A stretch of 62,658 bases of DNA, the filler included, from Circinaria calcarea (taxonomy: Eukaryota), in NCBI GenBank assembly GCA_051942165.1. It is 16 parts of 16 records of this genome, joined end to end, with 100 filler letters (N's around TTAATTAATTAA, not from the genome) between each part and the next. Parts side by side here need not be neighbours in the genome. Positions count along the whole stretch, not along the records: positions 1 to 3,835 come from JAVECS010002597.1; 15 more parts are not named here. The stretch is one strand, 5' to 3'. Numbering within the stretch: position 1 is the stretch's first letter; each line of letters starts with the position of its first letter. The notes below the pieces were generated by a model. That model was not told the DNA's origin. It did not search any database and saw nothing but the letters and a program-made list of their open reading frames with translations. The position numbers were made by a program, and so were the translations under genes. Positions 1-62,658 of the stretch are shown in pieces.

Positions 1-1
1 A

Positions 2-808
2 GAACTGGCCAACATGATAGTTTCTTTGGTTGAAAACGGAGTTGATCTAATATGTCTTGGTCTAACTTGCCAGTTTTTCTGGGCGTTGCTCCGTAACCGT
101 GTCAAAGAAATCCTCGTCGAAGATATGGCACCATGGGCTGGTAGCCGCTTGATCTTGCTTGCAGACTACGCCGACGACCTCCCCACTTCTCTGCTCACAC
201 CTAGCGTTCGACAAGTCCTAGATGAAGCTACACAAGAAAAGCTCGACCGGGCCAGGCAAGAACGCTTCGGGCTCGAAGACTTTTGCCAGGGAACTCTGAA
301 CGATGTATCGTGGAGGTGGCCGGATGCTGAACGCCATCAAGTCTTGGACTCCGCTTCCAGTAGGCTTCGCGCGTCCGAAAAGCAACTACTCTCTAAGTTG
401 TTCGCGAATCCGTATCCCGAAGACCAAGCTTGGGTTCTCAGAAACATCTCCAAAAGGGAATACGTAACTGCTCAAGCGATGAACGAACTGTCTGGTGTTA
501 CCTCCACTGCGCTCGTCGAGAACACGGTTGGCTTCGGCGAGGTTATCCTTTCTCGTATTCAGTGGACGTCGGATCCCTCTGGCACGGTCGACGGGTGCAA
601 GGGCGAATGGGCCGGAGACCGATTCGACATCACCACGCTTGATAGGATAAGTCTTGGACTAACCCTGCACGAGCAAAATGATGGAGGAGAATGGAGAGAT
701 GTCAGCAAGGACGCCGCTGCAAAGGTCGGTCTGATTTGGTCCGGCAAAATTATGATGGCGAGGAGGGAAAACGGGGTTGGGTCTGACGATGAGGATGGAT
801 TTGTTTGA
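2..808 (+). CDS. Hypothetical fungal protein with an F-box-like N-terminal remnant, 5'-truncated
   Basis: The frame is open from the contig start: ELANMIVSLVENGVDLICLGLTCQFF resembles the end of an F-box motif. The C-terminal blocks WVLRNISKREYV and GEWAGDRFDI look like conserved fungal hypothetical-protein motifs. Stop at 808. Confidence 0.55.
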   Translation, partial: ELANMIVSLVENGVDLICLGLTCQFFWALLRNRVKEILVEDMAPWAGSRLILLADYADDLPTSLLTPSVRQVLDEATQEKLDRARQERFGLEDFCQGTLNDVSWRWPDAERHQVLDSASSRLRASEKQLLSKLFANPYPEDQAWVLRNISKREYVTAQAMNELSGVTSTALVENTVGFGEVILSRIQWTSDPSGTVDGCKGEWAGDRFDITTLDRISLGLTLHEQNDGGEWRDVSKDAAAKVGLIWSGKIMMARRENGVGSDDEDGFV

Positions 809-1900
809 CAAGAAGACCATCGATGACACCAATCGAGGCAGGATACCACCTATCTTTGACAAAGTCATACTCTATTCTGGATTTCTTTTCCTCTGCCTCA
901 CTCACTACAGAAAACTCGATTAGTTATCAGTACTTCATCAAACTCTAATGGCAACATGATTTCTCTCGTCCAACAGCCTAAATGCCCCAATTGTAATCCA
1001 GATCTCTACACCATCTCGTTCCTTCCCATGCCTCCTCCTAGTCCTGGTGGATGGTCTCCCGTTTAGTGCACACAGCCCATCACTCAGATCGGGATAAGTA
1101 CCAACCCATAGCTTCTCCTCTGGGAGGAACGCATACGTATATAGGGAAGCCTCCTGTCCAGGGAAGTTCTCGTCTCACGTGCCCTTGTCTAGTCGATAGA
1201 AACATTGCTATTTATGTGTCAATGGAGATACAGTCTCGAAAGGTGTAGGTGGTCCAAGGAACGGGTAGATAAGGATTGGTTTCTGACAAACTGGGAACCA
1301 CTCCCCCTCTGTGCCTTGATGGGTTAAAACTTCTTCTTGGCTAATACCGAGGTACTTCGACTTCATTCTTGGGGATATGCGTGTTTCAAATCCTAAATTC
1401 CACTGGAAGCCTATGACGTGGCTCCTCTGAATTGGAAAACCGATGCCAAGTTTTTGGCCTGCGCGCTAAACTAAAATTCTCCGTTCGTAATTCGCCGGGC
1501 CAACGCCCATCACTATTTACGGAGTACAAGAAATTCTTCCCCTCCCGGCCATCCGAAATCTGTCCCAGCCATTCTCTCGCTCGTCCAGCCTCCAAAAAGT
1601 ATCTGATAGCAACGTTGGAAGTAGGGAAGATCTGAGTAATATTGATGCAGGGAAGATAATAAATCTAGGGGCTCATCGCTAAGTCAATCATCCAAGCTCT
1701 CTCTCTCTGCATCTCATCCCCGTTTCTCTTTGACAAACTCTATTCCCCGCTTGCCTGTTTCTCATACAAAGCAGCTGTCTCATCTTCCATAACCTACTGT
1801 TCAGAAGCTATCATTGTTTCATAGGTACTCTTTTTCCGACCGAGAGAATATTCGAGGCCGTCTACAGGCTCTCCGTCCAACCCGGTCCACGAAAACTGTC

Positions 1901-3522
1901 ATGCGGCCTACCGTGCTCGCTACATGGTTGATCGTCTCCGCGACCACTTTTGTACCTTCGATAGCTCAGACATCCACTAAATGCAATCCTTTACAAGGTG
2001 AGACCATTGAGCATTCCATTGCGCCCTTTAGGAGCCATACTGATGCTAAAGTAGGTACCTGTCCTGCTGATCCTGCCTTGGGAAAATCTACGACCGTCGA
2101 CTTCACCCAAGGCATACCTTCCGACTTTACAGCAAATGGTGGACCTACATTCGATTCCAATGGCGCTTCCTTCTCGGTAGCGCAGCCAGGGGATGCCCCT
2201 ACGCTAACATCGAACTGGTACATCATGTTTGGACATGTCGAGATTGTACTGAAAGCAGCGCCTGGTGCCGGCATCGTTAGTACCCTGGTACTTCAGTCAG
2301 ACGATCTTGATGAGATAGACTACGAGTGGCTCGGAGGAGACAACACCCAAGTGCAAAGTAACTATTTCAGCAAAGGTCAAACGACAACCTACAACCGAGG
2401 AGCTTTCCATCCAAACGCTGGCAATCACGATGGCTTTCACAAATATACCATAGACTGGACCGCCGAAGAAGTTGTGTGGCAAATTGATGGGGTGACGGTA
2501 CGAGCCTTGACGCAAGCAGCCACAGGGGCACAAGGATATCCGCAAACACCAATGCAAGTCAAGATCGGTGCTTGGAGTGGAGGCGATCCTTCTAATGCGC
2601 CTGGTACGATCGGTAAGAATTTCAGTTGACAAACAGTCCGTCGAATCTCCGACTAAATCTTTTTCGACAGCATGGGCGGGTGGTCCGACGAATTATGGAT
2701 CCGGTCCTTATACCATGCAAGTCAAATCTGTTGCCGTCACTGACTACTCGACTGGATCACAATACACCTATGGAGATACGACTGGTAGCTGGCAGAGTAT
2801 CAAGTCTGCCGGGGGTTCTGTCAATTCTGGCGGAAATGGTTCACCAGCCGCTATCGCTCCAGCTCCAGCAGTGACTGCAGTGTCAAACGGGGCACCACTG
2901 CCATTTGAAGGTACTCATCGCGACACCAGTTCGACCTACGTCAGACCTAGTGGATGGCCTTGGGTTGCAAATCCTACGACTTTGTCAACCTTGACGTCGA
3001 CGGCAACAACGATCCCAGGTTTACCAAGTGGCTGGACTCTCACTGCGTCCGGTAAAGTCGTACCGCCAAGTGCGGCGCCTGTGAGTGAGCCATCCCCTAT
3101 CTCAATATTTTGCGTTTTGAAGCAAGTGATGCTGATCTGTCTTATTCAAGTCGACATCCCCTCCCGCCTCATCTACCTTGTCTGCAGTAGCCTTGCCGCC
3201 GGCTTCTGGTTTGGCAGCGGAAGGTGGCTCTGAAACAGTAATAAGATACAACCAGCAGGGTTTTCCCACTACCGTCATCGAACCTGCTGGGCGGGCTACA
3301 GCGTCCAAGAGCTACGACGGGCAAGGTTTCCTGATCACGCCCGGACCGGCAGGACCATCTTCGACAGCCGGCGTCGGCGTCGGTCAGAAAGCGGCAAACT
3401 CGGCTCAACCGTCCACTGTCAATGTCTTGAAAACCACCGTGACCGGGGCTGCTAGCCCAAGAGGCGTGTTTGGAGAGGTGCTTGGTATATGTGCATTTCT
3501 GGCTGCATTGGTCTTGTATTAG
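1901..3522 (+). CDS. crh1: GH16 CRH-family chitin/glucan transglycosylase, secreted and GPI-anchored
   Basis: Signal peptide MRPTVLATWLIVSATT, CNPL..TCPADPALG, YIMFGHVE, catalytic DLDEIDYEWLG, YPQTPMQVKIGAW. Introns at 1998-2054, 2613-2670 and 3081(or 3085)-3150. A Ser/Thr-rich stalk ends in the hydrophobic tail GVFGEVLGICAFLAALVLY*. Confidence 0.9.
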
Positions 3523-3835
3523 CGAAGCGCGCATTCAGGGTGTTTGAGCGATTGGGGGGGAGGCATAGCATTAGGGAAGGCGCAAACTGAGGGTTTTGGA
3601 TACCAAGACCATGGAGACAACCAGGTCGATGAATATACGAGCGGACACACACATGTATAGATTGTCCAATGTTGATAGATAACTGACAGATCAAATGCCC
3701 TTTTTTGGAAACAGATGATGAGCCGAACCGACTACCGTACCAAAACTTTCCTAAGAAACTTACTAGAGACTTTGAGATTAACAGGTAGCAGACCAAGCTC
3801 CCGATTTATAGTCTTTTTTCATTTATGTTTCCCAA

Positions 3836-3935
3836 NNNNNNNNNNNNNNNNNNNNNNNNNNNNNNNNNNNNNNNNNNNNTTAATTAATTAANNNNNNNNN
3901 NNNNNNNNNNNNNNNNNNNNNNNNNNNNNNNNNNN
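3836..3935. other. Artificial contig-joining spacer (first of 15)
   Basis: 44 N + TTAATTAATTAA + 44 N, giving stops in all six frames. Identical spacers start at 3836, 7768, 11699, 15630, 19561, 23490, 27416, 31341, 35264, 39181, 43096, 47010, 50923, 54836 and 58748. Confidence 0.99.
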
Positions 3936-4402
3936 TGCAGCACCGGCGAGCGACTGAAGGAGACGCAGAACATCAACAAGAGCCTGAGCTGCCTCGGGGA
4001 CGTTATCGGAGCTTTGGGCCAGGGCAAGGAAGGCGGGCATGTACCTTACCGCAACAGCAAGGTAGGTTAACTGCCGTAGGATGTGACGAGGCTTTCATGT
4101 TGCAGCATGGTGGAAAAACCATACAGCAGACTGACGTTTCCTATAGTTGACGCACTTGCTGCAATTCTCGCTTGGTGGCAACTCGAAGACACTCATGTTT
4201 GTCATGATAAGTCCGCTGCAAGCACATCTCAGCGAGACATTAACAAGCTTGAAATTTGCCGATAAGGTCCGTTAAATTTTCCCCTCTGATTACTTGCTTT
4301 ACTAACCGACTGTCCAAGGTGTGGAAGACCCACATTGGCATTGCCTCAAAGCGTGTAGCGTTGGGGCAAAAGGACGGGAATGCTCGTCAACACCACCAGT
4401 AG
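3936..4402 (+). CDS. klpA: Kinesin-14 (KlpA/Kar3-type) C-terminal motor domain, 3' fragment
   Basis: Manual splicing gives [40 protein letters not shown] | intron 4062-4146 | [40 protein letters not shown] | intron 4267-4318 | VWKTHIG...HHQ*. The motor sits at the C-terminus. The ORF track misses this gene. Confidence 0.85.
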
Positions 4403-5650
4403 TCCAAATAGTCCAGCCCAGAGGCTAGACTATGACTGGCTTGGCAGTCTGAAGGGTGGACTGCCAAGACTTATATAGATTTAGCGTAGTGGGCTCCAAA
4501 TAAACAGATATACTGTTGAATCGATGCCCCCTCTTGCTAATCTTGATGCCTGTAACACGTCTTGTATTCCGCACCCTTTCGTAGTGCTACATTCCTCCGC
4601 TCCTCCCTTTAATACCTTTATAGATCATCCTCTTACTATTCGTAGGCCTCTTCTAGGCAGGTTGTATCGGAGTAGGAAAGGAGGTTGAGGGGGTAGGCGT
4701 GTCCTATAGAGAATACACGTTAGTAAGCTATTCAATCATGCAGGGAACTCCCCTCAGCTGTTTTCAATAAGGAACTTCGATTCCAAGACCGTAAACACTG
4801 TAGTAGCTCTAGGGTAGCTGCATCCATGGATCCACGTTGATCTGTTACTGTAAGCTTTGCAGCAGAAAAGAGGGGTTCTGTATCCGCAGACATGGCTGGT
4901 ATAGACAGGATATCTAACGCCATTAGAGAGAGGTGCGGAAAGCGACGTCGTTGAATTGGATCCAGCCACCAATCAATAGCAGATTTCAGAGCTTCATGAT
5001 CAACGAGCAGCTCGTTGCAATAGATGGCGTATTCGTCCATAGAGTTAATAGTAACTGCAGTAGTTGTAGTGCGCTTATCCAACCATCCTAAGAATGGGTT
5101 CTTAACTAGCTTGGGCGGAGCGCATTCTTTGCGCATATCTGGCAGCGTGGATGTCGACTTATACTGTTCATTCCAGAGATCTAGGAAGAGCCTTTTTCGT
5201 AGGGGGAATCCATTCTGCATGCTTGTCAGCCCAGCGTTCATTGAAATAGCTCCATTTCCAGGTTGGATCCAGGACTATCGCTGCCGCATATACAGGCGTA
5301 TCATCGGTCATTTTGTAGTATTCGTTCAGCTTCGCCTAGCCAGTTTCGATGCAAGGCTTCATTAAGTCATTGACCGCGTATTGCTTGGTGCTTTGCTCGT
5401 AATGATCAAGTAGAAAGTCCATCGTCGGAATCACACGCGCCACAGAGTGCTGTGGGCTTTTGGTAGCCTTAGTGGCGTCGTAGAAGGCCCTAAGAAACTC
5501 ACGAATGTCAGCCAGTATCTTCCAATCATTACGGGAGAGTAGATCATCTTGTAGATTAGATTCTTCCATGCAGAAGCTGTCTATAGCCTGCTTAATCAAC
5601 GGCTCAGTAGCCCATTCAATCATGATAAACCAGGAATTCCATCTAGTCTT
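4397..5650 (-). mobile_element. hAT-family DNA transposon relic (disrupted transposase with C-terminal dimerisation domain)
   Basis: ORFs 5336-5623 and 4732-5241 give DWKILADIREFLRAFYDATK, G*AKLNEYYKMTDDTPVYAAAIVLDP and WW...FPHLSLMALDILSIPAMSADTEPLFS. There is an internal stop (5336-5338) and a frameshift near 5190. Palindrome-rich subterminal sequence lies at 4397-4470. Element ends are uncertain. Confidence 0.85.
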
Positions 5651-6082
5651 TTGATCACCTGATGCTCGTAGAAATAACTAAGGTTCCCATTAGCAGCCGT
5701 ATCGCTTCACGTTGATAATTTCCATAACAGTGAAAACAAAGGGGTGGGAAGAAAAGGCTTTATTAATCTGTAATTCATTGCCCTTTTGAGTTGATGTAAG
5801 CTATATAAATCTACCCTAGCTAAAGGTGGTGGGCTAAATGCTCCGATCTTCTGTTCAGGCTCTTCCTCTGATGATAATCCACTATCTGCTATTCTGACAA
5901 CTCAGGTAGCTAGCCATAGATGAGTAAGCCAGTCTTTTTTCAGTGACACATTTGAGACGTAGTAGTAAAGATGCTATGAGGTAGGAATCTCCGATGGAAC
6001 CGAGGGACAGCGTAATCAGATCCTCTACTAGCCGTCGGCAAACTCCAGACTCATAATGCAAGTTGACAGCTCAATCAATCAT

Positions 6083-6817
6083 TCAATCCTCTGCTCTAGC
6101 GCGAGCAAGTCGCTGCCTTCTTACACTCCCTTCAATGAAAATTTGTGCGGCGGTTCCCGTTGTAACGGTAGATATGCCGGAGGACGCACCAGTGGGAACA
6201 GATGTTGCTCTAGGTGCCTTAATGACGACATTCAAGTTGTAATCCAAAGCCAAAGGCTGGAACACTGGTCGCCTGCGAGTTGATGAAGAGCTCGTCTGCG
6301 AAGCACCAGGGAGAACAGCACTGGCGGATACATCGGTAGCTTCATCAAACACGCCCGAGGCTTCTGACTGTCTGCTGAAGTATTGCGAGTTAGGTAAGGA
6401 AATGTCATCGAGAGGGTGCTAGGTCTTGGCGTACTTTACTTTCTTAATTCCAACGGACTTACCATACGTCTTCCGTACTTTGCGGGTGGGGAACGGGAAG
6501 TTATCCTCATCAGCTTCGGCTACCTTTGGCCTTTTAAGACGCGGAGGTGTTTCGAGATCAATAAGATGGCATTGGTATGGGTCTGGTGATGAGCTGGTCT
6601 CACGATTCTTGGTCTTGACTCGGCTTAATGCACGAGGTTGTATAACGATAGTATCGCTGGTATCAGAGCTCGAGCCTCTCGTTAATGAATTTCGCATGTC
6701 CGATAGCCCGACCGGACCTGGAGATGGGGATCTATTACTGTCGAGCTGGGGATTGTCGATAAGATCTTCCACGTCTCGGGCAGCCATCTGTACGGAGTCA
6801 AGGTTAAAGATATCCAC
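6083..6817 (-). pseudogene. Possible stop-interrupted Ser/Pro-rich ORF of unknown function upstream of the hAT relic
   Basis: ORFs 6419-6817 and 6083-6352 are in the same frame, separated by a single TAG (possibly from CAG). I recognise no domain. Confidence 0.3.
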
Positions 6818-7867
6818 CTTTCAAGGAATACATGCTCATCTCAATTAATTACTGGAATCTGGACTGCTCGCTTGCTGACACAGCGAGCTGGCTCGTTGGA
6901 ATCTCTGGGCTCGGCCTCTGCTGTAGGTTGCCTCGAACACGGGTAATTGCTGTTTATATAGTCGGAGGGGATGGTATTAGACGCCGGTAGTTGTATCTGT
7001 CCGTTGTTCAAACAGTTGGACGGTGGATTGAAAACATGAGACAAAGGAGGAGGTGTATGCGTTAAGAAATGATATGCGAGAGGTGATACATCTATACGTC
7101 GCCCGTCAAATGAAGCGAGCGGGGTCGGACAGAGTAGGGTGAGGATGGAATAGGGTTAGGCTAAGGACCCTCTGGAGGGGTAAAATTCCGGCCGGCAATT
7201 GCACCCGAGAAGCTTGATCCTTCACCTCATCCCGTGGTGCAGTAGAGCGGCAACATCTCAACGTAGCCACTGTCGGTAACGAGCAACACCTTTAACAGAA
7301 CGCGTCGCCCGAGACTGTGGGGTCGAAAATATAACTTATATCCTAGGACTTCATTCAACCCCTTTAGTCCTTCGCTGCCCGGGAACCAGGACGAGTTTGG
7401 CGGAGATTATCTCGTTAGATCAATAATATTGTTTATAAATATTAATATGTTGAACTTTACGAGGTCTGTAAATACTCGGTAAAGTGTAGTGGAATTGGGT
7501 GCTGTGGTACGTCTCGTATCACGTATTCACAATGCAGTATGTGAGGCAGTTCGTTTATAGTATTTCAGTATGGGCGAAATCTATGTGAAATATAAAAAGT
7601 TTATAAATTATCAGAAAGAAAGTAATATTCTATGCACTTTCACTATTACGTTCGTAGACTAGTGAGGGGGGGTCAAGTATTGATATTTGGGCATAGGCAT
7701 ATTAATAAGGAATCGCCACCTGCCGATTTTCGTAGAAAATGGAGGCCCCCGGGAGGGTTCTGATAGGNNNNNNNNNNNNNNNNNNNNNNNNNNNNNNNNN
7801 NNNNNNNNNNNTTAATTAATTAANNNNNNNNNNNNNNNNNNNNNNNNNNNNNNNNNNNNNNNNNNNN

Positions 7868-8200
7868 GCTATCGAAATCGATCTCGAAAATCTCCGTCGT
7901 GAGCAGACCGAGCCCCATTCCCAAGGTTACGTCTACCTGATCCACATGGAAGGCACGATGTTCTACAAGATAGGTATGAGCCTCGATCCGCAGATACGCT
8001 TGCGGACATTGCAGACCGGGAATCCACATGCTCTACAGATCCTCAAGACGCAGGCTGTTGAAGACATGCGAAGCGTGGAGATTAGTCTTCATCGACAGTT
8101 TGAGACTCAGAGGGTCCCTAACGTTAACGTTAGAGAATGGTTTGATTTCCGTGATGGCACGGGGGAAATAGAGACTGCCTTTAGGACCATTATAGGATGA
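7868..8200 (+). CDS. T5orf172/MUG113-type GIY-YIG nuclease-like domain protein, 5'-truncated
   Basis: The frame is open from the contig start: GYVYLIHMEGTMFYKIGMSLDPQIRLRTLQTGNP...E..LHRQF...REWF, the hallmark motifs of the family. Confidence 0.82.
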   Translation, partial: AIEIDLENLRREQTEPHSQGYVYLIHMEGTMFYKIGMSLDPQIRLRTLQTGNPHALQILKTQAVEDMRSVEISLHRQFETQRVPNVNVREWFDFRDGTGEIETAFRTIIG

Positions 8201-9157
8201 AAGCAGGAGGGTTAGTTATGAGTAACATTCTCTAGCGGATCTTACTGACAGGGTAAGCTATCTACTGGACTAAAAATGTTGCGTGTGATCAGTCAAGGAA
8301 GCACTTCTGGAAGTTTCAATATCCCACCAGGGCACGACCGCTGTCCAATAGGAGGGCAGGGAGGGGAATATTCTACACCATGAGTTAGGTATAATCAATT
8401 GAGTCTTGATTTAGCTTGAATTATTAGCAGGTAATAATAGACCCAAGACTACGTATGTAAAATTCAGTACACTACGAAGCGGAAGAGTGCTGTCTAACGA
8501 GATAAGAGTCTTATTGATTAGTTATTAGTTATTAGTTATTACTATGGTCGCTATTCTACAAGTTTTGGCCCTTGCACTTTATACCCTAAGTAGGTTAAGT
8601 TTATAAATATTGCGCGACGGTCGCGCAGCTCACTCTCTACTGTGGTAAAGCTGCAGCTTCTGATTGAGCTCGAACTGTCGAAGTGTCAGAAAATCCACTA
8701 TACTGTTTCACGCCCAGGTTAAGGCACGTCGACGGCTTGCTGCATAATCAGGCATATAGGCGTAGTTTTCCTGCCTGTGGGTGTCTTTTCCCGCGGGTTT
8801 GTCCCTCTTTGAGTGTCCAGAAGACCTTGGGCCGCTGTCTGTTCCTCTTCTCCACTACCCATCGTGAAATGTTCGCTGAGATGTGCATCCCTAGGCTACC
8901 TAATTGCCACAATTGGCTCCAACTTCGAGAAACGCTGCCGGCAGGTCCTCGAAGTACAATCGCAATTTTCTCGCACCTTGACCCAGACCCTCGACCACCT
9001 TCTCTTGACCTTTTCCCCGTTCGACATCTCTATATTTTACCACCATACTTTACCGTGCTTTAGTAGATGTCCAAGCTGGTCTCTTAATCGGTTTCACACA
9101 GTCACCCTTATAGCAATTGAGAACGAGATTCACCTTCATCCTGTAATCTTGCCCTAA

Positions 9158-9928
<771 letters not shown>

Positions 9929-11076
9929 TATCTATTCTTTGAAATTTAAAAAATGTGCGTCAAGTGTGAATTCCTTGCATGGGGACCATGACTCGCGCCA
10001 TTGAGAGAATGTTGCCAGGGTAAACGCTTTACGCAAGTAGCTACTAGAATCCTTGATCGAGCCTTTGAACTTTCCTATAAATTCTGATGTTTGTGGTCAC
10101 GCCTGTCCCCGCCTTTCATGTCCCTATCGTTCCTGGTCTTGCAAGTGGGACAGATGAACTCATCAGTATGGATACTATCTTCTTCTCTGAGATTGACGCA
10201 GCTCAATGAAACCAGGCTCAGCAGCCACCGCCGCATGTGGTCATCCACTCTTCAGCTCCTCTCTGGCGGATGCAATACGAGACATCGAGAGCCTCGGGCT
10301 TTTCGCCATGACTTGCCCTCGTATCCAAGATCTCTTGCGTCGAGAAGCTATGGTCTCTGAACATCTCGTCCTCGACGCCCTTTGTCTTTAAGAATCTGCG
10401 TCTCCTGTTCTTTCGTCTTGAGTTCTCAGATTCATCGTCGAAGTTCGTCGGGTGCAAGATCAATACCCTCGATATCCTCTTTTCAGGTCCATCTGCCAGT
10501 CAATACGAGATCCTTGCAGCACATTCGTTTTCAAGATGCTCATTTGTCAATATCTATGCCCTCAATTGTTCTGGTGGGTTGCCGGGGGAATCTGTCGATT
10601 GAATCGGAAACAATGCTTTTTACTATACTTCCGTAGTATCCACCAGGTTAGGTTGAATTGAAGTAAATAACTTCTGATCTTTTGTTGCGCGGTGGGCTGG
10701 AGGGTACCTTCGAAAGCAGAGTCATGCCAGGATAAAGATCGCATCGAATCTCGAACATGGATGCGTTAGCGGAGGTAGCCCCGTTTCTCGGCCGCTAAAA
10801 ACGGCAGCCTTAAGCGAGTACCAACTGGGCTAAGAGCGGATTTCTGTCTTCTTGACTAAGTTGCCAGTTGCCAAGAGGCCATTGTCACGAATCCCGAAAC
10901 ATCAAACTCGCCGTGTCAGGCATCAAAAAACAAACGTGTCCAGATCTTGTTGCGTCAGCCACAGCTGTATCCAAGTAGCGCAACGCTCAGTGTCCTTGGA
11001 TCAGATAGAGAGAAAGACCCGAGAGCCCTTGCTATGCTATTCCGATAACAATTGCGCGAAAGCGCCTTGCATCACA

Positions 11077-11698
11077 ATGGTTAGGCGTCGGCGGCCTCCT
11101 CGAGCTGGAGCTCTTACGGACCTTTCCCCTCTGAAGATCCTGGCCCAGATTATTACTCTACAAGCAGCGTACTATGCTTGCGCCACTGTCCTGATAGTTT
11201 TTACTTCCCTGGTAGTTGGCAAAAGATTCAGCCCGGACCTCATCCTAAGTTGGCGAAGTTTGAGAGGAGATACCGCTGTCGGCTGGACACTGGGGCTTTG
11301 TTGGATGCTCAATAGCTTCATAGGGTAAAGGGCCTTTACTTTACTTCGCTCTTTCCTATGGACTATTTCTAAAAGCTGCTAACCAGCCGCCTCCCTTTAG
11401 TGTCATCTTCCTACTCCTTTTAGTTGCACGTTCGAAGCTAGTTCTTGACTTTGCTCTTACCATTCATTTTATCCATCTGATAGTCACTTCGCTGTACACT
11501 CACGGCCTCCCGACAAATATACTATGGTGGACGCTCCAGGCTTGCAGCGCAGCCCTTATGACATCTCTAGGAATTTGGAGCTGTCAATGGCGCGAGATGC
11601 GTCCAATGAGCTTTGGCGGAAAGGCCAAAGCCACACCGGGGCTAGTTGGGGAGAATGATGGGGACGTTGAAGACTCAGCAGGTCCGGTGGACTTTGGT
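11077..11698 (+). CDS. SYS1: Golgi integral membrane protein Sys1, 3'-truncated
   Basis: MVRRRRPPRAGALTDLSPLKILAQIITLQAAYY... | intron 11325-11400 | ...VARSKLVLDFALTIHFIHL...WW...GIWSCQWREMRPMSFG. Confidence 0.9.
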
Positions 11699-11868
11699 NN
11701 NNNNNNNNNNNNNNNNNNNNNNNNNNNNNNNNNNNNNNNNNNTTAATTAATTAANNNNNNNNNNNNNNNNNNNNNNNNNNNNNNNNNNNNNNNNNNNNCC
11801 AGGGAATCACTCAGTACCCAACTCAATCAATATACACCATTCGGGTGTCTCTTTCACAGTCCTTCGGC

Positions 11869-12721
11869 CTACCAATCCGCTACGCCGCCATCACGAACGA
11901 CGACCTTTCCAACCTCACCATCTCTTTTGCCTTCAACAACACCTACTATCACCTTTGCACCATCTTCCGGCTTCCCAGCACCCATCTCCTTTGCTTTCTC
12001 CGCATCCCCACTCAGATTGGTTGCCAGATATCCAGGACAAAGGCCCCAGACCTTCATTCCCTCCTTTCCTAAAGTCTTCGAATACTGCACCATCAACATA
12101 TTCAGCGCTGCCTTGCTACTTCGATATCCGGGAAGTCCAACGTTGTAATGTGGGTCTTTGGGATCAGAACCCATGCCAAGAGATCCTAGCTCGCTGCTAA
12201 TGAAGATCAGACGAGCATCCTGAGAGTGGCGGAGGAGGGGGAGGAATGTTTCTGTGACGGCTGCTGCACCAAAGACATTGGTTGAATAAATCTCCTGAAG
12301 GACTTGGCGGATGGTCTTATCTTTACTATCGGCTCTCTGCTCAATAGAAATACCAGCATTGTTGATGAGGACATCGAGGCGACCGTACTTCTCCTTGATG
12401 AAATTGAAGGCGCTCTGTATGGAGGAATCATCAGTAACATCTAGTTGCACTGGTGTGAATTCGACTTTCGAACAGGCCCCAGTGAGGGATTCGACAGCTG
12501 CTTCGCCACGGGAGAGGGAGCGGCTGCCAACGAGGATATGGTACCCTGAAGAAGACTGGGCAAGCAAGAGAGCGGTGCAGTAGCCGATGCCTTGGTTCGC
12601 GCCTAACATTGACGTTTTGTGAGCCCAGAAAAGTTGCATCATGCCCGCGTTTGAAGAGTACCAATGTCTTACCAGTGATGAGAACGGTTCTCTTGGACGG
12701 GGAGGTCTTTGAGTCGGCCAT
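11869..12721 (-). CDS. Short-chain dehydrogenase/reductase (carbonyl reductase-like)
   Basis: MADSKTSPSKRTVLITG | intron 12603-12672 | ANQGIG, followed by LINNAG, YRSSK and CPGYLATNL. Confidence 0.92.
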
Positions 12722-13171
12722 AATGGAATACTTTTGATATGCAAAATTAGTAGTAACGTGAAATGGCACAAACGCTTTCCGGTAGATGGCAGTATACACA
12801 TGGCTAGTAGCTATATATCTCATCTTGCGGTCCCGTGATATTGTGATTTCGGACTTTAGATGTTTAAATCCGCGGGCAGCCGCCAATAGCCCAAGTTTCT
12901 ACGTCAGATTCATGCGTGTAAATCGACGAACCAATAACGGAAACGAGACTGTACTCCGATCTACGGACTTGATCCATAATCCAAAAAAAAATTAGTCCCT
13001 TCGTCCTTTTTTATTTCCTTAACCCCGATGACTTACCCATATCCCCGGGGCACAGACAGCAAGTGACCTCATCGGGGATACCAGATACCAGATACCATAC
13101 CCACCCGTCTCGTTATGTCCGTTTGCTTCTTCTTCTTATCGAGCATACATAAATACCATACCATACCAGAG

Positions 13172-13514
13172 TGTAAGGGCGCTGCAATCCTTGGGGCTTA
13201 TTGAGGAATATGATAAGTCCCGATTAGTAATAACACGGTTACATAGGCCGTAGTCGAATGGTTGGCCTAGGCTCAATATAAAAGAAGTATATTGAACTTG
13301 TTATGGGTCTATAAGCATGCTATCTAAAGAGCGGCGATAGCCTGTTATATATATTCTCCTGCTCACCCTGCTCACCTCCATGAGTATACTGAGCAACCTT
13401 CCGTGCTCACCTTACTCACCTCCATGAGCATACTGAGCAACCGGTTCCAGGGTTCTGCCGTTCCGGGACTAGTCCTATCTCGGTCCTCGTACATGTCATG
13501 GTGGCGCCATAACA
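13172..13514 (-). mobile_element. Solo LTR, family A copy 1 (343 bp; strand given relative to the copies at 38417 and 38736)
   Basis: TGTAAGGGCGCTGCAATCCTTGGGGC...GGCGCCATAACA has TG..CA termini. Its reverse complement aligns with 38417-38727 and 38736-39169. There is no clean TSD (CAGAG vs CTCGA). Confidence 0.8.
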
Positions 13515-13765
13515 CTCGACCCCTTATTCCATGAAGATCTAGTTAAAACTTCTATCATGATACTGAAGGCCCTTGGAACTATATAAAATTACTTATAAAA
13601 TATCCAGATACTTTAGCTCACAAAAATCCAGGAATACATATCCTCGAAGTCGGTGCAGGGACTGGAGGAGTGATTACACCAATACTACATATCTTAAAAA
13701 TTTATAGCGAGCACGAGTATGGAGTATCAAGATATCACCTTTACGACTGCACAGACATTTTCTGT
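13515..13765 (+). pseudogene. Relic of a highly reducing PKS C-methyltransferase domain
   Basis: From 13613 it reads LAHKNPGIHILEVGAGTGGVITPILHIL...SRYHLYDCTDI (SAM-binding ExGxGxG plus the TDI motif typical of fungal PKS CMeT). The upstream LDPLFHEDLVK is out of frame. No start codon or other PKS domain is present. Confidence 0.75.
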
Positions 13766-14175
13766 GTGAGGGACCCTCGGTATTTTACGAAGTCGAAGGC
13801 GAAGGTAGAAAGAGACTTTGGAATGATAGTATAATAGTCACTGTGAACTGCTCGAGTTTGATTTAATGCAACATTCTCAAATGATAGCACACAAAAATTC
13901 TCTCCCCAACTTCGATGCTGCAATAACAGGTATCCAGCTCCTATTCACACGAATGGCATCGTCATCGAGCATCAAGCGGCGCTGATGACAGACTGAACTT
14001 TAGCAGAACGTAATTACTTCACGACTAGACCTTCTGAATACCGGTGCTAATCCAGCGCAAGCACGTTGGTAAAAATAATGGACGAGAGACCGTGTAGGTA
14101 CTGGATAGCTGTCAGATATTGAATCACTTCTTAGACGTGAATAGTTTACTTGCCTCATCAGTCAAGCCTTCCTGG

Positions 14176-14640
14176 TCACAATTGACTGCAATGACCATGC
14201 TTACATCCCTCACATAAATCACTCTGATGAGGACCTTTACTTTTACCTGAGTAATTCGGCCTGTCCATCTCTATTCCACACCACTTTTTGATACGGTATG
14301 CCACTCTTTCTGCATATGAATCATCTAAACGCGGTTTACTGAGACTGTTGCACCCCTGACAGCGTTGATGATATACCCTTGCATTATAATGTGCTCCGGG
14401 ATACATCCGTATGGTGATAGCGATCTTCTTGCTCGACCATCCGCTAGAACCACATGCGCGGTTGCGGCATATGAATCGACCCATGATATTAGTGTCGTAC
14501 TGTTTGATGCAACTTTCAGTGTCGTCATTTTCATGGAAGTCGAAGTGTAGATCATCTTCTTCTAGTAGGCGCGATACATCGTCGTGTAACGCTGAGTACA
14601 TTGACCATTTTCGATCCGACTTTGATTTTCTGGACGGCAT
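14176..14640 (-). CDS. Stand-alone 3CxxC zinc-binding domain protein
   Basis: MGRFICRNRAC..GWSS...YNARVYHQRCQGC...GPHQSDLCEGCKHGHC, the 3CxxC (RTP/ZAR1-type) pattern. Intronless, 154 aa. Confidence 0.88.
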   Translation of the reverse strand: MPSRKSKSDRKWSMYSALHDDVSRLLEEDDLHFDFHENDDTESCIKQYDTNIMGRFICRNRACGSSGWSSKKIAITIRMYPGAHYNARVYHQRCQGCNSLSKPRLDDSYAERVAYRIKKWCGIEMDRPNYSGKSKGPHQSDLCEGCKHGHCSQL

Positions 14641-15499
14641 GACGAGTGTGGTGAAAGGATAGCTTGAAAAGTGTCAAGGGTGATTGTAATGGATAAGAGA
14701 GGTCGGAGGGGTATCAGGCAGAGGTGGGCTCCCAGAGGGAAACTGGAATAACGAGCCAGGCGGTGTGTAGACTGGATCTTATTTCCATTAGTTAGACGGC
14801 TATCCTATAACGAGCTTGTGACAAGAGGGAAAAGAGACATAGAAATAGCTTCCTCATTAGAGATAGCTTCCTCATTAGACGAATACGTCTCCCACTTCCT
14901 AGACGTTTTTTCAAGATAAGCTGCGGTATTACTGAACTTTGTGTCGTCAGAAACAAAATGCTTTTATTACCCTCTGGGGCTCATCTTCACTAACTGGGCC
15001 AAACCACGATGATAATATAATGATCACGAAGGTTGGAGATCTGCTCTGGTGTATGTTAGAAATGATATACTATCCGTTTCGTTCTCGCAAAGTATCACCG
15101 ATAGTGGGGGTGCGACCCCCCTACGGAATTCTTCTACCAATCAAATTCTAACACGTATTGTAAAGTCTTCTCCGTGCAGAAGGCCTAGCTCCAGAGAGCT
15201 CCTGACCTCTGCTAGTATATATTTCTTTGTAGGCATTTCGCCAAATGTCTAAAGGACGATTAATTCCCGTCGTATCGAATAACCTCATTGCTAGAGCTAA
15301 CGCGATTTCAGCATAAGCAAAGCGTATTATGTTCTTATTTACCCGATACGATTTGACTAACAGACTATGGCCTTGGGGATACGTGTGGATGGGCAGCCCC
15401 GACAACCGGAGCCACGGGGTTATGGTGAGGCGCACCTCGCTTCTTACGAGGTGTTTATAACCACCTATAGAGACTTTTGCATCACCACCTAAAAAAAAA

Positions 15500-15629
15500 C
15501 AATTACCGTTTTAAACAAGAACGTTAAAGTAGTATAATATTATTTAAATAAAAATTATAATTTATATTATATTTATAATTAATAAATATAATATTTTAAC
15601 CGCCGGTATAATTTTTATATATTAAATAT
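15500..15629. other. Extremely AT/TpA-rich contig end, probable RIP-degraded repeat
   Basis: Near-pure A/T sequence such as TATAATATTATTTAAATAAAATTATAATTTATATTATAT. Milder tracts occur at about 7420-7710 and 8380-8610. Confidence 0.55.
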
Positions 15630-15731
15630 NNNNNNNNNNNNNNNNNNNNNNNNNNNNNNNNNNNNNNNNNNNNTTAATTAATTAANNNNNNNNNNNNNNN
15701 NNNNNNNNNNNNNNNNNNNNNNNNNNNNNCT

Positions 15732-16964
15732 ATGAATGGGGTTAAGGTTATCGGGAAAAGTCAGGTTGACGAATCGCACACAGTCGTAACCACTGGTGGA
15801 GCGACCGAAGGACCCCAAATGGTACGCGCAGCTCCAGAAATCATTGACATCTCGAGCGCGGAGGAGGATAGCGAGTCAGACGACGATCCTGCACCGGCGG
15901 CAATTGCACCGCTGCGTGTTGTAACCAACGGCGACACAAATGCAGATATCGCGATGGAGGATGCTGACTCTGGAACCAACGAAGATGTGGTGACTACTGA
16001 GGAACAGTCTTTTGGCGATCTTATTCGAGCAAGTGTTCCTGGCACAGTCGACGTTGCGGCCGCGTTTACTGAACCGGACGAACAAGCTTTAGCGCCTCCA
16101 AGCGAGCGAAATCTGCAGCTTCCGTCAGGGATGTCGCTTGGGACCGTTCTTACACAGGCGCTTCGGACAAATGATGTGAACCTTCTGGAGACTTGCTTGC
16201 ATATTAGTGATCTCAACATGATTCGGGCTACAATTGAGCGGCTAAATTCGTCCCTTGCAACGGCGCTGCTGCAGAAACTTGCGGAGCGTCTTCACAGTCG
16301 CCCAGGTAGAGCTGGAAGCCTCATGGTTTGGGTACAGTGGACATTGGTTGCCCATGGAGGTTATCTTGCTGGCCAACCAGATGTCGTGAAAAAGCTTACT
16401 TCCCTATATCGAGTAGTCAAGGAACGTGCGAACAGCCTGCATTCTCTGCTGTCGCTGAAGGGTAAATTGGATATGCTAGAAGCTCAGATGAATCTCCGGA
16501 AAAGCATGCAAAGACGCTTTGGCGGTGATGTCCCCGAAAACGAAGATGACGAAGAAGCCGTCATCTATGTTGAAGGACAAGAAGACACCAGCTCTCAGGA
16601 TGAGTCAGACGACCAAATAGATTCAATCGAGCCAAGCGAGCATAAGAGTATGGGGGAAAAGAGCCCGAAATTTGGCGCGAATGACGTGTCAAGTGAGAGC
16701 GACGAAGATATGGATGACATGCCGACTGTTATGGAGGGCCCCGAAGACGAGTCAGACGGGAGTACTTCGGAACCCTTGATTGATCAGGAGGCTTCCGAAA
16801 CGGACGATGATTCGGGCGACGAGGCTTCCGAGGAGGAAGTGGACTTTGATGATGCCGATTCCATGGACGAGGACGAAGATGAAGGAAGCGAGACGGAAAG
16901 GTCGCCGAAAAAGCAGCGGTCAAAGGCCAAACTTAGCAACGGTATTATCCCGAGAAGAAAATAG
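15732..16964 (+). CDS. UTP5: SSU processome subunit Utp5 (Dip2/Utp12 domain plus acidic tail), 5'-truncated
   Basis: SLGTVLTQALRTNDVNLLETCL, IRATIERL, RPGRAGSLMVWVQWTLVAHGG, LLSLKGKLDML, then a long D/E-rich tail and a basic C-terminus. Confidence 0.85.
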   Translation: MNGVKVIGKSQVDESHTVVTTGGATEGPQMVRAAPEIIDISSAEEDSESDDDPAPAAIAPLRVVTNGDTNADIAMEDADSGTNEDVVTTEEQSFGDLIRASVPGTVDVAAAFTEPDEQALAPPSERNLQLPSGMSLGTVLTQALRTNDVNLLETCLHISDLNMIRATIERLNSSLATALLQKLAERLHSRPGRAGSLMVWVQWTLVAHGGYLAGQPDVVKKLTSLYRVVKERANSLHSLLSLKGKLDMLEAQMNLRKSMQRRFGGDVPENEDDEEAVIYVEGQEDTSSQDESDDQIDSIEPSEHKSMGEKSPKFGANDVSSESDEDMDDMPTVMEGPEDESDGSTSEPLIDQEASETDDDSGDEASEEEVDFDDADSMDEDEDEGSETERSPKKQRSKAKLSNGIIPRRK

Positions 16965-17683
16965 AGCAGCGTTTTTTCTATGTTCTAGTGTATAGGTACA
17001 GGAAACGAATGACGCGTATCCCGTGGTTTGGAGTGGTCGTGAGCTTGTTGGGCGGCAAGAAGAAGCATTGAAGCGAGTATTTCGGTATCATTTGCATGAT
17101 GACATGAGTGCATGGTCGGCGCCTCGTTCTTCTGTGGATTGTCTCCCGGACTTGATACCCCGGCGTTTGAGTTGTTGCAATCTTGGGCGCTTCTTTGGCG
17201 GAAAAAGGGAAATGGGAAATGGGATGTTCGGTCGATACAGTTACCCGGCACGACTTCATGCTAGAGCAGACAGGCCGAGACAAGTTTATAGTCTAGCCAG
17301 TAGGCGTTTGGGTGCGGTTGTGCTTGCTTACATTGCTCATCGCATTCTTGCATTGGTTCGTTGATAGGAATGTCTCAGGTGGTAAGTTGCCGCGTCCGGT
17401 CGAACGAAACCCAAACAATGAATCACAAAAGACAAAGAAGTCGACCTTCGGATGCAACCCCCTTAGCCGCCAAAAGTTCCCACAATCGCCATTAGAAGAC
17501 ATTGGCCTCGTTCATCAACAAAGGACTGGAGACACCATGGGGCACAAACGAAAGATGGTCGAACATACAAAGAAGCCCTGTTTCTCTGCATTCCTCCTCC
17601 TCCCCTCCCACCCTTACAGATCTGATCTTGCCGATCAAAGAGAACATCGTGATTCATGTCGCAGCCAATGCGTTCTACTCTCC

Positions 17684-19560
17684 ATGTTCCTCAATCGAGT
17701 CCTTCCGTTACCCCCAGCCCTTTCGACTACCTCTGCAGCATCCCCATTGAATTCCAGACGAGACAGTCTCTTGCAAAACAGGATCATGGCGAGCCGGGAA
17801 CCAAGTTCTTCTTCCACCAAGAATAAGAGTCCGAGTGCATCTCTGAAGTCCTCATCACCGGCAGGAAGGAATTCACCACAGTCTCCAGGCGAGGAACCCT
17901 TGGAGCATTATCAAGGCTCCAGTTGTGGAGTATCACCTTCTCATCGCTCAACGTCAACGCGCTCACCTTCTCAACTCTCGGCGGAAGCAGTTCGGCGCTC
18001 CAGCAGGCACCTGCCGTCGCTGTCGACATCGAGTGGATCAGTAAGATCTACAGATTCGCCAAGTCAGCTTTGCCTCTGCCAGCCAGAGCCGAAAGTGCCT
18101 CGACCTAGAAACGGTGAGAATTTCCTCCCGTCCTTGACTCGTCTATAAAGCTCTTTCATTCGCCGAATAAACAAGTTCTTTGTTGGGAGGTGCCACTTCA
18201 ACTAATCATTCCTTCTAGCCTTTATCCTCTACCGTCAGCATCATCAAGCTGCTGTTGTAGCGCAGAATCCAGGCTTAGCCAATCCCGAAATCTCCAAGAT
18301 CATCGGAGATCATTGGAGATCATCGCCTACCGAGGTCAAACTCCATTGGAAAGGGTTGGCCGACGTGAGTATGAAGTGAGAGACGAGAATCGAGATGTTG
18401 GCTAACGGAAACGGCAGGAGGAGAAGCTGCGGCATCAAAAACAATATCCAGACTACCGATATCAGCCACGTCGAAGTGGTCGGAACAGTGTTACAAACTC
18501 CTTACATTCGATTCACCCCGAAAATCCCCGGTGCAGTAAGTGTGGTGGCAAAAGCATCTCCTCATCTGCCATGGCAGCACCTGGTCTATCAACACCATCA
18601 ACGCCAGAAAGTCAGTACACCAGCCAGATTTCATCATCCAGCTCTGGGGCAAATCGTTTCCTACGCCATATCGGTGGTAGTCAACAGGTTCCGCCGCCTG
18701 CTAACTTCCGGTCCTCCCGTCCCAGCACAACGAATGCTGTTGCGGGGCCCTTGCATATAAGTACAGCGCAAAACCTGCGGCACGAGGAACTAGAGCCGCC
18801 TTTGAGTCCGGATACAAAGCGCCGTCGCTTTGGTAACGGCAATTATGCGCCAATCCGCGCGGGAAGTGGCCCGCTCACGCCCTTCCCCTTTCCCAACCGC
18901 CGTGAATCGCTCCCACGACCGGAGTTTATGCACAAACCGCAATTCTCAATGGCAGCTCCTCCCCGACCGTATCCCCACAACGCTTCGCTCCACGATACCA
19001 ACCTCACCCTCCCTCCCTTGAAGACATCTAGTATATCCGAAGCCTCCCCGCAGGCCAAATCCGTCGAAGCCATGATCATGTCGATCCCGCACATTAACAA
19101 AATCAAGGTCCTGGCCAAAATCTCGCCTCCGCTCGCGGTTCCCGGTCCCACTTCCCCTCAACACGCCATCCGAGGCGCCATCGTCGCCATCGACGGTCAA
19201 GACAGCGAATCCGTCAACGCCGTCGTGAAATACCTTTCCGACTTTCTCTCCAAAGAAGACGAGTACAAGGCCCGTGTCTGGCGAACCCCTGGTCTCACCC
19301 TTCCAGCCTCCTCGGAGACTAGCTTTGCCAACTACCTCCAGCTCATCACGCACTGGCACTCGATCGCGCAAGAAGTGGTCAAGCACATCACCACCCTTCC
19401 CACGCCTCCTTCTCCGCCTCCTATTTCGCCCAAGACGATTCCCCCGGAGATCTCGCAATCCGGCCCCTCTACAGAACTTAACAAGAAGGACTCAAGCCCT
19501 TCCTCCCCCCCAGCTAGTCTCCCCCATCCTCATCCTCATCACCCCCCTACTCAACACAGT
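17684..19560 (+). CDS. HMG-box transcription factor (Rox1/Rfg1-like MATA_HMG class), 3'-truncated
   Basis: Spliced HMG box KVPRPRNAFILYRQHHQ...NPEISKIIGDHW...LADEEKLRHQKQYPDYRYQPRR, with introns 18114-18218 and 18365-18417. The start is probably ATG 17684 (MFLNRVLPLP), alternatively 17786. Confidence 0.9.
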
Positions 19561-19660
19561 NNNNNNNNNNNNNNNNNNNNNNNNNNNNNNNNNNNNNNNN
19601 NNNNTTAATTAATTAANNNNNNNNNNNNNNNNNNNNNNNNNNNNNNNNNNNNNNNNNNNN

Positions 19661-21147
19661 GCCTCCACTTGCCTCATGGCCGTGGACGGGCTTCTTTTCG
19701 TAATAGCCAGATTTCCAAAATCTATCCAAAATGTCGTTCTCGTTCGTCGCGACCACCAACTTTGCCATAGGCAGGCCCATGCGCTTTGCAAAGTACCTAA
19801 GCAATGTTAGAGTTCTTCATTACTGAGAACGTGTCAAAGAAAACCCGTACCCAGCTAGAACGTCGCCGAAGTTTCCAGTAGGTACCACGAATCGTACTTG
19901 GGAGCCGGAAGTGAATTTTCCAGATTTTGATAGCAATGCATATGCATGGAAATAGTATGTAATCTGGGCCAAGATGCCTATATTCATGTCAGTCTTGGGC
20001 GGTACACAGCAGAGCTCAGATGGCGGTGAAGCCTTCGCGAGCTGACTCCGGGGAGACCTTACGGGCCCAGTTGATCGAGTTTATAGCGGCAAGCTGGTGC
20101 GTTCTCTTGATGTCGTCATCACCAAACAGAGCTTTTACAAAGTCCTGGCAATCATCAAAGGTGCCATCGACCGCCAGGTTGTGCACGTTCTCGTCCAGCA
20201 CCGAGGTCATCTGGGCCTCTTGAATTGGGCTGATCCGATTTTCCGGATGGAGGATAATAACTGATACATCAGCTTTCCCTCGTAAGCCATAGATTGCCGC
20301 AGATCCAGTGTCGCCGCTTGTTGCTCCAACTACCGTTAGGTGCTCCCGCCCTGCTTCGCTCTTGCCTTTATTTCGTCGGACCAGAAAATATCTGTACTTG
20401 GAGTTAGTCTGTTGCATATGTAAAGATTAAAAATGGGCTCTTTGGTACACTAACTCGAAGACGTTCCCGAGAAACTGTAGGGCTACCTTTACCCGGGGTT
20501 AATCTACTGTAAACAAAAGAGATGGATGGATGATTGAGATTTACGTCTTTGAAGGCAAAAGTAGGACCTGTAGCGGTAAATTTAGTTGATCCTATAATAA
20601 AAATGTCTAGGTCAAATGGTCGTTCTTACTCACCGTGAAAAAGTTCAAGCAGGTGCAACTGTTTCTCTTCGTCCAATGTCACTAATGGCGTGGTCTCCGG
20701 CGCACGAAAGACGGATGAAGAATAGCTTCTGTGGACAATGTCCCGGAGATCCTCTGACGGGATCTCACTAGAACTGACGTATAGGGAGAAGATGTGGAAC
20801 GCCAGCTCCTCGAACGACCTATGATAATATCAGGATCACTGTATATCATATTGCTACACCTAAGAAGCGGATTGACTGACCAGTCTTTCCATACATCTGA
20901 CCACTCGGCCGGCAGTGACGGAATCTCTTCTGGAAGAAAGAGGCCGCCTTCAATTAAGTGAGTAAATGGCCAACGTCAAGTTGCTGTGGACCGGAGCTTA
21001 CCGTCGGGAGCAAGACCTTGAAGGACTACTTCTTCAAAGGAGCGCTATCCAACGTGAGTAGATGGTCGAGTTGCGGAAGCTTAAACATACATTGTAGGAG
21101 CCGCCTCGACTGCTCAGATATTTTTGGGAGGATGTATAGGATGCCAT
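19661..21147 (-). CDS. THR4: Threonine synthase, 3'-truncated, 8 introns visible
   Basis: MASYTSSQKYLSSRGG, VLQGLAPDGGLFLPE, LLELFHGPTFAFKDVALQFLGN (PLP lysine), GATSGDTGSAA, INSINWARILAQITYY, VPTGNFGD, VATNENDIL. Confidence 0.97.
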
Positions 21148-21754
21148 TTTCGAATGGCTTCTTGTACGAGGCAACTGCGGTATCAATTGGGAATTGATCA
21201 GAGAGGTGCTGCAACCGAATGAAGGTGCTATTTTCCGGTAGGGGGAAACTGCGGTGTGATGATAACAGATATATGCATCACTAGTACTCTGCTGATCCCC
21301 GGCTATGGTGAAAATTTCATGGATAGCTCCATTCTATGTATGGCGCAAGTTTTCGCTAAGGCGGGAAGGTTCTTGGTTGAACTATGGTAAAGTGTAGGTA
21401 GCTTGACCTTCTAAATACAACAACGCGCCTGCTTGTTTTTCAAGGCTGTGAGTCTACATCAGGTATTTGGACAAGCCTACGCTTGAAATTCCATGCTTTC
21501 GCCAAAGTCTATTCTACCCCCACAGGCTGGCGCAACATTAATCTTATCCCAAAGATCGCAAGGGCTCGAGCATGACTGGGGCAGTATCAAGGGGGGTTTT
21601 TCAATATGGCATTTGGCAGCAGCTACGAAACCTGTGAACCTGACATCAAGGTACATGTTGCCGGCGCCAGGGCAGGTAAGGACTAATCGAGAATGTACAA
21701 CACAGCTGTCAAGTGAGGGGATTACTCACCTTCGTCACGGCAGTGTCGTGCGCT

Positions 21755-23473
21755 CTAACTAACTTGTATTGATCGGGGCGGGCCTGATTGCGGGCATCCT
21801 TCTCCAGATTCCCATCGGCACCGTTCACATACACACATACCTCCCAGCGCCCCCGCCGCCCACTCTCTCCGCTTTTCGACATCCAGTTCCACGTCGCAGT
21901 AGTGGTTCAGAATCTCTTCCCCCTTCTTGATGCCTCCACGCCATCTCTCGCCTTGCGCTTCATCCTTGTGAGGTCCCCACTTCACCACCTCATCCCCACC
22001 CCTGGCCCAAAACTCCACCTCTCCACCCCATTCCCATCTCACGTTCGGCGCGCAGCTGTGGTTGGCGAGACACCACATCGGATGGACGGCGCAGACTTCT
22101 GGTTTCCCATCCCGGGTGTTGAGTCTTGCGCTTGCAGTACCCCGGAACTTTGCATATAAAGTGTTAAATATCCATGTGTCATATTTTTCGAGATCAGCAA
22201 ATATATCGACATCCATCTTCTCGAGGATATGTAGGGGCGAAAGAACGTTGTACGTAAAGGAAAAGGGCAGATGCCGGGCAATTGAGAAGTCTGAGGCAAA
22301 GGATGAATGGAGATAAGTACTGTCGGGATGGATGAAGTCGCCCCAGATGTACTTCGTCTCCTTTAACTCCAGTGGATGTGAACCTTGAGTTTCTGCAAGA
22401 GCCATAGTGCGTCCAAGGAGCAAGAGGTATAAAGCATTCGCAGCGTCTCTAGGTTTTGTTTCTCTACCTATGAAATCCAAATCCTTGCCACAAATCGATG
22501 GATGATAGCTAGACAGGGCGGTATCATGGCATTTCAAGCTGCAGAAGACGGTATCGTCGCACTCGGAACAAGCATAAAGAGCTTGAGAAGAAGATATAGG
22601 AGGAAGCTCGGAAGAGCATGCGTCGCACAGAGGATCATTGAGACGGTTGTTGGCAGTCAGTATGCTAGATTCGCGAAGAACTGTTTCACCCGGCGCAAAA
22701 TCCTGGTCGGCAAAAATACCAAGCTGCTTAATCGTAGCTGCAGCCAATACTGCGGAGCTATCCTCGGTGAGAAGAGGCAGGTCCACTGCGAGTACTGAAC
22801 ATTTAGGGGCAATCTCAGCCATTTCAGAATTAAGGAACGAGAGGCTTGCCGGGGAGAAGCGGTCTGGTTCGTGGGTGTTCCAAGGATAGAGCTCTCGCCT
22901 GACAGAGCCTTCGTCAGGAAGATCATTCTTGAGATCGAAGTGAGATTCCACCCAGCTGGGATCACGCTCTAGCTGAGCCTGTCGATTCCTCTTCGAGATT
23001 TTAGCCATTTGCCCTTCGAGGAATACATCTTTGGGGTCGAGCTGTAGACCTCGAACACAAAAGTCAAAAGCACTTTTTAAACACCCACATTTTAATAGGT
23101 TGCTAGATAACAATCGAAAGCTCGTTAAAGTAGACGCCTTGATACAATCCGCGAGCCAAATCTGGTAGTCCACGTCTTCCCCATAGTGCTGTTGCGCATT
23201 ATGATCACCATTTCTACTACCAGTAGACCCATACGCATGAGGGCTTCGATATGCACTTATGGCCTCCAGGGCCGGTTCATGATACTCTCCAGACTCATCT
23301 TGCGCCTCATCCGTCAACAATAGTGCCTTGTAAGCATCTCCAGCGGCGAGATCGGGGAACCCGAGTTCTTCGTAACTTATTGCCCGGTCGAGGTATAGAC
23401 GTGCATCATATGGAGTCTGATAGAGTTGCTCAGTAAGGCGCCGCCGCCGAGCCAATATCTCGGATGCGTTCAT
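21755..23473 (-). CDS. SET and MYND zinc-finger domain protein (SMYD-like lysine methyltransferase)
   Basis: A helical TPR-like N-terminus, split SET (LGIFADQDFAPGETVL ... LANHSCAPNV ... GEEILNHYC), MYND-like CDAC..CSEC..FCS..C..YH..IC, and post-SET CVCERC. Confidence 0.85.
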   Translation of the reverse strand: MNASEILARRRRLTEQLYQTPYDARLYLDRAISYEELGFPDLAAGDAYKALLLTDEAQDESGEYHEPALEAISAYRSPHAYGSTGSRNGDHNAQQHYGEDVDYQIWLADCIKASTLTSFRLLSSNLLKCGCLKSAFDFCVRGLQLDPKDVFLEGQMAKISKRNRQAQLERDPSWVESHFDLKNDLPDEGSVRRELYPWNTHEPDRFSPASLSFLNSEMAEIAPKCSVLAVDLPLLTEDSSAVLAAATIKQLGIFADQDFAPGETVLRESSILTANNRLNDPLCDACSSELPPISSSQALYACSECDDTVFCSLKCHDTALSSYHPSICGKDLDFIGRETKPRDAANALYLLLLGRTMALAETQGSHPLELKETKYIWGDFIHPDSTYLHSSFASDFSIARHLPFSFTYNVLSPLHILEKMDVDIFADLEKYDTWIFNTLYAKFRGTASARLNTRDGKPEVCAVHPMWCLANHSCAPNVRWEWGGEVEFWARGGDEVVKWGPHKDEAQGERWRGGIKKGEEILNHYCDVELDVEKRREWAAGALGGMCVCERCRWESGEGCPQSGPPRSIQVS

Positions 23474-23589
23474 TCGCACAATGATCCATNNNNNNNNNNN
23501 NNNNNNNNNNNNNNNNNNNNNNNNNNNNNNNNNTTAATTAATTAANNNNNNNNNNNNNNNNNNNNNNNNNNNNNNNNNNNNNNNNNNNN

Positions 23590-24573
23590 CATTCCCTTCC
23601 GAGTTTGTGCGACCTCATACTCAGCCCTCCTTTCTGCTTCCGAGTCATCGGACCCCTCGCCGGAGGTTGCTTCTGCTTCCTCAATCATCTCACGCATTTC
23701 AACTTGATGACGTCGCTTTTGTTCCCGTTCAGCCTTCTTGCCAAGGGATATCCGCCCATCTTCGACGAAAGAGTCAAAGCCTTCGGCAATGTCTTCGTCA
23801 TCACGTACAAGGCGGGTCTCAGGTTCCTTCTTGCGAGCGCGAAGAGTTACAGAGTCGTCATCATCATCATCATCCTCATCTGATGTGGGATTAGAATTCA
23901 GGGAGATGAACTCCTGTTCCTTTGCTAAACGCGCTCGACGTTCCTTCTTCTCCTTGATTTCGGCGTCAGTGGGAATGGAGGAATTCTGTTGGAAAAACAA
24001 GTCGGTGCCAAACTTGGAGGCAATGTCCAACGCATTGCTGCTTGCTTCTTCCTCGTCGGAAGGGCTATTGAGTCTTTTGGGCGTTGAAGGGGTAGAACTT
24101 TTGAGTTCATTCAGGTAGCCTTTGCTGTAGCTGGGCCGCTCTTCAATTGGTCGAATTGGTAGGGAATCCGATGGCAGAGATGTTCCGAGTGTTTTGCGTA
24201 AAGCATTCTTTTCGATGGCTTGCCTGCTGAGATTGGATTTCTTAGGGGTGAAGACCTCTGAAGTAGCGCTTTCATCGTTTACCATGGATGTTTCGCCAGG
24301 TCCGAAAGAGAGGCGCAAAGACGACCGTTTCTTGGGTTTGGAAGATCCAGTGGCAGTAGGACGTTTGATGACAGGGGCGGTTTCTGAGTTATCTAGTCAG
24401 CCATATACTAGTGTTGATGTTAGAGATGTATGAACAGTCGTTGAGTGTAGAGTCTTCTTACCTGACTCGGGAATCTCAGCATCTGCCGTCAACGTGTTCG
24501 TCGTAGCCTCCTCGTTATCGTCATGCTGTCGTATGATACGGGCTTTGCGCCTGGCCCCGAACGGAGAGCTCAT
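23590..24573 (-). CDS. NTR2: Spliceosome disassembly factor Ntr2-domain protein, 3'-truncated
   Basis: MSSPFGARRKARII | intron 24393-24461 | RPSYSKGYLNELKSSTPSTP, IPTDAEIKEKKERRARLA, ETRLVRDDEDIAEGFDSFVEDG, SDDSEAERRAEYEVAQTR. Confidence 0.8.
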
Positions 24574-24820
24574 CGTTAGGATACGGCGCAATGTCGCTGA
24601 TTGGGTGATGTGATATGGATGCGGAAATGTCAACTGTTGTAGTGCTGTAGACTCGTGCTCAGGCTCAGCTAGATACTGTGTTTCTGCAGTGAGATTTTGA
24701 CTCTTCGTTAGCGGTTCTAACACCAAAGTTGCCGAATGCTAGCGCGACCTACCCCCGTCTCACAGCATCAAGTCTCGAATTTCGCGACCAATCTTCACGA
24801 ACCTCTGCCCAATCACCAGG

Positions 24821-25304
24821 ATGCCTCAAGCTCAGCCAGAGCTGAAGAAGGTATGTCTATGTTCTGCCTGATCTAAACTCATACCTGTTCTGGAGCTGAC
24901 GTTTTTCTTAGTACCTCGACAAACGACTGTTCGTTCAACTCAACGGCAGCCGGAAAGTGATTGGTGTTCTTCGAGGCTACGATGTTCGTTATCCCGATAC
25001 AAACGGAAAACTCGTCCTTGGGGCTGACTGTGCACCTCGTAGGTATTCCTCAACATCGTTCTAGACGAGGCAGTGGAGGAGAAGGCGGGGGGGGAAAAGG
25101 TCAGAATTGGGATGGTGGTATGATTTCCGGCCGAAGTCGACGCAAGGTGACGCTGATGGATCGTCTCTAGGTTATCAGGGGGAATTCGGTAGTCATGTTG
25201 GAGGTAAATTTCGTGATGGTGCATCTTACTTCCAACGGTGGATGCTAACTCAATTTCTCTCACAGGCTCTGGAACGAATTGGTGGAGATAGAGATAGGGG
25301 TTAG
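24821..25304 (+). CDS. SMX2: snRNP core protein Sm G, 5 exons
   Basis: Manual splicing gives MPQAQPELKK|YLDKRLFVQLNGSRKVIGVLRGYD|VFLNIVLDEAVEEKAGGEKVRIGMV|VIRGNSVVMLE|ALERIGGDRDRG*. The ORF track misses this gene. Confidence 0.95.
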
Positions 25305-26390
25305 ACTGTCGGGTAGCTGAGATGGACAACGCTCTCAAATGAAAAGCTCCTGACCGCCAACATCTCTATGATAACCCGAGTGCTGTGATACGAGGTGGTG
25401 GTTACGGTGATTGTCAGGATATCCTCTAATGCCTAGCCCCAGAGTCGCTCGTGTGAAATAATGCGTACCAACTGACCAGAACAACACTCGATTTGTACCA
25501 CACAATCAGATGGCTGATAAGCCAATCTTCTATTGTCTATATCCTCGTACATCATGTCAGACATTGAAATACACCCCCGCTCATAGCCCCTTACAGCCCA
25601 TTCTTCCTATCACAATCCCCTTTTCCTCCCAAAATCCCGTTTGAAAAATAAAATCTCGGATTCTCTCCTCACCCACTTCTCCCTTACACCCCCCTTTACT
25701 TCCAAAGTCTTATTTAGTTCTGGCTTTTATCCCGACCTCGGCTTCCCTTCATGGCCCCTGTTCCTATTAAACATCCAAAACACTCGTTTGCTTTTGGCAT
25801 CCTCCACTCATTTCACTTTTACCGAACTTCATAATAAATACTATTCTCCCAAACCTTCATAAGACCGGTAATTTTCGAAGCTGATATAAAGTGGACCAAG
25901 ACTCTGTAAAACCCTTTTTCCCGCAGGAAAGCCAAGGAGCGGGTTAAAAGACCGCCACTCCTTACAGCTAAACTCCCCAATCTAGACGAGGTGAGGCGTG
26001 GAAGCCTTTTTTCGGGTGTCTCTTGTCCATTCGTTGGGAAGGGAGTTTCTGGGCTTTTGTTCTCACGTATTTACAAGCTATAGCTTTTCTTGTTTTCAAG
26101 GGTCATTCACGTCTAAAAGTTAGCGGTAACGGGTCAAGATGATATGTTGAATACCGAAAAGTCGATTATTTACAACATGCTCAGCACTATTCCTATCAGT
26201 CAAGTATGTACAGAAAGTAAATCCAGCGCTGCGTCAGCCGTAGAGATCGCGTCAGGACGCATGTGCAAATTTTCCAACGAATGTGATCCGACTGCCCATG
26301 GACATCAGAATTCCCTCAAGACAGGATCTATATGACGCTGAGCCAGGGTAACCAATACCAAGAAGAGACCCTTCCATCCCTAGTCTGTGC

Positions 26391-27415
26391 CTAAAAGTTT
26401 TCTCTCCTCTGGTGCCTATTCATGTGCCTTCGCAGCTTGGGGTTTGCGGGAGTAGTGGAATTAGTGAGAGTGGCGGCCGGTGCGAGGGTGCTAGCAGTAG
26501 TAGATGTCAATGTCTCGACAGTTCGGCCTGATTCTTCAGAAGCTGGGATGATAAAAGCAGCTTTGGCCATGGCTCCGTTGTTCTGGTAGACCTTGAGGGA
26601 TCGGACACTCCAATACGCGTCACGGAAATCACCCGGGTGGTTCTGAACATAGTCTTGACAGCTGTTGGCCCGCGACGAACAAGCAGGGTACTGGCCCCAG
26701 ACATTCCCAGCCCAGTCGCCACAAAAAGTGGTGTCAAAGGTGAGTCTCTGGTTTTTAAACAGGCCAAAATTGCAATCGCCTTGAAAGGTAGTTGTGGGAA
26801 CACCCCAGCCGGCCGGGTTTGGATTGCCGTTCTGAACATCAGCGGGTTCGGTGCCGTGGCGCCAGAACCAGATCTTGATGAATTGGTTGGTGTATTCGGT
26901 TGCGTACGTTCCACCACCGTTGTTATTAAACGGTCTGCCATAGGTATCTGCACTGTGAGCTGAAGCACCACAGCCTGCATTTCCCGGCTGTCCTGGAGCA
27001 TTGACGTCGCAATTCGTAGTTACAGCGCGTGACCCAGCGCCTCCGGGTTGCTGGTTTACATTGCAGCCAGCAGGGGTGTGAAGGGCCATGCTGTTTGTTT
27101 TCTGGTCGTGGACACCTTCGATGATGTCAATCTCACCCTGGTTCGGCCAATTGTAGCCAGCCGACCAGCTATAGTGTCTGTCAGCAACCAGTCCGAAAAC
27201 GGTGTCCGAGTAAGAGAACCTACAATGCAGGCCATGTCCCGCAAATACCACCAGGCATATGAGCCAGATCAATGATGATGAGGCCGCTGTTGTACGTGAC
27301 CTTGCTCTCGATACGAATACTCTTCCTTCCTGGGTTCTGAGCTATGTTGGTGTAGTCGACACCGATATAGATCAGCCCGTTGTTGTTGTTGATGAGTCCC
27401 TGATTCTGAGCGTCG
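26391..27415 (-). CDS. GH16 endo-1,3(4)-beta-glucanase (fungal laminarinase type), 5'-truncated
   Basis: [24 protein letters not shown] | intron 27169-27223 | [51 protein letters not shown]. Confidence 0.9.
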
Positions 27416-27515
27416 NNNNNNNNNNNNNNNNNNNNNNNNNNNNNNNNNNNNNNNNNNNNTTAATTAATTAANNNNNNNNNNNNNNNNNNNNNNNNNNNNN
27501 NNNNNNNNNNNNNNN

Positions 27516-27944
27516 TCAGATTGGCGAGCAACGCTGCCACGTTTGCTAATGGAAAGCGGGGGTGCAGCTACGGACGAGCGGGACGAGTGAGACGAATAGG
27601 GAACGTCAAGGATGTTGAGGGATCGGCCGGTGGTAGGCTCGGTGGTGGAAGGTTGGGCAGGGTCGTGGGAGACGTGGTATCCATCCATGATGTACTAGAC
27701 CAACACGTTAGAATTTGAGACTGTGCTGATGGAGGCGGACACGATGACTCACGTAGTACCAGTATCGTTGACCGGCTTGGAGGGTGGCGCCCTGGAAGCG
27801 GAATGTTCCCTTCCATCCGCCGCTCTTGGAGGAGTCCTTGGACAAAGGAAGTTGGCCGGAGTAGTTATCCCATGATCCGAGAAGATGAACGGTCTTGACG
27901 TTGGAGGATGTGCGGAGAGTGAAGGAAAGTTGGATCGCAGACAT
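27516..27944 (-). CDS. esdC: EsdC-like protein with AMPK-beta/CBM48 glycogen-binding domain, 3'-truncated
   Basis: MSAIQLSFTLRTSSNVKTVHLLGSWDNYSGQLPL...QRYWYY | intron 27695-27752 | YIMDGYHVSHDP...GRSLNILDV. I recall this as resembling Aspergillus EsdC. Confidence 0.75.
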
Positions 27945-29172
27945 TATTGCGGTGGTGCAGGGGGGGGCGGTTGTATTAATGAGTTTTGCTGGGAATCACA
28001 GGGCTACCGGAGCTCTATAACTTTCCAATTATATAAAAAAAGGGTATGTAAATAAACGAGCAACAGTGAGCTATGGGCAAAGTCGACCGGCGACAGGATT
28101 GCAGTTAGGCAGTAATTAGTTTGTAGAAGCAAAAGACACAAAAGAGCACAGCTCTGGGGGAAAATGCAAGATAACGCACGAATGAAACAAATTACTATGG
28201 ATAGCTCACTGGAATTGGGGGATTTGCTGAAAAAGAAAATGGGAGAGGGGGGGGAGAAACGGGCGCTTCTTATGTCGAATGCGAAGAGAGTTTGAGAGCC
28301 TCGCGGGGAGCCGGAGCAATTGCGAGAGGACGGACAGAGGCAGAACCTGGCTCGAAGCTGCATGCCGGGCCTGTAGACCAATGCAACAGTCGGAGCACAG
28401 CATGGCCAGTTTGCATCGACTTGCATCGAGGTGGGCGCGTACAGAACGGCCAGTGGTTGTGGTGGTGGTGATAAGTGGTGGTGATGGTGATGGTGAATTG
28501 GACCGACGGGGGTCGGCGCTTAAGCAGTCGAGTCCCGTCCGACCATGTGATTGGGGCTTGACTCCGCAGCTCGCCTTAGCCCGGGATCCCCCAGGCCAAT
28601 CACACCGTCTAGCGGCGACAGGCCCGTCAGCCTCCACCAATGACCATCAGCAATGTCGCCGGATTGGCCGGATGGCACAAGTACAAGTCCAATCTTCTGG
28701 CGTTTACCGGCATCAGCAGCAACACCTTAGCTCGCACCGGCACTTGGAACTGGAGTCACCCAGGTTACTCAGTACGGACGACCGATTACATTGTTGATGA
28801 CATGCCGCTCTCCTCTCATTCTCCCGCAGCCGGGCAGGCAGACGACTCTCGTATTTCTACCATCTATCCTAATTGGTCCCTGGAAATACACGACCGGCCG
28901 ACTTATGCACGGCCGAGCAGATGATCAACCCATCCATGTCTCCGATCTCAGCCCAGGTATCTCTGAATGCATCCCCCGGCCTACCTATCCCACCCCCCGG
29001 CTCCCGAAAACGCCGTCGCAATGCTAAAAAAGACGCTATCTACAAGGCAGATGAGAAGGCGACGGTCAAGGCAAAAACAACGGGGCAAAAGCTTTTCATC
29101 CGGACGGAGTCACCAGCTGAAAGAGCATCCAATAGAGGTCGCGGTTGGACATCAACCCTCGCCGCCCTCAGC

Positions 29173-31340
29173 CTATCGGACCGTGATTCCGGATCTCTTC
29201 GTGTACATCCTGGCCGCAATGTTCATCGACGCCAGCTCCTGGAAGAGGAGCTTGGCCGCGTAGGGGATGTGCACCTGCGAGATCTTGGTCTTGTTCTTGC
29301 ACGGTCGGCATTCAAACGAGTTCTTCTTGAGGTTGCTATTTTCGGTCAGCAATCGGAAGCTCCAATTCGGCTTTCAGGGGGGGGCTTAGACTTACGCAAC
29401 CGGCGTCATGAGCCCGCAGATATCACAAATGTGCACCCGGAAGGCGTCCGACACTTCGAATAACCTCTCCTTGAGGAAGGCGCTTGCCCCGTGTGATATC
29501 ATGCAATCCCTCTCCATCTCTCCGAACCGCAGACCACCATCTCGTGCTCGCCCCTCGACCGGCTGCCGAGTTAGGATTTGTACGGGCCCACGCGCCCGGG
29601 CGTGGATCTTGTCGTCCACCATGTGGCGCAGACGTTGATAGTATGTCGGTCCCAGGAACACTTGCGCCACTAATTTGCGACCAGTGTGACCATTGTACAT
29701 GACCTCAAATCCTCGAGACTGGTAGCCGTGTTCACGTAGCAGCCTTGACACCGAGTCTACCGTAACTTCCGTAAACGGTGTGGCATCACCTTCGAAGCCT
29801 CGGAGAGAGGAGACCTTGCTCAACTGGCACTCGATTAAATGTGCAATCGTCATACGAGATGGGATGGCATGTGGGTTGATGATCAAGTCTGGGACGATAC
29901 CCTCGGAAGTGAAGGGCATGTCCTCTTGTCGATACGTGATACCAATTGTACCCTTTTGACCGTGACGAGAGGCAAACTTGTCGCCAATCTGGGGAATCTT
30001 GGTAGTCCTCATCCTCACCTTGACGAACCGCAGGCCCTCTGAGTTCGTTGTCAGAAGGACCTTGTCGACAATACCATTCTCTGTTGTTCGTAATGGTGTG
30101 GACGCATCTCTCTTGATGTGGAGCTTCGTCCGTTGACCAAGCTCCTCCGCATCGGGTTGAATTGGGGCGGTCTTTCCGATGATCACGTCCTCGCCGGACA
30201 CCCGGACCCCTGGCGCAACAAGACCGTCGTCGTCCAACTTGTCGTATGTGCCATGCTTTAACCTCAAAGTGTCGCTTCGCATAGGCTTCTCGAACTGCTC
30301 CACAACATTCATGCCGATTCGCTTTTCTTGATCAACGTAAGCTCGGTAGAAGAGACTTCGGAAGAGGCCTCGGTCAATGCTGCTCTGATTCATGATGACT
30401 GAATCTTCCTGGTTGTATCCAGTGTAACATGCGATGGCTACAATGGCGTTTTGACCAGCAGGGAGTTCTCTGAATTTGAGAAACTCCATCGATCTGGTTG
30501 TGGCGAGCGGCTTCTGGGGGTAGTATAGGATGTTGGCCATAGTATCCATTCGCTCATCGAAGTTGGTCAGGAAGACACCCATAGCTTGCTTGCCCATAGC
30601 CGATTGGTAGGTATTACGGGGAGACTACCTAGAATTAGTATCTTTACAATGGAGCTTATTATAAAACTTACCTGGTTGTGATCGGGAAAGGGAATGATGC
30701 TTGCGCAAATTCCCAATATCATACTCGGATGAATCTCGCAATGTGTCCAAGTATGCGCGGTAGGATTGAGAGGCGCTTTGACACGCTTGTTGGGATCATC
30801 GGTGGTCTCAGGCATCTGGTAGCCAGCTTGGAGCTGTCTCGAGATTTCAAGATCTTCCGGCGTCATCACAATCATCACCGTCTCTTCTTCCTCGGCATCA
30901 AGATATTCAATCACTCCTTTCTCGACAAGGCCGTTCCACCCTAATGTCTTTGATGCTCTCTCATCAGGATCCATGTCGGCCGGAAGCTCCCGGTCATCCT
31001 CGAGTCTGTTGCACAGCTCCTTGGTTAGGGCAAGGCAGCCTTTGTTCGGACTCCTTGGGTCATTGTTGACCACAAACAGTGGTCGACATACCCTTCCAGC
31101 ATCGGTAAAGATCTTGAACTCCCGGTCACGAATATCACGCACAAGGCTCACCTCGTGTGAGATATCACCGTTTCTTCGGAGAGCTAGTACTGTGGGGACC
31201 AGATGAGCAGGATCTCTATGAACCCCAACCCATACACCGTTGACAAATATTTTAGTCGCGTTGGGTGACTTGAGAGGCTCGTACTCTTCAAGGACTTCCA
31301 TGTTGCGCTGTATCATGAAATCAATGATGGGAGTACTAGG
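29173..31340 (-). CDS. RPB2: RNA polymerase II second-largest subunit, 5'-truncated
   Basis: [78 protein letters not shown]. Introns at 30625-30671 and 29336-29395. It ends [12 protein letters not shown]...SGITVR*. Confidence 0.99.
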
Positions 31341-31440
31341 NNNNNNNNNNNNNNNNNNNNNNNNNNNNNNNNNNNNNNNNNNNNTTAATTAATTAANNNN
31401 NNNNNNNNNNNNNNNNNNNNNNNNNNNNNNNNNNNNNNNN

Positions 31441-31493
31441 CTATGATCACTGGTAATAAACCACGCCAACGTCTATTATGCCTGCGACCACAG
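31441..31493. mobile_element. Terminal inverted repeat of the same Tc1/mariner-type family as the MITE at 48848-49053 (element cut by the contig edge)
   Basis: The reverse complement reads TA-CTGTGGTCGCAGGCATAATAGACGTTGGCGTGGTTT, matching TA-CTATGGTCGCAGGCAAATTAGATGTTAGCGCGGTTT. TA follows at 31494-31495. Confidence 0.72.
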
Positions 31494-34400
31494 TAGTGGA
31501 TGCAGATCCCGGTGTCTGATCTACCACCTCCAACTCGTCAAGGAGACCAAAATCCAACCCCCCAAAAATCAATAAGGCGGAGAGCCAAGCATTGCGCTAA
31601 GGCGATCTCCGGGATAGCCTCACCTTCTCCGCTGCCTTGCAAAGAACATAATGCCGGCAGACTGGGATGGAAGGGCTCTTCTGGACAATTCTACCACCCA
31701 ACTCGGCCCCAGTCGCCTGCGTGACGGATTTCCTTTGGAGAGGCCCCACCTCACCCCTTTGAAGGAACGGAGAATTTTCACATCCTGTCGGATCTTTACT
31801 GCCGAATAACCTGGCACACGTCCGACATTGTGACCCTCCACAATCAGTCACTACAACGCTGCCCAACATGCTCAACACGATGTTCTCTGAGCTGATTTGA
31901 GCGTGATCGGATGGTCAAACGTGAACAGCTCGGGATGCCGTGTAAGGTTACTCTGGACACGTTTCTGCACGCATCCTTCCCATGAGTCTTCCCGCCGCAG
32001 CCTTTTGAGGTTTGAAACAGTTGGGAGACGGTTGCGAGAAAATTTGATGACCGAGCCGAGTTTGCCCCCGGCTATCGTCTAAGCCGTCCCAAGTCTCCAA
32101 GTGGGAGCTCAGAATGCGGACAGACTGACTCCTCATGTTGTGATTTACTGCCTGCTGGAACGATACGCTTGGGAGGGTGGGTAGGTATAGTAGGCTGTAA
32201 AAAGAGCAGAGGGGTTATGCGAGATGCCAGTTTCGAATGTGGGGTTCTAAATCTGGAGCCAGATTGATGGCATTGCAAGATGCCTATAACTATCTCCCTA
32301 CCTGATGATCGAATGCAGATCTCGGGCTTGCATCTCAATCCAAGCAGAGTCCGTCCCTTGTAGTAATATCAAAGAGCATGAGTAGGGAGAAGAGCACGTA
32401 TTAAAAGTCGGAAGGCTCCAGTAGATACTCCGTATTCCGCATTGACTGGCTCTGGTGAAATTGACTGCGGAACTACTGGAACGCAGCTCAGAACCCCGCC
32501 AGTTCCCCTATCTCAGATGCATCTGGCTTTCGAGATCAGCATCACAAAGGGCGCGTCTCCGGGTTCGGAATGGAGCAGTTGGCAGACACAGTTCCGTGTA
32601 GTGTACATGTCCGGTGATGTGGTCGTGCTTCGTTCCTGCGATGAAGCTAGACCCATCCAAAGCACCTTAGGCAAGGGAAATGGTGTGCGGTTTGGTGGTT
32701 GCGGATCGAGACTTGACGGATATCGACTGAAGAGGGAAGCTGGGTGGGCGTAATTGGGCATGATGGACTTATGTTCTACCACGCATCTGTTTGTCGGGTT
32801 GATAGTCGCCCTGCAGAGAATACTGATACCGGGTTAGAACCGCCTACGTCAAGACTTTCCACGGGATCGACAGTACTCAATTGACCACTCATGACAGTTA
32901 TCGGTCTTGTTTGTCCGAACTCTGCGGAAAACACGTTAATCTGATTGCGCCGAGTAGAGGTTGATTGCTGATGGAGTAGTTATTACGTAGCCCCGGACGG
33001 TGATTGTATCTGTATAGCAACAAAGTCTTCTGCTGTAGACAGATTGATGACCGAAGCCACTCGGCCGCCAATGGTGATAAACTTAGGCGGCCGAAGATGC
33101 AGATGCCGTGGACGAACCAAATGCCTACATACCTTAGTATATATGACCTGGCTGGCGAAGGCCTACCTCTCAGCAGTATCTGTAGCTGGTTGATCTAGTC
33201 CCGGCCATATCACTGACCACGTAGGCTGACATCATAAAGTACTCGGAATGACTGTAGCTAACCCTCGAGATGTAGACTATGCTGCAGGAACAGCAGCTAC
33301 TGACAGCCCTGATCTTTGGAGGTTGGAGTGGTGGAGTTGTCTGCGCTCGATCAACGCGTCTCTCCGATTCGTAATACTGCAATCAGAACGAAATCGCCGA
33401 TTCAAATTTTATTCAAGGGCTTCCTGGGGAGCTGCGGGCATCGAGAACCCTCGAGTATCAGAATTCGGTATTCGTTATGCGTGATCCGACCTATCAGTAT
33501 CGTAACTCGAGAATAACGACGGGCACAGTTCCTCGGGATCGCTGAAGGCCTCCGCGCGGTATCAGCAGACAGACGATTACAGATGGATCCCTGGGGTAGT
33601 TTGGGATTAGGGCCCAGCTCGACCTTCACTGTGCAATCGGTCCCCGCCTCTGAAATCACCCGGAATATCAGAAGGGTGTCCGAAGCATATCACTTCCTCG
33701 CGGTCATTGCTTCTGTCGGCCACCAATGGTGGTAGAGCCAATTTCTGCTGCAAACAGTAGCCGGCGGTGAGCAGTGAAGGCCATCGCCTTGTCCGAGCTG
33801 GCTGGAAACCAGCGGAGGCTGATGTTGCGGGAAACTTTATCGAAGCGGTTGTGTCCTAAACAATGAAGGTTGAACCTTCCGGTCAGTAGAGATCCCGATT
33901 ATCTCCTCTCGCTCTTCGAAACAGAGCTCCATGCTCGGGTTCCCTGGCATTCCCATCCCGCCGCCGCATAAGATATCGGGACCTCCTAGGCGGCGAAACA
34001 GGAAAGAGGTCCCATTAGTACTACAGATCACATCCCACAGCCATTGTACCTGCCAAGCTGCAAAAGTGTCCCATCCGGAAGCGATCGACCACCCGCAGAG
34101 CTTTTCTTCCAAATCTGATCGAAACCGAGGAGAGCGGATAAGAGCAGTTGGGTAACGGAGACAGCATAGAAAACTCACTTTTAAAAGAGAGCACTATCAG
34201 GCACGTAGGATAACGAGCGAGAAGAATCAATCCCTCACCACCGTCATACTCAATCGTGCTAACCTCCTTTCACCCTCAAAGAGCGAGTCGCCGGCTGCGA
34301 ATCCTCTATTCCCTGTGCCAGACAACAATACTACGTAGTGCGGATACACTGCAAACCAAGCGTCCATGATCGCTGATGAGTCCATGGCAAATCTACGAAA

Positions 34401-34807
34401 AGTGTTGAGACATTAATTGGAATAGTAGAAAACTGCGCCATCTATTGAAGCAGTCGGCGACATCATCTTACTGTGGTATAAGAATGAAAGGATCAGGAAC
34501 AGGGGAGATTGAGTATTGGGAAAAGGCTCGCGAATTGCATCCTCCAGTCTACCCGAGATGTCTTGATTAAATTTGATATATGATACATAACTCTATGTTG
34601 CCCGATGTGTAGTACGAATTAAAAGGTATATAGCGATTTCACCAACAATTCCAATTATCGTATATTAATATCCAAGGCAAAAAAAGTGTAAACTGATCTG
34701 ACCAGGTTTCGTGGAAACTTTTCAATCGGTCTCCACCAAAAGCGACAAGACCGGGATAGCAACCTCGTCATCTCCCATCTCCCCCCTTTACCAATCTTCT
34801 CTCATCC

Positions 34808-35263
34808 TTAGCTGACTGGTTGCAAGTACAACTTGGTGGCTGTACAATTCGTAACCAGAGTGCTGATATAATAGTATACGTGATATCCAGTCTGTGCATT
34901 GTAATCAATGGAGCTACTATTAGTCACGCAGAAATTATACGGAGCACCCGTCGCCGTGTTATTCAGGAACAGCTGTGCTCGTCCTGTTCCATCGCTCAAG
35001 GCCGTCTTGTAAAAGGTCTTGTTCCCCACCCTGACGTCTGTGGACCAGTACAGTTTGTCGCCACCGGCCGCCTTCGGAGCGTAGTAGTATGAGTTATTGG
35101 TGACACTGTATAGCTGACCAATGTCTGAGACGATGAAAACCTCACGTTTACTCTGGGCGAAGAAATTATCCGTAAGATGGGCGGCATTATCCGAAATTGC
35201 ATAAGTGGCGCCGGTATTGGGGTTGGGCTGAATTTGCAACCAAGTGGGGTTTCCGGTGGGTGC
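34808..35263 (-). CDS. Hypothetical, probably secreted beta-rich protein, 3' fragment
   Basis: The frame is open from the contig end, is T/N/Y-rich, and has a Cys pair (YNFCVTN...NCTATKLYLQPVS*) typical of fungal secreted proteins. Confidence 0.55.
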   Translation of the reverse strand, partial: APTGNPTWLQIQPNPNTGATYAISDNAAHLTDNFFAQSKREVFIVSDIGQLYSVTNNSYYYAPKAAGGDKLYWSTDVRVGNKTFYKTALSDGTGRAQLFLNNTATGAPYNFCVTNSSSIDYNAQTGYHVYYYISTLVTNCTATKLYLQPVS

Positions 35264-35363
35264 NNNNNNNNNNNNNNNNNNNNNNNNNNNNNNNNNNNNN
35301 NNNNNNNTTAATTAATTAANNNNNNNNNNNNNNNNNNNNNNNNNNNNNNNNNNNNNNNNNNNN

Positions 35364-37923
35364 CAACGAGGTTTCCGATCTTCGAATCATCCTAGAAGAT
35401 CTACAGCACTACATCCTTCAGAATACAGAAAGACCACAGATACTTCAAGAGGAGCTACAGCACATATCTATCTTGGTCGGTAGAGCAAAAGATAAACTCC
35501 TTGAACTTGACGAGCTTATTCAGTATCGACTCGTGAAACCAGAATCTATCTCCGATCAAATCAAGGTATCCAAGCGGGAATGGGCCAGAGCAAAGGACTC
35601 AATCGAGAGATTTCGACAGAGCCTTCGTGATATTAGGCTTAACATAGCAACTCACATGATAGTAGTAAACTCGTATGTGTGCATAGACGACAACGTTGGA
35701 GAAAACGTAGCTAACAGCTTACAGCTCCCATCAATCCCGCATTGGCTTGACAATCGATGAAATTCATGTCATCTCTGGCCAATTACGATCGAACCACCAC
35801 CTTTCCAGCGATCATACTTCCCAGCAGCTTGATGAGCATTCCAGGCTCCTTGCTAGTATTTCAAGCAGCCAGTCCAGTTTACAAGGTCTGCTACAGCTTC
35901 AACCTTCAGCCACTACGCAAGCTCATCACCCAACCAATGTTGGCGACAGCTCTCCCAGCTCGATTATTTGCATCCGAGCCTACAGTTCTCAACGATCACC
36001 CTGCACTTCATATTGCACATGCGCCTGTCACAAAGTCCGGACCTTTCAATCACCAGCCTTACTGCATAAAGCTATAGGAACTCTGTTCCTCGGTTACTGT
36101 GGATACCCCATGATGGGGCTCCAGAATTGTACAAATACCGATTGTCTGTCTCAGTCAAGTTTTAGAACATATGTTCATTATCTATTCCCTTCCTGGATCT
36201 TGGCAAAGATTCTTATAATAACGCTTGCGAGCAGCTCTCTGGATAAAATCAGTGTATCCTTGACCGTTAGAAGAATTGTCTCACCCGGGGCAGAAATCTT
36301 CCGCTTAACCCAAAGTGATGATGTGGACGGCTTGAAACGTTTGTTTAGCAAAGGTTTGGCTTCGCCGAATGACTCTTTGAGCGATGGGCAGGTGCCTCTT
36401 ATTGTATGTAAACCTCAATTTTAGTAATATTATATTAAAAAGGAACGCCCCCCAGAAGATTTCATCTCCTTCACGTTATGATTAATCTTCAAAAAAATTC
36501 AGAGATCTAACAAAAACTTGTTTATCAGTCAGCCCTTTCAAGTCGTAAGCTCAAAGCCTGTAAATTCCTATTGGAGGCTGGAGCAGATCCTCTCCTCAAA
36601 CTCATGGATGGTAAAATGTTTGTTAATAAATCTTTAATGCTAATTGTTTAAGCTTATCTTGCGATATTTAGATCTGCTTTCGAATTTGGCTGGAATGCCA
36701 TTCTTGCGGTATCCGAGGATCAAGCCGTTTTAGATACTTTACGAAACCTATTTCCTGATAAAGATAGTCATCTAGAGGAACGTCAATTCTCTATACTCCA
36801 TAAAACCGTTCTGAAACTTATTTCGCGTAATCTGGAAGAAGAATTGGCTATTTGCAGATCCGACATCGACCGAATCGATTCAGAGGGCAATACTGCTCTT
36901 TTATGGGCAGCTCGAAGAGGCGATAGTACAACCGTTGATCTCCTTCTCAGAGCTAATGCTAATCCAAACCTGGTAAATCGGTTGGATGTGTCCCCTTTGA
37001 TACATGCAGCGCGAAGATCAGACCCTACATGTGTAAAACTTCTTCTGAAAGCGGGTGCTGATCCCAATCAGGTTGACGATCAAGATTATAATGCATTGCA
37101 TTATGCGGCAGAATATCAAAATAGTAGGGAAATGATTGAATACCTGGTAAAGGGTGGGGTTGATGTGAATAAGCGAAATTACTGGGGTAGTACTCCTGTT
37201 GCCCATGCAGCGATCAATAATCGCCCTATCTCAGCAGAAGCTTTGCTAGATTATGGAGCTGATCTTAATAGTTTGGATCTTGAACGAGATACCCCATTAA
37301 CTGAATCTATACGCCTGAATGCAGATAATACGACCGAGTTACTTTTACACCGTGGTGCGGCTTATACCTCGAGTAACATTTATGGAGACACAATCCTACA
37401 TCTCGTGGGTCTTGCCGGCGGTTTAAAGACACTCAGCATCTTCCAAGCTGCAGAACTCAAGGGCATTGATCCCGACGCCACAAATAATAATGGGAAGACA
37501 GCGATCCAGATAGCTCGGGAACGGGAGGGAAAACCACATGGGTTCATTCCACAGTTCCAGGACCTCCTTGCCGGTATCCGAGCTCGGAACGAGAGCTTGG
37601 AGGTCTCCAGTCAACAAGACACCGATCTGGTCTCTCCAGACTCGACATCAGGCAGTCCAGGATACCTCTCCTTCCTGGCAAAGTGGGTCCGGCAGCTATT
37701 GGCCCGATCAATCAATCGCAGAAGCAGCCCGAGCTGGCCTCCATGCCTTTCCACCGCGGTTCTCCACACATGGACCCGATGGGGACTGAGATTCTTCTGG
37801 GCTCACTGGGTTCTCAGCCTCTGCTGCGCGGGACTTCTGTACCTGTTCCTGAGCTTCGAGGTTATGAGGCGGCTGCGCATGGTGTGGGATATGCTCGAGC
37901 CCGGAGGGTTCGAGGAGGTCTGA
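35364..37923 (+). CDS. Ankyrin-repeat protein with HeLo-like fungal N-terminal helical domain and hydrophobic C-terminal tail, 5'-truncated
   Basis: NEVSDLRIIL..RAKDKLLELDELIQYRL..W.RAK.SIERFRQSLRDIRLN, CxxxCxCxCH, and multiple ANK repeats (GNTALLWAA, VSPLIHAA, YNALHYAA, GSTPVAHAA, GDTILHL). Introns at 35673-35724, 36404-36528 and about 36618-36672. Confidence 0.9.
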
Positions 37924-38416
37924 GGGGTCCTTTGAGGATGGAGTATTGCAAGGAGACTGGAAGGGGAAAGTTGGAAAGGATATCAGGGGTGGCTTTGGGG
38001 AATGGGGACGGAGACGGGGAGAGATAGGGGCATGGATTTGTGGTGCGTGTTTATCAGGAGTTCTGGTTATTGTTGCGGTTTAGTTTAGACTTGGAATTCC
38101 TCCTGATTTCTTACAATAGACTCATAAGATGTTGTTTTTTTACTCCTAGATTACCCAATGATATGCTCCGCCTGTGCCCCCTGTAAACATATGGTACTTA
38201 CTCCCACGTACCACATCGGTATCGTATAAATTCTCATTGGGCATTTAGCAACCTAATACAAATCATATCATTACTTTTAACTACCGTAATTGCTACCTCT
38301 TCATCGCTAAAACCCCATATAGATATAAAGCTACGGCGTTACTATGTGGCATCGATAAAAAAGTGAGAGAATAACTTCTGTTACAACTATATATTGTTAT
38401 ATGAAGTATGCTGCTG

Positions 38417-38727
38417 TGTTATGGCGCCACGCCATACTCAGGGTCCAGAACCAGATACGGACTAGCGAGTTCACCATACGTGACTGAGCGGAGTGAGCAG
38501 AGCGAGCAGAGTAGTGCTCCGGGTGCTCCGGGTGCTCAGGCTATTATATAACCAGGCTATTCGGCGCTCTTTAGAATAGCATGTTTATAGAACCATAACG
38601 AGTTCAATATACTCCTTTTATATTAAGCCTAGGGCAATAATTCAACTATACCCTATATAACCGTGCTATTATTAATCGGGACTTATTATATTCCTTAATA
38701 GGCCCCAAGGATTGCAGCGCCCTTACA
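38417..38727 (+). mobile_element. Solo LTR, family A copy 2 (311 bp)
   Basis: TGTTATGGCGCC...GGATTGCAGCGCCCTTACA. The flanks TGCTG and TACCG differ by two transitions, consistent with a decayed 5-bp TSD. Confidence 0.8.
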
Positions 38728-38735
38728 TACCGCTG

Positions 38736-39169
38736 TGTTATGGCGCCAGCACCATGACATGTACTAGGGTCCTGTTAGGACTAGCCCCGGATCGGGCCAG
38801 CCCCCGGAGCAGAGTGCTCAGTATGCTCAGTGTGCTCAGGGCATGGGCAGAGTGAGCAAGGTGAGCAGAGTGCTCAGTATGCTCAATGTGTTCAGGGCAT
38901 GAGCAGAGTGAGCAAGGTGAGCAGAGTGCTCAGTATGCTTAATGTGTTCAGGGTATGAGCAAGGTGAGCAGGATGAGTAGTAATATTATATATAATAGAT
39001 TATTCCCGCTTTTTAGGATAGCATGCTTATAGAATCATAACGAGTTTAATATACTCCTTTTATATTAAGCCTAGGGCAATAATTTAACTACACACTATAT
39101 AATCGTGTTATTATTAATCGGGACTTATTATATTCCTTAATGAGCCCCAAGGATTGCAGCACCCTTATA
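38736..39169 (+). mobile_element. Solo LTR, family A copy 3 (434 bp, with expanded internal GAGCA-rich tandem repeat)
   Basis: TGTTATGGCGCC...GGATTGCAGCACCCTTATA, with the terminal CA mutated to TA. It is followed by (TA)n to the contig end. Confidence 0.8.
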
Positions 39170-39286
39170 TATATATATATNNNNNNNNNNNNNNNNNNNN
39201 NNNNNNNNNNNNNNNNNNNNNNNNTTAATTAATTAANNNNNNNNNNNNNNNNNNNNNNNNNNNNNNNNNNNNNNNNNNNNCTGTAG

Positions 39287-39454
39287 GATATTTCCCCGAT
39301 GAAAGTTATCAATCGCGAAGAGCGCCCAAAGACATTCGTTGGATTCCTGACAGGAGTTTGTGCTGTTATAGGAGGTACATTAACAGTGGCAGCGGCAATT
39401 GACAGAGGGGTGTATGAAGGCGCAACAAGGATCAAGAAGCTGCATAAGCGATGA
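39287..39454 (+). CDS. ERV46: ER-Golgi vesicle protein Erv46/ERGIC3, last exon
   Basis: After an acceptor AG it reads DISPMKVINREERPKTFVGFLTGVCAVIGGTLTVAAAIDRGVYEGATRIKKLHKR*. It is not in the ORF track. Confidence 0.85.
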   Translation, partial: DISPMKVINREERPKTFVGFLTGVCAVIGGTLTVAAAIDRGVYEGATRIKKLHKR

Positions 39455-39558
39455 CATGTTTTACTTTGTGTAGATTTATATTGACCGTGTCCAATATGTC
39501 CTGCATCTTGGGTTGGTAGTTGTTCAATCTACGACGTACGGTATCCGTTGCGACTCCC

Positions 39559-40631
39559 TTAAGCCAACCTCGCAATCTCAGCTTTCATGTTGTCCGTGCT
39601 GCCTTCGAGATCTGCTCCGACAGCACGCTCCAGTATTTGAATGAAGGCCGTCCTGCGTTTCTCCTCGCCATTATCGCCAGCAATATCTTCTTTATCGAGG
39701 TCCTTCCACTTTTCATCTAGAACTTCTCTCAGTTTCTCAGCGTCACTTGGTAATCTAAGCTTTCCCAAAGCACCCGAGGTCCTTAAATCCACGAACGGAT
39801 ACGCCTCCTTCCACCTACTCTGAATTCTCCGGAAGAAAATATCTAATCCGGTGTTTCCAAGCCCTTTTATATTCTTCTTCAGGATTTCTCGTTCCTAGCA
39901 CCACATGTCAGCAAGATTCAATGGCCGGAAGACACTACTCATTCTTAGCCTACCTTTTTTACGTCCTCTCCAGCTTCTTTCCTTACTCTTTCCAATCCGA
40001 CATCCTCGTCTCCGTCCCCAATTCTTTCGATAACCACATCAGCAAGACCTCCAAGTTCGTCCGCCGTCTTCTGTCTATGCTGCGTCTTTGCGTCGTCAAG
40101 TGCCTTTCTCCTTCCTTCAGCACCTGCGTCTCTCAATGCCTTTGGGGTTGTAAGATTATATGGCGCGTTGAAAAGTGTTCGTATGCTTCGCAAGCCTAGT
40201 GCGTAGCTAATGGGTCTACTAAGGATCACAGCGCATGCCAATTCTTCGAAAGGAGTGAGTATGGATGAAGAGTAGGTAAGAATATCAGTGCCTCGGGATT
40301 CGAGGTCAGAAATCTCGTCTTTGCGACGGCAATAATCTAGAGCAGCGGGAGAAAGGAGGAATTGGAGGGTTTTCAAGGGATCATTTGGGTTTTGAGGGCC
40401 TCCGCGTGCTGAGCGACGAGGGACCTTGTTTGGCTCGTCATTGACTTTGGCCTTGCGCTTCGAAGGAATGGTAGACGTGGTATCTTTTCCAGAAGCTTCG
40501 TTGCCATCTGCGACTCTCTTTTGCTCACCGTCCATCGGCTGTTCTTTTGCGCTATTGGCTTTCGACTTTGCGCCTTTACCTACCGTTACTTCATTTTTGG
40601 CCTTTTTAGTATTATCGTTTTTTCGGGCCAT
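39559..40631 (-). CDS. Conserved hypothetical protein with HhH-GPD/endonuclease III-like helical domain and basic N-terminal extension
   Basis: PFEELACAVILSRPIS..LGLRSIRTLF..TTP.. | intron 39895-39953 | IKGLGNTGLDIFFRRIQ..W.EAYPFVD. The latter resembles a helix-hairpin-helix motif followed by P.VD. Confidence 0.72.
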
Positions 40632-41008
40632 TGCAGAAGCTCTACGTTCCTCGTAGAAGTATTCCAGAGAATGTTACGTGAACACAGATGTCCTATCCTG
40701 GGAACGAGATAGCAGATACTCCAGAGTAAGGTATGACATCATTTGAAGATGTAGATCTCTGCCGCAACCTTATTTCTAGCGTGTACACGAACCCGTCCCG
40801 CGGGATTGGTGACATGCATCACCCCACAACTGGCATGTTATTTAGCTTTACGCGGGTATGTAGATACGACTGTGTGGTCCCAATTACCGTATTGATCTCT
40901 TAGAGATTGTATTAACGAACTACGTGGGACTTGTCACCGAGGCAGCCATCTATACTCTAATGAGACACAGAGTATCCAAACAGTTGTTTCACTGCCTTGC
41001 AAACCCAA

Positions 41009-42443
41009 ATGGAGACTTCTCCTAGTCGGCACGTACCACATCTGCCACCACCCAGTGCGACCGCCAATCCCCCTTCGAGCTCCCCTCGGAGTACACGAAC
41101 ATTACGGAAGCTGCAATCTGCGCAAACTCTCTCTTCGAATTACGCTGCAGCCAACGCGCCTGGGCTCATCTCCCAGCAGCGCCAACTGCAGCATCGTAGC
41201 TCGGGTCTGCTTAGAGAAAGCTCTGCGACACAAAATCCGCCCCCACCTGCCCAGTCGCATGGTCGATCTCGGTCGAATAGCGACATTGCGACAACTGGCA
41301 TAGTACCTACTGCGCCAGGACCACGTCGAATTCCAAAGAAGACCAATGGCGGTGCTGATGCGAATCCAAAGGATGACCTGGAGACACTCGTTAGGCAAGG
41401 GACAAAAGGGGATGCCATGGGAAGTCTGGATAAGCTCAGGCGATTAGTCTTGCTTGATGGCGTGGACGCGGACAGTGACGGCATGGTTAGCATCTTGCTC
41501 GACGTGCTAGCCGTTACGTCCGTTCAGCTGATTAATACTACGACAGTCTCCTTTGCGAATCTACATTTGGTTAATTCTCCTCAACGCTCCACCGCTTTCA
41601 ACAGATACCTACCTCTCTCTCATTCATCGAGGCCCTTCTCCAGCCTACTCGAAAATCCGCAACGACACCTTCCGCACCTTAGCCACCGACCCTCTTTTCA
41701 AACGCCGCGTTAGCGAAGCCTCCCTCATCCGATTGCTGAATGCCCTGGCTTGGAGATTGCACGACGCCAAACAGCCTCCATCCTCCCCATCAGCTCTCAA
41801 TAATCTCGCAGCTTCCCTGGGCAGCCCCGACCTACAGCATCCTTCCCCCATACGCAAACACGCCCAAGGTGCCTCGACCGCAACCGCAACGTCTACCTCC
41901 TCCGCCCCAGGAGGCACCGAACCGGGCATCTACGTCCAAGGCATGAACGTCCTCTGCGCGCCCTTCCTCTACGCCGCAAAGAGCGAAGCCGAAGCCTTTA
42001 CAGCTTTCCATCTTCTGCTAACACGCTCTCTCCCGAGCTACGTGCGTGGCGCTATGGATGGTGTTCACCGCGGCTTACGGCTAGTCGACAAGTGCCTCTC
42101 ACACATAGATCCGAAGCTCTACGCCTACCTCGCGTCGAAAGGCCTTACCGCTGAGATTTACGCTTTCCCCTCTGTGTTGACATTATGCGCTTGTACTCCG
42201 CCACTGCCCGAGGTGCTGATTTTGTGGGATTTTTTATTCGCGTACGGCGTCCATCTAAATATCCTTTGCATTGTAGCACAGCTGGTGCTGATGCGGGAGG
42301 AGGTGTTGGGAAGTAAAAGCCCGGGAACGTTACTGAGGGGCTTCCCAGCATTAAAAGCAAGGGAAGTGGTGGGGCTCGCGGTCAGTTTTGTCGAAAAGAT
42401 TCCGAGTAGGGAGTATGGGGAATTGGTGGAGCATGGTAAATGA
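41009..42443 (+). CDS. BUB2: TBC-domain GAP Bub2/Cdc16 (mitotic exit / septation initiation network)
   Basis: LRIYIWLILL, YSKIRNDTFRTLATD, YVQGMNVLCAPFLY, EIYAFPSVLTLCACTPPL, LWDFLFAYGVHLN. Intron at 41486-41546. Confidence 0.93.
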
Positions 42444-43195
42444 AATTTGAAAAAAGATAGATACAAGGTCAGGAGAATATCATGTTTTGATATCTACGCA
42501 AAGACATTTCAAAACTCCTTTAACCCGGCTAAAGTCAGGTCCATCTTTCTCATCTCTGTTTGATCGATCTATTTATAAGTCCAGATCTAAAGCCCCCCCC
42601 CCATTCCTCCTCCTGAAAACCGGGCTTTGCCGGAAATAGCGAAAAAAAAGTGGCAATGTTTATGCTTGGGGAGCCTCGTGGAGAAGGAAGACAGGGGAAG
42701 AGCGACTCCATATCTTAGCGATCCTCCCGAAGTATTCTCCCACGCGTGAAAGCGCGTGGTAGCGCTAGCGAGGCAAAGAGGGGATATCGCCAGGATTGGG
42801 TTCAAGTCCCCAATAGCGCGCTGCTTTTGGTGGCTCCGGGTGGGTTTCCCCGTCCGGTTTTCTATATTAGGCTGTAAAGGTGTTTTAAAATTTAACTGCA
42901 ATTGAGGTTAATGCTTGAAGGTACGTTTGATGGATAATAAAAGAAGAATGTTATAGGGATAGAAGGAATGAATTATCTATGGCGGGGCAAGAGCAGTATA
43001 GCGAATGCGATATTTAGGTTCAGGCAAGCACGTCAGGACGATTAAATAACACTTGCTGACCTTTGGTCTAACCCTTTATCTCATCCAGCTTACCCNNNNN
43101 NNNNNNNNNNNNNNNNNNNNNNNNNNNNNNNNNNNNNNNTTAATTAATTAANNNNNNNNNNNNNNNNNNNNNNNNNNNNNNNNNNNNNNNNNNNN

Positions 43196-43360
43196 CAAGA
43201 AAACAAGAAAACAAGAAAACAAGAAAACAAGAAAACAAGAAAACAAGAAAACAAGAAAACAAGAAAACAAGAAAACAAGAAAACAAGAAAACAAGAAAAC
43301 AAGAAAACAAGAAAACAAGAAAACAAGAAAAAAAGAAAAAAAGAAAAAAAGAAAAAAAAG
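43196..43360. repeat. (CAAGAAAA)n octamer tandem repeat, about 17 units, decaying into AAAGAAAA
   Basis: Read directly at the contig start. Confidence 0.95.
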
Positions 43361-44131
43361 GGAATTTAGCTATAGTAATTAATTAGAAATGAAGCATGGA
43401 TTCTCGACTTGTAAACAAACTGCCGAAGGGTGCATGGGAGTAGATTACTTTATATTCTAGACGTGCAAGGGCGTGATATATATTGGAGAGGGGGCCCGCG
43501 GGTACGTGGGAGCGGTGAATGGCATCTTCAGAGTGCGGGGCAGATGTACGCCGATTCTTGAAAGGATGACTCCCTCTTGGCTTTTGAGGTTAAGGAGGGC
43601 TGATTGAACAGGTTTGAATGTGTGAATAGAAAGGCTGCGTTAGAGTGGATGGATTCCTTAGTCGCATATACCCTTTATATGCATTGAATAGGTTTATTCC
43701 GATGGAGGAGGCCATTGCGAGATGATAGTTTTGCTTCCGCTTGGAAAAGGTCGATTGAGAATAAACCGACGAACAGCCGCGGAAAAGGTACGGCCAGGAT
43801 GCCGTAGCGAGCATAGCAAACCGATGGCTATATGGTGGGTTTGATCTCAGACCATAATAGATGGACGGTTCTCCTTATCGAGAAACGTCGCTCGGAAAGG
43901 GGTAGCTGATTTCCGTGGCTCAGGATATTAGCCGGAGCATCAAGGGAAAGCGTGGCTTGACTATAATCTGGTATGTCCACAACGGTCAAGGATCCTCCGT
44001 ATTTGTTCTTGAGCGCCAATTCGACTGTAGATAAGATACGGGAGGTCATTGCCAGCGGCCAGCGATTGACTCCGTACATAATCGCAAACTAACCTGAAGC
44101 CTAAAAAGAATCAAGATCATTCCGAAACAAT

Positions 44132-45411
44132 TTAGAGCTTGTTTTTCTCCCGCAATGTGTCCCCGTCAACCCCATTGTCATGTTCCAGCCTCTTGCTATT
44201 GATCGCACCCTTGGTCCGCCCAATTGTTACAGCAGTAGGCATGATAGCCATCGCTATTGCCGCTTCGAAGATTAACGCTTTCTGCATGTTTCACGGTGGA
44301 TTCCCCTTCTTACCAAACCGAAGGGCATCCGAAACGATGATGAAGATAGCTCCTAGAGCTTGTCCCCCCATCCAACATAAAACGCTTCCGACTTCCGGGC
44401 CGACAGGCCACCTGATTTCTACCAGCCATTCCAAGGCCACTGGCAGAAGACTGAAGGAAGCAGCACCGAGTATCCCACAGACAACATACGATGCTATTAT
44501 TAATTTAGGCGGTGCCCATGTAAACACGAGGTAACAAATCGCAATAACTAGCACAAGCACCCGGATAAGGGAAAGGTAGCACTTGTAACGATCAACAAGG
44601 GGTGATGCAGCGGCCGCGGCAATCAACCCGACAATAATCAAAATCGCACCGGCAATCCCAGATTCTGTTTCCGTATGACCATATGGAGTGAGTATCTGGG
44701 TGAGAAGAGAGGACAGAGATTTGAAAAAGCCAACATAAACTGAAAACGGAAGAAAGATGAGCCGAAACGTTAGGGTACCAGTCAGGAGCGACATCTGCCT
44801 GAGGATTGGAGCCGGACGCGAAAGTGACCGGGGAGAAACGGGGGTCAGGGGCTTTTCGGGGATTAGAAAGGAAGGGATCGTTGCCACGAAGGATATGATT
44901 GCTACATAGAGTATCATTCGAGATATCTGTGATGGCGAGTTGGCTAGAAAAGGACATTTCAATTGAGCCTGAGCGCCTCCTAAAGGATTCGCTTCACTAG
45001 CGGCTGCAGTTGCCGATACACGGCCTCGGGGAGTGAACCACAGATGGGAGAACCGAGCAGGGGCGGAGAGAACGAAGGGCTGGGCCAGTCCGATGAGCAC
45101 TTGCTCAAACATGGTGAGAGCGAAAGAAGGTGGCTGGGTACGCGTGCCGGCATAGCGAACCCAATTACCTAAACCATGGTCAGCCAAACAGTGGGTATCA
45201 AGGCAGACGGTCGGCAGTAATCACCCAAGGAAATAAGGACAGAAGCTATCCGGATGGCCGAGCGATGTCCGGAGGTGTGCAGGCTGTAAAGCGCAAAGGG
45301 GACGCGACAACAAATGCTAATAGAAACGCGGGTGCTTAGCCAAGTGACAGTGCTGGGAGTCGTGGCGTAAAACACGACGGAGGTATTGCTGACCGGGGCA
45401 AACGAAAGCCA
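44132..45411 (-). pseudogene. Decaying MFS transporter (FLVCR/MFSD7-like)
   Basis: WLSFAPVS, LGNWVRYAG, GLAQPFVLSAPARFSHLWF, ALEWLVE. There is an in-frame TGA at 44291-44293 before the last TM helix (NPP*NMQKALIFEAAIA) and paired frameshifts at about 45298-45332. Charged or polar residues occur in TM segments, and I cannot find a first exon. Confidence 0.75.
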
Positions 45412-46738
45412 CTACCATAACGAGAACCTAGATTAGTCTCATTCGTCTCCCCAGGATTGAAAGAAACCCACTCTTGACTCGATGTTGGCTAATTCGAAGC
45501 TGGTGTGATGACGGGTAGTTGGTTGGCATGGAAAGAACCGTGGATCTCAACCCTCAGCCTGGAGGACAGAGGTGGGTATAGGTCGTCTGTCGAGCATGCC
45601 TTATCGAGTTCCAAAGTACCAGTATTTCAAGACACGCATGGCCGTTGTCGGTCGAATCTCAATGCGGCGCCGGCGTTCCAATCACCACGCATCTCATGTA
45701 GCTCTCTTAGGTAAGGTGTAGATGAGGATGAGGATGGGAGGGAAGAAGAGGAGCTGACTGCTCGTCCATGCCCGTGCACCCACCACCAGAGATCCTCCAG
45801 AGATGGTGGGGGACTCGGACACTCTTCATGGTGCGCACACCTCTTTTTAGTGTGGGTACCTATCCGTGATACTTGGGAAGTGATTCTGGCCACTGCAAGC
45901 TTTATTCTTCCTCCAGAAATGGCAAGCTCCCGCTATGGCCATTCCCAGCTGCTATTTACCACGCCTTTTGAAGAAGCTAAACATGGAGCTGGGTTGTCTT
46001 GACGATGCACAATCCCGCCAGAAAGGGTTATTGGTAACCTCCTCTCATTGGAAGGGCCGATTAATCATCCATCACTCTGGACTGAAAGAAGGAAGACCAG
46101 TATCCCTTGAAGTGTTGCTCAGGCCGACAGAACCGTGCACGGTACAGGGGGTTGCGGGCACTACGGCGGAATAAAACCTTAACTCTGGCCAATGAAAGGA
46201 GAAGAGTTGCCCCATTTAGTATTTATATGATAATTTGTGCCGGGGAAGGAAAATTCCCTCGACTAGTGTAGCGTGCACGGTCTGTTAGTGAGAAGCCTTC
46301 GGGAACAATTTCGGGGATATGATTTCCATTCAACCATCATTTTAGTTGCTGTCCGAGAGCCAGCCGCTTGTGTACGCCACGTTCTACCATGGTGCAGCCT
46401 TGCTTGTGATATTCTCCTAGCTGGTCGGGATAATCGACGAATTATGCTGCATCTCAACTGTGGCGTCAACTCCACAGCGGGACCATATCTCTTTGGCCCT
46501 GCAAATGTCCCGAGCTTGTGACCGTATTGGTAAGTCCGGTTGTCAACGGACCTCGCTTGGCCTTCTCTTCGCTTTGTTCGAGAAGAGCCGGTAACATTCA
46601 AAGGCAAAGCATGGGTTACGCGAGGGTATCACAACACGCTTAAGTACCGGTTGCTCTCTCCTTATAGAACGTCTTCTCAAGCCCTCCGCCGTTTTTATTG
46701 TGAGCGAAACATTCTCCTTACATACTTGCTATATCATC

Positions 46739-47009
46739 ATGGCCGGCACAGATTTTCCACCTGATGGTGACCAGGATCGAGGTCCGACGATTATTGCCGT
46801 CTACTGGACAATGTTTGCTATTGAGCTGGTTTTTGTCTCGCTGAGAGTATACGCACGCTATACAATCCATTATCTGGGCTGGGACGATTGGATCATGGTG
46901 TTTACTTTGGTAAAGGAGGACCAGCATATCACCCTTGGGATGGTCAGAAAATACTGACGGAGCACTGTCAGCTGCTCGTTTTAGCCATGAACATCGCAGG
47001 AGCATACCT
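46739..47009 (+). CDS. PTH11-like (fungal rhodopsin-domain) integral membrane protein, 5' fragment
   Basis: MAGTDFPPDGDQDRGPTIIAVYW...FVSLRVYAR....LGWDDW, followed by an intron from 46910. Confidence 0.82.
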
Positions 47010-47109
47010 NNNNNNNNNNNNNNNNNNNNNNNNNNNNNNNNNNNNNNNNNNNNTTAATTAATTAANNNNNNNNNNNNNNNNNNNNNNNNNNNNNNNNNNN
47101 NNNNNNNNN

Positions 47110-48707
47110 CCCATCCAAAAATCGCCCAGTTTCATTCCCCATGAAAAAGTCTTGGCGAGTAAAGGTCCACCTACGAATATGCCACAATATGTCATTGTCG
47201 CTATGCCGGTGTACAAGGTACCAAGGTGTTTCTGCTCGACCAAGCTCGTAACAAGACTTCTTGCTGTGACCACGAAGGCGAAGCCAAGCGCAAACAGGAC
47301 TTGGCCTGAGATAATTGTAATTGGAGTTGATGCAAGAAACGTCGTGGTGCAGCCTAGGACAAGAAACATGGCACTAATCTGTGTGAGTCGCTTGTCCTTG
47401 ACAGCGATATCCATTTGGAGTTTTTTCTCGAACAGATACGAAAGCCCCGGAATCAAGGCACCAAGGACGAGCAGACTTACGCCGGACCGAAGGGGGATAA
47501 GATACGCTGCCTTCGCATAAGTCCAATGAAATTTCTTCGAAGCGTATTGAAGAAGTACACTGACGACTTGTTTACCCAGCCCAGCGACAAAGAAAGACGA
47601 TACAATCAGTAAGACAGGGACGTTGCGTTTCATCCAGCAAAAAGAGTTGCCAAGTTGGCCTAGCTGCTTTTGCATGCCATCGTGAGACGTGATAGAGTCG
47701 CCTTGAATATTTACTGGAAGAAGACTATCAGTCTCGACGGATGGCTCATCTGGCCGCTCTTCTTCCTTCCTTTTGAAGGTTTCGGGGATGAGGATGACCG
47801 TAAGTAAGCCCCCAGAGAACATGAGAACAGAAGCACCGAGATAGGGAATCCATGGGTTCATAAGCATCAGAGGTTCGCAGATAGGAATGGCCATGAACTC
47901 TGATAGGAGGAAAGCGGCATTGATCTGTGAAAACGCCGTAGTCCTACCACTATGTAAGTCCTTGTAATGCTAGCAGTAAAGCAATAGATAGTTATATGCC
48001 TTTTCTCAGCAGGACACAAATCAGCAACCATAACGAATAATATCGAGGTCATTGTAGTCGCGCCTCCTCCAAGCAACTGCCAAAGCCCTCCAAGCCATAC
48101 CGCGCGAATAGGAAAGGTATTGGGGAACCAGTCTACATCAACCTGTCAGCACTCACATTCTGCTCCTGAGGCTGTACAAACAGCGGTAGAATCGGGCATA
48201 ATCTCACGTACAAACCAATCGAGTCCAAGCATCGCTTAGGAAGCAGCCTAGAATGGATAGAACTAAGACTTTCTTACGCCCAATATGGTCGGCAACATGA
48301 CCATAAGGGATTGCACATAAGATTCCTTAGGTTACAGAACAATTAGCATATAGTGAGCTGAACAGGAGTAATAACAAGGTTCCACCTGGGATGGTATCCA
48401 GAGCGTCCTTCCAGCCTAAAATAATTGCTACCTCACTCTGAACGGGCTCGATCTTACATTTGTCGGGTTGAAGCTTGCCATCGAATATACCCAAGGAGGC
48501 ATAATACTTGCCGCAAACGATGTGTTCCAGAATCGCCGTCTCAGGGGCCATGGAGATATAGTTGGAGGTGTCTAAGATGAGCATAACAGCGCTAAGAGCC
48601 AGAATCGTCCAAAAGTGGCCATTCCAGGTCGAGTTTGCATCCTCGGATTTGCCAGTATTATCTCTAACCATGTTTGGTGGTGGATCTGGTGGCAGTGGAT
48701 TGGACAT
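47110..48707 (-). CDS. MFS transporter/efflux pump of the type found in secondary-metabolite clusters, 3'-truncated
   Basis: CKIEPVQSEVA, AIPYGHVADHIGRKKVL, IPET, LLQYASKKFHWT, RSLVTSLV...GTLYT. Three introns. Confidence 0.9.
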
Positions 48708-48847
48708 GGCTCGTCACTATAGATAAATCTAAAGTTGGAGTCGGCCAGGGTGGTCAGGAACGGGAAAGAAGATATCGCAAAAGCGTTGTCCGTGCACGCT
48801 AAACTAGTAGGGGTGGGTTTTAGTCCCTCCGCACAAATTATTACCTA

Positions 48848-49053
48848 CTATGGTCGCAGGCAAATTAGATGTTAGCGCGGTTTTCTTACAATACTCGTAG
48901 AAGGCGCACACGACAGTTTGAGAAAGCTGGAATATGCACCGGAAAATCCCCTCCAAATTACACTTCTTTTCTCTAAGATTTTATAAAGCCTTTATTGAGG
49001 ATACCAGGACTGGTCAAAACTCGCGCTAACATCTATTATGCCTGTCACCATAG
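48848..49053. mobile_element. 206-bp non-autonomous Tc1/mariner-type element (MITE)
   Basis: Imperfect TIRs of about 32 bp (CTATGGTCGCAGGCAAATTAGATGTTAGCGCG and, as reverse complement, CTATGGTGACAGGCATAATAGATGTTAGCGCG), with TA on both sides (48846-47, 49054-55). No ORF. Confidence 0.82.
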
Positions 49054-50218
49054 TATGTAAATGGGCCATTTTTCTCAGCTGATTGGCCAGAATTAATGTT
49101 TTATTACTGCCCGAAACCCCCCTATATCGTGCACGGTTCGGGCTGCCTGAGCAACACTTTAAGGGATACCGTGCAGACCGTTAAAGACGTAGTGCCCTCC
49201 CTGTAATGCTCCTCCTTTCTCTAAGAATATAGGGACGAGCTTGCAGGCGGCGAAGTTAATTGGAATAAATATGTGATGGAAGAACACTAGAAACGTCTTA
49301 GGGACTGATTATGCTGATCATAAAGTCCCTCTCTTCTCCGCCAGCCCAACCGTCACGACCCTCTTAAACTTCTAACCCTCTAACCTTCTTAAACCTCTAG
49401 CCCTCTCAAACCCTTCCAACCTCTCAAATTCATAGCTCTCTACCACTTGCGCCAACAAGCTCAATACAACCCCTCTCATCGGATAATGATTGGGAGAGGA
49501 GCTGCGATATGTTCGAACGTGGTTTCGAATTATGAGATAATGCAGAGAACATTCCAGGCTCAGCTTGAAAATGGGCTTTTCCAAAGGTAGCAAAAGTAAG
49601 CCAATGTTGTGATTAGATCGCGTGTAGCGAAAGCGTGCGGAGAAACGTCGCTAATAGGATGTGAATTCTGCTACATATCCCAGGCAATCCCCCGGGGGTT
49701 TCTCCGCAGACTCATGAGTATGCTATTACTTTGAAGACGTATTGTTGTCTCTGTATGCTTCCTGTTTGCTTAGCATTAACCAAGGCTAGCGGATAGAGCG
49801 AAAATAACGTATGAAGTGTAATAGACATGATAAGTGTGGTATGCTTAGCAAGCTTAATATAATCAGCAATCAGGGTATGCTCAGCGAGCTTGATGTTGCA
49901 CTTTCGTGGTATGCTCAGCAACCGTGATATGCTCAGCAGGCGTGTAAGATTTGGGACGAAAGTGGACTCTGCGACCAGTTAAGCCGCTTCCGCGGATAGT
50001 AAATTGACGACCTCTCTATAGCCGTATTTGTTCATCCCTAACATATTACAGCTACTGGTATGTTTGCAACACGCTCTTTGTCTTACGGTTCTTGTTCGCA
50101 GCCTTGGTAGATACTTTAACCATTCATTCATTTCTTCTTGCTAAATCTCTACATATGTGCAGTATATCAAGCGTATCTTCCTTTTAATTCCCCCTGTATT
50201 ATCCATACACCTACGGTA

Positions 50219-50922
50219 ATGATGTTCGAAAAGTCGCTTTATTGTTTGGGTATCTTGACAACATGTTACTATTTCCTCCGGTTCTTTCAATTCATCTACC
50301 TCTTCATCCGCCCGTCCTCGCTGCCTCGCTACCTCCGCCGGCCCAGTTCCTGGGCTCTCATAACAGGCGCCAGCAGCGGCATCGGCTTTGGGTTTGCCCA
50401 AGAGCTTTGCAGTCGCGGCTTCAATGTTATCCTCCACGGCCGCAATCCTAACAAGCTAGAACGGCTTCAAGCAGAGCTACAACGCCAATTCCCAGACCGT
50501 TCTATCCGTATCGCCATTGCAGATGCCGTTCAAAGCAAAGTAGCATCGTCAATTGAGGACATTGTCTCCAGTCTTCGAGACCTCCAGCTGACCGTCCTGA
50601 TCAATAATATTGGAGGCATTACGGGAATGGCACCTCCTCCCTTTAAGACCCTCGCGGCGTACACAGCGCAGGAAGTCGATGAGACCATCAAAGTCAACGC
50701 CGGCTTCGCGACACAAATCACGCGGGCTCTCTTACCAGTCCTGCAAAAGAACCAACCGAGTCTGATTCTTAACATCGGATCCGTAGTCGCAAGATTAAGC
50801 GTCCCATACATTAGCGTCTACTCCGCTGCCAAAGCTTACAACGTGAACTTCAACAGCAGTCTGGCAGCCGATATGAGAGCTGAAGGCCACGACATCGAAC
50901 TCTTGGGGATCCTAGTGGGAAG
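50219..50922 (+). CDS. Membrane-anchored SDR (17-beta-HSD3/ketoacyl reductase-like), 3'-truncated
   Basis: N-terminal hydrophobic helix, WALITGASSGIG, VILHGRN, LINNIGG and YSAAK. Confidence 0.9.
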
Positions 50923-51022
50923 NNNNNNNNNNNNNNNNNNNNNNNNNNNNNNNNNNNNNNNNNNNNTTAATTAATTAANNNNNNNNNNNNNNNNNNNNNN
51001 NNNNNNNNNNNNNNNNNNNNNN

Positions 51023-51169
51023 ATTGTGATCCGGGGCGTGGGGGAGAGGGAGTTGAGGCGGTTGGGCTTCGAGGTCGGGGAGTGGGTGAGGGGTTTGGGG
51101 GAGGTGAATGGGAACGTTGGGGTAGTTGAGGGCGTACACGGACAGGGACAGGGTAGGAAGAGAAGTTGA
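51023..51169 (+). CDS. 3' end of a gene, resembling the C-terminus of Rox1-like HMG-box proteins
   Basis: The frame is open from the contig start: IVIRGVGERELRRLGFEVGEWVRG...KRS*. Confidence 0.55.
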   Translation: MVIRGVGERELRRLGFEVGEWVRGLGEVNGNVGVVEGVHGQGQGRKRS

Positions 51170-52362
51170 GTGGTAGGGTAAAAATGTACGGGGTGGGAAA
51201 GGGATGAGAGAGGAAGGGAAGGAGGGGTTTTATAAATTAAATCAGCCAGGTTTGATGTAATAAAGTTTAAGGACGGGAGGGGGGGAAGGTCGAGTAAATA
51301 TAACCAACCAAGTTTATAAACGGACCAAAGCCAAAATAATACCTCCCCTCACCTTTTTTTCTCAAAAACCAGGAGAATTTCCTTATCCTGCGTGACCTTT
51401 TTTTTCCTCCAAAGAGGCGGCAGGAAATCCTTTTTCCTCGATTTTTCCTTTAAAGAAAAAACTGTTAAATATAGAGCCAAGCATACCGTATGCCATACAG
51501 AAGTTCTGTATTACCCGTATTAGTACTAGCGTGGGCTGCAGAGTTTTCCCCTTGGCTTCGCACTTTGCGAACCATAGAACTCACACACGACGTTACACAA
51601 TATATCGACTATTGCATACACTTCCAATACCGTCTCAATGCATTGCCTAAGCCACTTCCTGCTGAACCTTTAACAATCAACCCATTATGAACAATCCACA
51701 AAAAAAGTCAGATAAAAATAAAAGGTTACATAAGCCACACCTATCCAGATAACCGGTACTGATTTGATTATACTCGCGAGCTTGGCGATTGGAATTAATA
51801 TATTGTTTCTTTATCAACCATTCTCCTATTCTCCCCTACTTACTGTATCGGGATCTGGATTCTTGGATTCTGGGAACATGCAGCATAATTCTGGAGCAAA
51901 TCGGGCGCTAGGATTCTGAAATGAAGAGTTGGATGTTTTGGCTTTTACTTTCCAAGTTTAGATTATAGATATGTATGTGTATGAGGGGGATTGGGAAATT
52001 TAATGGAGTTTTGGAGACGATTTAAGAGAGAGGGAGCGGGTTTAGGCATGTGCCAGTAGTGGAGGTACGGAAGGTCCGGGCGGGTGGGAAGGTGTGAGCT
52101 TTGTGGGAAGGTATGGCGGATACCTCTATTCCAGAAAAGGGTTTCTGGACTTGCATCGTCGAACGTCGAGAGCTAAGAGCACAGAAAAAACTATAGGGTT
52201 TGGGGCGCTAAGGGCTCGCTAAAGGCTGCACTATTGGAGGCCTCGGGGTGCCAAGATGAGGAAAATGCGCATCGAGCTCACGGCCTCTGGGGTGAGGCTG
52301 CTCTGGCGTCTCCACGAGCCATTACCGGACAATTTTCCTTTCAAAAGTTAGAGCAATAAAAC

Positions 52363-52583
52363 TGTAAGGATCCTTTACAAATGGTATAGTGATCTTACGA
52401 ACAAGGGTCGGTAAACTGTGTGATAATGTGCTCAATCGGTTCGCATAAGCGTATGAATTATTGCTAAGGAATTCTGGTGTCACGCTTCGCGAAGAAAACC
52501 TTTCTCGTTAAGTCAACACCTCGTGACCTCGGTGTATAGTTCACCCGTAGGGTTCGTAGGGGTTCTTGGGTGGAGCCCTTACA
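52363..52583. mobile_element. Candidate solo LTR, family B (221 bp)
   Basis: It has 7-bp inverted termini TGTAAGG...CCTTACA, and its end GCCCTTACA is shared with family A. It is single-copy here and the TSD is imperfect (AAAAC/GAAAG). Confidence 0.4.
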
Positions 52584-53091
52584 GAAAGAAAAAGAAAGGA
52601 AAGAAAGGAAATAAACTGAAAGACAAGCCAAAAGCAGGTTGGAACCGCTAGATGAAGGGAATCATATGAGAAAATATTCTTGTTTTATTGTGTGAAAGGG
52701 ATCCGGGGGAGGGGGTTGTGGTTTTAGGGGAAGGGATCCGGGGGATCGAGGGATCATAGGATATTAGGATTAGCGTCAGGATTGGAGTTTTGGAAGATTT
52801 CCTCCAGGTGAGATGAAGGCGGATATGGAGAGGCTGGCTAGGTTTTTAATAGAGTAGAAATTGGGGGAGGTTTTTTTTGGGGGAAAATATATAAGTAAAT
52901 TTTCACGTTGATACATGACTTTTTCTGATTCAATAGAAATGCCGACTGCCATTTACAAGATATCACCCTCCTGTACAGTCAAGAATTCAAAAAAAGGTGC
53001 ATATACAGCTCCTACCCCCTTCCCATCCCCCCAATCAGTACCCACACAACCCAACATATCCACCTCCACGGCTAGCCACGCCATGACGATC

Positions 53092-54835
53092 TCACTTCCG
53101 AACCTTATACTTGAGGAAAATCCGCGGGGTGGGTTTACTCGCGTGTAGCCCGTTCAGGTTAGTTGGCGGCAGCTGCTCGAGCTTCTTTCCCTTTTTGTCA
53201 CAAACTTCGTAGTCGAACCTCATCAGGAATTCAGCGATGATGACGTTTTGTTCTAATTTGGCAAACTAGCCGAAGCATGAGGTGTTAGTCTTCGGTCGAA
53301 GGAAAGCCTAGCAGTTGGACGTAAAGGTCAAGGAAGAATAGGGACCGTTTTCTTACACGCATGCCTAGGCAAGGATGTCTGCCAACACCCCATCCCACCC
53401 AGCCCCACTCCTTCTTCTTATGCTCGGCACGGTCGGGTAGGTAGCGTCCTGGATCCCATTTAGAAGGGTTAGGGTAAATCGACGGATCTTGGTGGATTTC
53501 GGCGAGATGATAGGTCTAAATGTAACAAATCAGACAAGGGCCAGTCACAAGGGATGACGGTACCAAAGGCCTGTTGAAGGAAAGGTAACTTACGGCAAAA
53601 GCTCCGCTTGGAATTATCTCGCTACCAACTTGAATGTCTTTTGCACTCATGTTCCTCCTAAACGCAGAACCTAATAAGTTTATTCGTATACTGTCCCGGA
53701 GACAAAGATCCATAACCGGAAACTCAGTTTCCCATACTTCACTTGGAATCGACAAGAGTCGCTTTGCAACTGGAGCGTCCATGTCCGTCGAGTATTTTGA
53801 AAGGACCGTTTCAATTTCTTGCCTAGCTTGGGACATCCAATATGGATCCATGCCGAGATAGGCAATTACGTAGGCAGCGTTGATTCCGCTGTTGAGCTGA
53901 CCAGCGAAGAGCGCGCCAACAATGAACTGGAGCACGGATTATGATTAGTATATAGCCACCTGCTGGGAACCTTGATGCCGAATACGAACCGCAATGATGT
54001 CATTTATATCGTCCCCGTTATCAATTAGGTATTGTAGGGGATCATCCTCTCTCTTTCCAGACTTCTTACGCTCGTCCACAATTTTCTTCATTATCATGTA
54101 AAGCCTTCCTCCCGCAATGGTGCGCTTGATCAAAGCCGGCGAAGGAAACCATGGAAAAATAATGGTGGTTGCCGTGGAGCTTTGCTGAATGGTCTCGAAG
54201 AGATGGAGTATCTTCTTCTGCAACGCCGGGTCGTTGGCAATCTCATTACAGCCAACTGTTCGGATGGTAAGCTGGAAGACGATCTCGAAGATGCTAACGA
54301 ACGGATCCGTCATGTCGGAAGGGGAAACGGCCAACTCTTCCAATCGAGCATCGGTATCCTCAATGAGGTGGACTAGACCTATCAAATGCAAGAGATGATC
54401 AGTCACTGTCTAGCATATCGTTGCTCCTTGAGCCTTACATTTGGATAGCCTTTCCTTTCGCAGAAGATGTGCTATTCTTCTGGCGAATTTTTGAGCGAAA
54501 TCAGATTCCGAAGAAATGTCCTTGCCATCGTTTTCGGCAGACTTGGTTGTTTGGATTGACGGAGATTGACCAAATAATACCGAGTATCTATGAGAAACCA
54601 CAGGGTCAGTGCTATTGAAGATGTCAATCGGATAGGAAAGGGCCATCTACCCATCAGCTGCAGAGAGGCTCGCGTTTGCAAAGAAGACTTTTCTGCCAAT
54701 ATCACCCGACATGCCCACGACTGGATGCTTTCCAATGTGGAAGCTGAAATTGCCTGTATCGGTCTCCGTCCGGGCATCCTTGAAAAAGTCCCATCGGGCG
54801 TAAAAGAAGCGGATGGCGCCCAGGATGGGATAATT
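53092..54835 (-). CDS. Cytochrome P450, 5'-truncated, 5 introns
   Basis: YPILGAIRFF, I-helix IVGALFAGQLNSG, K-helix LRDSIR, WDPGRY, heme motif WGVGRHPCLGMRFAKLE. Confidence 0.93.
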
Positions 54836-54941
54836 NNNNNNNNNNNNNNNNNNNNNNNNNNNNNNNNNNNNNNNNNNNNTTAATTAATTAANNNNNNNNN
54901 NNNNNNNNNNNNNNNNNNNNNNNNNNNNNNNNNNNGCGACA

Positions 54942-56225
54942 ATGCTTCTCCTAGATTACCAAAACGTGCTCATCCAGTCGCTACTCACGGAACGCTTCTC
55001 AGGGTATTACTAGACCATGTGAGAGTGGTACACTGGCTAATTCTCTATACAGAGCCGCTCCAATTTCGATTGATCAAGTAGTCTCTGACTTTGACGGCGT
55101 AACCTTTCACCTATCTACTCCCGAAAAGAAATCCAAGATCCTCATCTCCATCTCAGTCAAATGTTACAAAGAACTGCTCCAATATGGCGCAGAGGATGTT
55201 CTCCAAAGGGAATATGGTCAATATATTGTCTCTCCCGAAGCCGGTTATGACTTTTCAATTCAAGTCGATCTAGAGAGTTTACCGGGCGATCCAGGTCAGC
55301 CGTCATGTCAACGAGAGAAGAAGGCATCAAGTTAACGAAACAAATGTAGAAGGAAAGGAAGACCTTGTCAGACGGATATCCCTCCTAAAACGCAATGCCA
55401 TGGCCGCACCTTTCGAAAAGGCCTTTGACGAATTCTACAGATTACAGGAGGAAGCCTCGAAATTTACTCGAGAATCTGCTCCGGAGGGGATCGCCGAAGG
55501 AGGTGAAGTAATGGCGGTACATTACCGGGAAGAAGAAGCTATTTACATCAAAGCGAGTCACGACAGGGTGACTGTCATATTCAGCACCATCTTCCGAGAA
55601 GAGACGGATCGGATATTTGGCAAGGTGTTTCTACAAGTTAGTATAGCTGCGGTAAACTGCGTTCAATACAAGCATCTGATGAAGAACCAGGAATTCGTCG
55701 ATGCCCGCAGGAGAGCCATCCAAAACGCCCCTCAGGTCCTCTACCGCAACGAACCACCGCTAGAGCTTCAGAACGTCCCTGGTCTCGCAAACTCAAGCAA
55801 AGGAGAGGTCGGTTACGTAACATTTGGTATATCCCCCTATTCTGCTCACCGGGCAAGATTAGTGCTAAATTTCCCAAGTACTATTCCCACGCCATCTCAC
55901 CCCCCAACGCCGAGAAGAAAGCATATCCCACATCCAAACATTTCGAGATTACTTCCACTACCACATCAAAGCATCAAAAGTAATCAGACCCCCATCCCAC
56001 AGCCTTAAGAAACCAACTCTCTAACCCCTACCGACACAGGCATACATCCACTCCCGAATGCGCCGACGTACAGCAGATTTCCTACAAGGCAAGCCCCTTT
56101 CCCCTTAATACTGTCAAAACAAAAGCAAAAGCTGACATCTAGCAGTCCTCAACCGAGCGAGACCCGAAAACGAAGAAAAGGAGCGGAAGACGGCGAGCGG
56201 TCGGACGTTTCGGGTTCAGGGCTAG
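54942..56225 (+). CDS. ARC35: Arp2/3 complex 34-kDa subunit (ARPC2)
   Basis: MLLLDYQN, SDFDGVTFHLSTP, LLKRNAMAAPFE, DRVTVIFST, FLQEFVDARR, FRDYFHYHIKASKAYIHSRMR, LNRARPE...RTFRVQG*. Multiple short introns. Confidence 0.96.
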
Positions 56226-56882
56226 CGTAAAAAAACGTTTCGAAAATAGAAAATTGATTATCTGGCTCGTTTGCAACGAGTTTTTTTTTGGCTGTGTGAC
56301 TTTCTTCCACTGGACGTCCCCCCTCCTCAACCAAGCCCCTCGTTCCCTTGTTCCTTCCAACCCTCCACCCCACCCTATCAAAACAAAATCAAACCCGCCC
56401 ATTCGAACGCACCAAAGCCCAAAGGCCGAAAGGCCGAGTCCGTACACTGTGCCTATGCCTATGCCTATACCCATGTTCATACCCATCCAGAATAGCTGTG
56501 CCTAACTAACAGCGTCTTCCGGACGAAACGGGGAGCCGTCTAAAAAAATAAGCCGAGGGTCTTTTTGGGGAAACCCCCCTAACCCCCTTGTAGGGGGGAA
56601 AAGGGGGGGGAAGGAAAATTGGGGATAGGAAATATATATACGCGACTGGAGAGGAAAGATTTGGGAGGGAGGATACCACCCCCGGGGTTTTAAACGAAGG
56701 ACGACCTCGGATAGGTTTAGGATAGGATAGGTATGGTATGGTATGGGCACGAAGAGGACGCCAAACTCGAATGAATGCGGCGGGTTCTCTCCCTTTTTTT
56801 GGCTTTTCGGCTTTTCTTCTTTTGGACCCCTGGCTTTTCTGTATACCTAGGTAGGTGATGGACGGGGATCAGGGGTAGACGG

Positions 56883-57005
56883 GACACGTAAGACGGACAC
56901 GCAAGACGTAGACGCAGACGTAGACGCAGACGTAGACGTAGACGCAGACGCAAGACGGGACACGCAAGACGTAGACGCAGACGCAGACGTAGACGCAGAC
57001 GTAGA
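56883..57005. repeat. (GACGYA)n hexamer microsatellite within an SSR-dense intergenic region
   Basis: Alternating GACGTA/GACGCA units. Nearby are (GGTAT)n at about 56730, (CACTC)n at about 57051-57080 and (TGAAA)n at about 57525-57554. Confidence 0.9.
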
Positions 57006-57842
57006 GCAAGTGCAGAGCCCCTATCCATCCTACCCTACCCTACTCCACATCACTCCACTCCACTCCACTCCACTCCACTCCAGCCGCGCCCCGAGTGAAA
57101 AAGGAAGCTACGTATACAAACAACACTGCCCCCCTTCCCCCTTCCCCTCCAAACGATACGTGAAGGAACCCAGTCGACGACCCCCCCCCGTCGTTATGTA
57201 ATTTCGAGGAGAAACCCTTTCGTCTTTCGTAGAGTGGGGTGGGTTGGATCCGGAGATACGGGTATGCTGGTATGCGGGTATGCAATCCACTGGTCTGTCT
57301 GGTTTCATTTTATATACGAGTTGGCGGTTATGTGGGTGAAAGGAGGGATGGATGTCGTGTTAGAGGTAGAGGTAGGCTGGTATACATAAAAGGAAAAGGT
57401 TGGTACAGGGGATTGTTCCCAAGTATGATTTCTTGGATGCACACACACGTAGATCATGGAAAGGGGGGGGTTTTTTTGGCACCTCGAGCGTTCCGTGGTT
57501 CGGAGAGTTTTGTGTGATATACTATGAAATGAAATGAAATGAAATGAAATGAAACGTGGAAAATGACATCCTGTATGTCTTCGTCTATACCATCCCCCAT
57601 TGATCATGTGCTCCTCCAAATTTCCTAGTTCTTTATATTCGTATACTCCAAAATCATCTTAGTTTACTTGATACCTTCTGCTATCATATCTCCGACTCTC
57701 CAGACCACAGCCCAGGATGGAGGCTTCCGTATCCTGCATTACCCACCCTATGACCCTATCGTATAGAAAACTGGCTATATTGTTAAAGGCGAGGAGGAGG
57801 CGGGGATCTTTTCTGCAATTGTTACTAACCGAGGATTTTACC

Positions 57843-58747
57843 CTACCCGAGGAAGCGGAGGTTATCGTTAAGGAACCTGACTCTAAGTTAGCTTATCGGC
57901 TTACTTGAATTTAAAAACACATTCAAAATTACATACTGTTGTAAATATGTCTCTAGTTCAAATCCCTCAATGTCGCTGGTTCGTTGCAGATATCTTAGTG
58001 CTTGTTGATAATACTGCTCGTTTTCTTGAGGATGCGACACATTCCCAAAGCTGATGTAGGCTTCGGCTGCCTGAGTTACCGTCAGCAGCTGCGATTCAGT
58101 GCAATTAGAACATACTTCTTACCAGAGCAAGTAACTCCCCACTCACGATCCCTTGAGATGTGGTGACCTCTATTGCGCGGTCCAAAAACTCCAGAGAAGG
58201 ACGAAGCAAATTGCGAGCTTGAACATAGTCGGGAGAAGCTATACGGATATCATCCTGTCTGGCTTCTGCTCTTCTCGTATTTGCTGTAGACGAGCCACTT
58301 GAGGATGGGCTTCCTTCTTCACGGTATATCCGAGCCAATGTCTCCTGACTTCTTAACAACCATGCATGACCAAGACCTTTGCATTATCGTATTAGTATTA
58401 GTGGGGAAATTCCTAACATAAACGTCTCTTCGGATATTCAATCGGCATACCTTGGAGAGCTACCACATTGTCAGGGTGACTTTGCAAAATAGTAGCCCAC
58501 TGCCTCTCACACCACAAGGCGATATCCGTTTCTCCTCCGCTGTCTACGTCTTGATATGCCAGCTGCTGTAAAGTACTAGTGACCAATATATGTTCTTGCA
58601 GGTTAACTGGCTGCGTAGTAAGAGAGATTCCATCTACCAATGCAATAATACCACGTGCAGCTGGGATGCAGGACCGCCAATCAAGGGGACGGGTGCTAAG
58701 GACGTCTCGAATGTTTGATATCTCCGTCTCCCATGATACGATGTGTA
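57843..58747 (-). CDS. Conserved hypothetical alpha-helical (TPR-like) protein, 5'-truncated
   Basis: Four exons splice in frame: ..LQQLAYQDVD..WCERQW..ALQ|GLGHAWLLRSQ..DYVQARNLLRP..|AAEAYISFGNV..LQQ|FLNDNLRFLG*. Confidence 0.7.
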
Positions 58748-58847
58748 NNNNNNNNNNNNNNNNNNNNNNNNNNNNNNNNNNNNNNNNNNNNTTAATTAAT
58801 TAANNNNNNNNNNNNNNNNNNNNNNNNNNNNNNNNNNNNNNNNNNNN

Positions 58848-60689
58848 CCATCTGGAGACCAGCAAGCATTCATACACCAAGGCGGAACATTCCGGGGTAC
58901 AATTTTGGCAATCGCTTCAGGTCTTCGTTTATCCCAAACACGTACAGTCCCATCGAATGAAGCAGCTAAAAATGTAGAATCGGCCTTGGGGACCATGTCA
59001 GAGGTAGAGACAGCGGGCGCGGAGATTGTACCAGGAGCCTCGAGTTCCTCGGCGTGAGGTAAACCATTGCTCAGTACGGGGGGTGTCTGTTCTGCAGATG
59101 GGAGAGGCTGATAATCCAAAAGATTAGAACTGTGTAAAGCCTCTGTTGATTCCAGATTTCCATTTGTTTGCGGAGCATTCCCGGCTTCCCCGGTACCTGT
59201 CATACTAACATCCCCGTCGGCGTCCTCGTTTTCTTGTTGTTGTATCCCATTGGCAATGGCACGGGAAAATTCATCGTCATCATCATTCCCAAAGTTGCCG
59301 CCTGATGGTGCTCCAGTATTATCATCGTCGTTACCACCAAATAGCGAATCTCCATCGTCCCCTCCAAACAGAGAATCAGCTGGCGAACCGGGAGCATCTG
59401 CCATTGTGGTCTCTTGAACCGTCGAATCAGCTTGGGTTTCATGTGTCACTCCGTTGGTCAGGATCCCATTGGCCCGTGGCTCATCTGCCGAATCCGTGGA
59501 GAATGTACCGTTGGTAATGACAGCTTCCTGAGATGTTTCGGGAACTGGTAAACTCGAGAGGGGCCTCATCTCCAATGCAGAAATCTGCCCACCGCTCCCC
59601 TCGAAGCTGCGTTTTACCTGCCCCGTATTGAGATCCCAATCAAGTACCGTCTTATCCCAGCTCCCTGAAAGAACAGATCTTTCATCCTGTGCAAGCTGCA
59701 ATACCGAGACTGCCGATGTATGCTTCTTGAGACATGTAATGCGCTTTCCCTCTTCATGACGGATCGACTGCAAGTTAATTCCCCCGGATTCTAATCCAGA
59801 GAGAAGCCAAAGCCCCTGATTATGTACGGCAAGCGAGTATACCGAAGACAGTGACTGACCATCTTCTCCTGGTTTGGCTGATACGCACGATCACATTAGC
59901 TACAGAAAGTCTCCCCATCAAGTCTACACTCACCTTGTGGTTCTTCATTCTCCCAGTAGCTTGTGAGAACGCCTGCCTTGGTGACACTGTCCACAAATGG
60001 GTGCCGTTGTGCCACCGTAAGCATGACCTTGCCGTTGGCAGTATCTACCCAGTTAAACTTTCGAATGTACCCATCAGCGCCACCACTAAAAACCCATCGT
60101 AGGTCTGGTGTTGCCGTTACAGCATTGATGGAGGTGCTGTGAGGTGCAGCTATCGTCGGGACAATGTCGTAGAAAGGTGCAGTCAGTGCCTCAGGACGGA
60201 CCAGGGGAAGACCTATGGCAGCTCCTGGGGTAGTGAACGTCGCTTGCCGGGGGGATGGGGTCGTAAGGAGTAAGGCTGGCTGGGGATGTGACGTAGGTGC
60301 CACTGACTGTATGGGTTCCGTGAAGGAGACAGTATCTTGACTAAAGGGGTTGCCTAACAAGGGTGTTGGCGCATTCATTGAAGTCCCATCCTGTCTCCTG
60401 ACTGGGGAGGCTGCATAGCGGTCCTGTGAAGCATCAGGTTCCTGATCTTCCTCTTCTTCTTCACCATCCTCGTTCCTGTCATCCTCGTTGTCTTCCCCAA
60501 GCCCATCCCCATCAGGCTCTTCATCCTCTGCATCCTGTTCAGCTTCATCCAGGTCCTCTCCCTCTTCCTCTTCGTTTGGGTCATTGTCAGAGCTTCCATC
60601 GTTGGAGCCTATAAACATCAGTCCTTGATCCAAGCAAGCATCCAGTTCTCATTACCACCAATGTCCTGATCATCATTGTATGCCTGCAT
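58848..60689 (-). CDS. SPT8: SAGA complex WD40 subunit Spt8, 3'-truncated
   Basis: Acidic N-terminus, YDIVPTIAAPHSTSINA, FSGGADGYIRK, LTVAQRHPFVDS, LLSGLESGGINL, SGSWDK, DSLFG, VPPWCMNACWS. Confidence 0.92.
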
Positions 60690-62658
60690 GACAGCTGTCA
60701 ATGCCCCAGACCCAGTCCTCTGGGCCTGAGGGTGCTGTACCAATGCGCCCGATGGATACTCTCTTAGACACTGCTGTCATTACGAGAATCCGATAGTGCG
60801 ACGTATGATCCCACCCACACACCTCAGCCAGAAGTACTCATGGTATCAACTTCCAACATCTTTAGACCTATGACGCACTAATGCTCACTCTTGGAGGTTC
60901 AGCTTATGCAATAGGACGCTAATCCTCTTGTATCTACCGAGATTAGACCTCGACACACAAAGGATGCACCCTTCCAGTACAACCTACCTCCATGAATCAA
61001 ACAATACTGAATCATACACACTCTGTACATATTCCAACCCACAACGTTCACAAGGGACATCACCTCCTCTGACTGCTGTCAAGGATATACTTATCGACAT
61101 CCTTTCAAGTGAACATATGTGCTTCTACATAGGACATCCAGTCAAGTACCTTGAGGTATAGGATATATGCTTTGGACTTCTGGGCATAACCATGTGTGAG
61201 ACAGGAACACGGAACCGATCATTAACAGACTCCAAAGCACAACCATGTCACTCTATAGACACTTCAAGACCAAGGTCCTCATGGTGGACAAGCATGGAAG
61301 GGAATTTATCATTGAAGAACCATTATGACATTCTCTCACTCAAGCTGTTCAATGTATACCTTCTATCGACTTATATTGGATCTAATGCAGTACATGATAG
61401 AACACTTTGAAAGAAACAACACAAGATTAATCTCGCTGAAACAGCCCCTTTTCTTTTCCATGGACATACATTCAACGCACTATGACGACAGATAACACAC
61501 GTCTCTACCTCTGATAGAGGTCAAGTCTGCAGCAGTGGAAGCATATGAAGAGTGGTATATATGATTTGATGTCATCTTCGGGCATGGCTAGCATGCATGG
61601 GGATGGACGTTAGCAAACCTGCAGCCTGCAGGTTACCTGCATTCACCCACATGATGCCGTCGCTCTGCGTAGGCCATGTCTTTTTGACATATTCTTTTAA
61701 TATTTCTTGAAAATTATATATAAATATGAGGTAAGTCATCCATCCCTTCTGTCGGTCAATCTCCTAGCTGTCTCACCCTTGCACATATGCTTTCCATGTT
61801 CCCCCCAGCCCATCTCCAAGGTCCTAGTGGCCGTTACCAGTATATGCCGTCGAATGCTCTCTTTCCTCAGGGTTTCCTTGGGAGGGACCGAACCCATATC
61901 CCACTCTTAAATCTATGTTGCATCAGCTGCTAATTTCCTTATAGTGCCCTTCCTGCCGCTAGTCACTTGGGGTAATGCCTTCGAAGGTCCGTCTCTGGTG
62001 TGAATCTCAAGTCTAAGAGCAGGCACTGCTTGTCAATGGCGATAACGGAGGTGTCAACCGATTCGGCGTAGGTTCTTTCCAATAATGATATGGTTATTAC
62101 TAGCTGACAAGTTCAGCATTGTGTTGTCACCACCAGAGGAGAGGGCTCTGGTCTGGACTGCATTCAGGTCTTGGATCTCTTCTCTGGCTACTCGAAGGTG
62201 TCGATATGCTGGAGGTTGCAGGTGTTTGTCAAAGGTATGGATGATCTCCTGCACCCAAAAGGAACGGGGCACGTTCTCTCCAGGCATAGAATCGCTTTCA
62301 TGGGGGACTGAATATAGTTCCCTATGATCTTGGTTAGCCAGGGAGAGTGCTGAACAGATCTATGGGGTGGAGGCATACCATCATGATATGCCCTGGACTT
62401 TCAAGAGTTCTCCCTGTCGTAGTCCGAACCTTTAAGTAGGGCAAACCCGAATGAAATGCAGATGTCCTGCTTCCCGTAATGAAGAGAGATCTCAAGTGCA
62501 GGTCGAGTTGAGTGCAGATCCCTCATACTTCGATTCTGTTGCTTTGTGGTGCTCAGAACGGGTGGGTATCGGGTTCCTGCTTCTGCCTTGGCCGCAGTAC
62601 CGTCCCTAAGCATCCCGTCATGCATGAGCAAGACACAAAGCAAACCCACATCCCGTTC

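Follow-up and report, generated by a model that had tools for sequence, protein, structure and literature searches.

Structure of the gene

The window, that is the whole stretch of DNA that was analysed (62,658 nucleotides of Circinaria calcarea, filler included), carries on its plus strand a four-exon gene whose product, as read from its sequence, is a Crh-type GH16 chitin-glucan transglycosylase of predicted activity. The GH16 domain is matched by PF00722 (E 3.7e-44, 150.7 bits, cut-off 22), and the translation of exon 2 contains DDLDEIDYEWLG, which agrees with E-x-D-x-x-E / DEIDxE, which we take to be the catalytic motif of Crh-type GH16 enzymes. The closest proteins in a database search are Crh-like proteins of lichen-forming Lecanoromycetes, with Varicellaria rhodocarpa first (82% identity over the domain) and Xylographa, Lambiella and Trapelia next (75-78% identity). 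The features of the gene are as follows.

From 1901, plus strand: Crh-type GH16 gene of four exons with its ATG at 1901, from translation of the sequence
1901..1997, plus strand: exon 1, with the start codon and the hydrophobic N-terminus MRPTVLATWLIVSATTFVPSIAQ, signal-peptide-like by sequence (translation)
1998..2054, plus strand: intron 1, 57 nt, GT..AG, skipped in a relative's RNA contigs in 4 of 4 runs (joint 1995>2053, cut +2)
2055..2612, plus strand: exon 2, GH16 catalytic domain including DEIDYE (PF00722)
2613..2670, plus strand: intron 2, 58 nt, GT..AG, with joints of 58-60 nt here in 4 of 4 runs of the relative
2671..3080, plus strand: exon 3, a 136-aa extension with the end GLPSGWT..SGKVVPPSAAP (38 invariant columns in 12 aligned sequences)
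3081..3089, plus strand: tandem donor GTGAGTGAG, donor 1 with GT at 3081 and donor 2 with GT at 3085 (in-frame motif in 33 of 48 related loci)
3081..3150, plus strand: last intron, 70 nt from donor 1 or 66 nt from donor 2, acceptor AG at 3149-3150 (RNA joints 3080>3151 and 3084>3151 of the relative)
3132-3136, plus strand: branch-like CTGAT in the last intron (sequence)
3151..3233, plus strand: dual-coding stretch of 83 nt at the start of exon 4 (short-tail profile match, synonymous shuffles, Ser codons)
From 3151, plus strand: long frame of the dual-coding stretch, an S/T/P/A linker (translation)
Codons from 3153, plus strand: short frame of the dual-coding stretch, a spacer and hydrophobic tail with TGA stop at 3231-3233 (translation)
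3234..3522, plus strand: coding in the long isoform only, with the motifs YNQQGF and SYDGQGFLIT, a second linker and a hydrophobic C-terminus, stop at 3520-3522 (long-tail profile match, alignment)

Exon 3 closes on a codon boundary (...GCG CCT at 3080) and is followed at 3081-3090 by GTGAGTGAGC, in which two donor-like hexamers, GTGAGT at 3081 and GTGAGC at 3085, lie 4 nt apart.

Two products from two donors

Splicing from donor 3081 gives a product of 478 aa with a 123-aa extension past exon 3 and a hydrophobic end, its stop lying at 3520-3522. Donor 3085 keeps GTGA and shifts the frame, so that the product has 383 aa, 95 aa less than that of donor 3081, and ends at the stop at 3231-3233 with a 28-aa spacer-plus-hydrophobic tail read from 3151-3233. 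The hydrophobic N-terminus, the catalytic domain and the 136-aa exon-3 region are common to both products. The two donors, the shared acceptor and both peptide ends had been placed by the initial annotation, and all of its coordinates and peptides were correct on recount; its remark that the retained intron is free of stops and reaches the same short tail is likewise borne out by translation, which gives 405 aa for the fully retained form.

Small residues precede both hydrophobic ends, and the best 12-residue Kyte-Doolittle hydropathy (KD) value is 1.91 in the short and 2.88 in the long product. A profile built from 17 annotated long tails matches the region 3234..3522 with an E value of 1.9e-29. 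The YD-like motifs of the long form were compared with Pfam RHS_repeat, for which the best match reached 18.1 bits (E 0.0037), under the cut-off of 22; matches at E up to 1 were found in 4 of 23 long tails, and we rejected an identity of these motifs with RHS/YD repeats, the best match being below the Pfam cut-off.

Conservation in related loci and annotated homologues

With an alignment of exon-3 peptides we retrieved 80 metagenome loci, from which 21 without GLPSGW and 11 exact duplicates were dropped, leaving 48. At the codon boundary after PPS.., an in-frame G[TG]NAGT[AG][AC]G is present in 33 of these 48 non-duplicate loci, 12 times as GTGAGTAAG, 12 times as GTCAGTAAG, five times as GTGAGTGAG and once each as GTAAGTAAG, GTTAGTAAG, GTGAGTACG and GGCAGTAAG. 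The third base of the motif is variously G, C, A or T; when donor 2 is used it is the wobble position of a Val codon, where such variation is expected. With the window counted in, 33 of the 34 motif sequences have RAG at positions +7 to +9 of the intron, which is what a functional second donor would call for. The motif is missing from 15 loci: three are cut by the end of the contig, six are intronless genes that encode a short tail directly, four have other intron starts and two are cDNA-like contigs.

Both reading frames are retained along with the motif. The acceptor lies within the contig in 31 loci, and in all 31 donor 2 leads to a tail of 23-27 aa (28 aa in the window) of the form V-I/T/N-D/N-I/V-P-S/T-R-F/L, followed by a hydrophobic run and a W near the end, while donor 1 leads in the same 31 loci to a tail of 74-148 aa with YDQQGF-type motifs. 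Counting that of the window, 29 long tails are complete, and all but the one from locus L031 have a hydrophobic end (28 of 29). The initial annotation had proposed that orthologous loci be aligned for the second donor and both frames; both are conserved, with the motif in 33 of 48 loci and both peptides in 31 of 31.

We also examined all 120 listed homologues for the sequence that comes after the conserved ..SGKVVPPS(A/S)A... The long form, with its S/T linker and Y(D/N)QQGF, is found in many NCBI models, among them Varicellaria, Xylographa, Lambiella and Trapelia as well as Glonium, Lepidopterella, Clohesyomyces, Paecilomyces variotii and others. The short tail is the annotated C-terminus in Lasallia pustulata, Venturia nashicola, V. 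inaequalis and Tothia fuscella, and in the black aspergilli A. niger, A. ellipticus, A. heteromorphus and A. sclerotioniger. The named species in which one or the other form is annotated come from the Lecanoromycetes, Dothideomycetes and Eurotiomycetes, and the short (about 365-385 aa) and long (about 440-500 aa) models are interleaved among related species. In unspliced metagenome gene calls the exon end is followed by V-S-(E/K), corresponding to GTGAGT(G/A)AG, and several of these calls read across the intron into a short-type tail.

Constraint on the overlapping frames

The use of donor 2 might be splicing noise or be coupled to mRNA decay, the short frame appearing protein-like only through the Ser-rich long frame that it overlaps. 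We regard this as a very improbable account, although three observations speak for it. The motif by itself is not rare: GTRAGTRAG occurs in 5 copies in the window with 1.63 expected, and since 3 of 100 shuffles reach 5, the enrichment is not significant and motif rarity was rejected as evidence. Each short-frame codon consists of position 3 of a long-frame codon and positions 1-2 of the next, so that by the genetic code TCN codons for Ser yield NTC (F/L/I/V) in the offset frame, and we therefore rejected hydrophobicity of the alternative frame as stand-alone evidence, using synonymous-shuffle and AGY-avoidance tests in place of plain hydrophobicity. Finally, most human 4-nt tandem donors in coding sequence are predicted to create premature stops, according to the text available from PMC2423196. 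With a motif that is not special and a hydrophobicity that is partly automatic, the case must rest on RNA and on conservation.

Judged on the sequences compared, chance does not account for the particular sequence that the alternative frame has, nor for its conservation. A profile of 11 short C-termini of other fungi, with the window excluded, matches the alternative frame of the window with an E value of 1.9e-10, the next best among 2486 six-frame pieces scoring 0.051; the score is somewhat inflated, because the pattern of six residues by which the 11 tails were picked had been modelled on the tail of the window, and some of these tails may share organisms with some of the metagenome loci. 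We then redrew synonymous codons from the gene's own codon usage with the long peptide held fixed. The short frame of the window scores 42.7 bits, and none of 5000 shuffles reached this value (mean -3.3, maximum 22.9). The same test applied to 32 sequences gave no shuffle of 1000 reaching the observed score in 23 of them and 9 or fewer in 29, the short-frame scores of the other three (L001, L016 and L055) lying inside the shuffle range with 37, 87 and 151 of 1000. All 32 sequences have their short-frame stop at 23-28 codons, a position that it takes in only 8-36% of shuffles.

The choice of Ser codons points the same way, against noise or decay. An AGY codon for Ser in the long frame would read TAG, Q, K or E in the short frame, and AGY is nearly absent from the overlap: in the window all seven Ser codons of the overlap are TCN, with 29 TCN to 12 AGY in the rest of the gene, and over the 32 sequences the overlap has 248 TCN and 3 AGY (3 of 251) compared with 640 and 296 outside, an odds ratio of 38; since the loci are phylogenetically related, the pooled counts and the Fisher p-value make them look more independent than they are. 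Also against the noise or decay account are the RAG at intron positions +7 to +9 in nearly all motif sequences, the short tail as the sole annotated C-terminus in other fungi, and the intronless relatives that encode it directly. Taken together these results largely refute a donor 2 that is mere noise or a route to decay.

Broken down by long-frame codon position, the site diversity of the overlap is 0.31/0.42/0.51, compared with 0.30/0.21/0.60 in exon 3 and 0.48/0.42/0.65 downstream. The flatter pattern of the overlap is consistent with double constraint, and the effect is modest. In the reciprocal shuffle, with the short peptide fixed, the long frame stayed open in a median of 50% of shuffles, which makes this a weak and uninformative test; in the sequences themselves the long frame is open across the overlap in 32 of 32, with conserved motifs beyond. 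The initial annotation had suggested that 3151-3233 could be dual-coding, and this has held up, both frames being open and kept as peptides in relatives.

Evidence from RNA contigs

RNA evidence was taken from Logan contigs (contigs, not reads) of four metatranscriptome runs, X1 to X4, of one study. The contigs were aligned at 90% or greater likeness to the window, and the matches range from 90 to 99%, mostly 90-95%, from which it follows that they come from a relative. A search for RNA runs that contain the stretch returned only these four, each with a low share of its sampled words and none with half or more. Joints with less than 95% likeness or with sides of fewer than 30 letters can stem from other organisms.

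The joint 3084>3151 is found in X1, X2 and X3, with record 9 of X2 (155 nt) spanning it by 108 and 47 letters. The joint 3080>3151 is found in X1 and X3 with a shorter side of 29 letters, and in X4 a loose end of 17 letters before 3151 matches the same joint; only the donor-2 joint has at least 31 letters on both sides. Summed contig depths for the two joints, a poor measure, are about 11.3 as against 18.9. The two junctions that the initial annotation had put forward for counting, 3080^3151 and 3084^3151, are thus both present in metatranscriptome contigs of a close relative, within one study. Retention of the last intron was not evident in these contigs, in which its cover is near zero: the depth in the bin 3090-3151 is 0.06-0.74, as against 3.5-18 in the preceding bin, in three of the four runs (X4 being without cover there).

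Two metagenome contigs add to this evidence. L027 is identical to L026 at 99.5-100% except that it lacks exactly the 64-nt donor-1 intron, and L038 matches L042 at 92-96% and lacks the 58-nt donor-2 intron and also a second intron. Both contigs are cDNA-like, and they imply that each donor is used in one further species; in the species of L027, in which donor 1 is used, donor 1 reads GTCAGT.

It might be argued that the two RNA junctions come from two organisms in the sample, each with one constitutive donor, and that there is no switching fungus. Such a mixture would agree with the origin of the data in metatranscriptomes, with the short flanks of the pieces and their likeness of mostly 90-95% to the window, and with L027 and L038, which show one junction each in different species. 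However, in X1 a contig of 1410 nt ends exactly at 3080 and is continued by pieces of 60 and 64 nt that differ by four bases, the layout that arises when a single transcript family forms a bubble in the assembly. Moreover, both frames and both GTs are kept at all genomic loci examined, and a species that used one donor would have no need of them. We therefore hold a mixture of two single-donor organisms to be highly unlikely.

A proposed switch between two C-termini

Given both junctions and both conserved peptides, we consider it likely that the gene has an old, conserved and productive tandem-donor switch between two C-termini of GPI or anchor type, the anchoring function being predicted from the tails. 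The 4-nt tandem 5' splice site of the last intron, GUGAGUGAG, offers two registers. With the first GU (3081), exon 3 would be joined to 3151 and the protein would continue through an S/T/P linker, two YD-like motifs and a second linker to its hydrophobic end. With the second GU (3085), GUGA would be left in the mRNA and the same 83 nt would be reread as the 28-aa spacer-plus-hydrophobic tail.

GPI signals are laid out as small residues, a spacer and a hydrophobic stretch, and on this basis each tail may be a GPI-attachment signal. In the short form, the conserved PPS-A-A that closes exon 3 would serve as the omega site, with about 8 spacer and about 16 hydrophobic residues after it, and little more than the part common to both forms would be left in the mature protein. 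In the long form PPS-A-A would be turned into linker, with a putative omega site near ..TGAAS.. close to the far end. The choice of donor would then set the length of the stalk and the presence of the YD-like module between enzyme and anchor. The idea that stalk length and signal context bear on membrane or wall residence comes from yeast work, and here these two properties could set membrane-near as opposed to deeper wall placement.

The assignment of the short tail is the part of this scheme for which another reading has to be weighed. Both isoforms could be made and the short tail be no GPI signal but a membrane anchor, a signal for ER retention or degradation, or the end of a secreted or otherwise handled form, in which case the switch would be between types of anchor or between an anchored and a non-anchored enzyme. 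The tail of the window ends in ..GSGRWL, with Arg three residues from the end; the mean KD of its last 15 residues is 0.46, and the 12 residues of highest hydropathy (1.91) are set 9 residues back from the end. The spacer V-I/T-D/N-I/V-P-S/T-R-F/L is also conserved above what is usual, GPI spacers being as a rule less conserved than this. On the other hand, the arrangement of S-A-A, about 8 spacer and about 16 hydrophobic residues fits the general layout of GPI signals, with 23-28 aa in 32 of 32 sequences, and the tail is the sole C-terminus in the orthologues annotated with that tail alone. Crh proteins are moreover described as GPI proteins in the available portions of PMC2721682 and PMC6443627. 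A short tail that is not a GPI signal appears unlikely to us, and we keep to the switch between two GPI- or anchor-type ends.

A wider reading can be offered only tentatively, and we think it somewhat less probable than its opposite. The switch could be ancient and regulated, predating the split of Lecanoromycetes, Dothideomycetes and Eurotiomycetes, with the register of U1 on GUNAGURAG splitting the enzyme between a short-stalk pool near the membrane and a long-stalk pool whose YD-like module reaches into the wall, and with the segment of about 80 nt kept dual-coding for this purpose. 

Four-base tandem donors are usually seen as splicing noise or a route to decay, and here one is apparently kept across three ascomycete classes, along with a dual-coding segment, so as to furnish a single wall enzyme with two anchor-type ends. 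If so, alternative splicing that shifts the frame would have a clear functional example in fungi, and the disagreement between short and long database models in the orthologue group would be explained. It would also mean that gene prediction with one model per locus drops a conserved isoform, and it would open to testing the part that stalk length and GPI-signal context play in whether a wall-remodelling enzyme stays at the membrane or enters the wall.

Comparison with known systems

The gene resembles the Crh/Crf GH16 family (S. cerevisiae Crh1 and Utr2/Crh2, A. fumigatus Crh1-5) in its GH16 domain with DEIDYE, its hydrophobic N-terminus, its Ser/Thr-rich C-terminal region and its hydrophobic C-terminus, and its best matches are named Crh-like protein or transglycosylase. 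In the literature searched, which leaves most subscription journals outside and includes sources available in part, we found no description of two alternative C-termini encoded by one Crh exon in two frames.

The initial annotation had drawn a parallel with splice variants of A. fumigatus crf1, and this parallel did not hold. CRF1 belongs to the same enzyme family and likewise has more than one transcript, with the products Crf1, Crf2 and Asp f 9 (available text of PMC2721682 and PMC6443627). Crf2, however, consists of residues 1-327 of Crf1 joined to residues 390-395, residues 328-389 being lost in-frame, and no splice sites were found for this loss (PMC2721682, in the part available), whereas the gene in the window has a 4-nt donor shift. 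Such a shift has no mention in the accessible parts of PMC2721682 or PMC6443627, and a predicted GPI anchor is stated there for Crf1 only among the CRF1 products. From these partly available sources Crf2 is a different event, and we rejected Crf1/Crf2 as a precedent. The closest A. fumigatus match to the window gene, P0106 (68% identity), is probably another paralogue than CRF1, since it ends in ..GGLIAIF, unlike the ..AVLAF that the Crf2 epitope implies.

In mechanism the gene resembles the 4-nt tandem 5' splice sites (Delta-4 alternative 5' exons), which the available text of PMC2423196 describes as a class in human and mouse. As in the window gene and its relatives, two GTs lie 4 nt apart in an extended U1-complementary sequence, both registers are used and the downstream frame is shifted, but most of the mammalian coding cases are predicted to give premature stops or NMD targets (same source, in part). 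The fungal frames, by contrast, are both conserved as peptides over three classes and have anchor-like ends.

Dual-coding, alternatively spliced exons are known in mammals from INK4a/ARF and from GNAS, with XL-alpha-s/ALEX. There, as proposed here, the same DNA segment serves two reading frames and gives two functional products. The mammalian frames are selected by alternative first exons or start codons and the fungal frames by a 4-nt donor shift, and, in a further difference from INK4a/ARF and GNAS, both fungal products are the same enzyme with different ends.

Splice layout and chosen end among homologues of the Crh gene

In the public gene models of the orthologue group (homologous proteins P0001-P0120), the chosen end is short in some and long in others, and both choices are found inside a single class, as in Lasallia, with the short end, versus Varicellaria, with the long one. 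This disagreement in annotation probably reflects two isoforms and not real differences between the genes.

Variant splice layouts are also present among the related metagenome loci. In L010, L011, L030, L053, L057 and L070, the last intron is absent and a short hydrophobic tail is encoded directly behind PPN/PPS... No long frame was detected in these intronless relatives, which are possibly paralogues or lineages that have become fixed on the short form. When L040 (1820-1840) is set against L036 and L037, its acceptor region reads ..TCTAGCAG followed by TCAAC and contains two AGs, 3 nt apart, so that a tandem acceptor of the NAGNAG type adjoins the tandem donor in this locus. At a single locus, L033 (2897-2905, GGCAGTAAG), the first GT is gone and the second donor alone is retained, and the contig stops before the acceptor.

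Surroundings of the Crh gene in the window

The contig carrying the Crh gene ends about 313 nt past the stop codon, and therefore no sequence beyond 3835 is a true neighbour. In the filler that follows (3836-3935), TTAATTAATTAA lies at 3880-3891 between two N runs and carries stops in all frames; because of these N runs and the all-frame-stop linker, the window looks like separately assembled contigs that were joined artificially. Besides the Crh gene's own copy, the tandem-donor motif GTRAGTRAG has four more sequence matches in the window, listed here with other features.

Further features of the window
897-905, minus strand, GTRAGTRAG site
13411-13419, minus strand, GTRAGTRAG site
20625-20633, minus strand, GTRAGTRAG site
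47800-47808, plus strand, GTRAGTRAG site
3936-4067 and 4147-4272, plus strand, two kinesin motor-domain exon pieces (PF00225, E 5.1e-13 and 2.8e-13)
2-805, plus strand, open frame of 268 aa running off the window start

The kinesin exon pieces cover positions 245-325 of the 327 in the PF00225 profile, and the gene is truncated on its 5' side by the N-linker. A Pfam search with the 268-aa frame gave no match at E up to 0.01.

The region found only in the long form

In the alignment of long tails (A2), the region specific to the long isoform (3234-3519) contains two conserved motifs, (V/I)T.YDQQGF.T and SKSYD.QGFLIT. Pfam RHS_repeat gave only matches below the cut-off, in 4 of the 23 long tails; the motifs themselves resemble YD/RHS repeats.
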